DNA of 44,468 nt from a virus (taxonomy: Duplodnaviria > Caudoviricetes): IMG/VR virus record IMGVR_UViG_3300027828_000046, positions 1 to 44,468 of that record; one strand, 5' to 3'. The notes below the pieces were generated by a model that saw only the letters and a program-made list of their open reading frames with translations, was not told the DNA's origin and made no database searches. Positions within the stretch are counted from its first letter, which is position 1. Every line of letters begins with the position of its first letter. The translations under genes and the position numbers were made by a program. Shown piece by piece: positions 1 to 44,468 of the stretch.

Positions 1-96
1 ATATTTCTTTCCATTTTTCTCACTCTAGGATATAAATTCATATGTTTCCATATTTTTGTTTTTTCCATTTTAGTCACCCACTTATATATATTTATG

Positions 97-156
97 TACT
101 TCCATATTTATAAAGCTTTCTATTTTAAAAGGGAAAGCTTTATAAATATAGAAGTA
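97..156. promoter_or_regulatory. Back-to-back (divergent) archaeal promoters forming a 24-bp inverted repeat
   Basis: tacttccatatttataaagctttc (97-120) and gaaagctttataaatatagaagta (133-156); each arm is a BRE-like GAAAG plus TATA box TTTATAAA, followed downstream by GGTGA and an ATG. Confidence 0.85.
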
Positions 157-184
157 TATGTATACATATCAAAGGGTGATAAAA

Positions 185-496
185 ATGACAGATTTACAAG
201 AAGTTGCAAAAACAATAGTTAACCAAATAATGGCTATAGACAAATGGGCTTTAGGTGCTTGGGGTTATAATAAACCTATGGTATATACTAAAGATGGGAA
301 ACCTACTTTAGGATTTAGATGTAGTGGGACAAAAGTTAGAAAAGGTGGATTTTGTGAAATTAGTTTAAATGAAGCACAAGATTTATATGAAGTTAAATTG
401 TTTAGAATAATTGGTTTAAATCAAACTACATTAGGAGCAAAAACAGAAGTTTTTTGGGAAGATTTAGTGAATGTTTGTGATGAGTTAATTGGGTAA
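185..496 (+). CDS. Early hypothetical protein (103 aa)
   Basis: Start moved to ATG at 185, after RBS gggtgat; a variant copy lies at 44055-44366. Confidence 0.85.
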   Translation: MTDLQEVAKTIVNQIMAIDKWALGAWGYNKPMVYTKDGKPTLGFRCSGTKVRKGGFCEISLNEAQDLYEVKLFRIIGLNQTTLGAKTEVFWEDLVNVCDELIG

Positions 497-497
497 A

Positions 498-692
498 ATG
501 GTAGATTATAAACAAATAGCAGAATTAAAAATTAAAATAGAAGATTTAAAATTAAAAATTAATATTTTGAAAAGAGATAGAAATAATAATAAACTTAATA
601 AATATACTAATAATATAATAAATGAAAAAATTGATGATTTAGTGGATGAATTGGAAAATTCAAAAGATTTATTAACAATATTATCAGATTAA
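498..692 (+). CDS. Small coiled-coil hypothetical protein
   Basis: TAA-A-ATG junction with the upstream gene; heptad-like Leu/Ile pattern. Confidence 0.75.
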   Translation: MVDYKQIAELKIKIEDLKLKINILKRDRNNNKLNKYTNNIINEKIDDLVDELENSKDLLTILSD

Positions 693-693
693 A

Positions 694-1125
694 ATGGTAA
701 ATAATTATAAATTAGGAAAAAAACATATGACAAGAATTGAAAATGCAAGAATGTTTAAACTACATGAAGGTGTTAAACATAATCTTGAATTTATTTTGGA
801 ACCACATATGGATATTTCTGGAACAGAAGTGGCAGCTAGAGATGAATATGGAAATTTAAAAACAGAAGCTGATTATTATGGCATTAAAAAAAAAACAGCT
901 TATATTATAGAAGTTAAAGTAAATTATAGTAAAAAAAATAAACAAAAAGCAATGGAACAAACAGCTTTATTTTATGAATATTATGTTAAAAATTTTGAAA
1001 AAACATTTAATACTGAATTTGATAAAGTTGTATTAATGATGGCCCATAGTGAAGGAATCAAAACATTAAGAATTTATAATAAAAATATAAGAAGGGGTAT
1101 GAGTGAAAAAGTATATCAAAAATAG
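694..1125 (+). CDS. PD-(D/E)xK family nuclease
   Basis: EADYY...IIEVK...KAMEQ pattern (D, ExK and downstream Q helix). Confidence 0.65.
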   Translation: MVNNYKLGKKHMTRIENARMFKLHEGVKHNLEFILEPHMDISGTEVAARDEYGNLKTEADYYGIKKKTAYIIEVKVNYSKKNKQKAMEQTALFYEYYVKNFEKTFNTEFDKVVLMMAHSEGIKTLRIYNKNIRRGMSEKVYQK

Positions 1126-1180
1126 AAAGCTTTATAAATATGGAAGTATATGTATATATATCAAAGGGTGATAAAAAATG
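1125..1180 (+). promoter_or_regulatory. Repeated early promoter + RBS cassette
   Basis: gaaagctttataaatatggaagtatatgtatatatatcaaagggtgataaaaaatg is nearly identical to 133-187. Confidence 0.85.
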
Positions 1181-1360
1181 GAAAATAGACCAAAGTTAAA
1201 AATAATAGGAAAAGATGGTAATGCTTTTTTTATATTAGGTACTGCTCAAAGAGTTGCAAGAGAAAATGATATGGATTGGGATAGTATTTATAAAGAAGCT
1301 ACAAGCGATGATTATAATCATTTATTAAGAACTATGATGAAACATTTTGAGGTTTGTTAA
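1178..1360 (+). CDS. Small hypothetical protein with GxDGNAFxIxG motif
   Basis: Preceded by promoter and GGTGA RBS; motif recalled from small mobile-element proteins of unknown function. Confidence 0.8.
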   Translation: MENRPKLKIIGKDGNAFFILGTAQRVARENDMDWDSIYKEATSDDYNHLLRTMMKHFEVC

Positions 1361-1603
1361 ATGATAAACAATAATGTTTATTACGATAAAAAATTTAAAA
1401 GATTTATTCAAGTAAGACAGCCAATCAGAGATGGTTGGATTTGTGGTGGTCTTTGTAAATATTATGATGATGCTATTACAAATATTCAAAGTATTAGAAT
1501 ATCTGGAGAACATATTAATAAAAATTTTCTTAAAGTTGATTTCATTGATGAATGTCAATTTGCAAAATTTGATGGAATTGGTTGGAGAGTTATTGAAGAA
1601 TGA
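1361..1603 (+). CDS. Hypothetical protein
   Basis: Abuts the upstream stop and overlaps the next ATG (ATGA). Confidence 0.7.
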   Translation: MINNNVYYDKKFKRFIQVRQPIRDGWICGGLCKYYDDAITNIQSIRISGEHINKNFLKVDFIDECQFAKFDGIGWRVIEE

Positions 1604-1800
1604 TAAAAGCAAAATTAATAAATGTTGAAATAATAAGAAAAGCTATTGCAAATTATATGGGTTCAGAAGGTTGTAGTTGTTGTAGAAGTAATAATCATGA
1701 AGATAATAAAAAAGTAATTGCTGAACTTTTAGAAGTTCCAATGTTTGATGATGAATCTGGATATGATTTTTATAAATTTATGGATAAAAAAAATGGATAA
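1600..1800 (+). CDS. Hypothetical protein with CSCC motif
   Basis: ATGA-coupled ORF; EGCSCC...H possible metal site. Confidence 0.75.
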   Translation: MIKAKLINVEIIRKAIANYMGSEGCSCCRSNNHEDNKKVIAELLEVPMFDDESGYDFYKFMDKKNG

Positions 1801-2827
1801 TAAAAAATTTAAACCAATGTTAGGTGTTGAGGCACCAGAAGATAAAACTGAAATTAATTTTCCAGTTATTGCAAGTTTTAAACTTGATGGAATTAGAGCA
1901 ATTTTTCATCCAGAATTAGGATTAGTTAGTAGAAGTTTAAAACCTATTAAAAATAAACAACTAAGAGAAAAATTTTCAGATTTAATTAAATATTCTAAAG
2001 AAAATAATATTATTTTAGATGGAGAATTTTATGAACATGATTTAACATTTCAACAAATCACTAGTTTAGTAATGACTGAAAATTTTATGGAACCAAAAAC
2101 AATTAGTAAATTAGTTAAATCAAATAATGAAACATTATTAAATATGTATGATATGAGAATAGATTTAAAATTTAACACTCCACTTAAATATCATATTTTT
2201 GATTGGTTAGATTTAAAATATGGAAATGAAAAAGCTTTTTTTAATGAAAGAAGTTTTGATATAAATTATTATCTTAAAAATACAAATCACATCAGAATAG
2301 TAAATCAAGTGTTAGTTAATACGTCAGAAGAACTTGATGAATTATTTGAAAAAGCAATTAATAATGATTATGAAGGTTTAATTATTAGAAATCCAGAATC
2401 TCCGTATAAATTTGGACGTTCAACTGTTAAAGAACAAGGAATGCTAAAATATAAACCGTTTGTTACTTATGACGCAAAAATTATTGATGTGACAGAAAGA
2501 TTTGAAAATACTAATGAATCTTTTAAGAATGAATTGGGACAAAGTACTAAAAGAAATACTATTGATAATAAAAAAGGAACTGGAATTGCTTCAGCTTTTG
2601 TTGTAAGATTGATGCAAATAGAAGAAACAAATTATGATTTACCATATAAACCAAAATTTAATGAACTTAAGGTGACTTTGACGGGAAATGAAGACTTCAG
2701 ACGTGAAATCTGGGACAATAAAGAAAATTATGTAGGTAAGATGATAGAATTTAAAGGAATGGACGTGGGGTCTAAAAATGTTCCTCGTCATCCAACTTTT
2801 TTAAGATTTAGGGAGGATAGACAATGA
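1793..2827 (+). CDS. lig: ATP-dependent DNA ligase
   Basis: Motifs I KLDGIR, III LDGEFY, IIIa YHIFD, IV YEGLIIR, V LKYKP, VI PRHPTFLRFREDR; start moved to MDNKK at 1793. Confidence 0.95.
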   Translation: MDNKKFKPMLGVEAPEDKTEINFPVIASFKLDGIRAIFHPELGLVSRSLKPIKNKQLREKFSDLIKYSKENNIILDGEFYEHDLTFQQITSLVMTENFMEPKTISKLVKSNNETLLNMYDMRIDLKFNTPLKYHIFDWLDLKYGNEKAFFNERSFDINYYLKNTNHIRIVNQVLVNTSEELDELFEKAINNDYEGLIIRNPESPYKFGRSTVKEQGMLKYKPFVTYDAKIIDVTERFENTNESFKNELGQSTKRNTIDNKKGTGIASAFVVRLMQIEETNYDLPYKPKFNELKVTLTGNEDFRREIWDNKENYVGKMIEFKGMDVGSKNVPRHPTFLRFREDRQ

Positions 2828-3105
2828 TAGAAAAAAAAATTAAAGATTTATTAGAAAAAGATACATATGATGCTCCAATTTTTGGAATTGGTTGTGATTG
2901 TGGTGATTCAATTAATAATTTAATTGGAGATTATGAAGAATATTTTTTGCAATATTCTTATGATTTAGAAAAATCTTGTAAACCTTTATTATCTGTTGGA
3001 AATAATGATAGTGATTATTTAATTATGATGAAGTATAAAATAGACCATAAAACACATATGCACAATTTATTTGAATATAAGCAATTTAGGGAAAGGCATT
3101 TATAA
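2824..3105 (+). CDS. Hypothetical protein
   Basis: ATGA overlap with the ligase stop; ends at the next promoter cassette. Confidence 0.7.
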   Translation: MIEKKIKDLLEKDTYDAPIFGIGCDCGDSINNLIGDYEEYFLQYSYDLEKSCKPLLSVGNNDSDYLIMMKYKIDHKTHMHNLFEYKQFRERHL

Positions 3106-3178
3106 AGCTTTCCATTTAAAATAGATAGCTTTATAAATATGGAAGTATATAAATATATATAAGTGGGTGATTAAAATG
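3098..3178. repeat. About 80-bp promoter/RBS cassette, inverted copy of 66-147 and 43936-44017
   Basis: Reverse complement of 43936-44017 matches with 4 substitutions and 1 indel; includes both TATA boxes and gtgggtga-taaaatg. Confidence 0.9.
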
Positions 3179-3385
3179 ATACAAAAATCAAAAGCTAAAA
3201 AAGATAATTGGGTTGTCTGGATTGGTAACAATGCACTGGGTAATTTATTAGTAAACAAAATTACATCAGTACGTGGTGGTAATATAAGGATTTTATTAAA
3301 TTCTTATGTTAGACCTATCATAAATAATGAAAGTATAGTTAAAATTTTTGATAGTGAAGAAGAAGCGTATGATTTTATACAATAG
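3176..3385 (+). CDS. Early hypothetical protein
   Basis: ATG at 3176 after promoter and gggtgat RBS. Confidence 0.75.
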   Translation: MIQKSKAKKDNWVVWIGNNALGNLLVNKITSVRGGNIRILLNSYVRPIINNESIVKIFDSEEEAYDFIQ

Positions 3386-3394
3386 GTGATTAAA

Positions 3395-3529
3395 ATGACA
3401 GAAGGAAAAAAATTTCAAGACATGAGCAGGGATTTAATGCCACAAATTGAAGGTGAACCTTTTGAACTATTAATTTGTGGATGTATTGAGGCTATTGAAG
3501 AGGCCTATAAATATGAGGGTGAATTATAA
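3395..3529 (+). CDS. Small acidic protein (44 aa, MTEGKKFQ...), not in the ORF track
   Basis: aggtgattaaaATG RBS context; open frame to TAA at 3527-3529. Confidence 0.65.
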   Translation: MTEGKKFQDMSRDLMPQIEGEPFELLICGCIEAIEEAYKYEGEL

Positions 3530-3673
3530 ATGGGTTGGTCAAACAAAAAATCTGATGGATTTAAATTCTTATCAGATAAAAAAATTGACCAAATCATAAA
3601 TAAATATTCAAATGATTTTAAAGATATTAATCAAAATAATCAAAATAATATTAAGAAAAATGACAATCAATAA
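3530..3673 (+). CDS. Small protein (47 aa, MGWSNKKS...), not in the ORF track
   Basis: gagggtga upstream; abuts the previous stop and overlaps the HD-GYP start. Confidence 0.55.
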   Translation: MGWSNKKSDGFKFLSDKKIDQIINKYSNDFKDINQNNQNNIKKNDNQ

Positions 3674-4205
3674 ATTATTAAATAGGCTAAAAGAACATGA
3701 TATGATAACATATGAACATTCTATGAGAGTTGGGAGATTGAGTAGTATTGTAGGTCGTGAAATTGGTCTCACCAGGAGTGATATTCAACATCTTTTTGTT
3801 GTTGGTAGTTTACATGACATTGGAAAACTAAAAATAAGTCCAGAATTATTAAATAGTGGTGAATTAACTAAAGAACAGTTTGAAGAAATGAAAAAACATC
3901 CACAATATTCATTGGATATTTTAAAAGACTATACTAAATTAATCCCATCAGAATATTATAGTGGAATTATTGGGCATCATGAATGGAAAAAAGAAGGCTA
4001 TCCTAGAAAAAAACCTAGACAAACAGCTCATTCACATTTGGACCAAATTGTAGCTAGTTGTGATATTGTTGACGCTTTATTTAGTAAAAGAAGTTATAAA
4101 TCTGCAATGTCTAAAAAAATTGTAAAAGAAATAGCTGAAATGGAATTTACTGGAAATAAATATTATTTAGAAAAATCTATTGATTTATATTCCAAAATTA
4201 CTTAA
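3660..4205 (+). CDS. Stand-alone HD-GYP domain phosphodiesterase
   Basis: EHSMRV, LHDIGK, HPQYS, HHEWKKEGYP, DIVDAL..KRSYK motifs; start moved to 3660. Confidence 0.9.
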   Translation: MTINKLLNRLKEHDMITYEHSMRVGRLSSIVGREIGLTRSDIQHLFVVGSLHDIGKLKISPELLNSGELTKEQFEEMKKHPQYSLDILKDYTKLIPSEYYSGIIGHHEWKKEGYPRKKPRQTAHSHLDQIVASCDIVDALFSKRSYKSAMSKKIVKEIAEMEFTGNKYYLEKSIDLYSKIT

Positions 4206-4505
4206 AAAAACATTTATCAAATATGCAATAGCTGAAATAACCGAAATGATTGCACCAAATATTGTTGAATATTTCAATATTTTTTTTTCAACTGTTGAAA
4301 CTCTATTATTTAAATCTTTCATTGCTTTATCAAAATAATTACATCTTGCTTTTAAACTTTCAATATCTTTTTTTGTCAGTGCATTATTTACATTTTGTTG
4401 ATTCATTATCCGCATTAACTCCTTTATATCTTTTTGCATCTCATCAAATTTTTCTGACATTGTTCTAAATCCAGTTTTTAGTTCTATAATATCATTTGAG
4501 TTCAT
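4185..4505 (-). CDS. Coiled-coil protein with C-terminal transmembrane segment (holin/XhlA-like candidate)
   Basis: Long heptad region followed by hydrophobic IFGAIISVISAIAYLINVFL; last gene of the late block. Confidence 0.6.
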   Translation of the reverse strand: MNSNDIIELKTGFRTMSEKFDEMQKDIKELMRIMNQQNVNNALTKKDIESLKARCNYFDKAMKDLNNRVSTVEKKILKYSTIFGAIISVISAIAYLINVFLSNFGI

Positions 4506-4894
4506 TTTATTTTAATTATTCCCATTAATATATAAATCGGAGTAAATAATGAAACAATAAAATAATATCTCAAAATTCTCTTCTTTAATTTTTCTTTAAT
4601 ATCTTTTGGTAATTTACTTTTTTCTAAAAGTGTTACCATATCTAGTAAGAAAATTGCGTCCACTACAGTTTTTTCAAAAATATTCAATTCACAACTATAA
4701 TTCAAATCATGTTTAAAACATGCCTCATTAAATGGGAATACAACCCCTAATTTTTCAAGATAATTTTTAATCTTGCTCAAAAACTTTTGATGAATATACA
4801 TACCACAATAATATTGTGATTTATCAAAACCATATTTTTTTAATTGTGTTTTGTTTGTAACATCCAATTTTAATAATTTTTTATCTAATACCAT
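4502..4894 (-). CDS. Phospholipase A2-like (HD motif) protein with C-terminal hydrophobic segment
   Basis: YYCG...FNEACFKHDLNY...VDAIFLLDM fits the PLA2-type CG / CxxHDxxY / D pattern; likely start MVLDKK at 4894. Confidence 0.55.
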   Translation of the reverse strand: MVLDKKLLKLDVTNKTQLKKYGFDKSQYYCGMYIHQKFLSKIKNYLEKLGVVFPFNEACFKHDLNYSCELNIFEKTVVDAIFLLDMVTLLEKSKLPKDIKEKLKKRILRYYFIVSLFTPIYILMGIIKIK

Positions 4895-4896
4895 TT

Positions 4897-5409
4897 TTAA
4901 ATTCCCATTACCCAACTTTCTCCAACTATTGCATTTGCTGAACTTACATCTGTTTGTATAGCACCCAAATATACATAAATTTTAATATTAAAACCATTTG
5001 TCTTTTCCAAGGCAGTAGGTTCATAATAATATTGCAATATTTCATCTATAATAACAGTTAAAACATCATCTTGTAATGAAACCCTATTTGTAAATGTTTT
5101 TTTTGTTGTTTCAAAACCAGTTTCACCTATGTCAATTCTAAGATAATATAATTGTGCTCCACGATTAAGATAAATTACTTGATTATGTTTTTTTTCAATT
5201 TTAACTTCAATAAAACTTTCAACATCTCCTGCAGATATTGCATGAGTTGCAACTAAAGTTGGTGTAGTAGTGTTATTGCTACCACCTGTTGCATCACTTG
5301 TAAATTGATGATAAGTAGATGCTTTAAAGGTGTCATTCATATCAGTTGAACTTGTTCCGGAACCTGAAGCAATCGCCGTTCCGCCTGTTATTGGATTTTT
5401 ATTTGCCAT
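4897..5409 (-). CDS. Minor tail/structural protein
   Basis: Position at the distal end of the tail module; Gly/Ser/Thr-rich N-terminus. Confidence 0.55.
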   Translation of the reverse strand: MANKNPITGGTAIASGSGTSSTDMNDTFKASTYHQFTSDATGGSNNTTTPTLVATHAISAGDVESFIEVKIEKKHNQVIYLNRGAQLYYLRIDIGETGFETTKKTFTNRVSLQDDVLTVIIDEILQYYYEPTALEKTNGFNIKIYVYLGAIQTDVSSANAIVGESWVMGI

Positions 5410-5412
5410 TTT

Positions 5413-5937
5413 CTAATTTGTGAATATTATCCTCCAAATAAATTTTATTGAGATTGTTGCGTCTTTAACTTTTCCACCAGAACTTAATAATACATCAGAA
5501 TAATTTAATAATTTCCATTCATGTGTTGACTCATCTGGGTCTAATGGATTATAATTCAATAAAGTTGTTGTTGGCCCATGACCAATTAATCCAACCTTTT
5601 TAATTGTTCCATTTCCTTCAGCTGGATTTAAATTTAATGTATTAACAACTTCAAATCCACCTGTAATTGCATCAACTGTTTGTACATCAATTGCAAATCT
5701 TTCATATTCACCCTCAACAATAGTATCAGAACGAGCGGCAACAGAAGAACCAGAACCAACAGCAAAAAATCCCATAGGATAACCAGAACTAGAACCTATT
5801 AATAATTGAGCAATATTTTGGTCTCCAACGCTGGTTATAAGATTTTTTTTCTTAAATACTTCAACCCAATTAATTCCATCTTTACTTTCATAACATTCTA
5901 ATATTCCAGTTATTTTTTTAAAATCTTTAATTTCCAT
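5413..5937 (-). CDS. Tail tip / fibre attachment protein
   Basis: KKNLITSVG...FAVGSG...EGNGTIKKVGL pattern recalled from tail-fibre N-terminal/baseplate proteins. Confidence 0.6.
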   Translation of the reverse strand: MEIKDFKKITGILECYESKDGINWVEVFKKKNLITSVGDQNIAQLLIGSSSGYPMGFFAVGSGSSVAARSDTIVEGEYERFAIDVQTVDAITGGFEVVNTLNLNPAEGNGTIKKVGLIGHGPTTTLLNYNPLDPDESTHEWKLLNYSDVLLSSGGKVKDATISIKFIWRIIFTN

Positions 5938-5940
5938 CGT

Positions 5941-5977
5941 TTAATTATAATATATTTTTTATTATTTATATAACTTC
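5941..5977 (-). promoter_or_regulatory. Late-type TATA promoter
   Basis: Minus strand gaagttatataaataataaaaaatatatt, about 25 nt before the ATG at 5937. Confidence 0.5.
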
Positions 5978-7481
5978 ACAAAAATTGTGTCTCTGTGCCT
6001 TCACCAGTATCATATGTTGTTCCATCATCCCAATCAGAAATGTCCCAAAATGCTCTCGTTCCTATTGGTATTTCAAACCCTGTTAGATTTTCTAATATAT
6101 CTAATATATCTTGAAATATTAAACCATCTTTTAAAATATCATCAGTATCAACTTTTTTTAATTTATCTAGCTCTTTAGAAAGTTCAATAATTTTTTTAGC
6201 ATTCTCATCTAATACTTGAGCAAGTTCAAAAGAAACTTCATAATCTTCTGTAATTGTTTCAGTAAAACCAACAATAATATGTTCACCATTAAATCTACCA
6301 GTTAATAACTCTAATGTTTCATACCATTCAAATTCATTTGTTATTAATGCTGATTCTATTGCACCTTTAACTTGTATTACTAAAAGTTTTGCAAGTGTAT
6401 TTTTTGCAAGTGATTCAGCTCTGTCTTGTGTTAAAATAGTTGGGTCTTTTATTACAAATTCTTTTAATTTAGTTGCAAGTGGGTCTTGTTCTTTCCACCA
6501 TACACCGGTTTTAAAATTGTTTCTAATATCTACAGTTTGACCATTTGTAATTGTTAATAATTTTACAAATCTTTTATCAGATGTTAATTCCCAATCAACC
6601 CCTTCTGTTTTTATTATGCCATTAAATTTAACCCATACAATTTCATCAACAACATTAGATAAAGTAATTAATGTTGAATCTCCTGTATTCCATGTTATTT
6701 GGTCTTCATCAAAATCTGTTGTTGTTTCACTACCACCAATAACTGTTATTGAATTTTTTATTGATAATCTTGATTCTCTCAATTTATTAGACCCTCTTTT
6801 AACATTTCCACCAATACCATCAGCCAAAGTAATTCCAGAAGAACCTTTATTACTATCAAATATTATAGCAACATTATTTGGATTTATATCTAAAATCCAG
6901 GTTGTTTCTCTTTGTAAATCTTCAAAATGTTCATCTAATCTTTGAGATTCTGCTTTTACTTCGTCTATTATATAACCAGTTGAAACATTAATTCCAGACA
7001 CATCAACTTCAGGAACTTTTTCAATTAATACATTTTTTATATGTTGACCAAAATCAATATTAGTTGCAACACCTGTCCAATATCTATCTATTAAAATTGA
7101 ATTTCTTCCAGTACAAGTTATTGTTAAATTTTTATTGTCTGAATCCGGTGATACTTCAATAATCTCACCACCAAATCTTTTAGATTCATTTGTACCATCA
7201 ATTTTAACAAAAAATTGCACATCATTTCCTTCAGTAAATTCATTATCATATAAACCGGTACCATTATCTAATTTAAAATTGAATATAGAAATTTTATTCT
7301 TTTTAGTATGTACTAAATCAAAAGCTTTTTTTAATATTGTCAAACCACCAATTGATGATAAAGTTGATGGAACAGTAAAAGGCACAGTTAAACCCCATAC
7401 ACTTCCACTACTTAAACTATTACCAAAATTTATATAAGAACCATCATCCTTTTGAATTTGTATCCTATATTCATAGACCAT
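5976..7481 (-). CDS. Baseplate hub / tail tip protein
   Basis: 501 aa downstream of the tape measure gene; RFGGEI, NSITVIGG and DPTILTQDRAESLA segments resemble hub proteins. Confidence 0.65.
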   Translation of the reverse strand: MVYEYRIQIQKDDGSYINFGNSLSSGSVWGLTVPFTVPSTLSSIGGLTILKKAFDLVHTKKNKISIFNFKLDNGTGLYDNEFTEGNDVQFFVKIDGTNESKRFGGEIIEVSPDSDNKNLTITCTGRNSILIDRYWTGVATNIDFGQHIKNVLIEKVPEVDVSGINVSTGYIIDEVKAESQRLDEHFEDLQRETTWILDINPNNVAIIFDSNKGSSGITLADGIGGNVKRGSNKLRESRLSIKNSITVIGGSETTTDFDEDQITWNTGDSTLITLSNVVDEIVWVKFNGIIKTEGVDWELTSDKRFVKLLTITNGQTVDIRNNFKTGVWWKEQDPLATKLKEFVIKDPTILTQDRAESLAKNTLAKLLVIQVKGAIESALITNEFEWYETLELLTGRFNGEHIIVGFTETITEDYEVSFELAQVLDENAKKIIELSKELDKLKKVDTDDILKDGLIFQDILDILENLTGFEIPIGTRAFWDISDWDDGTTYDTGEGTETQFL

Positions 7482-7805
7482 TTAAATATCCTCACTAAAT
7501 ATTAAAGTATATTTGATAAAATCATGATTTTTTCTAAGTGGGTCTAAACTATCAATTGAAACATTGGTATATGAATCACCCCATTTATCAATAAATGTTA
7601 AACCTGAAGTTCCAACTAAAGCCTCTATTTGTTTATATGCTGCTTCTGATTTTACATAACCATTAATAGTCCATGAATTATTTGTTAAACCAATATTAGT
7701 TTTAATAACTCTTGAATATCCAGCAATAGGATTTGTTTTTTTTAAAGCAGATACCTTTTTTTTATCATCACTAACATTTAAAGTTACACCACCCAAACTA
7801 ACCAT
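7482..7805 (-). CDS. Distal tail protein-like
   Basis: Small beta-rich protein immediately before the hub gene. Confidence 0.5.
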   Translation of the reverse strand: MVSLGGVTLNVSDDKKKVSALKKTNPIAGYSRVIKTNIGLTNNSWTINGYVKSEAAYKQIEALVGTSGLTFIDKWGDSYTNVSIDSLDPLRKNHDFIKYTLIFSEDI

Positions 7806-7806
7806 T

Positions 7807-8895
7807 TTATTTTGTCACCCATGAACCATTTTCATAAAAATTAAATTGATTATCTGTAGTATTATAAACAATCATTCCATTAATTCCAGTCATTGCATTT
7901 CTTTCTGTTGTTGTAACATTAGCAACAACCATTGTTCCTGTTACTGAATCTGCTGTTAAATTTCCTTTTGAATCAAAAGTATATCTTTGTTGTAAAGCTT
8001 TTGTGCTATCTGCAACTTCAACAAATAAAGCAGAATCTTGATAACTAGAACCAGCTTTTGCAGACAATCTTGCCATATCAATACTTCCAGCAGTATTTTC
8101 CCACATAATTCCTAAATGGGCTCCTGCACTAGCAGCTGCATTTCTAAGGGTCAAAAAATTTTTTGATGGTGATGTTGAATTATGTTTAACAATCATCATA
8201 TCACTTGGGTCTTTTGCTAATCTATGAAATTCAATAAAATTTTCAAAACTTGAGTCACCTGAATTTCTTCCATTTAATTGAAAAGCATCTCCTTGACCTG
8301 CTAATTCATATTTACCAGCTGGACTAACTTGGTCTGTTTCTACAAATTCAATATCTGGATTAGGTGAATCTAATCTAATACTAGCTGCTCCACCAGCTGT
8401 TGAAACATCATTAATTCTTACTAGTGGTCTATCAAAAGCTGCATTAGTTGATTCAATCAATAAAGGATTAACACTTGCACCTGGAGTAGATTGTGAAGTA
8501 GATAATTTAATCATATTATTAAGTAATGAAGTATCATTGTCAGTCAATAATATTGCTTTTCCTGTTCCATTTAAATCTCCTCCTAATTCTGGAGTTGTAT
8601 CTTCTAATAAATCATTAATTCCAGTATTAATCCACGCACCATTTTCATATTTTTGAAATTTATTTAATGTTTCATTATATATTAAATCTCCATTAACAGG
8701 TGTTAAAGCATCTCTTTCTGTTGTTGTCAATGATTTAACTTGTAAACCTGCATGATTAACAATAGTTCCTTCAAATTTTAATTTTTGTTTTAACCCATTT
8801 GTTGAAACTTCATTCACAATTGTTGCCGAACCATTTAACCAATTAGCATCAACAACATCTCCAACACCATCTGCAAAATCTTCTTTAATTACCAT
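7807..8895 (-). CDS. Tail fibre-like protein with duplicated module
   Basis: Two copies of TTTERxAxTxxNGxxxYNxTxNxFxxYENGxW. Confidence 0.6.
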   Translation of the reverse strand: MVIKEDFADGVGDVVDANWLNGSATIVNEVSTNGLKQKLKFEGTIVNHAGLQVKSLTTTERDALTPVNGDLIYNETLNKFQKYENGAWINTGINDLLEDTTPELGGDLNGTGKAILLTDNDTSLLNNMIKLSTSQSTPGASVNPLLIESTNAAFDRPLVRINDVSTAGGAASIRLDSPNPDIEFVETDQVSPAGKYELAGQGDAFQLNGRNSGDSSFENFIEFHRLAKDPSDMMIVKHNSTSPSKNFLTLRNAAASAGAHLGIMWENTAGSIDMARLSAKAGSSYQDSALFVEVADSTKALQQRYTFDSKGNLTADSVTGTMVVANVTTTERNAMTGINGMIVYNTTDNQFNFYENGSWVTK

Positions 8896-8896
8896 T

Positions 8897-10558
8897 TTAA
8901 CTTAAAGTTACTCCTCCTTCTATTAATCTTCTTCTATCTCTATCATCTAAGGCAAGCATTAATTTATCAATTGATGCTTGGTCTGTTAATTGATTATTCA
9001 TAATTGTATCACCTGTAATATTTACTTCTTGTTTTGATTCTCTAAAAGCTTTTAAAAATTCTTCATCCCTGGCAGCTTTATCAACTTCTCTTTGTTTTTT
9101 ATCGGATTCAATTTCTTTTAAATCTTCTAATAATCTAGTTCCCGCACTTTCTAAACGGACTCTTCTCTCTTCAGTTATTTGTGTTAAAGTTTGGGTTGGT
9201 TTCAAACCAGAAACTTTTGCTTCAGTCAATTCAGTATCAATTTTGAATTTTCCTAAATCAATATTTTCTATTTGTTTGAATTCTGGTAAAATTTTATTAA
9301 CTCCATTAATAATACTATTAAAAAAATTTTCTATTTGACCAGTCATTCCATTTATAGCATTAAATGTAGTCAATTTAATACTTTCCCAAATGAATTCCCA
9401 ATTATTAAATAAAAATGATAAAGTATCTGTAATTGTTCCAACAGATTCTATAATAATAGTTGTTAAGAATTTAATAAGTGCAACATTAGTTTTTATACTG
9501 TCAGCAATTCCTAAAAAATTTCTATCCCATAAATCTTTAAAAAATCCAATAATTCCACCTATTAAATCGAAAGTACTTTTAAAAGTTGAACTTAAACCAT
9601 CAAATGTATCAATTATAAAATCTTTATTTTCTTCAAATGCACCCCTAACAAAATTAAAAATATTTGTTAAATTTTCACCAATGAATGTAAAAGCAACTTC
9701 TGCATTTTCTTTCCATGCTGTAAATATTTCTGCTGCTGCTGTTCCTTCTTGTGTAAAACCTTTTAAATTTGTAACAAAATCAGCAATTTTTGTAATTCCT
9801 TTTGTAGCTATTGGCAAAAATACTTGTCCTAATTCAACACCTAAATCTTCAATTCTCGCTTTAGCAATTCTTGTTTGATTTGCAAAAGAACTTTCAGTTC
9901 TTTCAAAATCACCTATAGCATTTTTGGATTGCTCCATTGCAAGTTCTAAAGTAGCTTGAGCTTTTGCTTGTCTTAAAGCTTCACCTGTTAATTCACCCAT
10001 ACCATTTTTTAAAACTCTAGCATTAACATCAGCTTCTAAAATAGCAATTCCATAAGTTTTTAAAGATTCTCTTTCACCTAATAAAGCTTTTGTTAAAGCC
10101 TGTGAAACAGCTTCAGCACCACCTGTTGCATTTGTAAATGATGCTAAATCTACAGCTAATTTATTTACTTGTTCTGACATTCCTAAAGCTTCATCTCCAG
10201 CAAAACCAAAACCAGTCAATAAATCCCCAGTATCACCTAATAATTTTTTTGCAGCTTTTCCAGATAAACCAAAATTTTTTTGTAAATCTTTTGCAACTTG
10301 TTCAGATTTTTCAGAAACATCATCAAACACAACTCCAAATTTTGAAGCAGTTTCTTCAAAATCTGATGCTAAATCTATAGCTTTACCAATTCCAACAGCA
10401 GCAGCAGCACCAAAAGCCGTGAAAGCTAAAGCTCCTGTTTTTGCAAGAGAACCAATATTTCCAAAAACTGATTTAGATTTTTTATCTACTTTATCAAATA
10501 CTTCTGAAACATTATCATCTCCGTTAATTATTACTTTTACACTTTCAACTGTTACCAT
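8897..10558 (-). CDS. Tail tape measure protein
   Basis: Ala/Gly-rich helical protein with LAVDLASF, LLGERESLKTYGI, GDFERT..SFANQ and aromatic-spaced repeats; follows the chaperone gene. Confidence 0.9.
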   Translation of the reverse strand: MVTVESVKVIINGDDNVSEVFDKVDKKSKSVFGNIGSLAKTGALAFTAFGAAAAVGIGKAIDLASDFEETASKFGVVFDDVSEKSEQVAKDLQKNFGLSGKAAKKLLGDTGDLLTGFGFAGDEALGMSEQVNKLAVDLASFTNATGGAEAVSQALTKALLGERESLKTYGIAILEADVNARVLKNGMGELTGEALRQAKAQATLELAMEQSKNAIGDFERTESSFANQTRIAKARIEDLGVELGQVFLPIATKGITKIADFVTNLKGFTQEGTAAAEIFTAWKENAEVAFTFIGENLTNIFNFVRGAFEENKDFIIDTFDGLSSTFKSTFDLIGGIIGFFKDLWDRNFLGIADSIKTNVALIKFLTTIIIESVGTITDTLSFLFNNWEFIWESIKLTTFNAINGMTGQIENFFNSIINGVNKILPEFKQIENIDLGKFKIDTELTEAKVSGLKPTQTLTQITEERRVRLESAGTRLLEDLKEIESDKKQREVDKAARDEEFLKAFRESKQEVNITGDTIMNNQLTDQASIDKLMLALDDRDRRRLIEGGVTLS

Positions 10559-10727
10559 TTTTATCTATGTAAATAAAAAATGTTATTGCAAATAAAGCCG
10601 ACTGGTCTTTAAAACCTCCAGCCCTTGGCAATATTTTATATTTTTCAAATATATAAACATCTTCTATAATTGCCCCCATTTTACGAGATACAGGGAGACC
10701 ACTTTTTGCTCTCGTTAATTGTTTTTT
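10545..10727 (-). CDS. -1 frameshift extension of the tail assembly chaperone (gpGT-like)
   Basis: Slippery A-AAA-AAC at 10727-10721; the -1 frame stays open to TGA at 10547-10545 and encodes LPRAGGFKDQSA. Confidence 0.8.
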   Translation of the reverse strand, partial: KKQLTRAKSGLPVSRKMGAIIEDVYIFEKYKILPRAGGFKDQSALFAITFFIYIDKNGNS

Positions 10728-10996
10728 ATTTCTTGCTCTTTCAAAATTTTTCCAACAAATTCATCTAATTCTTTTCCAACTAACATTGGACATTGTTTTG
10801 CATCAGAAATATTAACAGGTTTTCCAGTTTCATCTTTAACTGTTCTAAGAATTAATTCTCTTGTGAATTTTCCTCTTAACATTCTGCTTCTATTTTCATC
10901 ATCGAAAACAGTGCAATTATCTTGTAAATCTAATAAATCACCATATGAAATATCATTTATTGTGAATTTTTTTCCATCAATTATTTTTTCTACCAT
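10715..10996 (-). CDS. Tail assembly chaperone (gpG-like)
   Basis: Between tail tube and tape measure genes; ends at a slippery heptamer. Confidence 0.8.
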   Translation of the reverse strand: MVEKIIDGKKFTINDISYGDLLDLQDNCTVFDDENRSRMLRGKFTRELILRTVKDETGKPVNISDAKQCPMLVGKELDEFVGKILKEQEIKNN

Positions 10997-11094
10997 TGTA
11001 GTTCCTCGATTTTAACATTATAAAATCATTAGAGGATTAAAGTTTTGAAACTTTTATTGCCTTAGCAAATCCTCAATATAAAAAAATTTATACT

Positions 11095-12006
11095 TTAAAA
11101 AGTATAAGTCGCATTTGTTGCATTAACTTCAACAATAGTTGTACTTCTAACTTCTGCAACACTTGCCACATCAATTTCACCTTCAACTGGTGTTGGTTCT
11201 GGATGTGCATTGAAAACAACTTGATGTGTAATTGTTAAACTTTCTGTTCCTCTTGCCCATGTTATAACAACTGGTACTTCTGTTCCTGCTTTGAATGGTG
11301 TTCTTGCTGAATCTGAAGCCAATTTAAATCCTAAATTTAAAGCTTCTGTTAATTCTTGAGGACAAGGTTCATCGATTGTTTCTCCTAATTGTTCTTGACT
11401 TAAAGTGTTATTTCTTGTATATTCATAATTTGTAATCTTTAAATCATTTCCATTAACTGTAACTTTTCCCCCAGAAATATCACCAAATCTATATGGAGTT
11501 GTTGTTGATGCTGATGCTGTTTTTTGTGCAACAGTAGCTCTTCCATTACCAATTACAGCATTTTCAGCTTCTAAATATCCACCTTCTGAACAAGATAATT
11601 TAAACTCGTTAGTTTTACATCCTGTAGTTTCTTCAATAATACTTGAAACACTTCCCCTTCCTTTCTTTTCATGATAAACTGAATAACTTGGAATTGTGTC
11701 ACCTGTTGTAAATGTATGAGTATATGGTCCACTTCCAGTTGTTACTAAAGTTCCGAAAGCAGCTAAAAAGAAACTTGCGTCTTGAACTCTCCACATAACA
11801 GGACCTTGATATAAAGTTTGTATTATATCAATAGCAGAAACTTCTCTACTTAAATCTTGAGTTCTATTCATAATAGTAACTTTTGATTCTTGAATATCCC
11901 AATTTTGAGTCTTACCAAACCATAAATATGATGTTGGTGCTGTTCCATATGTTCCTTCAACATTTGCTAATGTTTTTGTTAAACTTGCTGTAAATTTACA
12001 TGTCAT
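11095..12006 (-). CDS. Major tail tube protein
   Basis: EGTYGTAP, PYTHTFT..DTIPSYSV, TGCKTNEFKLS, YTRNNTL motifs; syntenic position. Confidence 0.85.
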   Translation of the reverse strand: MTCKFTASLTKTLANVEGTYGTAPTSYLWFGKTQNWDIQESKVTIMNRTQDLSREVSAIDIIQTLYQGPVMWRVQDASFFLAAFGTLVTTGSGPYTHTFTTGDTIPSYSVYHEKKGRGSVSSIIEETTGCKTNEFKLSCSEGGYLEAENAVIGNGRATVAQKTASASTTTPYRFGDISGGKVTVNGNDLKITNYEYTRNNTLSQEQLGETIDEPCPQELTEALNLGFKLASDSARTPFKAGTEVPVVITWARGTESLTITHQVVFNAHPEPTPVEGEIDVASVAEVRSTTIVEVNATNATYTF

Positions 12007-12178
12007 CTTTTTTTACCTCTTCTTTAATTTTTTCCAAAGTCCAACCTTTTGCCAAACTTGCTTCAATTTCTTTTTTATTTTTATCAGTAACCAAAATCTT
12101 GTCATTTGGTTTGTAATGTCTCCCTAAAATTGGAATACTTACATTTTTATTTTTTTCTGAATATTTTAATGTATACAT
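11996..12178 (-). CDS. Small hypothetical protein of the tail module
   Basis: Tightly coupled to its neighbours. Confidence 0.7.
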   Translation of the reverse strand: MYTLKYSEKNKNVSIPILGRHYKPNDKILVTDKNKKEIEASLAKGWTLEKIKEEVKKDDM

Positions 12179-12180
12179 TT

Positions 12181-12702
12181 TTAACTCTCTAAACTTCCAT
12201 CGATATTAACTAAAATAACATCCGCAAAATTTTGATTATCTGATGCACTTACAAGAGAAAAATTAAATTTTACAAATGAATTATTTGTCAATATTAAATT
12301 TGAATTATTTGTAAAAGTATTTAATACTTGGGCAGATATTTTATCACGCCATGACCTTTGATTTATTTTAGCAGCACTTAAATCAATATGAACTTGCCAT
12401 GCTGCACCTTCAAAATCAAAACAAGTTGAACCTTGAGCATCAACTTTAATTTCTGCAATGTCAACAGGTTCAATTGAAATAATTGGACCATTTCCAATTG
12501 TTTTCTTTTTTCCAACTATAATCCATGTTCTTGGGTCAATCCATTCACCAGAACTTTTTAAAGTTGTTCTATCCGATTCATAATCTTTTGGGTGATGTAC
12601 TAAAGAAGTATAAATATTAGGATTCCCAGCAGAATCCACACCTCTTAAGACATCTCTCAGAAGTTTTGCTATTTCATTTTTATAGTTCCCAATATTTACC
12701 AT
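12181..12702 (-). CDS. Tail terminator/completion protein (putative)
   Basis: Synteny after the gp10-like gene; PIISIE...WQVHID pattern. Confidence 0.55.
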   Translation of the reverse strand: MVNIGNYKNEIAKLLRDVLRGVDSAGNPNIYTSLVHHPKDYESDRTTLKSSGEWIDPRTWIIVGKKKTIGNGPIISIEPVDIAEIKVDAQGSTCFDFEGAAWQVHIDLSAAKINQRSWRDKISAQVLNTFTNNSNLILTNNSFVKFNFSLVSASDNQNFADVILVNIDGSLES

Positions 12703-12745
12703 CTTATTATTATTTATATTTCAAGATTTATATATAATAACTTAT
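12703..12745 (-). promoter_or_regulatory. Late-type TATA promoter
   Basis: Minus strand ttatatataaatcttgaaatataaataataataagATG; shares TTATATATAAATC with the sites at 17171-17204 and 19612-19646. Confidence 0.55.
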
Positions 12746-13086
12746 TTATAGACTTTAGAAATAGAATTAGCTATGAATTTTGAATTTTTTCTAGCAGCTT
12801 TTAACATAAAATATTTTCCAGAAATATATCTTGTCCCAATTTCTTGCCAAATACCATAATTTACAGAATCTGAAACTTTCCATTTTAAGAATTTAATTTT
12901 TGAAGTATGAATTCCACTTCTTAAAATACCTTTATTAACTGGTGCCCCAATTTTAGCATCCCTTTCAACTCTAAAAGCACCTTCACCCATTACATCATCT
13001 ACTTCATTTATTTTCTTTGATTTTTTTTTAAATGTTCTACTCAAAGAACCTAAACCAATTATTTTTGTAGAAATAGAAGCAACCAT
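12742..13086 (-). CDS. HK97 gp10-like tail completion protein
   Basis: AKIGAPVNKGILRSGI...YGIWQEIGTRYISGKYFM matches the APVxTGxLRxSI / YxxxxEFGT pattern. Confidence 0.85.
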   Translation of the reverse strand: MVASISTKIIGLGSLSRTFKKKSKKINEVDDVMGEGAFRVERDAKIGAPVNKGILRSGIHTSKIKFLKWKVSDSVNYGIWQEIGTRYISGKYFMLKAARKNSKFIANSISKVYK

Positions 13087-13436
13087 TATGACATTCTTTC
13101 CTCTTGTAAAGCAAAGATAACATACTTGTTTAAAATGTATTTTGTTTGAACAACCGTATAAGACAAATTATTGTATATAAAATAATCATCTTGATTTATA
13201 GTTGAACCTTTTTTTGTATGAATAGAAATCATCTTATTTGTATCATATTTAGTCTCAAAAATTTCTCTTTCTTGTTTAGATAAATCTTTAATTTGACACA
13301 TTAAAGATAAATTATTAGTTGTTGGAACTGGTTCGTCATCATCATAATCCGGTGTTTGTGTTGTAGCAACTGTAAAATTTATTAATTCTCCTACAAGTTC
13401 TTGTCCGATATTTACGTGATTTGTTCCTCTATACAT
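13086..13436 (-). CDS. Head closure protein (putative)
   Basis: Synteny; C-terminal DYFIYNNLSYTV beta pattern. Confidence 0.6.
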   Translation of the reverse strand: MYRGTNHVNIGQELVGELINFTVATTQTPDYDDDEPVPTTNNLSLMCQIKDLSKQEREIFETKYDTNKMISIHTKKGSTINQDDYFIYNNLSYTVVQTKYILNKYVIFALQEERMS

Positions 13437-13440
13437 TTTA

Positions 13441-13782
13441 TTAATTATATTTTGGGTCTGAATTTACAATCATACCAGTGCCTTGACTTTCATTATCAGT
13501 ATTTAATCTAGTTAAAGCATCCATCCTAAGATTATATAAATCTAAATAAGTATCTGGATTTGGTTTTTCAAACTCAACATCAGCATTTTTTTTGATTTCT
13601 TTCCAATTAACACTTTTAGCTAATATATACGCGGAATAATATCTTAAAGCAATTTCATCATCTGTTATAGATAATAAAATTGATGTAGTGTCTGAAATAG
13701 CAGTACTAAATTGATTATCAACAATTTCAGTAATACTTGTCAATGTCATATATTCCCTAAGAGTAGCCGCATTTAATACCAT
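13441..13782 (-). CDS. Head-tail adaptor (putative)
   Basis: Synteny; helical ALRYYSAYIL...TYLDLY pattern. Confidence 0.6.
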   Translation of the reverse strand: MVLNAATLREYMTLTSITEIVDNQFSTAISDTTSILLSITDDEIALRYYSAYILAKSVNWKEIKKNADVEFEKPNPDTYLDLYNLRMDALTRLNTDNESQGTGMIVNSDPKYN

Positions 13783-13784
13783 TT

Positions 13785-14042
13785 TTAGTTTGTTGGAATT
13801 TCAACTTTTGCTTTTGTTTTTGTTTTTGTTTTTGTTGTTTCTGTTTTTGTTTTTGTTGTTTCTGGTTCTTCTTCAATTTCTTCAACCTCAACAAATTCTT
13901 CTAAACAATCACCAATAATTCCTTCTTTTTTCAATTTTTTTTCATCAGAAGCATTTAATTCAACAACTTGTCCATATTCATATGAATTTTCACCCATTGC
14001 AAATCTACCATTAGTAACTTTATATTTTTTTAATTTTTCCAT
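13785..14042 (-). CDS. Small post-capsid protein with Lys/Thr low-complexity tail
   Basis: YKVT...YEYGQVVEL...LKKEGII followed by an acidic run and TKTKT repeats; own TATA box at about 14068-14080. Confidence 0.75.
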   Translation of the reverse strand: MEKLKKYKVTNGRFAMGENSYEYGQVVELNASDEKKLKKEGIIGDCLEEFVEVEEIEEEPETTKTKTETTKTKTKTKAKVEIPTN

Positions 14043-14092
14043 CTTAAATTAAATAAAAACTTTAATATTTATAAAGTTTTTTAAAAAAAACT

Positions 14093-14998
14093 TTATGCCC
14101 AACCTGTAATTTTAACAACAGAAGTAGGGAAAGGAACTTCAACTGGTCCTAATCTTGCTTCAACTCTTCCTCTTAATTCTTTTTCGAATTTGTTGGATTG
14201 TGAGTTACTATCAATAATAGATTGAGTAGTTTTAGCAACAGGCATTCTAACTAATTCTCTTTCTTTTGGAATTAACATTGCTGTACCTGAGGCAATAGTT
14301 CCACCACTTGCTAAAGACTTTGTTGCATCAATTTCAGTTTCTAAAACAATACTTAAATTAGGAATGTTTCTTTTAACTAAATCTGCAATACTAGCATTAG
14401 AAGAATTATCTACAATTTTTTGCATTGCTTTCCATTCTTGGTCTGCTAATACTAAAGTGTATTGTCTACTTCTAAATTTAACTGGAATCTTTTGAAAAGC
14501 ATTAATAACTTCATTAACAATATTTAATGAAGATGTTGTTAAAGCTGTTCCTGAGTAAGATGTAACTCCAGATAATTCTAAAATTCCCGGAAATTCACCA
14601 AATTCTAAGTCTCCTCTATAACATAAAGTATTGATTTTTTCATCAGTTGCTCTTTTTGCTCTTTCAACATATTCTAAATTTAATGGTCTTCCGAAACTTT
14701 TTGCTGATTCAATATCGGATTTTAAAATACCATATTCAATTCCAACTTCGTCAACTGTATAAGTAACGTTTGTTCCATTGATTTTTAATTTATCAAATCT
14801 TGAACCTCTTCTAACAATTCTAGCTACACCAGAATCTGTTAAAATCCTATAACTTCCAACTTCTGTATTAGGATTTCCTAATAATAAAGGTTGAAATACT
14901 TGTGAGTAAGTTAAATCTAAATCTGGTTGTCTCTTAGCAATCTTTTCAATAAATTCAACTTCTTCTTTTCTTAAATGTCCTGAGTCTTTACTTATCAT
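14093..14998 (-). CDS. Major capsid protein, HK97 fold (encapsulin-like / DUF2184-type)
   Basis: 301 aa after protease and cement genes; DIESAKSFGRPL, DEKINTLCYRGD...GIL and EARLGPVEVPFPTSV motifs. Confidence 0.88.
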   Translation of the reverse strand: MISKDSGHLRKEEVEFIEKIAKRQPDLDLTYSQVFQPLLLGNPNTEVGSYRILTDSGVARIVRRGSRFDKLKINGTNVTYTVDEVGIEYGILKSDIESAKSFGRPLNLEYVERAKRATDEKINTLCYRGDLEFGEFPGILELSGVTSYSGTALTTSSLNIVNEVINAFQKIPVKFRSRQYTLVLADQEWKAMQKIVDNSSNASIADLVKRNIPNLSIVLETEIDATKSLASGGTIASGTAMLIPKERELVRMPVAKTTQSIIDSNSQSNKFEKELRGRVEARLGPVEVPFPTSVVKITGWA

Positions 14999-15000
14999 TT

Positions 15001-15717
15001 TTATAATCTCATCATTCTAAATTTTGTATCAGCAGCGGAAACATTTTCCAAAGCGATACCTTCAGTGGAAACTGCTTTTGTTGCAGCAGCTGTTCCTCCT
15101 GTCATTAAATCTGGTCCATCAGCCGCAAAAGTTGTTAAAGCACTTGCTGTGATTAAAGCTGCAACGTCAGCATCTGCTGCAATTGCTGCTTGAACTTGTG
15201 CTATAGAACTAGTAGCATTTCCAGTAATTACTATTGCATAATTTGGAGCAGTACCTGTTACAACAGCTGTTTCAGCACCAGCTGCAACTCCTGTTTTAGT
15301 TTCAATAGAAATATAATTTCCTAAAGTTCCAAAATCAACAGCTGCAAAAACAACAGTTCCTACTGTTGCTGTTGCTTTAGTTCTTCCCGCTTCTGGTCCA
15401 TATTTTCCAGCAGCAGCACCTTTGACAAAGTCACCAGCAATTATAGCCGCACTTGAAGTTACATTTAATACTTCATCCTTTAATTTAACTAATACTAAAG
15501 AACCAGAATTGTAATTTTCTCCTGATGTACTAAATTCATTAGCAGCTTCAACCGCGTCTAATGGAACAGCCCAACCAATGGAATCAGTTGTTGTTCCTAC
15601 AATTACTCTTCCCTCTCTGGAAAGTTTAACTGGTGAATTGAAAGGAATAGTAGCTTCACATCTAAATGTGTTTGATACCTTTTCATCACTTCCAACCTCT
15701 GTTAAAATTGTAGTCAT
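15001..15717 (-). CDS. Capsid cement/decoration protein paralog 2, with an insertion of about 100 aa
   Basis: Near-identical segments to 15721-16140 (DSIGWAVPLDAVEAxNEFSTSGE, EVLNVTSSAAI, EGIAL). Confidence 0.75.
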   Translation of the reverse strand: MTTILTEVGSDEKVSNTFRCEATIPFNSPVKLSREGRVIVGTTTDSIGWAVPLDAVEAANEFSTSGENYNSGSLVLVKLKDEVLNVTSSAAIIAGDFVKGAAAGKYGPEAGRTKATATVGTVVFAAVDFGTLGNYISIETKTGVAAGAETAVVTGTAPNYAIVITGNATSSIAQVQAAIAADADVAALITASALTTFAADGPDLMTGGTAAATKAVSTEGIALENVSAADTKFRMMRL

Positions 15718-15720
15718 TTA

Positions 15721-16140
15721 TTAAAACCTCACAATTCTTATAGTAGCATCTGCACCAGCAGCAGCAGTTAAAGCAATTCCTTCACTAGCAACTGTTTTAG
15801 TAGTTGGTGTAGATTCTGGAGCATATTTTCCAGTAGCTGCACCTTTAACGAAATTTCCAACAGCGATTGCCGCACTTGAAGTTACATTTAAAACTTCACC
15901 TTTCATCTTTACCAAAACTAAAGAATCTGCATTGTATTGCTCACCTGATGTACTAAATTCATTTGATGCTTCAACTGCATCTAATGGAACAGCCCAACCG
16001 ATTGAATCAGTTCCTGTTCCAACAATAACAGTATTAGCAGCAGACAATTTAACTGGTAATCCAAAAGCAATAGCAGCACCAGCTTTAAATGTTGCTGAAA
16101 CATCTGTATCACTTCCAATCTCTGATAAAATACTTGTCAT
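15721..16140 (-). CDS. Capsid cement/decoration protein paralog 1
   Basis: Small Ala/Gly-rich protein between protease and MCP; AGAAIAFGLPV...AAIAVGNFV...GIALTAA pattern. Confidence 0.78.
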   Translation of the reverse strand: MTSILSEIGSDTDVSATFKAGAAIAFGLPVKLSAANTVIVGTGTDSIGWAVPLDAVEASNEFSTSGEQYNADSLVLVKMKGEVLNVTSSAAIAVGNFVKGAATGKYAPESTPTTKTVASEGIALTAAAGADATIRIVRF

Positions 16141-16141
16141 T

Positions 16142-17149
16142 TTATTCTTCCTCTGATTTTACACTTCTAAACATTGTACTAGTGTCACAATCTGACCCTT
16201 TCTCTGTTTCTTCACCATCTTTTCCTTGGATTTCAGAAGGTGCATTTTTTTTAATTTCTTCATGAGTTTTTTTGATTGATTCAGCATCAGCAGTTTTAAA
16301 AACTTGCTCCATTGCTGGCATCTTTTTGATTAAATCTTCTCTCATAGAATCAATTTCAGCTTTTTGTTCATCTTTAAAAACTTGTAATTCATCTTTAACA
16401 GTTTTTAATTCACTAGTTTTAGAATCAATTTCAGTCTTTAAAGTTTTTTTTTCTTCTTCACCATCTGTTACTTGTTTTTTTAATGATTCATTTTCAGTTT
16501 TTAAACCATCAAAATCTTTTTGTAACAAAGCGTGGTCGTTAGATAATTGAGTATATTTTTCTTCTACCATCTTTTTATTGTTATTTTTATTATCTGCACC
16601 TATTCCAAAATTTGGAAATGGAGCTCTACCTGGATGAACTTGTCCAAATCTATCTAAAAGAATTGCTAAGTGGTCTAATTTTATACTTCTTTGAATATAG
16701 TCATAAACTTTTCCTAGAAATTTTCCACTTTTATTTTCTTTAATAAATTTAAATCCGATTGAAACATCTATTCCCTCACCTTTTTTCAATTTTTCTTCAA
16801 GAATTTTTGTATCCTCATTTCTAAAAAGAACAATATCAGAATATAATTTATCTTGAAATTTTTCATCAAAAGAAGGTTTTCTTAAAAATCCGGATTGATT
16901 TTCAGCAGCTTCAGGCGTTGACATTTCATCAACACTTTTATCTGGGTGTAAAAATGTAACTGGCACATTTTGAACCTCAATTGTTTTTACTTCATCCAAA
17001 GGTTTATAGGCAAATCCATCGTCGTACTCCTGAACTTGTTCACCAGTCAAAGGAACATTGAAAATAGTGATATTTTTATCTGTAATTTCAAATTTTGCTC
17101 CCTTACTTAATTTAATATCATAACTTTTTGAAATAATATTTTCAGTCAT
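16142..17149 (-). CDS. Prohead protease-scaffold fusion (DUF2213-like)
   Basis: PVTFLHP, DVSIGF, YDYIQRSIKLDHLAIL, GRA motifs plus a C-terminal coiled coil. Confidence 0.85.
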   Translation of the reverse strand: MTENIISKSYDIKLSKGAKFEITDKNITIFNVPLTGEQVQEYDDGFAYKPLDEVKTIEVQNVPVTFLHPDKSVDEMSTPEAAENQSGFLRKPSFDEKFQDKLYSDIVLFRNEDTKILEEKLKKGEGIDVSIGFKFIKENKSGKFLGKVYDYIQRSIKLDHLAILLDRFGQVHPGRAPFPNFGIGADNKNNNKKMVEEKYTQLSNDHALLQKDFDGLKTENESLKKQVTDGEEEKKTLKTEIDSKTSELKTVKDELQVFKDEQKAEIDSMREDLIKKMPAMEQVFKTADAESIKKTHEEIKKNAPSEIQGKDGEETEKGSDCDTSTMFRSVKSEEE

Positions 17150-17170
17150 TTGTCCTTTGGTAATAATTAA

Positions 17171-17204
17171 TATATTTTATGATTTATATATAATATCTTA
17201 TTTA
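17171..17204 (-). promoter_or_regulatory. Late promoter, direct-repeat copy 1
   Basis: tatattttatgatttatatataatatcttattta; differs from 19612-19646 by one T. Confidence 0.75.
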
Positions 17205-19319
17205 TTGAGTTATCCTTATCATTTCTTGGTCAATTAATTTCTTATTGTAAATCTCAACATTTTTAATGGTACCATTAAATTGTGCTAAATTACCTGTCTC
17301 ATTAACACCCACTCCTACAGTAGTTAAATTTGTTGCTAAAGTTGCACTATTATCAGATGCCTTCAAAGCTCCATTTGTAAATAAATCAACATCGTCATTT
17401 ATATAACTTAATGCTATTTTATGAAATACATTTGGTATAATTAAATCTACTGGACTATTTAATGTTCCTTGTGATACACCTCCTGTAATTAAAACAACTG
17501 ATGCAGATAATACAGTCTTATTCACAAAGGATGCAATTCTGTTATCTATTGTGGCATCACTCAGTGTTAAAACTCTTGGTGTAGTCGAAACTCCAAAACC
17601 TAAATGATTAATCTCCACATTATAACTTCCTACACCTTGTTTTAAATCTTCTATACCATAAGTCAAAGAATCTCCAGTTTTTGTAACTGTCGAAGCTTCA
17701 GTTTTTATGTAAGAAGAAGCAAAACAACAAGATTCTAATTGCATACCCCAAATATAAAATCTATCTCCTGTGCTCCCAGAATCATCATAAATTCTTGCTC
17801 TAAAATCTGTACCAGCTGTAGCATCATAAGTATAAGTTCTTTCAATTCTTTGCCATGAATCTGTAACAACTATCAATCCCTCACTAAAAACTGTACTTGC
17901 ATCTCTTCTCCATTCTACTGTAATAGTTGTTGATGATATGGCTTTTATATAAAAAGATACTGTATAAGTATTACTTGCTGGATTTTCTATTATTATTTTA
18001 TCTATTAATCTACCTGTAGTAGTTGATATATTGTAACAATCAGCTGTTTCAGTACCATCTGGTGCTGTCGTACAATTTGGTGTTATTGTTACATTAGCTC
18101 CTTTAATCCATGAAGGGTCGTCCATTTCTTCACTATAATTAAATTTATTTGTTCTCTGTTCTTCACATAAATAACCCTTTAATATATCTTTAGATATCGG
18201 GTTGCCATCTCTATCGGTCTCAAAATACTTAACTCCGTCAACTCCTGCTCCGTGATAAATAATTTCTTCAACAGAAATACTACTTACTGAACCTTCATAT
18301 CCGACTCTTCCTTGGAAATATACTCTTGTATTTGAAGGAGTGTCAGCAGTTATAATCATTTCGTGTTCACCAACTGAAGTTTCTGTTACACCATAATCTA
18401 TCCCTCCTAAATATATTCTTGATTCTCCAGATACGTGAGAAGCTATATCATATTTAACAAGATAAGTTTTTCCTTTTGGAGACTTCAATGCATTTTCTTG
18501 ATAAACGCTAACATTTCCAGTTTGAGCACCATCACAACTGGCAACTCCTCCAGATATAGTCCAATTACTTCCTACTACCCAATTATCTGCATTATCAAAA
18601 TCTCCATTCGTCACCAATTCAATGCCGTCGGTATTTGAAACATCAGTACTTACATATTCAGACGGTTCTGTTTGAGTTCCTTTAAATTGTTCAAATTGAG
18701 GAAACGCTATATCTACACTTTCACCAGCATCAACGAATGTAATATACCACGCGATTACAGAAATTGTATCAGTTTTTTCTGCTGAAACACAATATTCTGT
18801 CCATTCATCCGTTAAATTAATTTCCACAGAATCATAATATCCATAATCACCACCTCTTCTTTGTATCCCAAATCTCATAGTTCCGCTTCCTTTGAACATT
18901 GCACATATATTATATGTAGAACCTTGTTGAGTATTAGAAATTTCTTGTCTAAAATCACCACCAGACCCAGAAGTATTTGTTATTCTAACAGCAGCAGTTC
19001 CACCATTGGGGTCTTCTATTCCAGTGGTTTTGGTATAATTAAATACGAGCCAATCAGATTGAGTAAAGTCTTCTGTATATCTTAATAAATTCTCAACTCT
19101 TCGTGCACCTTCAAATCTAGCTTCGTTGATTTTGGCAGTATTGACAACGCCTTCAAAATCTGTTACAGATGCTGTTGTTGGCCGAGTAAAAGTTGGTGTT
19201 GATATACCTTTTGTTAATAATAAAGATGATTTTAATGGTGCTTTAAAACCTAATGTTCTTTTATTCCATTGAAAATACTTATTCTTAACAAGTATTTTCG
19301 CTATTTCTTTTTTTCTCAT
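17202..19319 (-). CDS. Head spike fibre-like protein with carbohydrate-binding/LamG-like domains
   Basis: TFTRPTTA..DFEG...NEARFE, GYLCEEQRTN, WGMQLE..FASSYIKT and C-terminal FNGTIKNVEIYNKKL motifs; lies inside the head module. Confidence 0.7.
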   Translation of the reverse strand: MRKKEIAKILVKNKYFQWNKRTLGFKAPLKSSLLLTKGISTPTFTRPTTASVTDFEGVVNTAKINEARFEGARRVENLLRYTEDFTQSDWLVFNYTKTTGIEDPNGGTAAVRITNTSGSGGDFRQEISNTQQGSTYNICAMFKGSGTMRFGIQRRGGDYGYYDSVEINLTDEWTEYCVSAEKTDTISVIAWYITFVDAGESVDIAFPQFEQFKGTQTEPSEYVSTDVSNTDGIELVTNGDFDNADNWVVGSNWTISGGVASCDGAQTGNVSVYQENALKSPKGKTYLVKYDIASHVSGESRIYLGGIDYGVTETSVGEHEMIITADTPSNTRVYFQGRVGYEGSVSSISVEEIIYHGAGVDGVKYFETDRDGNPISKDILKGYLCEEQRTNKFNYSEEMDDPSWIKGANVTITPNCTTAPDGTETADCYNISTTTGRLIDKIIIENPASNTYTVSFYIKAISSTTITVEWRRDASTVFSEGLIVVTDSWQRIERTYTYDATAGTDFRARIYDDSGSTGDRFYIWGMQLESCCFASSYIKTEASTVTKTGDSLTYGIEDLKQGVGSYNVEINHLGFGVSTTPRVLTLSDATIDNRIASFVNKTVLSASVVLITGGVSQGTLNSPVDLIIPNVFHKIALSYINDDVDLFTNGALKASDNSATLATNLTTVGVGVNETGNLAQFNGTIKNVEIYNKKLIDQEMIRITQ

Positions 19320-19603
19320 TGTCCATCAAAAAATATTTTTTGTCCAGCAGTATCTGAAATTAAATAAATTTTATTTAAATTATTTAAAAATACAAATTTT
19401 TCATCTTCAGCAAATAATGGATAACCATCAGTACTTTCTGATGTACCAGCAGTAACGGAACTATTATAACCTACATAAATTGTTCCTGTGTTTGCTGATG
19501 CTGCTCTTATAGATATTATATCAAAAGCCAATTCTTGTGAATCTAATTGTACAGCTGTCACTCCAACTGTTTTACTTCCTGTTTTTCCTTCAAATTTTAC
19601 CAT
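19316..19603 (-). CDS. Small beta-rich virion protein (head spike base candidate)
   Basis: 95 aa with IRAASANTGTIYVG...GYPL; ATGA-coupled to the fibre gene. Confidence 0.55.
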   Translation of the reverse strand: MVKFEGKTGSKTVGVTAVQLDSQELAFDIISIRAASANTGTIYVGYNSSVTAGTSESTDGYPLFAEDEKFVFLNNLNKIYLISDTAGQKIFFDGQ

Positions 19604-19611
19604 AGTATTAT

Positions 19612-19646
19612 TATATTTTTATGATTTATATATAATATCTTATTTA
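19612..19646 (-). promoter_or_regulatory. Late promoter, direct-repeat copy 2
   Basis: tatatttttatgatttatatataatatcttattta, just upstream of the ATG at 19603. Confidence 0.75.
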
Positions 19647-19796
19647 ATCACTTATATTTTCTATAATTCTAAAATTTTTATTTATTATTATAGTTTTTTT
19701 CTTGTGTTCCATTTTTAATATCACATCATACTTCTACACAAATTAGAGTCCCATCTGTTGAATATTGCCAATGTCTTAATATATGATATGCCATTT

Positions 19797-21095
19797 TTAT
19801 GGTGAAAATATTCTACCTTGACCTTTAACTCTAAAACTTGTCAATGGTCTTAAATCATCTTGGATTAATATTTCAATTTTTTGTGCTGGTGTTGCATCTC
19901 CGTCAATCTCAGCAACCATTTCAGCTTTTGTTAAAGTCCATCTAGCTCTTAAACCATATTCTCCAGCTGGTGCTTTATCTGAATATTCTACATCATACAT
20001 ATCAAGTTTAATATCTCCATTAGTTTTCCAATTGGATAAAACAACTATTCTACCTGCTGTTGTTATTGCTCTAACTGTTACACCATTTGTTAAAGCTGAT
20101 AAACTTCCAAATAATCCATCATCCATTGGTGACCCATCAGTAATTGAAATTAAAAATCTTGTTAATTGGTAAATTGTTGCTGGTGGAACATCAATTACAA
20201 AAATTTCAGGACTTGCTAAACTTCCATTTACATTCATATTAATTAAAACTTTAGTAATCAATGCCGATGTTGTATAAACATTTGCCAATGGTCTATCTAA
20301 TGTCACAACATTTCCAGTAATATCTGTAATAATTAAAATTCCCACTTCAACAGTGCTATTTTCTTCAAATTTCAATGCGTCACCAACTACTAAACCTGCA
20401 ACACTATTCACTGTTACAGAAATGTCACCAACTACAGATGCAATACTTGGTGTTGTTGTTGTAGCTGTATGTTGATGAAAATATTCATTAACAAGTTTTC
20501 TATGAACCCACGCAGAATTCACATCTAAAGCACCTCTATAAGATGTTACATTTTCAACCTCATTTGTTAAACTACTTTTAGCTTGAATTCTCGAAATAAC
20601 ATTTATGTTTTTTCTAACTACAATATTAGTTAAACAAATTGTATCTGTAGTATGAAATTCAAATATAATACCATCAAATTTTTCTGGATTTGTTAGTTTA
20701 TAATCAAAACTATTATATTTTGTATTATTTGCACTATCATCTATTATGTTTCTAATAGTACCAGAACCATCAATAAATTTTAATTTTACATTACTAAAAC
20801 TTTTAGATAAATCTAAACAACCAATTCCAACCGCATTAGTTTCAACTGTTCTCTTAAACATTAATTTTAAAGTTTTTGGATTATTAGATGAATCATCACC
20901 AACAAGAGAATATAAATCGTTTACTAAATCACAAGGATGTCCAGAAAAATCTCCCATATCAGAATTATCCACATCTACATCTTTACAATAAATAGAATCT
21001 CCATCAGTTGGTAATGGATTTTGAACACTAATATTTTCCCCATGTTCATTTGTCAATTTTCTTGGTAATGCACCAATATATTTAGTTTTTCCCAT
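19797..21095 (-). CDS. Multi-domain beta-rich virion protein (possible second head appendage)
   Basis: 432 aa in the head module; ISVQNPLPTD, VTLDRPL, MNVNGS..PEIF and FGSLSALTNG segments. Confidence 0.6.
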   Translation of the reverse strand: MGKTKYIGALPRKLTNEHGENISVQNPLPTDGDSIYCKDVDVDNSDMGDFSGHPCDLVNDLYSLVGDDSSNNPKTLKLMFKRTVETNAVGIGCLDLSKSFSNVKLKFIDGSGTIRNIIDDSANNTKYNSFDYKLTNPEKFDGIIFEFHTTDTICLTNIVVRKNINVISRIQAKSSLTNEVENVTSYRGALDVNSAWVHRKLVNEYFHQHTATTTTPSIASVVGDISVTVNSVAGLVVGDALKFEENSTVEVGILIITDITGNVVTLDRPLANVYTTSALITKVLINMNVNGSLASPEIFVIDVPPATIYQLTRFLISITDGSPMDDGLFGSLSALTNGVTVRAITTAGRIVVLSNWKTNGDIKLDMYDVEYSDKAPAGEYGLRARWTLTKAEMVAEIDGDATPAQKIEILIQDDLRPLTSFRVKGQGRIFSP

Positions 21096-21097
21096 TT

Positions 21098-21442
21098 TTA
21101 ATTATACCCATTTCTTGTTGCTCTATAATAAACTTCAAATACTGGAGTTCCACCAACATCTGATTTATGATTTAATTTTATAACATCTGCCATTTGGTCT
21201 TCAATTACAAAAGTTTGATTATCTTCATCAATTACAATTTCTTCACCATTATCAAAGTGATTAAAATTATTTCCATTATCTATACTATATAAAATTTCAA
21301 AAGTTGTTGATGTAAAAGTTCCAGATGTTTTATTAAATTGAAATATATGTGTTCTGGCAGAAGTTTCAAATTCTATAACTGGATTAGTAGCTGAAAATTT
21401 ATCATTATCTGTATTCCTATCTTTTAATTTCTTTCCTTTCAT
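21098..21442 (-). CDS. Small beta-rich virion protein
   Basis: ATGA-coupled to the portal gene; EILYSIDNGNNF Asp-box-like motif. Confidence 0.65.
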   Translation of the reverse strand: MKGKKLKDRNTDNDKFSATNPVIEFETSARTHIFQFNKTSGTFTSTTFEILYSIDNGNNFNHFDNGEEIVIDEDNQTFVIEDQMADVIKLNHKSDVGGTPVFEVYYRATRNGYN

Positions 21443-23742
21443 TTTTCACCAAAATATGGAACAACAGCACATCTACAATTTACACCTTCTGGTGGTCTAA
21501 TTACACCAATAGTAAATTTTTTTCCAACTTGAACTACTTGCCCATGGACAATTTGATGTAATGGTCTTACTCTTACATCACCTGCTGTAATCCATTGATT
21601 AAAATTTACAATTCCAGAATCTTTATAAGCTTCTTGAGCTGCACCATTAAAAACTCTATTCATTTCATTTTGTGCAATTGTCTTTAATCTGTTTTTATAT
21701 GTATTTGCAAAACTTGAACTAACAACAGTTTTAAATCTTTTAGCTGCTAAAGCTGGAGAATCTTCATTTGTGATTGCTGCTTCTAATTCTCTTCTTAAAT
21801 CTCCCTTCATATCATCACTAGCTTTTGTAACTTTATCCATTGCCTCAACTTGGATTTGTCTTTGGATTGCTTTTGTTCTATCTGAAACAATTATTTCTTT
21901 TCCTACTAAATCTTTTGCTTCTTCTGTTGCTGCTGTAATTCCATCAATTAATATTGGGGAAAATTTTAATTTTGATTCAGTATCAAAAGCTTTTACTTCT
22001 TGCTCAATTAATAAAAACGCTTCAGCCTCAGCATCTTTTTTAATTAGTCTTTTAATCTTATTAAAAAATTTTTCATCAAATTGTACTGAACCTTTTAAAG
22101 CTTTTGCCATACCATCAAATTTAAAACTATTATTAAAAACCTTGATTAAAGAATTTGCTGCCTTAGATTCTAATTTCATAAACTTCTCTTTCTCCCATGG
22201 ACTTTGCATAGGAGGTAATAATTTCGGATAAAATGGTTTTGCATCAATACCTAATAAATTTTTTAACATTTGAATAAATGATGATGTTTCAACTATTTCT
22301 TCTGTTTCTTCTTCATCTGGTTTATCTGATTTTTCAGCTGTAAAAATTATCATATTTGGATTTTGATTTAATTCAGACCATTCAACTGTACCCGGAACAA
22401 AATCTCTAAATTGATAATAAATATGATTATCTTCATCCATATCATCATAATCATCAGTATGTAAATTAGACATTAAAACCATTTCATCAGCTTGCTCTTT
22501 TGTAAATTCTTTTGAAATAACAATTTTATAATCAAATCTTAATGAATCTTGTTTATTTTGTTCCAAATTGGATTCTGTTGGAACTACATCAGAAACTTTT
22601 AATTCAGTTCCAAATTTATCATTTATCATTTCAATTACACTTTCTGGTGTTGCTCCTGTTAAAACTAAATCTTTTGCTGAAGTCGCCGCCTTTTGGAAAA
22701 TTTCCGCCTTTTCAACGTCTGTTTCTTCAAATAATGTTTCAAATTCTATTTCAACTTTATTTAAACCGAAAATATTAGTCAAACAATTAATTAAATTTGT
22801 TAAATATTTAATTCTTACAAGATTAATATCACCAAAATATTGTTTTTGATTTGTTTCTGAACCTGTAACTGCTCCAGCTTGTGCACCTATTAACATTTGC
22901 CATGGAATTTTTAAAGGAACTGAACAATCAATAATTGTTGTTTCCCATGCTTCTTTAATATTTACTCTTGAACCTTGGACCCCATGAATACCTAAATCAT
23001 ATCTATCATCAGAAATAAATGTTGTCTCAGAATTAACTTTATTAAATGTTCCGTTTTTTTTTACAGCGTCAACCTCAGACATTGAAACACCATCAATTTT
23101 AACATTTTTTGGATTTGAAATTTTAACATGTGTTAAACCTGCCGCACCTCTAAACATTGATTGACCAATTGACCATAAATTATTATCTTGTGTTGTCAAA
23201 GCCCTATAAGCTGGTATGTAACTTGATTTCATATCTTCTCTTAAAGTAACTTTAATTAATCTTGATTCGTGGATTTTTTGCGTTCCACCACCTTTTAACA
23301 TTATTTCATATGTCCCAATATTTGATAATTCTGGATTATTTTCATTATCTAAAACAAACCATGATTTAGGTAATACTTGTAAAAAATCAGGAATCATTTG
23401 AATTTCCAATGGTTCTTCTAATTCTTTTCCGTCTGGTATTCCTAAGAAAATAAATGAAACACCTGAAATGAAAGCTCTCTCAGTTGAATATCTAAAAACA
23501 GCATCAATATTTAATTCTTCTCTTAAATCTTCAAATATTTTATCAGAAGTTTCATATTTATCAGAAGTTAAATCCCCAACATATTGGTCACAAGCTCTAT
23601 AAGCAATTCCATTAAAAGTCCAAAGGTCCAAAAATTCTTGGTCTGAAATATCAGTTTCCCAAAATTTAGTAGTTATTGGTGTTATTACATCAGTATTTTC
23701 ATTATTTGATGTATTTGGTATTGTATCTTTTTCTTTTACCAT
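21439..23742 (-). CDS. Portal protein (DUF1073-like) fused to a MuF/SPP1 gp7-like minor head domain
   Basis: N-terminal part KIHESRL, IPWQMLIG...GSETNQKQYF, EFETLFE; C-terminal part RLKTIAQNE...WITAGDVRVRPLH..HG...PPEGVNCRC. Confidence 0.88.
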   Translation of the reverse strand: MVKEKDTIPNTSNNENTDVITPITTKFWETDISDQEFLDLWTFNGIAYRACDQYVGDLTSDKYETSDKIFEDLREELNIDAVFRYSTERAFISGVSFIFLGIPDGKELEEPLEIQMIPDFLQVLPKSWFVLDNENNPELSNIGTYEIMLKGGGTQKIHESRLIKVTLREDMKSSYIPAYRALTTQDNNLWSIGQSMFRGAAGLTHVKISNPKNVKIDGVSMSEVDAVKKNGTFNKVNSETTFISDDRYDLGIHGVQGSRVNIKEAWETTIIDCSVPLKIPWQMLIGAQAGAVTGSETNQKQYFGDINLVRIKYLTNLINCLTNIFGLNKVEIEFETLFEETDVEKAEIFQKAATSAKDLVLTGATPESVIEMINDKFGTELKVSDVVPTESNLEQNKQDSLRFDYKIVISKEFTKEQADEMVLMSNLHTDDYDDMDEDNHIYYQFRDFVPGTVEWSELNQNPNMIIFTAEKSDKPDEEETEEIVETSSFIQMLKNLLGIDAKPFYPKLLPPMQSPWEKEKFMKLESKAANSLIKVFNNSFKFDGMAKALKGSVQFDEKFFNKIKRLIKKDAEAEAFLLIEQEVKAFDTESKLKFSPILIDGITAATEEAKDLVGKEIIVSDRTKAIQRQIQVEAMDKVTKASDDMKGDLRRELEAAITNEDSPALAAKRFKTVVSSSFANTYKNRLKTIAQNEMNRVFNGAAQEAYKDSGIVNFNQWITAGDVRVRPLHQIVHGQVVQVGKKFTIGVIRPPEGVNCRCAVVPYFGEK

Positions 23743-23768
23743 TTTATTATATAAATATATAATATTTT

Positions 23769-24008
23769 TTATTGTTTATATAACTTAACATTTAAACGAT
23801 AATATTTTATACTATAAAAACCATTTCCTCTAAATTCTCTTACATATTTTTCTTCAATATTGTCAAATATACCTGGAAATTTTTTCATTTTTCTAATAGC
23901 TCGACATGTTTGTGATTTATTCATATTTAAAAAATTAGCTATTTGGTCTGTATTAAACCAGACAGTATTATTAGCCTTTAAAAAATTATATATTTCTTGT
24001 TGTGCCAT
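23769..24008 (-). CDS. Winged helix-turn-helix DNA-binding protein
   Basis: MAQQEIYNFLK...WFNTDQIANFLNMNKSQTCRAIRKM plus a beta wing; TAATG overlap with the TerL stop. Confidence 0.75.
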   Translation of the reverse strand: MAQQEIYNFLKANNTVWFNTDQIANFLNMNKSQTCRAIRKMKKFPGIFDNIEEKYVREFRGNGFYSIKYYRLNVKLYKQ

Positions 24009-25417
24009 TATGCAAAACCTCCCATAGTATTTCCACCACATTCTGAAAATGATGAGTAAGCGTTTGCAACCGCATCCGCCACGTCCGGAGATTTTCCAAT
24101 TCTTTTCTTAAATGTTTCTTTATCCTCAATCCATAATTTTTTTCCATCACTTCTCAATTTATAATGTCTTTTAGATAATTCAAAAACTAAATCAGCATCT
24201 TCGCATAAATCTAATTTATCAATATTTTTTCCAACCCAAAACCATAATTCTGTAATCCTGTTAAAAAACCTTTCACTATTAAAAGCGGAACTTCCGTTTA
24301 TAATTGGCGCAATTTCCGCTTCATGAGAATGTAATTCCGTTAATCTATCCGTTACTCCACCCCCAATACCCGTATCATCAATTGAAACCCTAACTTCATA
24401 TCCTTCATCCACAAATTGTCTAACTAATTTAGAGATTCTTCCAGCTGTTTGCATAGTATCTTCTTTGGAATGTTTTTCAATATGCCATAATTTATAACCA
24501 ATTCTACAAGCTATAACAGTTTTATCATTTCCAAATCTTGCAACATCCACACCAATTTCAATATCTGGTTTTCCTCTTAATTTTATATTTCTTTTCATAG
24601 CTTCCCTAACTTTGGCAGCTGTTACTATTGTGTCTATTGTTTGTTTTGGAAATTTAGAATCAAATAAAACACAAAATTCAATATTTGTTAAAAGTTCTTT
24701 TTGTTCGTCAACATAATCTTGTGTTATTCTCCCCTCTTTTATTCCTTGTCTCCAATCAATATGAAATTGTTCCCATCTTGGATTTTCCCATAAATCTGCT
24801 GCAATATTATCAGTTCCCCATGGATTGAATAAACCAACCATTATAGATTCTTCTGGATTATCTCCTAATAATCTGAAAACTCTTTCTCTAAATGTAGTTG
24901 GAGAAATTAAAGCCAATTCATCAACAATATTTAAATCTCCACCTTCTCCCATGGCTTGCTCTCCTTTACCTTGAACTCCTAAAGTTGCAATCTCACATCC
25001 ATTTTTAAAAGTTTGTCTTTTTTTTGATGCCTCCACGTCACCGTCTTCTTTTTGCGTTGAAAAATGCGCAACAGTTTTCAAAGTTCGTGACCTAGCTAAA
25101 AATTTTGCGGCAACTTTTCTAATAATATAAGTTTGAGACCATTGAGGACCAATTATATTTACTCTTCTGTTTCTATTAAGAATAACGTAAAGATTTGCAA
25201 GAATTCCCATTGCATGAGATTTCCCAAATCTAGTAAAACAATTTAAAAGCAATCTCCTACAACCATGAAATAATATTTTCTTCATAATTAAACATTGTGA
25301 AGGTGTTGGATATTCATGTGGCTCTAAATTAAATTCATAAATACACATAGACAAAATATCTTCGGTTTCAATCCAATATTGCCAAAAATCTTCTGCTGTC
25401 CAATTTGTTGTGTCCAT
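24008..25417 (-). CDS. terL: Terminase large subunit
   Basis: Walker A TRFGKS, Walker B IVDE, coupling motif FNP, RNase H motifs GVDVARFGND, IDDTGIGGGV, SPDVADA. Confidence 0.95.
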   Translation of the reverse strand: MDTTNWTAEDFWQYWIETEDILSMCIYEFNLEPHEYPTPSQCLIMKKILFHGCRRLLLNCFTRFGKSHAMGILANLYVILNRNRRVNIIGPQWSQTYIIRKVAAKFLARSRTLKTVAHFSTQKEDGDVEASKKRQTFKNGCEIATLGVQGKGEQAMGEGGDLNIVDELALISPTTFRERVFRLLGDNPEESIMVGLFNPWGTDNIAADLWENPRWEQFHIDWRQGIKEGRITQDYVDEQKELLTNIEFCVLFDSKFPKQTIDTIVTAAKVREAMKRNIKLRGKPDIEIGVDVARFGNDKTVIACRIGYKLWHIEKHSKEDTMQTAGRISKLVRQFVDEGYEVRVSIDDTGIGGGVTDRLTELHSHEAEIAPIINGSSAFNSERFFNRITELWFWVGKNIDKLDLCEDADLVFELSKRHYKLRSDGKKLWIEDKETFKKRIGKSPDVADAVANAYSSFSECGGNTMGGFA

Positions 25418-25420
25418 TGT

Positions 25421-25594
25421 TTATTTAAATAGTTCTTTAATTTCTTCAATTCTTTCTTCTTCTGTTATTCTTTTAAATTCAGTTTTACAATTTAAACATA
25501 TATAATGATAAGGAATATATCTTTCTAATTTAAATTCTTCACAAACTGGACATTTTTTAAAACCCTTTTTAATTATTTTATATTTATTTACCAT
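25421..25594 (-). CDS. Zinc-ribbon protein (57 aa), not in the ORF track
   Basis: MVNKYK...CPVC...YICLNCKTEF. Confidence 0.75.
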   Translation of the reverse strand: MVNKYKIIKKGFKKCPVCEEFKLERYIPYHYICLNCKTEFKRITEEERIEEIKELFK

Positions 25595-25596
25595 TT

Positions 25597-25761
25597 TTAT
25601 TTGTTATTTTGTTTTAAATAATTTAATATAGCTTCTTTCATCATAATTTTTGTTCCTGTTGGAACAGTTGCAGTAAGACTATATGAATCTTGGATTATTT
25701 CATCAATCAAATTATTTATTGAATCGAGGTTATCTTTATTTAAAATTATTTCATTTACCAT
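25597..25761 (-). CDS. Small hypothetical protein (54 aa, MVNEIILN...), not in the ORF track
   Basis: Open frame that exactly fills the gap, with a TAA-AA-ATG junction. Confidence 0.6.
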   Translation of the reverse strand: MVNEIILNKDNLDSINNLIDEIIQDSYSLTATVPTGTKIMMKEAILNYLKQNNK

Positions 25762-26263
25762 TTTTTCTTTCCTCATAAATTTTTCTCATAACATCGACAG
25801 GTAAATTTCCATCATCAATCTTATGTACTTCAGGAATTTTATCTTTAATTCCCCATCTTTCTAAAAATGTCATATACTTATCAATCACTTCAGCAGTATT
25901 TTTTAAACAATAAATTTGTTCAGAATCTTTTTCAAAATAACCATTATTAGAAACTTTATTCATTTTGTCAATAATATCTTGATACATCCCATCAAATTTA
26001 AAACGTGCTTCACTTACTTGGATTTGATTTATTTCTGGAATTGTTTCAATGATTAATCCATTAATTGTAGTAACTGGAAATCCTGGAAAATGTTCTCTAA
26101 CATAATCAGGTATTGTAGAACCTTGGATAATTCCTTGTGAGAAATGAATTTTTATTAAATCTTTGGCTCTTTGTCTAACTTCTTGAGTTACTTCACCCTT
26201 TCCCGGATATTCTAAATAGTGAGTTTTTGCGAGAATTTCAGGTGTCAAAATTTCTTTTGTCAT
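25751..26263 (-). CDS. Terminase small subunit (putative)
   Basis: Helical 170-aa protein upstream of TerL with its own TATA box at about 26290-26305. Confidence 0.55.
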   Translation of the reverse strand: MTKEILTPEILAKTHYLEYPGKGEVTQEVRQRAKDLIKIHFSQGIIQGSTIPDYVREHFPGFPVTTINGLIIETIPEINQIQVSEARFKFDGMYQDIIDKMNKVSNNGYFEKDSEQIYCLKNTAEVIDKYMTFLERWGIKDKIPEVHKIDDGNLPVDVMRKIYEERKNGK

Positions 26264-26312
26264 TTTATAATAAAATTATGTATCTTGATATATATAAATA
26301 TTTCTATTTATT

Positions 26313-26432
26313 TTATCCAAATAAGAAATTGAATTTTAATTTAAATAATAACATTTCACAAATGAAAATGAATGCAATAATTGCCAATACAATAATTATT
26401 TGAATTAAATCACTTATAATTTTTTTAATCAT
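26313..26432 (-). CDS. Tiny membrane protein (39 aa)
   Basis: MIKKIISDLIQIIIVLAIIAFIFICEMLLF...; TAA-A-ATG junction. Confidence 0.55.
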   Translation of the reverse strand: MIKKIISDLIQIIIVLAIIAFIFICEMLLFKLKFNFLFG

Positions 26433-26433
26433 T

Positions 26434-26568
26434 TTATTTAATATTGAACATTGTTTTTAATCCTGCATAGAATATAAACCATAATGCTATGATTATAATT
26501 CCAACTAATAATATTCCACAAATAATTAACATTTGATATAAAATATATAATAAAAATCCTTCACTCAT
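26434..26568 (-). CDS. Tiny membrane protein (44 aa)
   Basis: MSEGFLLYILYQMLIICGILLVGIIIIALWFIFYAGL...; ATGA overlap. Confidence 0.6.
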   Translation of the reverse strand: MSEGFLLYILYQMLIICGILLVGIIIIALWFIFYAGLKTMFNIK

Positions 26569-26651
26569 TTTTCATTTACAAATAATGTTACTAATACACC
26601 ACATAATATTCCCATACAATATGATAATATTATTATTAATATTTCACTCAT
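26565..26651 (-). CDS. Tiny membrane protein (28 aa)
   Basis: MSEILIIILSYCMGILCGVLVTLFVNEK; overlaps both neighbours. Confidence 0.5.
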   Translation of the reverse strand: MSEILIIILSYCMGILCGVLVTLFVNEK

Positions 26652-26826
26652 TTTTTATTCTATCAATAATATCAATATATATTATTATTGGTAACCATAA
26701 AAATAAAATAACAAAACAGCTAACTATTTTTATAATTATTTTAGATTTATAATGTTGGCTTAAATAATCAAAAACAATTATAGAACCAATTATAAAATAA
26801 GTTATTAATAATATTTCAACAATCAT
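26644..26826 (-). CDS. Small two-TM membrane protein (60 aa)
   Basis: Two hydrophobic stretches; ATGA overlap with the RHH gene. Confidence 0.7.
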   Translation of the reverse strand: MIVEILLITYFIIGSIIVFDYLSQHYKSKIIIKIVSCFVILFLWLPIIIYIDIIDRIKNE

Positions 26827-27020
26827 TTTTCATTTCTATAAGATTCTGTTTTTCTATATTCACTCATAATTTTATCACTTCTTAAACAATATCTTACAAA
26901 TGAACTTAAATTAAATAATGAACCATTAATTTTTTCTAATCTTGCATTTTCTTCTTCAATTATTTTAAAATCTTTTTCATATAATGTAGAAGAGGTTTTT
27001 CTTGCTATTTTAATTACCAT
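26823..27020 (-). CDS. Ribbon-helix-helix-like regulator
   Basis: RKTSSTLY strand, a helix, then NLSSFVRYCL helix; leaderless start after a TATA box. Confidence 0.65.
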   Translation of the reverse strand: MVIKIARKTSSTLYEKDFKIIEEENARLEKINGSLFNLSSFVRYCLRSDKIMSEYRKTESYRNEK

Positions 27021-27056
27021 AAGTATATATGTTTATACATATTTATAAACCTTTCT
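27018..27056 (-). promoter_or_regulatory. Leftward archaeal promoter, leaderless
   Basis: Minus strand gaaaggTTTATAAAtatgtataaacatatatacttATG. Confidence 0.8.
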
Positions 27057-27540
27057 AAAATACCAACCTTTTTTAGTAAGTGAGGTTGGTTGAAAGGTTG
27101 GTAAGTTCCTAAGTGTCTAAATTTGGATAGTATGACCGACCTTACCAACCTAACCAACTAATATTAAGTTTATATAAGATAAATAATATATATTTATTTA
27201 GAGTTTTTGCTACTTTATAGTAATTATTTTTTTTATAATATATTTTATATATATGTAAACTGGATATAAGTCGGTTAGGTTGGTAAGGTTGACCAAGTAC
27301 TCAAATTTCAGCTCCACAAGCTCCTGAAAAATACCAACCTTAAAAGCCAAGTTGGTAGAGGTTGGTTAACTACACAATGAAACACAATTCTTTTATAAAT
27401 ACCCAAAGTAGGGCAATTTTTGGAAAAAATGAAAAATTTCGCTACCATGAGTGACGAAAAAACTACCAAAAAAAACTACCAAAAACTCTTAAACTAGTTG
27501 GTAGGTCGGTCATAGTATCCAAATTTGGACTCTCTTTATA
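27057..27540. other. Probable replication origin (iterons, nested inverted repeats, AT-rich core)
   Basis: Longest non-coding tract, at the strand switch; about 10 TACCAACC/GGTTGGTA-like sites; IRs 27115-27149/27497-27530 and 27139-27158/27270-27289; AT-rich 27159-27269. Confidence 0.7.
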
Positions 27541-27557
27541 AATAAATGAACATAAAA

Positions 27558-27590
27558 GAAAGGTTTATAAATATACAAATATATATCATG
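27558..27590 (+). promoter_or_regulatory. Rightward archaeal promoter of the replication block
   Basis: gaaaggTTTATAAAtatac, mirror of the leftward promoter. Confidence 0.75.
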
Positions 27591-27624
27591 TTTAACAACT
27601 AGAAGTTGTGATTTTGTGATAAAA

Positions 27625-27936
27625 ATGGATAAAGAAAAAGAAAACGAGATTTCAGAAATCGAATTAATTAAAGATATGAATGAAGGTTTTAAGAAAGCTC
27701 AAAAATTATTTAAAGAGCAAATTCATCCAATGTTTGATAATGTGAATTTGGGAACAAGTATTATAATGATTCAATTTTTCAAAGCTGTATTAAATGATAA
27801 ATTAGATGATATTTACAGACATTCTGGAGATTATGTACCAGAAGAAAAACAAGAAGCTTTTAAAGATTTTATGGAAAGTACTATAAAAACAATTGATGAA
27901 GTTATTGAAGAAATGAAAAAACAAGAAGATGAATAA
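27625..27936 (+). CDS. Hypothetical helical protein
   Basis: gtgataaaaATG context; first gene after the promoter. Confidence 0.75.
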   Translation: MDKEKENEISEIELIKDMNEGFKKAQKLFKEQIHPMFDNVNLGTSIIMIQFFKAVLNDKLDDIYRHSGDYVPEEKQEAFKDFMESTIKTIDEVIEEMKKQEDE

Positions 27937-28132
27937 AACAAAAATTTATGATTCAAAAACTAGAGAACTTGTTGCTGAAAAAAAAGATGGCAAATGGGTA
28001 TGGGCTAAAGATATAAAAGAACATGATGATTTACATCTTCATATTGACGATTGGTCTATTTTATTAAAAGAAGCAGATGAAGCTATTAATATGTTAAAAA
28101 CAAAGAAAAATGAGTCAACCAAATCAAAATAA
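27929..28132 (+). CDS. Hypothetical protein
   Basis: Overlapping operon ORF. Confidence 0.7.
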   Translation: MNKTKIYDSKTRELVAEKKDGKWVWAKDIKEHDDLHLHIDDWSILLKEADEAINMLKTKKNESTKSK

Positions 28133-29060
28133 AAAAGAAGGACTTGATTTAAATTTCAAGTTATATACAGGTATGGAAGAAAAAAATCCATTGGATTTAT
28201 TCTATACATCTAAAGAACAAAGACAAAAGCTGGAAAATATTGTAACTCAAATGAGTAATTCAATGGCTTTCAGAATGTTTGGTGTTGCACCAAATCAAAG
28301 TTATTTATTAACTGGTCCACCTGGAACAGGAAAAACATATTCAGTTGAATTGATTGCCAAAGAATTGGCATCCAGAAAAACTGAGGGTGTTGCTGTTTTA
28401 AGATATGATATAGGTCAACAAGGTTCCAGATATATAAATCAAAATGCTGTAAATATGCAATCCTTTTTTGATGCTGGTCAAAAATTAATTGGTCAAAATA
28501 AAATGGGAAGAACTATAAATCACATATTTTATTTCTTTGATGAAGCTGATGCTTTAGTTGGTTCTCGTGGAGAATATGGAAATAAAGAAGATGATAAGGT
28601 TCTTGAAACTATGATGAAAAATTTACAATATATTGATGATAGAGGTGATAATGAATATGTATTTATGACAACAAATCACCCACAATTATTTGATAAAGCT
28701 GTTTTAAGAAGTGGTAGAATTAACGAAAAGTTACAATTTGATTTACCAAATCAAGAAGCAAGAGAGGCTTTATTCAGAGGGCATATATCAAATCATAATA
28801 TGTTACTAGGATATAATTTATTTTATAGACCACAAGTAAATAAATATGTTACAATGACTGAAGGATTTAATTGTGCTGATATTAAAAGAACTGTTGAAGA
28901 TTCAATAAGAAATAGATTACTTGAGGAATATAACAAACCTGAGGCAAAACAAGGAGAAGTTATTGAAGCATATAAAGTTCATAATAAAAATATATTAGAT
29001 GTAATTGTTAAGATTAAAAAAGAAAAAGACCCACAAAAAAAAAGGATGGGATTTATCTAA
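28110..29060 (+). CDS. Classical-clade AAA+ ATPase (Cdc48/PAN/FtsH-like single module)
   Basis: Walker A GPPGTGKT, Walker B FFDEAD, second region of homology TTNHPQLFDKAVLRSGR, LPNQEAR, TEGFNCADI. Confidence 0.92.
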   Translation: MSQPNQNKKEGLDLNFKLYTGMEEKNPLDLFYTSKEQRQKLENIVTQMSNSMAFRMFGVAPNQSYLLTGPPGTGKTYSVELIAKELASRKTEGVAVLRYDIGQQGSRYINQNAVNMQSFFDAGQKLIGQNKMGRTINHIFYFFDEADALVGSRGEYGNKEDDKVLETMMKNLQYIDDRGDNEYVFMTTNHPQLFDKAVLRSGRINEKLQFDLPNQEAREALFRGHISNHNMLLGYNLFYRPQVNKYVTMTEGFNCADIKRTVEDSIRNRLLEEYNKPEAKQGEVIEAYKVHNKNILDVIVKIKKEKDPQKKRMGFI

Positions 29061-29062
29061 AA

Positions 29063-29329
29063 ATGTTAACAATAGAAAAATTAAAAGAACTATCACCAAA
29101 TCAAATATTTGCATCTGGTGAGATAAAAGATGACAGAATCCATCTAAATTATAAATTAAAATGGACAGCTGTAAGAGGTCATGGATTTCATGATTGGGCA
29201 ATATATTATCATCATGCCCATATGTCTGAAGAATATATAAAAGATAATGGACATAAAATTAACAATAAAGATGTTATCAAGGAATTAGTTCCTTGTGATG
29301 ACGAAGCTTTTGGATTGTATAGGTACTAA
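29063..29329 (+). CDS. Hypothetical protein
   Basis: Coupled ORF with a His/Trp-rich WTAVRGHGFHDWAIY motif. Confidence 0.8.
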   Translation: MLTIEKLKELSPNQIFASGEIKDDRIHLNYKLKWTAVRGHGFHDWAIYYHHAHMSEEYIKDNGHKINNKDVIKELVPCDDEAFGLYRY

Positions 29330-29331
29330 AA

Positions 29332-29517
29332 ATGGTAATAGTAATATATACAGAATATGAAAGAGGTTGGGGTTCTAAAGATTTTCATGAAAAAGAATTC
29401 AAAACATTAAAAGAAGCTAAAGCAGAAGTGGAAAAAGTTCTTGAAGAAAATTCTGGTGAAGAAGAAGTTCCAGATTATTATATTAGAGCAAGAATAAAAG
29501 AAGAAAATGGAAATTGA
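29332..29517 (+). CDS. Hypothetical protein
   Basis: EYERGWGSKD...VPDYY motif; coupled ORF. Confidence 0.75.
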   Translation: MVIVIYTEYERGWGSKDFHEKEFKTLKEAKAEVEKVLEENSGEEEVPDYYIRARIKEENGN

Positions 29518-29782
29518 TTTAGAAAATATATTAAAAGAATCACAAGTGGAAATTTTAAAAAGAAATTTCTTATTAGTAGACCAATTAAAAAAATTGCAAG
29601 AACAAAATGTTTTATATGGATTAGTTAATGAATATGATGAATTTAAAGAATTGAAAAAAACTTATCTAATAATTGATTTTGAAAAACAAATGCCAGAATC
29701 AAGACCAGAATATTTTGCAAAATTAGTAAGTTCTGCAAAAAGTTTGTATAATAAACAACCATATAATATTAAGGTGATTTAA
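29507..29782 (+). CDS. Hypothetical protein
   Basis: Coupled ORF. Confidence 0.7.
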   Translation: MEIDLENILKESQVEILKRNFLLVDQLKKLQEQNVLYGLVNEYDEFKELKKTYLIIDFEKQMPESRPEYFAKLVSSAKSLYNKQPYNIKVI

Positions 29783-30208
29783 ATGGCAGATTTTAGACAA
29801 GCATGTATTTGGAAATTTGAACATGATGAAAATGACATCAGATGTAATAATGGTAGATATAAATTAGAAGGAACAAAACATGACATAAGAATATATGATT
29901 TAAAACATTCTAAATTTATTACATTAACTGTTGGATTTGTTGCTCTTGTTGATGATTGGGGAATTCATAAAAAAGATTGGAATTTGATGGATAATAAAAC
30001 TAGTTATAATAAATGGAATTTAGAATCTCTTGAAAGATTAAAAACAGAATTGGAAGAATCTGAAAATGAATTATTTAATAATTTGGAAAAATTTGAAATA
30101 CCAGATAATAAATATAGAATAGAAATTAGAAAAAACGATTATAGTAATTTAATTAATAAATTAAATAAAAATAGAGATAAAATATTTGGATTTAAAAATG
30201 GGAATTAA
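29783..30208 (+). CDS. Hypothetical protein
   Basis: aggtgatttaaATG RBS. Confidence 0.75.
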   Translation: MADFRQACIWKFEHDENDIRCNNGRYKLEGTKHDIRIYDLKHSKFITLTVGFVALVDDWGIHKKDWNLMDNKTSYNKWNLESLERLKTELEESENELFNNLEKFEIPDNKYRIEIRKNDYSNLINKLNKNRDKIFGFKNGN

Positions 30209-30500
30209 TATAAAAAATTTGACTGATAGTGATAAAGGAAGACGTGTTGTTTATACTGATGGATGTGGAGATAAAGAATATGGAAAAATATCTTCTCACA
30301 ATGATACTTTTATTCATGTATTGTATGATGGGAAAAATAACACACAAGCAACAAGTCCAAAAGATTTGGATTTTGTTGAATATCCCGGTTTTGATGTGGA
30401 AGATGAAAATGAAAAAATTAATGTTGTTGATGAAAAAGGAGAATTTAATTGGGAAGAAGAATTTGAAGAAGAATTTGAAGAAGAATTTGAAGAAGAATGA
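30198..30500 (+). CDS. SH3-like small protein with acidic (EEEF)n tail
   Basis: GRRVVY...EYGKISS.NDTFIHVLYD...ATSPKDL; 12-bp tandem repeat gaagaagaattt at about 30453-30497. Confidence 0.75.
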   Translation: MGINIKNLTDSDKGRRVVYTDGCGDKEYGKISSHNDTFIHVLYDGKNNTQATSPKDLDFVEYPGFDVEDENEKINVVDEKGEFNWEEEFEEEFEEEFEEE

Positions 30501-30676
30501 GTTTTGTAAAATATGAATTAAACTCAATGTATAGAATACAAACTAAAAATAATAATCAATTATATACTGGTTTCATTGTTGAACAAGATGAAACACATAT
30601 AAAAGTAAAAACTATTAAATCTGAAGAAGTTATTCTTCTTAGAGAGGATATATTGAAAGCCAAAAAATGGACATAA
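30497..30676 (+). CDS. Sm/LSm-like small beta-barrel protein (59 aa), not in the ORF track
   Basis: YRIQTKNNNQLYTGFIVEQDETHIKVKTIKSEEVILLREDI; ATGA overlap. Confidence 0.55.
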   Translation: MSFVKYELNSMYRIQTKNNNQLYTGFIVEQDETHIKVKTIKSEEVILLREDILKAKKWT

Positions 30677-33057
30677 AATCAACATTAGAAAAATTATTTG
30701 AATATTTATGTTTAAGATATGAAGACTCATATATTGGAATTCAAGGTTGGACAGATAAAGTTGAAGGTTCTGAATCTCAATTTGTAGTTGCAAAATTTGA
30801 AAATTTTAATGAATTTAAAAAAAAAGTAGAATATGTTAATATTAAAAAAAAGTTGGCTGTAGGTTTTTGTATTAATCCATTAAAAGAACCAAAAAGAAAA
30901 AATGAAACAGTTAAACAAATTCAACATATTTTAATAGATTTAGATGGAGAAAATATTTTTAAAGATTATGAAGCAATTAAATCTTTTTTAACAGCTAATA
31001 ATATTAAATCAAAATATGAAGATAAATCTGGAAATGGTTACCATTTTTTAATTCCTGTAAAACTAGAATTAGATAAAGCAAATCTAGTTGAAAAGTTTTT
31101 GGAATATATGAAATCAGAAACAAAAATAAATTCAATAGATACTAAAGTTAAATTATTAACTCAAATATTAAGAATTCCAGAATCAATTCATAGAAAAACT
31201 GGAACAGATATTAAACTTGAAACTCTTGAATGGAATCATATCACACATTCTGAAATTGATGACAATAATAAATCAATAATGGAAATAATTTCTAAAGCAC
31301 ATTTTAAAAGTTTATTAGATTCAGAAAATCAAGTAATTCAACAAAATGAAATGAAAAAAAATCAAGGAGATTATTTTTTCTCAAAACTTTTAAGTTCTGC
31401 TAAACTTAGAAAACAATTAGCAAAAACTGAAAATATTGGAAAGAATGATTCTTTATTTAAAAATTTAGCAATCTTTGTATATAAAAATCCAAAACATGCA
31501 AAAAATGCTAATAATTTTATTGCTGAATGTGGTCATTCAAAATCTGAATTTGCTGGATGGTTAAAAAAGGCTGGTGGTGGAAAAATCACTAAAATAAATT
31601 ATATTGAATTATTTAATTGGGTTGAAACAAATAAATTAGATTTCTTAAAAAAAATAATTGATGAACAAATTCATATTGAAGGAAATTTTATAAATAATTT
31701 TGAGATTTGTTTTATGAAAAATACAAGACATTCACAAAGATATTTAAATTATGATAAATTAAAATGTTCAATTATGGTTTCAACAGAAACTGATATGTAT
31801 AAAGCCATTTTAATTGAAGCAAATATGACTGGATTTAATTTTATAGATTATTACAATATTTATATTTATGATAAGGATGGAGGAGAAATCACAGAAATCC
31901 AAAAAGAAAATAAAATAATAAATAATTTAAGAAAAACAATTAAGAAATATAAATTAATGAGACCAGTTTTTGATTTTGGATATAAACCTTCAAATGAAAG
32001 ATATTTTATTTTTGATAATGAAACTTATTTAAATACTTATAAACCTGGACCTCTTGAAGATTATTGGGAAGAGAAAAAAATATTTAATTTTCCATACATC
32101 AAAGCTTTAATAATGAATTTAGTTGATAGTGATGAAATTGCTTATAATTATATTTGTAAATGGTTATCATTTATTTTACAAAACCCATTAATGAAATTAC
32201 CTACAAGTATTATTTTTATGGGAACACAAGGAATTGGAAAAGGTAGATTTAGAGATTGGATTCTCCCAGGAATTTGGGGGGAAAAAAATGTAAAACAAAT
32301 TAATGAAAAAAATCTGGAAAAAGAATGGGGTGATTTTTTAATTTCTAAAAGATTTATTGTGGCTAATGAAATTAAAGTTCAAGGAAAATCCAAAGAACAA
32401 ATTAGAAAAAAAATTAAAGAATATTCAACAGACCAAAGAGTTTCAATCCAATTAAAGGGGAGGGATGACATGGACATAATGAACTATTCACACTGGTTAT
32501 TTTTCTCAGACCAAGATGTACCATTTGAAATTGAATCAAATGATAGAAGACATAGTGTTTTTAATTGTGATAATCCATTACCAAATGAAATTGCTGAAAC
32601 ATTGAGCCCAGAATTAAATCCAGGTTATTTAGAAAAAGAATTAAAAGATTTTGTATTATATTTGAAAAATATTAATGTTGAATTTGATGAAGTTAGAAAA
32701 GTATTTAATAATGAAGCAAAACAAAAATTAATTGAAATTTCAAAAGATTCTGTTGTGCAATTTTTTGAAGAATTAAGAAATTTTGGTTCTATTAAAAATT
32801 TTGCAAAAGGTTTTGAACATCATTTTGCAATAGAATCAGCAAATAAAAAATTTACTGAATATATTTTAGTTAGAGATTTATATTCTTTATATGACCATTG
32901 GTGTAAAAAAAATATGAACTTTTATCCAAAATCTAATATAAGTTTTGCCATGACAATTTCAAAAACATTAAAAATAAATTCAACAAGAATGTCTAATATA
33001 GAAAATAATCAAAGATTTTATAATATTGAAGAAATATTCAAAGAGGGAGAAGAATGA
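30667..33057 (+). CDS. Primase-helicase (AEP-type primase + SF3/D5-like helicase)
   Basis: ILIDLD, SGNGYH, ILRIPES primase motifs; GTQGIGKG Walker A, IVANE, NDRRH; C-terminal wHTH-like LYSLYDHWC. Confidence 0.88.
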   Translation: MDIKSTLEKLFEYLCLRYEDSYIGIQGWTDKVEGSESQFVVAKFENFNEFKKKVEYVNIKKKLAVGFCINPLKEPKRKNETVKQIQHILIDLDGENIFKDYEAIKSFLTANNIKSKYEDKSGNGYHFLIPVKLELDKANLVEKFLEYMKSETKINSIDTKVKLLTQILRIPESIHRKTGTDIKLETLEWNHITHSEIDDNNKSIMEIISKAHFKSLLDSENQVIQQNEMKKNQGDYFFSKLLSSAKLRKQLAKTENIGKNDSLFKNLAIFVYKNPKHAKNANNFIAECGHSKSEFAGWLKKAGGGKITKINYIELFNWVETNKLDFLKKIIDEQIHIEGNFINNFEICFMKNTRHSQRYLNYDKLKCSIMVSTETDMYKAILIEANMTGFNFIDYYNIYIYDKDGGEITEIQKENKIINNLRKTIKKYKLMRPVFDFGYKPSNERYFIFDNETYLNTYKPGPLEDYWEEKKIFNFPYIKALIMNLVDSDEIAYNYICKWLSFILQNPLMKLPTSIIFMGTQGIGKGRFRDWILPGIWGEKNVKQINEKNLEKEWGDFLISKRFIVANEIKVQGKSKEQIRKKIKEYSTDQRVSIQLKGRDDMDIMNYSHWLFFSDQDVPFEIESNDRRHSVFNCDNPLPNEIAETLSPELNPGYLEKELKDFVLYLKNINVEFDEVRKVFNNEAKQKLIEISKDSVVQFFEELRNFGSIKNFAKGFEHHFAIESANKKFTEYILVRDLYSLYDHWCKKNMNFYPKSNISFAMTISKTLKINSTRMSNIENNQRFYNIEEIFKEGEE

Positions 33058-33203
33058 AATTAAATTGTTTTTTATTTGGACATAAATTTTTGAAATTTGA
33101 TGATATTATAATGTGTCAAAAATGTGGTGAAATGATTGTAACACCATCTGATGATGAAATCAAAAATATTGAAAATGACCATAAAAGTGACATTTTTCAA
33201 TAG
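33054..33203 (+). CDS. Small Zn-binding protein (CxLFGH...CxxC, DUF1660-like), not in the ORF track
   Basis: MKLNCFLFGHKF...MCQKCGE. Confidence 0.7.
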   Translation: MKLNCFLFGHKFLKFDDIIMCQKCGEMIVTPSDDEIKNIENDHKSDIFQ

Positions 33204-33240
33204 ATAAGTTTATAAATATGGAAGTACTTAAATATATATG
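33201..33240 (+). promoter_or_regulatory. Promoter of the TTTATAAATATRGAAGTA class
   Basis: tttataaatatggaagtacttaaatatatat, nearly identical to 40164-40194. Confidence 0.8.
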
Positions 33241-33343
33241 ATTTGTTGGGAATTGTGTTATAATTTAACTAGGCATCGTTAAATTTTTCACTACTACAAA
33301 CACTACAATATGTAATCTCAACAAATCAATAAATGATAAAAAA

Positions 33344-33913
33344 ATGACTGAAGAAAATAAGTTTGAAAAAGCTGCTGCTGAAGTAGCAAAAAAAGAAGTT
33401 GTGCAAGACACAACAAAACCGATTATTAATTCTGTAAGAAAACAAATTGATGAAACAACTGTTTCAGATACAAGTTGGGTTAAATTTCCATCTGCTGAAC
33501 ATGTTGGGGAATCAACACCAGAATTACAAATTTCTGAATATTATCAAGAAGGTCCTTGTAAAGAAAATAATTTTTTAAAGGCTAAAAATAAAAATACTGG
33601 AGAAGAATTTTATTTAGGTTTAGATAGAAAAAACGAAACTGATGAAGGTGACCAATTTGTAATTGAAGGAACTGTTGAAGGAACAAAATCTACAATGAGA
33701 TTAAATTCATGGGAACAAGTTTTTAAAATGTCTAAATTAGTTAGATATTGTAAAGAAATGAATTTCACACTAGCAAACCAAATTATAAGTTTTAAAAGGG
33801 TTAAATTTGGACAAAAAAATGCTGGAAAAAATTGGGAACTTTTAGTACCTAGTTTAAAAATTAAAATTGTTGGAGCCGAAGACGGAAAAGATAATACTAT
33901 TGAGAAATTATAA
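33344..33913 (+). CDS. Hypothetical protein, possibly ssDNA-binding (OB-like)
   Basis: Own promoter inside the replication block; beta-rich; function is a guess from context. Confidence 0.5.
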   Translation: MTEENKFEKAAAEVAKKEVVQDTTKPIINSVRKQIDETTVSDTSWVKFPSAEHVGESTPELQISEYYQEGPCKENNFLKAKNKNTGEEFYLGLDRKNETDEGDQFVIEGTVEGTKSTMRLNSWEQVFKMSKLVRYCKEMNFTLANQIISFKRVKFGQKNAGKNWELLVPSLKIKIVGAEDGKDNTIEKL

Positions 33914-34013
33914 TTTCTCTTTTAATGTAAAGCAAAAATTAGGTTAGTTTGCTTTACAAATACATCATTTTTGTTTTAAAATACGATAGATAATAATAGA
34001 TTAAGCAATTTCG

Positions 34014-34044
34014 GGGATTAATATCACCCTTATTAATCCCTTTT
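34014..34044 (+). terminator. Hairpin followed by T-run
   Basis: gggattaata-tcaccct-tattaatccc-tttt, a perfect 10-bp stem. Confidence 0.45.
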
Positions 34045-34118
34045 ATGATTGATAAATACCTTAATGATGGGTTACTGTGGGTTAAAATCCCACTATCAAT
34101 CTTTTAACAAAAAAACAA

Positions 34119-34367
34119 ATGGAAAATTTAGAAAAAATAATAACAACAAAAGATGAATTAAAACAATATAAAAAGGAATTTGAAGAATATTTTAGTAAAG
34201 AAAGTAAATTTATATATGTTCAAGATAGTGGATTATTATTTAAAGATAATAAACCAACATTATATTATAAACAATTACCACAAGCTTGGTCTGAACAATT
34301 AAATGTAATTAAGATTCCAACACAATCTAGTTATCAAGTTGTAGCGAAAATTTTATATAAGAAATGA
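34119..34367 (+). CDS. Hypothetical protein
   Basis: ATGA-coupled to the helicase gene. Confidence 0.75.
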   Translation: MENLEKIITTKDELKQYKKEFEEYFSKESKFIYVQDSGLLFKDNKPTLYYKQLPQAWSEQLNVIKIPTQSSYQVVAKILYKK

Positions 34368-36544
34368 GATTAAGTTTTAGTAGATTGAATTTAAAGCGAA
34401 GTTGTGAATTAAATTATTTTTTTAATTATATTCAAAAAGCCAAACCTAGTGATATTGTTGAAGAAAAATATGGAGTTTTTGGTAGTGTTTGTCATGACGC
34501 AATAGAAAACATAAATAAATTTAAATCTATTTTTGAAGCAGTAAATCATTATTGGTTAAAACAATCAGAAGTTCTTGAAACTATGAAAATACAAGAAGCC
34601 TATGATTTTGTAGAATTTTGTGTAAATTATGATTTTGGTTCTGAAATATTACAAAATGAAATGAAATTGGAATGGGAATTTATGGGATATAAATTTGTAG
34701 CTTATATTGATAGAGTTCTAAAAGACCATACAGTAATTGATTGGAAAACATCAACATATAAACCAAAGAAAAAAATTGAATATGAAACTCAAACATTATT
34801 TTATAGTTGGGCATATTGGAAAGTTTTTGGAATTGTTCCACCTCAATCTATTGTAGTATTTGGTAAAGCTAAAAAGGTTTTTCCTAAAGTTCCAACACTT
34901 GAAATTTTACAAGAATTTGAAAAAGAATTTGAAAAAGAATTAATTGAGCTTGAAACCAAAACAAAAAATAATAATTTTATTTCTATTAGAGAAAAAAGAA
35001 ACACAATAAAATTACAAGAAGAATGTTTTTTCTGTAAATATAAAAAATTATGTCAAATTAATTTAAATATGAAATCAGTTGAAAAAATAATATTATCTTA
35101 TGATTATTATAATTGTAAAATTGAAGGATGTATTGACCCAGTTTTATTTAAAGTATTTAATGATGAATTTTCATATACTATGGATAATGCACATTTTGCA
35201 ATTAAAACAATGAGAGCAAGAGGAAATAAAACATTTGATGGAATAATTAGATTATTTAAATATAATGGTGTATTTCCTAGAGGTTTTTTAGAAAAAGCTA
35301 GAGAATTATTACAACAATATAAAGCTTATAGAAAAGATTCTAATATTATAATTGAAGAAAAAAATCTTCAGGAAAATTTTATATTTGAAGAATTTAATTA
35401 TATAAAAAACCCAGATGTTAAATTAAGAAATTATCAAAATAAGGCAAATGATGAAATTCTAAAAAAAGATAGGTCAATCACTGAGATTTGTACTGGAGCA
35501 GGGAAAACTTTTATGGCTGCTGATATGATTTTTAGAAAAAAAATGAAAACATTATTTATTGTTGATGTTAAAATGTTAATGAATCAAACCAAATCAGAAT
35601 TTGAATATTTTTTTCCTTTTGAAAAAATTGGAGTAATTTCTGAAGGTAAACAAAATTGGGAGAATATTAATGTTGCAACTATTCAAACTGTTGTTTCTTT
35701 AATAAATAAAAAAGATTCAGAATTTTTAAAAAATATATCTGAATGTGGAATAGTTATTGTTGATGAGGCACATTCAGCAAAAGCAAAAATAAGAAGAAAA
35801 AAAATTGTGACAGAAGATAAAACTTCAATAGTTATAAAGGAATCTTATTATCAAATATTATCAGATAATTGTTTTCCAAAACACTTAATAGGTTTAACTG
35901 GAACAGCATATTCAAATGGAAATGATTCTTTAGAATTATATAAAACATTTGGATTTCCTCATCATAAAATAACAACTAAAGAATTAATTGAAGAAGGATA
36001 TTTAACATCACCACATATTGAATTTATTAAATATGAAACAAAAGATTTAATAATGAATGGAAATTATGAAGAAGTTTACAATCAAATCATTAAAGATGAA
36101 AATAGAATTGAATCTTTAAAAAAAATTGTTGAAAATCATCCACAAGAAAAAATTTTAATAATTGTTTCAAGGGTTGAACATGCTGAATTTATACATAAAT
36201 TATTAGATTCAAAAATCATTCAAGGGAAGACATCCAAAAAAGATAGAGAACAAATTTTAAAAGAATTTAAATATGAAAATTTAGATATAATAATTGGAAC
36301 AGCTCCACTTGTTCAAAAGGGTTTAAATATTCCTAATTTAGATGTTATAATAAATATATCTGGAAATAAAGGTCATATTATGACAATCCAAAGTTTAGGT
36401 CGTGTTTTAAGAAAATCAGAAGGAAAAGAAAAGGCTTATTATTATGATTTTCATGATTCACATTTTGCTATGATAAAACATACTAAAGAAAGAATAAAAG
36501 CTTTAAAAAATCAAGATTACGAGGTAATTATAAATGAAGTGTAA
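34364..36544 (+). CDS. Cas4/RecB-like PD-(D/E)xK nuclease fused to a superfamily-2 (XPB/UvsW-like) helicase
   Basis: LSFSRL...C, GSVCH..IE, YIDRV, VIDWKT, CFFCKYKKLC; LRNYQ, TGAGKT, DEAH, GLTGT, GLNIPNLD, QSLGRVLR. Confidence 0.9.
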   Translation: MRLSFSRLNLKRSCELNYFFNYIQKAKPSDIVEEKYGVFGSVCHDAIENINKFKSIFEAVNHYWLKQSEVLETMKIQEAYDFVEFCVNYDFGSEILQNEMKLEWEFMGYKFVAYIDRVLKDHTVIDWKTSTYKPKKKIEYETQTLFYSWAYWKVFGIVPPQSIVVFGKAKKVFPKVPTLEILQEFEKEFEKELIELETKTKNNNFISIREKRNTIKLQEECFFCKYKKLCQINLNMKSVEKIILSYDYYNCKIEGCIDPVLFKVFNDEFSYTMDNAHFAIKTMRARGNKTFDGIIRLFKYNGVFPRGFLEKARELLQQYKAYRKDSNIIIEEKNLQENFIFEEFNYIKNPDVKLRNYQNKANDEILKKDRSITEICTGAGKTFMAADMIFRKKMKTLFIVDVKMLMNQTKSEFEYFFPFEKIGVISEGKQNWENINVATIQTVVSLINKKDSEFLKNISECGIVIVDEAHSAKAKIRRKKIVTEDKTSIVIKESYYQILSDNCFPKHLIGLTGTAYSNGNDSLELYKTFGFPHHKITTKELIEEGYLTSPHIEFIKYETKDLIMNGNYEEVYNQIIKDENRIESLKKIVENHPQEKILIIVSRVEHAEFIHKLLDSKIIQGKTSKKDREQILKEFKYENLDIIIGTAPLVQKGLNIPNLDVIINISGNKGHIMTIQSLGRVLRKSEGKEKAYYYDFHDSHFAMIKHTKERIKALKNQDYEVIINEV

Positions 36545-36758
36545 AAAATGTAATACATATAACGATTATACAAGGAAAAGAATATTTATTGAAGGTGAAT
36601 ATCAAAATATAAGAATTTGCAATATTTGTGGTACTGATATGTCGGATAAAAATTTTAAAAAACCAAAATATGATAGTAATACATTAAAAGAAATTGCAAA
36701 AAAATTACCAGGTTATAAAGATTATGAGTATAGAATGAAAAATAAATTTAAACAATAG
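36534..36758 (+). CDS. Zinc-ribbon protein
   Basis: CKKC...CNICG. Confidence 0.8.
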   Translation: MKCKKCNTYNDYTRKRIFIEGEYQNIRICNICGTDMSDKNFKKPKYDSNTLKEIAKKLPGYKDYEYRMKNKFKQ

Positions 36759-36795
36759 ATACATTTATAAATATGTATCTATATATATACTTATG
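36755..36795 (+). promoter_or_regulatory. Leaderless promoter embedded in a 10-bp inverted repeat
   Basis: atagatacat-ttataaat-atgtatctat, then atatatacttATG as in the promoter at 27018-27056. Confidence 0.7.
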
Positions 36796-36957
36796 GATGA
36801 TAAAGAAATATTAATAAAACAATTAGAATCCGATAAAATGGTTATTGATAGGGCAAGAAAAAAACTTGATAAAAATAAACAAAAATCTGAATATAAAAGA
36901 TTATCTGGAATTAAATTCAATTTAAATAAAAAGATTAAGGAGTTAAAAGGTGAATAA
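36793..36957 (+). CDS. Small basic helical protein (54 aa, MDDKEILI...), not in the ORF track
   Basis: ATG 21 nt after the TATA box; open frame. Confidence 0.65.
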   Translation: MDDKEILIKQLESDKMVIDRARKKLDKNKQKSEYKRLSGIKFNLNKKIKELKGE

Positions 36958-37041
36958 TGATAAAAATATGTTATTAATATTATATCTAATATTATTGGTA
37001 ATGATGTATATAATATGGTTCATGAAATTGGTAAATTAAAA

Positions 37042-37491
37042 ATGGAAGAAAAAATTTTAGAAAGAGATTGGTATTATAAAGGTATTGTTTATTGGAACCA
37101 AGGAAAAGATTTAGGTCATTGTTTTGTGAAATTAAATGAATTAAATGAAATTATTGAAAATTTTTCATATATAGATAAAAAATTAGATTTATATGTTATA
37201 GGTGGAAATTATCATATTGAAGTTACAAGAAATGAAGATGGTAATGCAAAAACTATATATAAAAGAATTTTAAATGAGGGAAATTTAATTGATTTTAAAA
37301 TAGTTCAAAAGTGGAGAATTGAATCTCTTGAAAGTAAAGAAAAACAAAAAGAATTTAGAAATTCACAAAAATTAATTAAAGAATCACATAATATTGAAAA
37401 TATGAAATTAAAAGATTTGAAAGATTATACAAATAAATCATGGCAAAATAGAGATTTGGTTTTAGCCTGGATTTTAAAATATTTACAATAA
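37042..37491 (+). CDS. Hypothetical protein
   Basis: taaaaATG start at MEEKIL; coupled to PolB. Confidence 0.75.
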   Translation: MEEKILERDWYYKGIVYWNQGKDLGHCFVKLNELNEIIENFSYIDKKLDLYVIGGNYHIEVTRNEDGNAKTIYKRILNEGNLIDFKIVQKWRIESLESKEKQKEFRNSQKLIKESHNIENMKLKDLKDYTNKSWQNRDLVLAWILKYLQ

Positions 37492-37492
37492 A

Positions 37493-40060
37493 ATGAAAAC
37501 AATAGTAAGAGTTAAAGAAACACCAACAGGTGTTAGGGTTAAGAAAAGAATTGATGGTGAAATTAAATTTGAAGACATTGAATTTAATAATTATTTTTAT
37601 ATTAAAAAATCTGATTATGAATTATTTAGAGATACGATTCAAGAAGAATCTAAACATATTTTAGGAATTGCTGAATGTCCTGAAAAAGATGCTGTTAAAA
37701 TAATTTTTATTGATAATTTTTCAAGATATAAATTAAAATCTAAATTTGAAATATTAAAAATTCCATTATATGAAGCAGATTTGATGGCCAATAAAAGATG
37801 GTTGATTGATACTAAACCAGAAATGAATTCAAAAGGTTTAAAATGGCTTATGTATGATATAGAAACAAAAGATGATTCACCATTTGAAAAGGATATGATG
37901 GGAGCAATTATTGCAATGGAACCAGTTTTATGTATTGCATATAAAGATATAGATGGAAATCAATTTTTTATTAAAAATGAAAATTTAGAAAATCCAATTG
38001 AGGGAGAAAAAAAATTACTTAAATTACATGATGAAATAATAACACATTATGATATTATTTTAGGTTGGAATTCTAAAAGATTTGATGATACTTATATAAA
38101 ACAAAGAAATGAATTACATGAAATTTCTAATTATAATTGGGATTTTATAAATCAAATTGATTATAAAGAATTAGTTGAGAAATATTTATTCCCAAAAATT
38201 CCTAGTTATTCTTTAAATAATGCTTCAAAAAGTATTTTAAATGATACTAAACTTGAAGGTTTTAAAGCTGGAAAAGGAAATGTTTTGAAACATTGGAGGA
38301 TGTCATTTGATGGAGATAATACACTTGAAAAATATAATGAACAAGATGTTGAATTAATGTTTAAAATGGAACAGAAATTAAATTTTATAACTTTAGCAAT
38401 GAATCAAGCAGATATTGCTGGATGTCAAATTCAAGAAACTCTTTATAATTCTGAAATCTGGGATATGATTTTATTAAAAGAATATGATATAAAAAATTTA
38501 TTATCACCTACAAGACCATCTAAAGAAGAAATTGAAAAAAGAAAAAAAGATTTTTATGTTGCTGGTGCTTATACTTTTTGTTTAAATCCTGGTGTCCATG
38601 AAAAAGTTTTTGTATTTGACTTTAAAAGTTTTTATCCGACAACTGTTACAGCTTGTAATATTTGTAATACAACATTATTAAATGGTGTTGATATAATAGA
38701 GGCTGGAGAATTTAAAACTACAATTCCTTCTGATATTCATCAGGTGAATTTACAAACTACCAAAAGTCCATTTCTTATGGACTTGAAAAAAAATGAAGTA
38801 TCTAATTGTGAAACCATTAAAATAATTGAAATGGATAAAAAATCAGCTAAATTACAATTTAATGAAAAACATTTCACAAATTCAAAAAGAGGAATACTTT
38901 CAGAAATTATGGATTTATATATTTCAAAAAGAGATGAAACAAAATATTTAGCAAAAATTGAAAAGGATGAATTCAAAAAGAAAGAATTGGATTCAATACA
39001 AAATTCATATAAAACCCTTGCAAATTCAGGCTATGGGGCAATGGGAATGGTTGGATTTAGATATTTTAATCAAAATATTGCGAATGCTATTACACAATTT
39101 TGTAGGTATGTAATTAAAGAATGTATTTGTATTGCGAGTGAAATGGGTTTTAAAGTTATTCAAGGTGATACTGATTCTATAATGTTTATTAATGTTGAAA
39201 ATAAACATACAGAAAAAGATTTGGAATATGAGTTTTATAAACAATTTGATGAAATTGCAAAAAGACAAAATATTGAATCAAAAAAATTTGAATTAGTGAA
39301 TCCTAAAACAAAAGAGAAAGAAGAAAAAAATCATTTTATTGTTTTTGAACATGAAAAAACTTTTAATAAAATGATTTCAATTAAGAAAAAAAATTATGCT
39401 GATTTAATGATTGAAATGGATAAAGATGGAAATCCAATTGGAGAACCAAAAATATCAATAACTGGTTTAGAATGTATAGCAAAAGATACAAATCCACTTG
39501 CAAAAGAAATGCAAAAAACTTTAATAGATAATATTTTAAATGATACATTTTCAGAATCAATATTTTTAAAAGATATTAATATGATAAAATTAGAATTACA
39601 AAATAATGTACTTGATACAAAATATTTAATTATGCAAAAATCATTAAATAAAAATCCAGAAGATTATGGACAACCTATGATTGATTCTAAAACTGGATTA
39701 CCAAAATTAAGAAAATCAGATGGAATGCCAATGTTTTCACCAATTCCAGCGCATGTAAAATTGGCAAAAGAATTAATTAAAAAAGGTCATGATATTTATG
39801 TTGGTGATGAAATCACATATATAGTGAAAGAGCAAGGTCCAATAGTTCCAATTTCTATTGAGGATTATATTGATGGGGAAGATTTTGATAGAGAATATTA
39901 TTGGGACAGAATAATAACACCAATCATGAAAATATTATTTATTACACATCCTAATTTAATTTTAGATAATCCAGAATTATGGACAATGAAAGAATTAAAT
40001 GAAAAGAAATTAGAAAAACATATTGAAAAATTAAAAAAGAATTGTTTAAAAGATGAATGA
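37493..40060 (+). CDS. polB: Family B DNA polymerase with 3'-5' exonuclease
   Basis: ExoI YDIET, ExoII WNSKRFD, ExoIII YNEQD; FDFKSFYPT, KTLANSGYG, QGDTDS, KKNYA. Confidence 0.96.
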   Translation: MKTIVRVKETPTGVRVKKRIDGEIKFEDIEFNNYFYIKKSDYELFRDTIQEESKHILGIAECPEKDAVKIIFIDNFSRYKLKSKFEILKIPLYEADLMANKRWLIDTKPEMNSKGLKWLMYDIETKDDSPFEKDMMGAIIAMEPVLCIAYKDIDGNQFFIKNENLENPIEGEKKLLKLHDEIITHYDIILGWNSKRFDDTYIKQRNELHEISNYNWDFINQIDYKELVEKYLFPKIPSYSLNNASKSILNDTKLEGFKAGKGNVLKHWRMSFDGDNTLEKYNEQDVELMFKMEQKLNFITLAMNQADIAGCQIQETLYNSEIWDMILLKEYDIKNLLSPTRPSKEEIEKRKKDFYVAGAYTFCLNPGVHEKVFVFDFKSFYPTTVTACNICNTTLLNGVDIIEAGEFKTTIPSDIHQVNLQTTKSPFLMDLKKNEVSNCETIKIIEMDKKSAKLQFNEKHFTNSKRGILSEIMDLYISKRDETKYLAKIEKDEFKKKELDSIQNSYKTLANSGYGAMGMVGFRYFNQNIANAITQFCRYVIKECICIASEMGFKVIQGDTDSIMFINVENKHTEKDLEYEFYKQFDEIAKRQNIESKKFELVNPKTKEKEEKNHFIVFEHEKTFNKMISIKKKNYADLMIEMDKDGNPIGEPKISITGLECIAKDTNPLAKEMQKTLIDNILNDTFSESIFLKDINMIKLELQNNVLDTKYLIMQKSLNKNPEDYGQPMIDSKTGLPKLRKSDGMPMFSPIPAHVKLAKELIKKGHDIYVGDEITYIVKEQGPIVPISIEDYIDGEDFDREYYWDRIITPIMKILFITHPNLILDNPELWTMKELNEKKLEKHIEKLKKNCLKDE

Positions 40061-40196
40061 AGAAGATATTTTAAAATATTGTTTAAAAGAGGCTTGTGAT
40101 AAATGTAGAATGTTAAATTATAGAATATCTATTGAAAAATTACTTGAACAAGAAATAAATAGTTTTATAAATATAGAAGTACTTAAATATATATAA
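40053..40196 (+). CDS. Small hypothetical protein (47 aa, MNEEDILK...)
   Basis: Open frame filling the PolB-dUTPase gap; overlaps a promoter, so uncertain. Confidence 0.4.
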   Translation: MNEEDILKYCLKEACDKCRMLNYRISIEKLLEQEINSFINIEVLKYI

Positions 40197-40198
40197 AA
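40161..40198 (+). promoter_or_regulatory. Promoter of the pyrimidine-metabolism operon
   Basis: tttataaatatagaagtacttaaatatatat directly before the dUTPase ATG. Confidence 0.8.
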
Positions 40199-40642
40199 AT
40201 GGAATATTTAAAAGTAAAAGATTTAGGAAAAGATGGAAAAATTTTAGCACCAGCAAAAGTTGGTGATGTTGGTTATGATGTTATTGCAACAGAAGATTGT
40301 TATATTGGTTTAAATGATAGACATAATATGCCATTAGGAATTGCAATAGAAATTCCATTGGGATATGTTGCAATTATTCAAGCAAAATCTGGAAGAGCAA
40401 AAAAAGAAGGAATAACAACAATTGGAAATATAATTGATTCTGGATATAGAGGAGAAATTCATGCAAATATTGTAAATACTGGATTAACACCAATAGAAAT
40501 ATCTAAAGGTGAAAAAGTAGCACAAATTTTATTTCATAAATGTTATACACCAGAAATTCAAATAGTTTCAGAATTATCTGAATCAGAAAGAGGGGATAAA
40601 GGTTTTGGAAGTACTGGTTTATATTGTGAGGATAAACAATGA
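40199..40642 (+). CDS. dut: Trimeric dUTPase family protein
   Basis: DVGYDV, AKSGRA, IIDSGYRGEI, GEKVAQ, RGDKGFGSTG. Confidence 0.93.
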   Translation: MEYLKVKDLGKDGKILAPAKVGDVGYDVIATEDCYIGLNDRHNMPLGIAIEIPLGYVAIIQAKSGRAKKEGITTIGNIIDSGYRGEIHANIVNTGLTPIEISKGEKVAQILFHKCYTPEIQIVSELSESERGDKGFGSTGLYCEDKQ

Positions 40643-41148
40643 AATTTAATTTAATTATTGAAGGTTGTGATTGTACTGGAAAAACAAGTTTAATAGGACA
40701 ATTAATGAAATCATTAAAATATAAAAATGTTATAAAATGCTCTAATCAAGAAAATAAAAAAGAAGGAAAAAAATTTAATGAAGATTTGGTTAAATTTATG
40801 AATATCGAAAAAAGTGTTATTTTTGATAGGGCAACTTTATCCGAAGATATTTATCCTGAAATTATGAAAAGATATAAAATTAATTATATGAGACAATTAG
40901 AAAAAAAGGTTTTAAATCATAATATTTTAATTGTTTTAACTGTTGGAAATGATGAAATCTTAAAAAAAAGATTTGATGGTGAATATATAACAGAAAAACA
41001 ATTATTAAAAATTAGAGATAGATATGAAAAATTATTTCCAAAATTAAATTATAAACATAAAATTCTAATTGATACATCAAATAAAAATACTAATCAAATT
41101 ATAAATATAATTTATGATTATATCTTAAAAAATTGTGAGGTTAATTAA
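40639..41148 (+). CDS. Thymidylate-kinase-like dNMP kinase
   Basis: IIEGCDCTGKTS P-loop and VIFDRATLSEDIY. Confidence 0.85.
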   Translation: MKFNLIIEGCDCTGKTSLIGQLMKSLKYKNVIKCSNQENKKEGKKFNEDLVKFMNIEKSVIFDRATLSEDIYPEIMKRYKINYMRQLEKKVLNHNILIVLTVGNDEILKKRFDGEYITEKQLLKIRDRYEKLFPKLNYKHKILIDTSNKNTNQIINIIYDYILKNCEVN

Positions 41149-41985
41149 ATGTTTTATTATACTTTAGATATAATTTATAAAAAAATTATTAGGGAATTAC
41201 TAGAACAAAAACCTATATTAAATGAAAGAACAAAAGTTGAAACCAAATCATTATGGGGAGTAAATTTTGATTGGGATATGAGTTTTTATCCATTATTAGA
41301 TTGTAGACAAATGTTTCCAAAAACAGGTGCTGCTGAATTGGCATGGATGTTGAGAGGAACAAAAAATATTTCTTTTATTAGAAAATATTCTAAAATTTGG
41401 GATAAATTTACTGATGATGATAAACCTAATGAAATTAAAACAGCATATGGATATAGATGGTCACATGCTTTTGGTTATGACCAAATAAATAATATAATTG
41501 AAAAATTAAAAAAAGACCCTAGTTCAAGACAACAAATTTTATTAAATTGGGACCCTAGAACAGATAATATTGAAAAGGCAAAAAATATCCCATGTCCATT
41601 TGCTATTGTTGTTGGAATAATTGATGGAAGATTAAATCTTCATTTAACTGTTAGGAGTCAGGACTGGATGATAGGATTCCCTTATGATATTTTAACTTAT
41701 ACTTTATTAGGTAATGCTTTGGCGAATTCTTTAAATATTCCAGTTGGAAAATTACATTATAGTATTGCTAATTGTCATATTTATGAAAATCATTTTAAAC
41801 AAGCAAAAAAAATAATTGAATCTAAAAAATTGGGATTACATAAAATTTATATTATAAATAATAATTTTACAATTGAAGATATAAGAGAAATGTCACATGA
41901 TTATGTTGATATTATTGATAAAGATTGTTTAGAATCTGGATATAATATGGAAAAAGAAAGAATGGAGTTTGATATTGTCCAATGA
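41149..41985 (+). CDS. thyA: Thymidylate synthase family protein with the dCMP-type specificity residue (putative dCMP methylase)
   Basis: ELAWMLRG, IWDKF, AYGYRW, DPSSRQ, catalytic PC (C149), RSQD..IGFPYD (D180), HIYENH. Confidence 0.92.
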   Translation: MFYYTLDIIYKKIIRELLEQKPILNERTKVETKSLWGVNFDWDMSFYPLLDCRQMFPKTGAAELAWMLRGTKNISFIRKYSKIWDKFTDDDKPNEIKTAYGYRWSHAFGYDQINNIIEKLKKDPSSRQQILLNWDPRTDNIEKAKNIPCPFAIVVGIIDGRLNLHLTVRSQDWMIGFPYDILTYTLLGNALANSLNIPVGKLHYSIANCHIYENHFKQAKKIIESKKLGLHKIYIINNNFTIEDIREMSHDYVDIIDKDCLESGYNMEKERMEFDIVQ

Positions 41986-42440
41986 AAACAATTATAATGT
42001 TAAGTAATGATGGATTTTTTGCACATGAAGATGGCTCTCTAAATTTTGGTTGTAAAGAAGATAAAATATGGTTAAGAAAACAAATTAAAAATAAATGGAT
42101 TTTAGTTGGATATAATACATTTATTTCTATTAAAAATTACCCAAAATTATTATCACTTCCAGATAGATGGATTGTAGTAACTACAAAAAAAGTAAATTAC
42201 ACAAAATTAAATAATGTTATGTTTGTTAAAAAAAATGATATTAAAAATTATAAAATTGATATAAATTTTGGTGGAATACAAACAATAAAAGATTTCAAAT
42301 CAGATAGAATTATTGTTAATAGAATGAATAAAAAAATTTATATAGGTCTTAAATTTCCAAAAGAAATTTTTAAGGATTATATTTTACAAGAAATAATCAC
42401 TTTTGAAAATTATAAAAGAGAAATATGGGATTTAAAATGA
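41982..42440 (+). CDS. Dihydrofolate reductase-like protein
   Basis: DGSLNF..KEDKIWLRK, ILVGYNTF.S, LPDR.IVVT, FGG; coupled to the thyA homolog. Confidence 0.8.
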   Translation: MKTIIMLSNDGFFAHEDGSLNFGCKEDKIWLRKQIKNKWILVGYNTFISIKNYPKLLSLPDRWIVVTTKKVNYTKLNNVMFVKKNDIKNYKIDINFGGIQTIKDFKSDRIIVNRMNKKIYIGLKFPKEIFKDYILQEIITFENYKREIWDLK

Positions 42441-42832
42441 ATAAAAGACATTTAAAATTATATAAAAATATTGCAAATTTAATCATGGATTGTTCAGCTG
42501 ATAAAAAGAAAAAGGTTGGTGCAATTCTAATAAAAGACGGTAGAATTTTGGCTACTGGATATAATGGACAAATTCCAGGTGAAAAACATATTCCAATTGA
42601 AAGAAATGGGAAAGATATTTCAACTGTACATGCTGAACAAAATGTTTTATGTTTTTGTGCTAAAAATGGAATATCAACAAATGATTGTGAATTAATAACA
42701 ACATTATATCCATGTAATGATTGTACTAAATTATTAATTCAAGCAGGAATTAAAAGGATTTATTATATTGAAGAAAAAAATATAGGAGATAATATTTTTA
42801 AAAAATTCATCAAAATTAAAAAATTAAAATGA
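42437..42832 (+). CDS. dCMP deaminase family protein
   Basis: VGAIL, TGYNG, HAEQN, PCNDC, IQAGIKRIYY; start moved to MNKRH (ATGA overlap). Confidence 0.93.
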   Translation: MNKRHLKLYKNIANLIMDCSADKKKKVGAILIKDGRILATGYNGQIPGEKHIPIERNGKDISTVHAEQNVLCFCAKNGISTNDCELITTLYPCNDCTKLLIQAGIKRIYYIEEKNIGDNIFKKFIKIKKLK

Positions 42833-43284
42833 CTAAACAAATAACAGAGGAAAAATTTAAAGAAGATGTTGAAAAACTTGATGGATTTTTTGTTGAAAAA
42901 CTTCAAGTAAATCCATTTGCTTTTACTGATGTTTCAGCTGATTATTTAATACAAAATGAAAAATTTGATATATTATGTGAAGTTAAAGAAATTAAAATGA
43001 GGAATAGAAAAACAGAACCAAAATTTACAATTTCAAGATTAACACAAGAAAAAAAATTATGGGATTGGGAACATAGATTTCAAAGAAATAAATCATTTAT
43101 ATTTTTTTGTTTTTGGGATACAAATAAAAAAAAATCTAATTCTTATTTAGTTTCAATTTTGGCATGGATTAGATTAAGAAGAATTTGGATAAAATCAGAT
43201 ATAACACCTGAAGAATTTGAACAAGAATTTTATTTATATAAAGTTAAATTAAATAATAATGTTTGGCAATTAGATTTTAATTAA
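42829..43284 (+). CDS. Holliday junction resolvase-like PD-(D/E)xK nuclease (RecU/Hjc type)
   Basis: N-terminal E helix, SADYL, LCEVK, RLTQ. Confidence 0.7.
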   Translation: MTKQITEEKFKEDVEKLDGFFVEKLQVNPFAFTDVSADYLIQNEKFDILCEVKEIKMRNRKTEPKFTISRLTQEKKLWDWEHRFQRNKSFIFFCFWDTNKKKSNSYLVSILAWIRLRRIWIKSDITPEEFEQEFYLYKVKLNNNVWQLDFN

Positions 43285-43457
43285 TAATCATTTATATTAA
43301 TACTTTTCATAGAATATTTATCTTTTAAATAATAATAATTTTCTGAAATTGACAAACTAGTATCAATCTCACTTTCGTCAACTGTTATTCCACAATTTTT
43401 TTCTAATAACATTTTAACACCACCAATAATAAATAATGGTGAATATTTTTTATTCAT
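43281..43457 (-). CDS. Small hypothetical protein (58 aa), not in the ORF track
   Basis: TAA-A-ATG junction with the 43459 gene; converges on the resolvase stop. Confidence 0.55.
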   Translation of the reverse strand: MNKKYSPLFIIGGVKMLLEKNCGITVDESEIDTSLSISENYYYLKDKYSMKSININDY

Positions 43458-43458
43458 T

Positions 43459-43938
43459 TTATATTAAAAACCAATTTTTGATTTCTTTCCAATCCCCATC
43501 AATTAATGTTTTTTCAAATTTATTATCTTTCCCCCAAATTTGTCCTGTCCCAGATAATTTTTTTTCTTTAACTAATTTTTTTATATGGTCATATCCAGTT
43601 GTTGGACAAATTGTATAAATAACATCTCCGGTTTCAATATCACAAATTCTAAAATCGTCATATAAACTTCCTTGTAATGGACAATTATTCTTAAAAAATA
43701 CATAACATTTTTCATTGTCAAATTTTTTAGATTCACTAATTTGTTTTAATTTTTTTAATAATATTACTGTTTTATTTGGTAATGATGAATCATTACAAAA
43801 CCAATCATACCATAACTCTTCTGTTAATTCTGGAATTTTTCCAGCCTCAAAATCTTTTAATATTTCGTTTATATTTCTTTCCATTTTTCTCACTCTAGGA
43901 TATAAATTCATATGTTTCCATATTTTTGTTTTTTCCAT
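43459..43938 (-). CDS. Early hypothetical protein
   Basis: WYDWFC...YVFFKNNCP..G.LYDDFRI motif; ATG at 43938 after gggtga RBS and the leftward promoter. Confidence 0.85.
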   Translation of the reverse strand: MEKTKIWKHMNLYPRVRKMERNINEILKDFEAGKIPELTEELWYDWFCNDSSLPNKTVILLKKLKQISESKKFDNEKCYVFFKNNCPLQGSLYDDFRICDIETGDVIYTICPTTGYDHIKKLVKEKKLSGTGQIWGKDNKFEKTLIDGDWKEIKNWFLI

Positions 43939-44468
43939 TTTAGTCACCCACTTATATATATTTATGTACTTCCATATTTATAAAGTTTTCTATTTTAAAA
44001 TGGAAAGCTTTATAAATATGGAAGTATATGTATACATATCAAAGGGTGATAAAAATGACAGATTTACAAGAAGTTGCAAAAACAATAGTTAACCAAATAA
44101 TGACTATAGACAAATGGGCTTTAGCTGCCTGGGGATATAATAAACCTATGGTATATACTAAAGATAATAAACCAACATTAGGATTTAGATGTAGTGGGAC
44201 AAAAGTTAGAAAAGGTGGATTTTGTGAAATTAGTTTAAATGAAGCACAAGATTTATATGAAGTTAGATTGTTTAGAATAATTGGTTTAAATCAAACCACA
44301 TTAGGAGCAAAAACAGAAGTTTTTTGGGAAGATTTAGTAAGTGTTTGTGATGAGTTAATTGGGTAAAATGGTAGATTATAAACAAATAGCAGAATTAAAA
44401 ATTAAAATAGAAGATTTAAAATTAAAAATTAATATTTTGAAAAGAGATAGAAATAATAATAAACTTAA
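43871..44468 (+). repeat. Terminal direct repeat / circular overlap, right copy
   Basis: Matches 1-598 with 16 mismatches. Confidence 0.97.
44055..44366 (+). CDS. Variant copy of the early protein at 185-496
   Basis: Five amino-acid differences (A/T, G/A, G/N, K/R, N/S). Confidence 0.85.
   Translation: MTDLQEVAKTIVNQIMTIDKWALAAWGYNKPMVYTKDNKPTLGFRCSGTKVRKGGFCEISLNEAQDLYEVRLFRIIGLNQTTLGAKTEVFWEDLVSVCDELIG

What the first reader, a model, noticed from the sequence alone, without database searches (positions are those of the whole stretch)
40161..42832. Thymidylate-synthase homolog with the dCMP-specific Asp, in a five-gene operon: candidate 5-methylcytosine DNA pathway in an archaeal virus
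Seen: the ThyA homolog reads RSQDWMIGFPYD, which aligns without gaps to E. coli RSCDVFLGLPFN. Asn177 is therefore replaced by Asp (D180, codon 41686-41688), and the His after the catalytic Cys is Pro. Known: Asn177 selects dUMP, the Asn-to-Asp change makes ThyA methylate dCMP, and T4 dCMP hydroxymethylase has Asp there. DHFR is needed when the reaction oxidises folate (methylation) but not for hydroxymethylation. Inference: with DHFR, a dNMP kinase and a dUTPase-family enzyme under one promoter next to PolB, and no glycosyltransferase seen, the virus may make 5m-dCTP and replace cytosine before replication. This is reported for Xanthomonas phage Xp12; I do not know it from archaeal viruses.
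Basis: partly seen in the sequence, partly recalled or inferred. Interest (0 to 1): 0.9.

Follow-up and report, generated by a model that had tools for sequence, protein, structure and literature searches.

The report
Archaeal virus 5-methylcytosine DNA cassette
A complete tailed virus from marine sediment, likely infecting an archaeon, carries the same cytosine-type thymidylate-synthase relative as phage Xp12, so it likely builds its DNA with 5-methylcytosine and makes its thymine from it, probably helped by a dUTPase predicted to be retuned to destroy dCTP.

Summary
Observation confirmed. The ThyA homolog has Cys149, Pro150 and Asp180. It shares 10 of 12 active-site residues with the Xp12 dCMP methylase, shown in E. 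coli to make 5mdC (T4 gp42 7, ThyA 6). It is the only thymidylate synthase in a complete 43.9-kb tailed virus with archaeal TATA-type promoters. The unnamed fifth gene is a dCMP-deaminase-family enzyme, as in Xp12, probably giving dTTP from 5m-dCTP. The pathway is therefore known from phages, and halovirus PhiN was reported fully cytosine-methylated in 1988, genes unknown.

New here: the trimeric dUTPase has Asn at the motif-III Gly. 11 of 13 other viral contigs with this variant carry an Asp-type synthase nearby, against 0 of 71 other dUTPase loci; it is a candidate new dCTPase (one clade, untested).

Against: the same Asp enzyme is the only clear synthase in several Patescibacteria genomes, so a dTTP-supply-only role stays possible. 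Host and DNA modification are untested. This scan already noted Xp12-type cassettes in phages and other Asp-type synthases in archaeal viruses.

The parts
40152..40198 (+). Archaeal-type promoter region: TTTATAAA at 40164, 35 nt before the dUTPase ATG; a member of a repeated viral promoter family
   Evidence: TATA-like boxes 24-60 nt upstream in 15 of 21 unit-head genes against 13 of 49 internal genes
40199..40642 (+). Trimeric dUTPase-fold enzyme with Asn77 at the motif-III Gly; candidate dCTP (and dUTP) pyrophosphatase
   Evidence: Pfam PF00692 2e-28; fold; residue and co-occurrence
40639..41148 (+). dNMP kinase (thymidylate-kinase-like); would phosphorylate 5m-dCMP
   Evidence: PHROG 761 1e-13, PF02223 8e-6; substrate inferred
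41149..41985 (+). Thymidylate-synthase homolog of the Xp12 type (N146, C149, P150, D172, D180); predicted dCMP C5-methyltransferase
   Evidence: model pLDDT 93, TS fold
41982..42440 (+). Dihydrofolate reductase, divergent; keeps D27, G43, T46 and G97-G98
   Evidence: PHROG 316 4e-8, PF00186 8e-4; alignment with Xp12, PaMx74 and CPR DHFRs
42425..42832 (+). dCMP-deaminase-family Zn enzyme (HAE, PCxxC intact; probable start 42437); candidate 5m-dCTP/5m-dCMP deaminase supplying thymidine nucleotides
   Evidence: PF00383 2e-22; alignment; role by analogy with bioRxiv 10.1101/2024.12.05.627091
42829..43284 (+). Holliday-junction-resolvase-like nuclease (RecU/Hjc-like), sixth gene of the unit
   Evidence: ESM Atlas look-alikes at 0.94-0.95 (a lead); RecU-like genes follow the cassette in L008 and L028
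37493..40060 (+). Family B DNA polymerase directly upstream; would incorporate 5m-dCTP
   Evidence: PF00136 1e-38; best PDB hits are Thermococcales PolB at about 1e-23

Best explanation
This is an Xp12-type cytosine-replacement cassette in a tailed virus that likely infects an archaeon: the thymidylate-synthase homolog is predicted to methylate dCMP to 5-methyl-dCMP, and the virus likely replicates with 5-methyl-dCTP in place of most dCTP. Inferred steps: the Asn-type trimeric dUTPase breaks dCTP (and probably dUTP) down to the monophosphate, which removes the competing nucleotide and feeds the synthase. The synthase methylates dCMP using methylene-tetrahydrofolate, and DHFR recycles the dihydrofolate. 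The kinase and a host NDP kinase make 5m-dCTP for the viral PolB. The deaminase turns part of the 5-methyl pool into thymidine nucleotides, which replaces an ordinary thymidylate synthase. Shown here: sequence, residues, gene order, relatives and co-occurrence. Not shown: any activity, the base in virion DNA, or the host.
For: Pocket residues 10 of 12 identical to Xp12 TS, 9 to PaMx74, 7 to T4 gp42, 6 to ThyA. The K/N-C-P and D177 pattern is shared across the clade. Xp12 TS and 5 of 7 metagenomic Asp-type TS made 5mdC in E. coli, and one linked deaminase converted 99% of 5mdCTP against 4% of dCTP (bioRxiv 10.1101/2024.12.05.627091). Xp12 and PaMx74 carry TS + deaminase + DHFR + pyrophosphatase together. 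Only one TS match in the genome; no ThyX found. 23 of 28 Asp-TS viral loci carry an all-alpha pyrophosphatase and none a Gly-type trimeric dUTPase; the window has no all-alpha homolog by tblastn and has the Asn-type trimeric enzyme instead. 11 of 13 other viral contigs with that Asn variant have an Asp-type TS nearby, against 0 of 71 other dUTPase loci. AGCT (130/132), CCGG (12/12) and GGNCC (17/18), whose enzymes are blocked on Xp12 DNA, are not avoided; GATC, which DpnII and MboI cut on Xp12 DNA, is absent (0/107). Archaeal host.
Against: The same Asp/Pro enzyme sits among housekeeping genes as the only clear TS in Patescibacteria-type genomes (5 of 5; 6 of 8 further mid-score hits), with no ThyX found in 10 of 10 tested, none counted as 90% complete. 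Cells are unlikely to replace all cytosine, so the enzyme alone does not prove DNA substitution. 2 of 7 tested Asp-type TS gave no 5mdC. The window also under-uses TCTAGA (0/11), CTTAAG (2/10) and CTNAG (31/79), whose commercial enzymes are blocked on Xp12 DNA; Xp12 and PaMx74 under-use CTNAG too. L061 has Asp-TS plus an Asn-type dUTPase yet avoids GGNCC (0/17) and CCWGG (0/9). The Asn-type dUTPases form essentially one clade (44 of 46 rows), so the co-occurrence is not independent; 70 of the 71 controls have no TS of any kind nearby; 9 further Asn-type proteins fall outside the clade with unknown context. A review states that trimeric dUTPases read uracil through main-chain atoms (PMC12524310). 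The nearest TS relatives with known context include sigma-70/PolA bacteriophages (L006-L009).
Confidence: 0.65

Rival explanations
1. dTTP shunt only: the enzyme does methylate dCMP, but the product is deaminated to thymidine nucleotides and the viral DNA keeps mostly plain cytosine.
For: The Asp-type TS is the only clear TS in Patescibacteria-type genomes, clustered with DHFR, tmk, a dCTP deaminase or dUTPase and a deaminase, next to rplA/rplK/nusG/gatB. L061 avoids sites that 5mC would block. The virus has the deaminase and no other TS.
Against: The cellular clusters carry Gly/Ala-type dUTPases (5 of 5), whereas the virus carries the Asn type that goes with cytosine-modifying synthases, including hydroxymethylase loci with a carbamoyltransferase or sugar-nucleotide genes. 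A kinase in the operon would put 5m-dCTP in the pool. Xp12, with the same kind of cassette, is 100% 5mC (PMC7653180).
Confidence: 0.2
2. Ordinary thymidylate synthesis: a divergent ThyA that still methylates dUMP despite Asp, fed by a normal dUTPase and dCMP deaminase.
For: The gene set (dUTPase, kinase, TS, DHFR, deaminase) is also the textbook dTTP set. CPR clusters include a dCTP deaminase and a canonical dUTPase. 2 of 7 tested Asp-type TS made no 5mdC.
Against: Asn177Asp switches specificity (cited in PMC8670742); positions 147 and 177 are the top two markers of cytosine-modified contigs; the pocket is Xp12-like.
Confidence: 0.07
3. Hydroxymethylase (T4 gp42-like) giving 5hmC, perhaps further modified.
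For: Asp177 is shared with gp42; 9 of the 11 Asp-TS found beside other Asn-type dUTPases are of the gp42-like type.
Against: Position 143 is Asn as in Xp12, not Asp/Glu as in hydroxymethylases (PMC13326640). A DHFR is present, and none was seen among the neighbour genes scanned from the gp42-like loci. D169 is kept, so it is not the 5-hydroxylase type. No glycosyl- or carbamoyltransferase was found.
Confidence: 0.05
4. The cassette works as proposed but the host is a bacterium (for example a Patescibacterium), making this one more Xp12-like phage.
For: Named dUTPase relatives are Patescibacteria as well as Pacearchaeota/Nanoarchaeota. Close TS relatives lie in bacteriophages. No host link was found; 0 of 400 Asgard genomes matched the capsid profile, with no positive control.
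Against: TATA-like boxes in 15 of 21 unit heads, a sigma-70-like pair in 1 of 21. PolB and the AAA ATPase are closest to archaeal structures. No lysin, holin or sigma factor was found in Pfam/PHROG scans.
Confidence: 0.15

Closest known systems
Xanthomonas phage Xp12 / Pseudomonas phage PaMx74 5-methyl-dCMP synthase cassette (MT664984 QNN97214; JQ067093 PaMx74_52)
   Same: Asp177/Pro147/Asn143 synthase (32-34% identity, 9-10 of 12 pocket residues), adjacent deaminase and DHFR, next to the DNA polymerase region
   Different: Probable archaeal host, PolB instead of PolA, AT-rich 44-kb genome, kinase inside the operon, and an Asn-type trimeric dUTPase where those phages have an all-alpha PRA-PH pyrophosphatase
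MetaGPA TS(Asp) + 5mC-selective deaminase modules (mSCD-B5; PMC8670742, bioRxiv 10.1101/2024.12.05.627091)
   Same: Asp-type TS within 3 kb of a PF00383 deaminase; proposed thymidine supply from 5m-dC nucleotides
   Different: The passages read describe bacteriophages; 'archae' occurs twice in the preprint, in other contexts; 'dUTPase' does not occur in PMC8670742
Halobacterium virus PhiN (Vogelsang-Wenke and Oesterhelt 1988, seen only as a cited title and review passages)
   Same: [quoted passage not shown]
   Different: 70% GC halovirus; the review leaves the route open (host or viral methylases); no genes to compare
T4 hmC pathway (gp42, gp1, gp56)
   Same: Asp at the specificity position, kinase, nucleotide-pool clearing enzyme
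   Different: Hydroxymethylation without DHFR, Asp143/Thr147, dimeric all-alpha dCTPase, separate td gene, glucosylation
Canonical trimeric dUTPase (TIGR00576, PF00692)
   Same: Fold and motifs I-V; score 106 over the cut-off 102.55
   Different: Asn at the motif-III Gly, His-Ala after YRGE, and tight linkage to cytosine-type synthases

Membership tests
Xp12-type deoxycytidylate C5-methyltransferase | TS fold with catalytic Cys, Arg-Ser, Asp169, His207, Tyr209 | tested here: met
   C149, R169, S170, D172, H210, Y212; model and fold search
Xp12-type deoxycytidylate C5-methyltransferase | Asp at 177, Pro at 147, Asn (not Asp/Glu) at 143 | tested here: met
   D180, P150, N146, same as Xp12 and PaMx74
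Xp12-type deoxycytidylate C5-methyltransferase | Groups with Xp12/PaMx74 enzymes, apart from ThyA and gp42 | tested here: met
   Quick IQ-TREE (careful search unfinished): window in a 31-row clade (99) inside a 50-row group (90) with the Xp12/PaMx74 clade (98); ThyA group separate (99)
Xp12-type deoxycytidylate C5-methyltransferase | Forms 5m-dCMP from dCMP | not testable with these tools
   Needs an assay
Xp12-type 5mC replacement system | Linked deaminase and DHFR; no canonical TS | tested here: met
Xp12-type 5mC replacement system | All-alpha (PRA-PH/MazG or dimeric) pyrophosphatase in the cassette | tested here: not met
   No homolog by Pfam or tblastn; an Asn-type trimeric dUTPase is present instead
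Xp12-type 5mC replacement system | 5mC replaces C in virion DNA | not testable with these tools
   Only assembled contigs were available; restriction-site pattern is mixed
T4 gp42 dCMP hydroxymethylase | Asp/Glu at 143, no DHFR need | tested here: not met
   N146; DHFR present
5-hydroxy-dCMP synthase (RB69/DLP3) | D169N | tested here: not met
   D172 kept (PMC13326640)
Canonical ThyA | Asn177, His147, Leu143, Gln165 | tested here: not met
   D180, P150, N146, V168
Archaeal tailed virus (Caudoviricetes) | Capsid, portal, terminase and tail genes; complete genome | tested here: met
   598-bp end repeat at 97% and a contig joint across the ends
Archaeal tailed virus (Caudoviricetes) | Archaeal host | tested here: inconclusive
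   Promoters and PolB/AAA favour it; no spacer or provirus link

The most novel reading that the evidence does not exclude
A gene-level route to a fully 5-methylcytosine genome in an archaeal virus, using a trimeric dUTPase retuned by a Gly-to-Asn change into a dCTPase. That variant would mark cytosine-replacing viruses of both the methyl and the hydroxymethyl type, and the cassette would be a candidate explanation for the PhiN phenotype. The same synthase would give some Patescibacteria cells a route to dTTP through 5-methyl-cytosine nucleotides.
Probability: 0.35. Interest if true: 0.8.

Novelty: new variant of a known kind. Interest (0 to 1): 0.6.

Why it matters
Whole-genome 5mC made at the nucleotide level has assigned genes only in bacteriophages, as far as my ten searches showed. 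PhiN showed the phenotype in an archaeal virus in 1988 with no genes. This cassette gives five small, testable enzymes. The Asn-type dUTPase, if it is a dCTPase, is a new specificity in a family regarded as strictly uracil-specific and a one-residue marker for finding cytosine-modified viruses. The deaminase is a candidate for the 5mC-selective class used in methylome sequencing.

Tried and rejected
Assembly error at the Asp codon: rejected. Host search: 0 of 400 Asgard genomes matched the capsid profile, with no positive control. The two TS hits in one Asgard MAG are phage contigs: L028 is a 2.6-kb piece syntenic with L008, and C76 is a 72-kb contig with PolA and a sigma-like gene; they are not evidence of an Asgard host. 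A 33-letter stretch between two short matches looked CRISPR-like, but a second lay did not list that contig and both matches are in A-rich sequence, so it is unconfirmed. No RNA holder listed. The closest related virus L053 (capsid 70%) has no TS in a 34.8-kb, 49%-complete fragment: uninformative. CpG depletion (0.27) is not a sign of full substitution: Xp12 and PaMx74 are at 1.03 and 1.12. The genomic context of the nine Asn-type dUTPases outside the main clade was not found: of 13 Patescibacteria hits, 10 could be read and all were Gly-type. The sigma-70 scan gave 39 sites against 36 in shuffles. The ESM Atlas on the AAA ATPase gave mostly bacterial clusters and is not a host test. Literature: searches (archaeal virus with such a pathway; Patescibacteria; trimeric dCTPase) listed nothing describing these cases; most subscription papers are not in the library. 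Supplements of the bioRxiv preprint were closed, so I could not compare the window's enzymes with the five validated metagenomic TS or with mSCD-B5.
Full report
Observation. The ORF at 41149-41985 is a thymidylate-synthase homolog (PF00303 1e-49). It has Cys149-Pro150 and R169-S170-Q171-D172...D180, with D180 at codon 41686-41688. D180 aligns with E. coli Asn177 and P150 with His147. D180 is invariant in 39 of 39 rows (query plus 38 homologs). Contigs of two marine-sediment runs, possibly the source of this DNA, show no other letter there at depth about 150-170. An AlphaFold model (pLDDT 93) has the TS fold. The neighbours are a trimeric dUTPase, a dNMP kinase, a DHFR that keeps D27, G43, T46 and G97-G98, and a Zn deaminase with HAE and PCxxC. 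They overlap or abut behind a TTTATAAA box at 40164; a resolvase-like sixth gene overlaps the deaminase.

The virus. The window is a tailed virus: capsid, portal, terminase, tail tube and tape measure. A 598-bp end repeat (97%) and a contig joint across the ends make it a complete circle of about 43.9 kb, although CheckV rates it 59%. On my curated list of 70 genes (one internal start mis-set), TATA-like boxes lie 24-60 nt upstream of 15 of 21 unit-head genes and 13 of 49 internal genes (p = 0.001); a sigma-70-like pair was found in 1 of 21. PolB and the AAA ATPase are closest to archaeal structures, at low identity. No lysin, holin or sigma factor was found. I put an archaeal host at about 0.8. 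No host was identified. Named dUTPase relatives are CPR and DPANN, and a DHFR implies a folate-using host (established knowledge).

What the synthase is. The top 60 phage hits include Xp12, PaMx74 and their kin. Xp12 and PaMx74 carry pyrophosphatase, TS, deaminase and DHFR together. Of the 12 residues near C5 listed in PMC13326640 (passages), the window shares 10 with Xp12, 9 with PaMx74, 7 with T4 gp42 and 6 with ThyA. Position 143 is Asn as in Xp12, not the Asp/Glu of hydroxymethylases, and D169 is kept. A quick tree (careful search unfinished; 81 rows) puts the window in a 31-row clade (99) inside a group with the Xp12/PaMx74 clade (90), apart from ThyA. In bioRxiv 10.1101/2024.12.05.627091 (parts 1-3 of 11, section 20 and passages read; supplements closed) Xp12 TS and 5 of 7 Asp-type TS made 5mdC in E. 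coli, and the linked deaminase mSCD-B5 converted 99% of 5mdCTP and 4% of dCTP. PMC8670742 (section 11 and passages) ranks positions 177 and 147 as the top markers of cytosine-modified contigs. The genome has one TS match and no ThyX found, so the deaminase is the likely source of thymidine nucleotides.

The dUTPase. Replacement needs dCTP removed. 23 of 28 Asp-TS viral loci carry an all-alpha pyrophosphatase (PRA-PH or dimeric dUTPase); none carries a Gly-type trimeric dUTPase; several of the 28 are close kin. The window has no all-alpha homolog. Its trimeric dUTPase has Asn77 where solved enzymes have the motif-III Gly; 43 of 119 aligned proteins, query included, share it. Among the best 80 of 99 viral dUTPase loci from a scan built on Asn-type sequences, 9 are Asn-type and 8 of these have a gp42-like Asp-TS within the locus; the ninth is a 5-kb fragment with the gene at its edge. 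0 of the other 71 have an Asp-TS and 1 has a canonical TS. A second pattern scan gave 15 matches: 9 already known, 2 not dUTPases and 4 new Asn-type loci, of which 3 have an Asp-TS (2 Xp12-type, 1 gp42-type) and 1 has none in a 33%-complete record. L061 also pairs the variant with an Xp12-type TS. One gp42-like locus carries a carbamoyltransferase and another sugar-nucleotide genes. Limits: the Asn type is essentially one clade (44 of 46 rows, support 0.93; pairwise identity 37-64%), so the Fisher value of 3e-10 overstates independence. 70 of 71 controls have no TS nearby at all. Nine Asn-type proteins fall outside the clade with unknown context. A review says uracil is read by main-chain atoms (PMC12524310, passages). 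I put dCTPase activity at about 0.6. A trimeric dUTPase-like enzyme retuned to purine triphosphates in a Z-genome phage is recalled, from no call.

Evidence against full substitution. The same Asp/Pro enzyme occurs in cellular genomes. In 5 of 5 tested it is the only strong TS match and ThyX was not found. In a sample of 151 genomes from the class of one Uhrbacteria MAG, 76 have a TS match; of 8 further mid-score hits read, 6 are Asp/Pro type, beside rplA, rplK, nusG or gatB, DHFR, tmk and a dCTP deaminase, one on a 1.03-Mb contig. ThyX was not found in 5 of these. None of these genomes was counted as 90% complete. Their dUTPases are Gly/Ala-type (5 of 5), which fits cells that keep dCTP and use the enzyme for dTTP. 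Restriction-site use is mixed. GATC is absent (0 of 107 expected), and DpnII and MboI cut fully methylated Xp12 DNA, whereas AGCT, CCGG and GGNCC, blocked on Xp12 DNA, are not avoided (PMC7653180 passages and supplementary Table S3). But TCTAGA, CTTAAG and CTNAG, also blocked on Xp12 DNA, are under-used, and L061 avoids GGNCC and CCWGG.

Comparison and novelty. It works like the Xp12/PaMx74 system and its synthase meets the sequence tests for that family; the pyrophosphatase differs. Halovirus PhiN was reported as fully cytosine-methylated (title in reference lists; review passages in PMC4284463 leave the route open). Passages of PMC8651126 and bioRxiv 10.1101/2025.02.15.638363 on archaeal tailed viruses mention ThyX/TS and deazaguanine pathways and no dCMP methylase. 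Searches listed no paper on this cassette in an archaeal virus, on Asp-TS in Patescibacteria or on a trimeric dCTPase. Earlier AI notes of this scan report Xp12-type cassettes in at least 11 genomes and Asp-type TS, mostly of the short archaeal kind, in at least 8 probable archaeal-virus genomes. None matched this protein by sequence and none held the words for the dUTPase variant. These notes are unchecked leads.

Verdict. Real, and a new variant of a known system. Approximate odds: dCMP methylase 0.85, 5mC in most of the DNA 0.7, archaeal host 0.8, dCTPase 0.6. Interest 0.6.

Noticed in passing
L029-L044, L102, L104, L106-L109 (Patescibacteria-type MAGs; G039:C1 about 22500-24800): The Asp/Pro-type TS is the only clear thymidylate synthase in these cells, chromosomal, with DHFR, tmk, dCTP deaminase and often a deaminase fused to a nucleoside deoxyribosyltransferase domain. 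This points to a cellular route to dTTP through 5-methyl-cytosine nucleotides, or to some 5mC in the chromosome. G039 has a second, weak TS-like gene in the same cluster.
   Followed up: partly
window 3612-4205 (+): HD-GYP-like phosphodiesterase (HHE..GYP; NCBIfam NF053512 2e-11, below its cut-off); could degrade cyclic dinucleotide signals as counter-defence.
   Followed up: no
whole window: GATC is completely absent (0 against 107 expected) while the related virus fragment L053 has it at normal frequency (93/97); GATATC 1/12, ATGCAT 1/15, TCTAGA 0/11. CpG o/e 0.27.
   Followed up: partly
window 68-184, 1119-1177, 3098-3193, 33191-33239, 40153-40196, 43938-44054: A repeated 45-60-bp promoter element (purine-rich box, TTTATAAATA, GGAAGTA, often GGTGA); two copies lie back to back as a divergent pair at the genome ends. 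A second, TTATATA-type element precedes structural genes.
   Followed up: partly
window 1-598 and 43871-44468: The end repeat differs at 16 positions, suggesting two strains or variants joined in the assembly.
   Followed up: no
L060 (9.6 kb, GC 25%): Another element with a TATA-like box before one gene carries an Xp12-type TS (about 50% identity) with a dimeric dUTPase and a DUF1599-like gene; a possible second archaeal case.
   Followed up: no
L111-L116, L123, L124, L203: Phages with gp42-like hydroxymethylases beside Asn-type dUTPases, some with SAM methyltransferases, a carbamoyltransferase or sugar-nucleotide genes: candidate cytosine hypermodifications.
   Followed up: partly
G007:C76 (L065, L070, L071) and L028: Phage contigs of the L006-L008 type (PolA, sigma-like gene, Asp-TS cassette) are binned in an Asgard MAG; probably misbinned.
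   Followed up: partly
window 40019 and 38484: One low-depth contig in both runs joins short matches at these places with 33 letters between; CRISPR-like but unconfirmed and probably chance.
   Followed up: partly
window 15001-16140 (-): Two adjacent cement/decoration-like genes share a 340-bp segment at 78% identity (tandem duplication).
   Followed up: no
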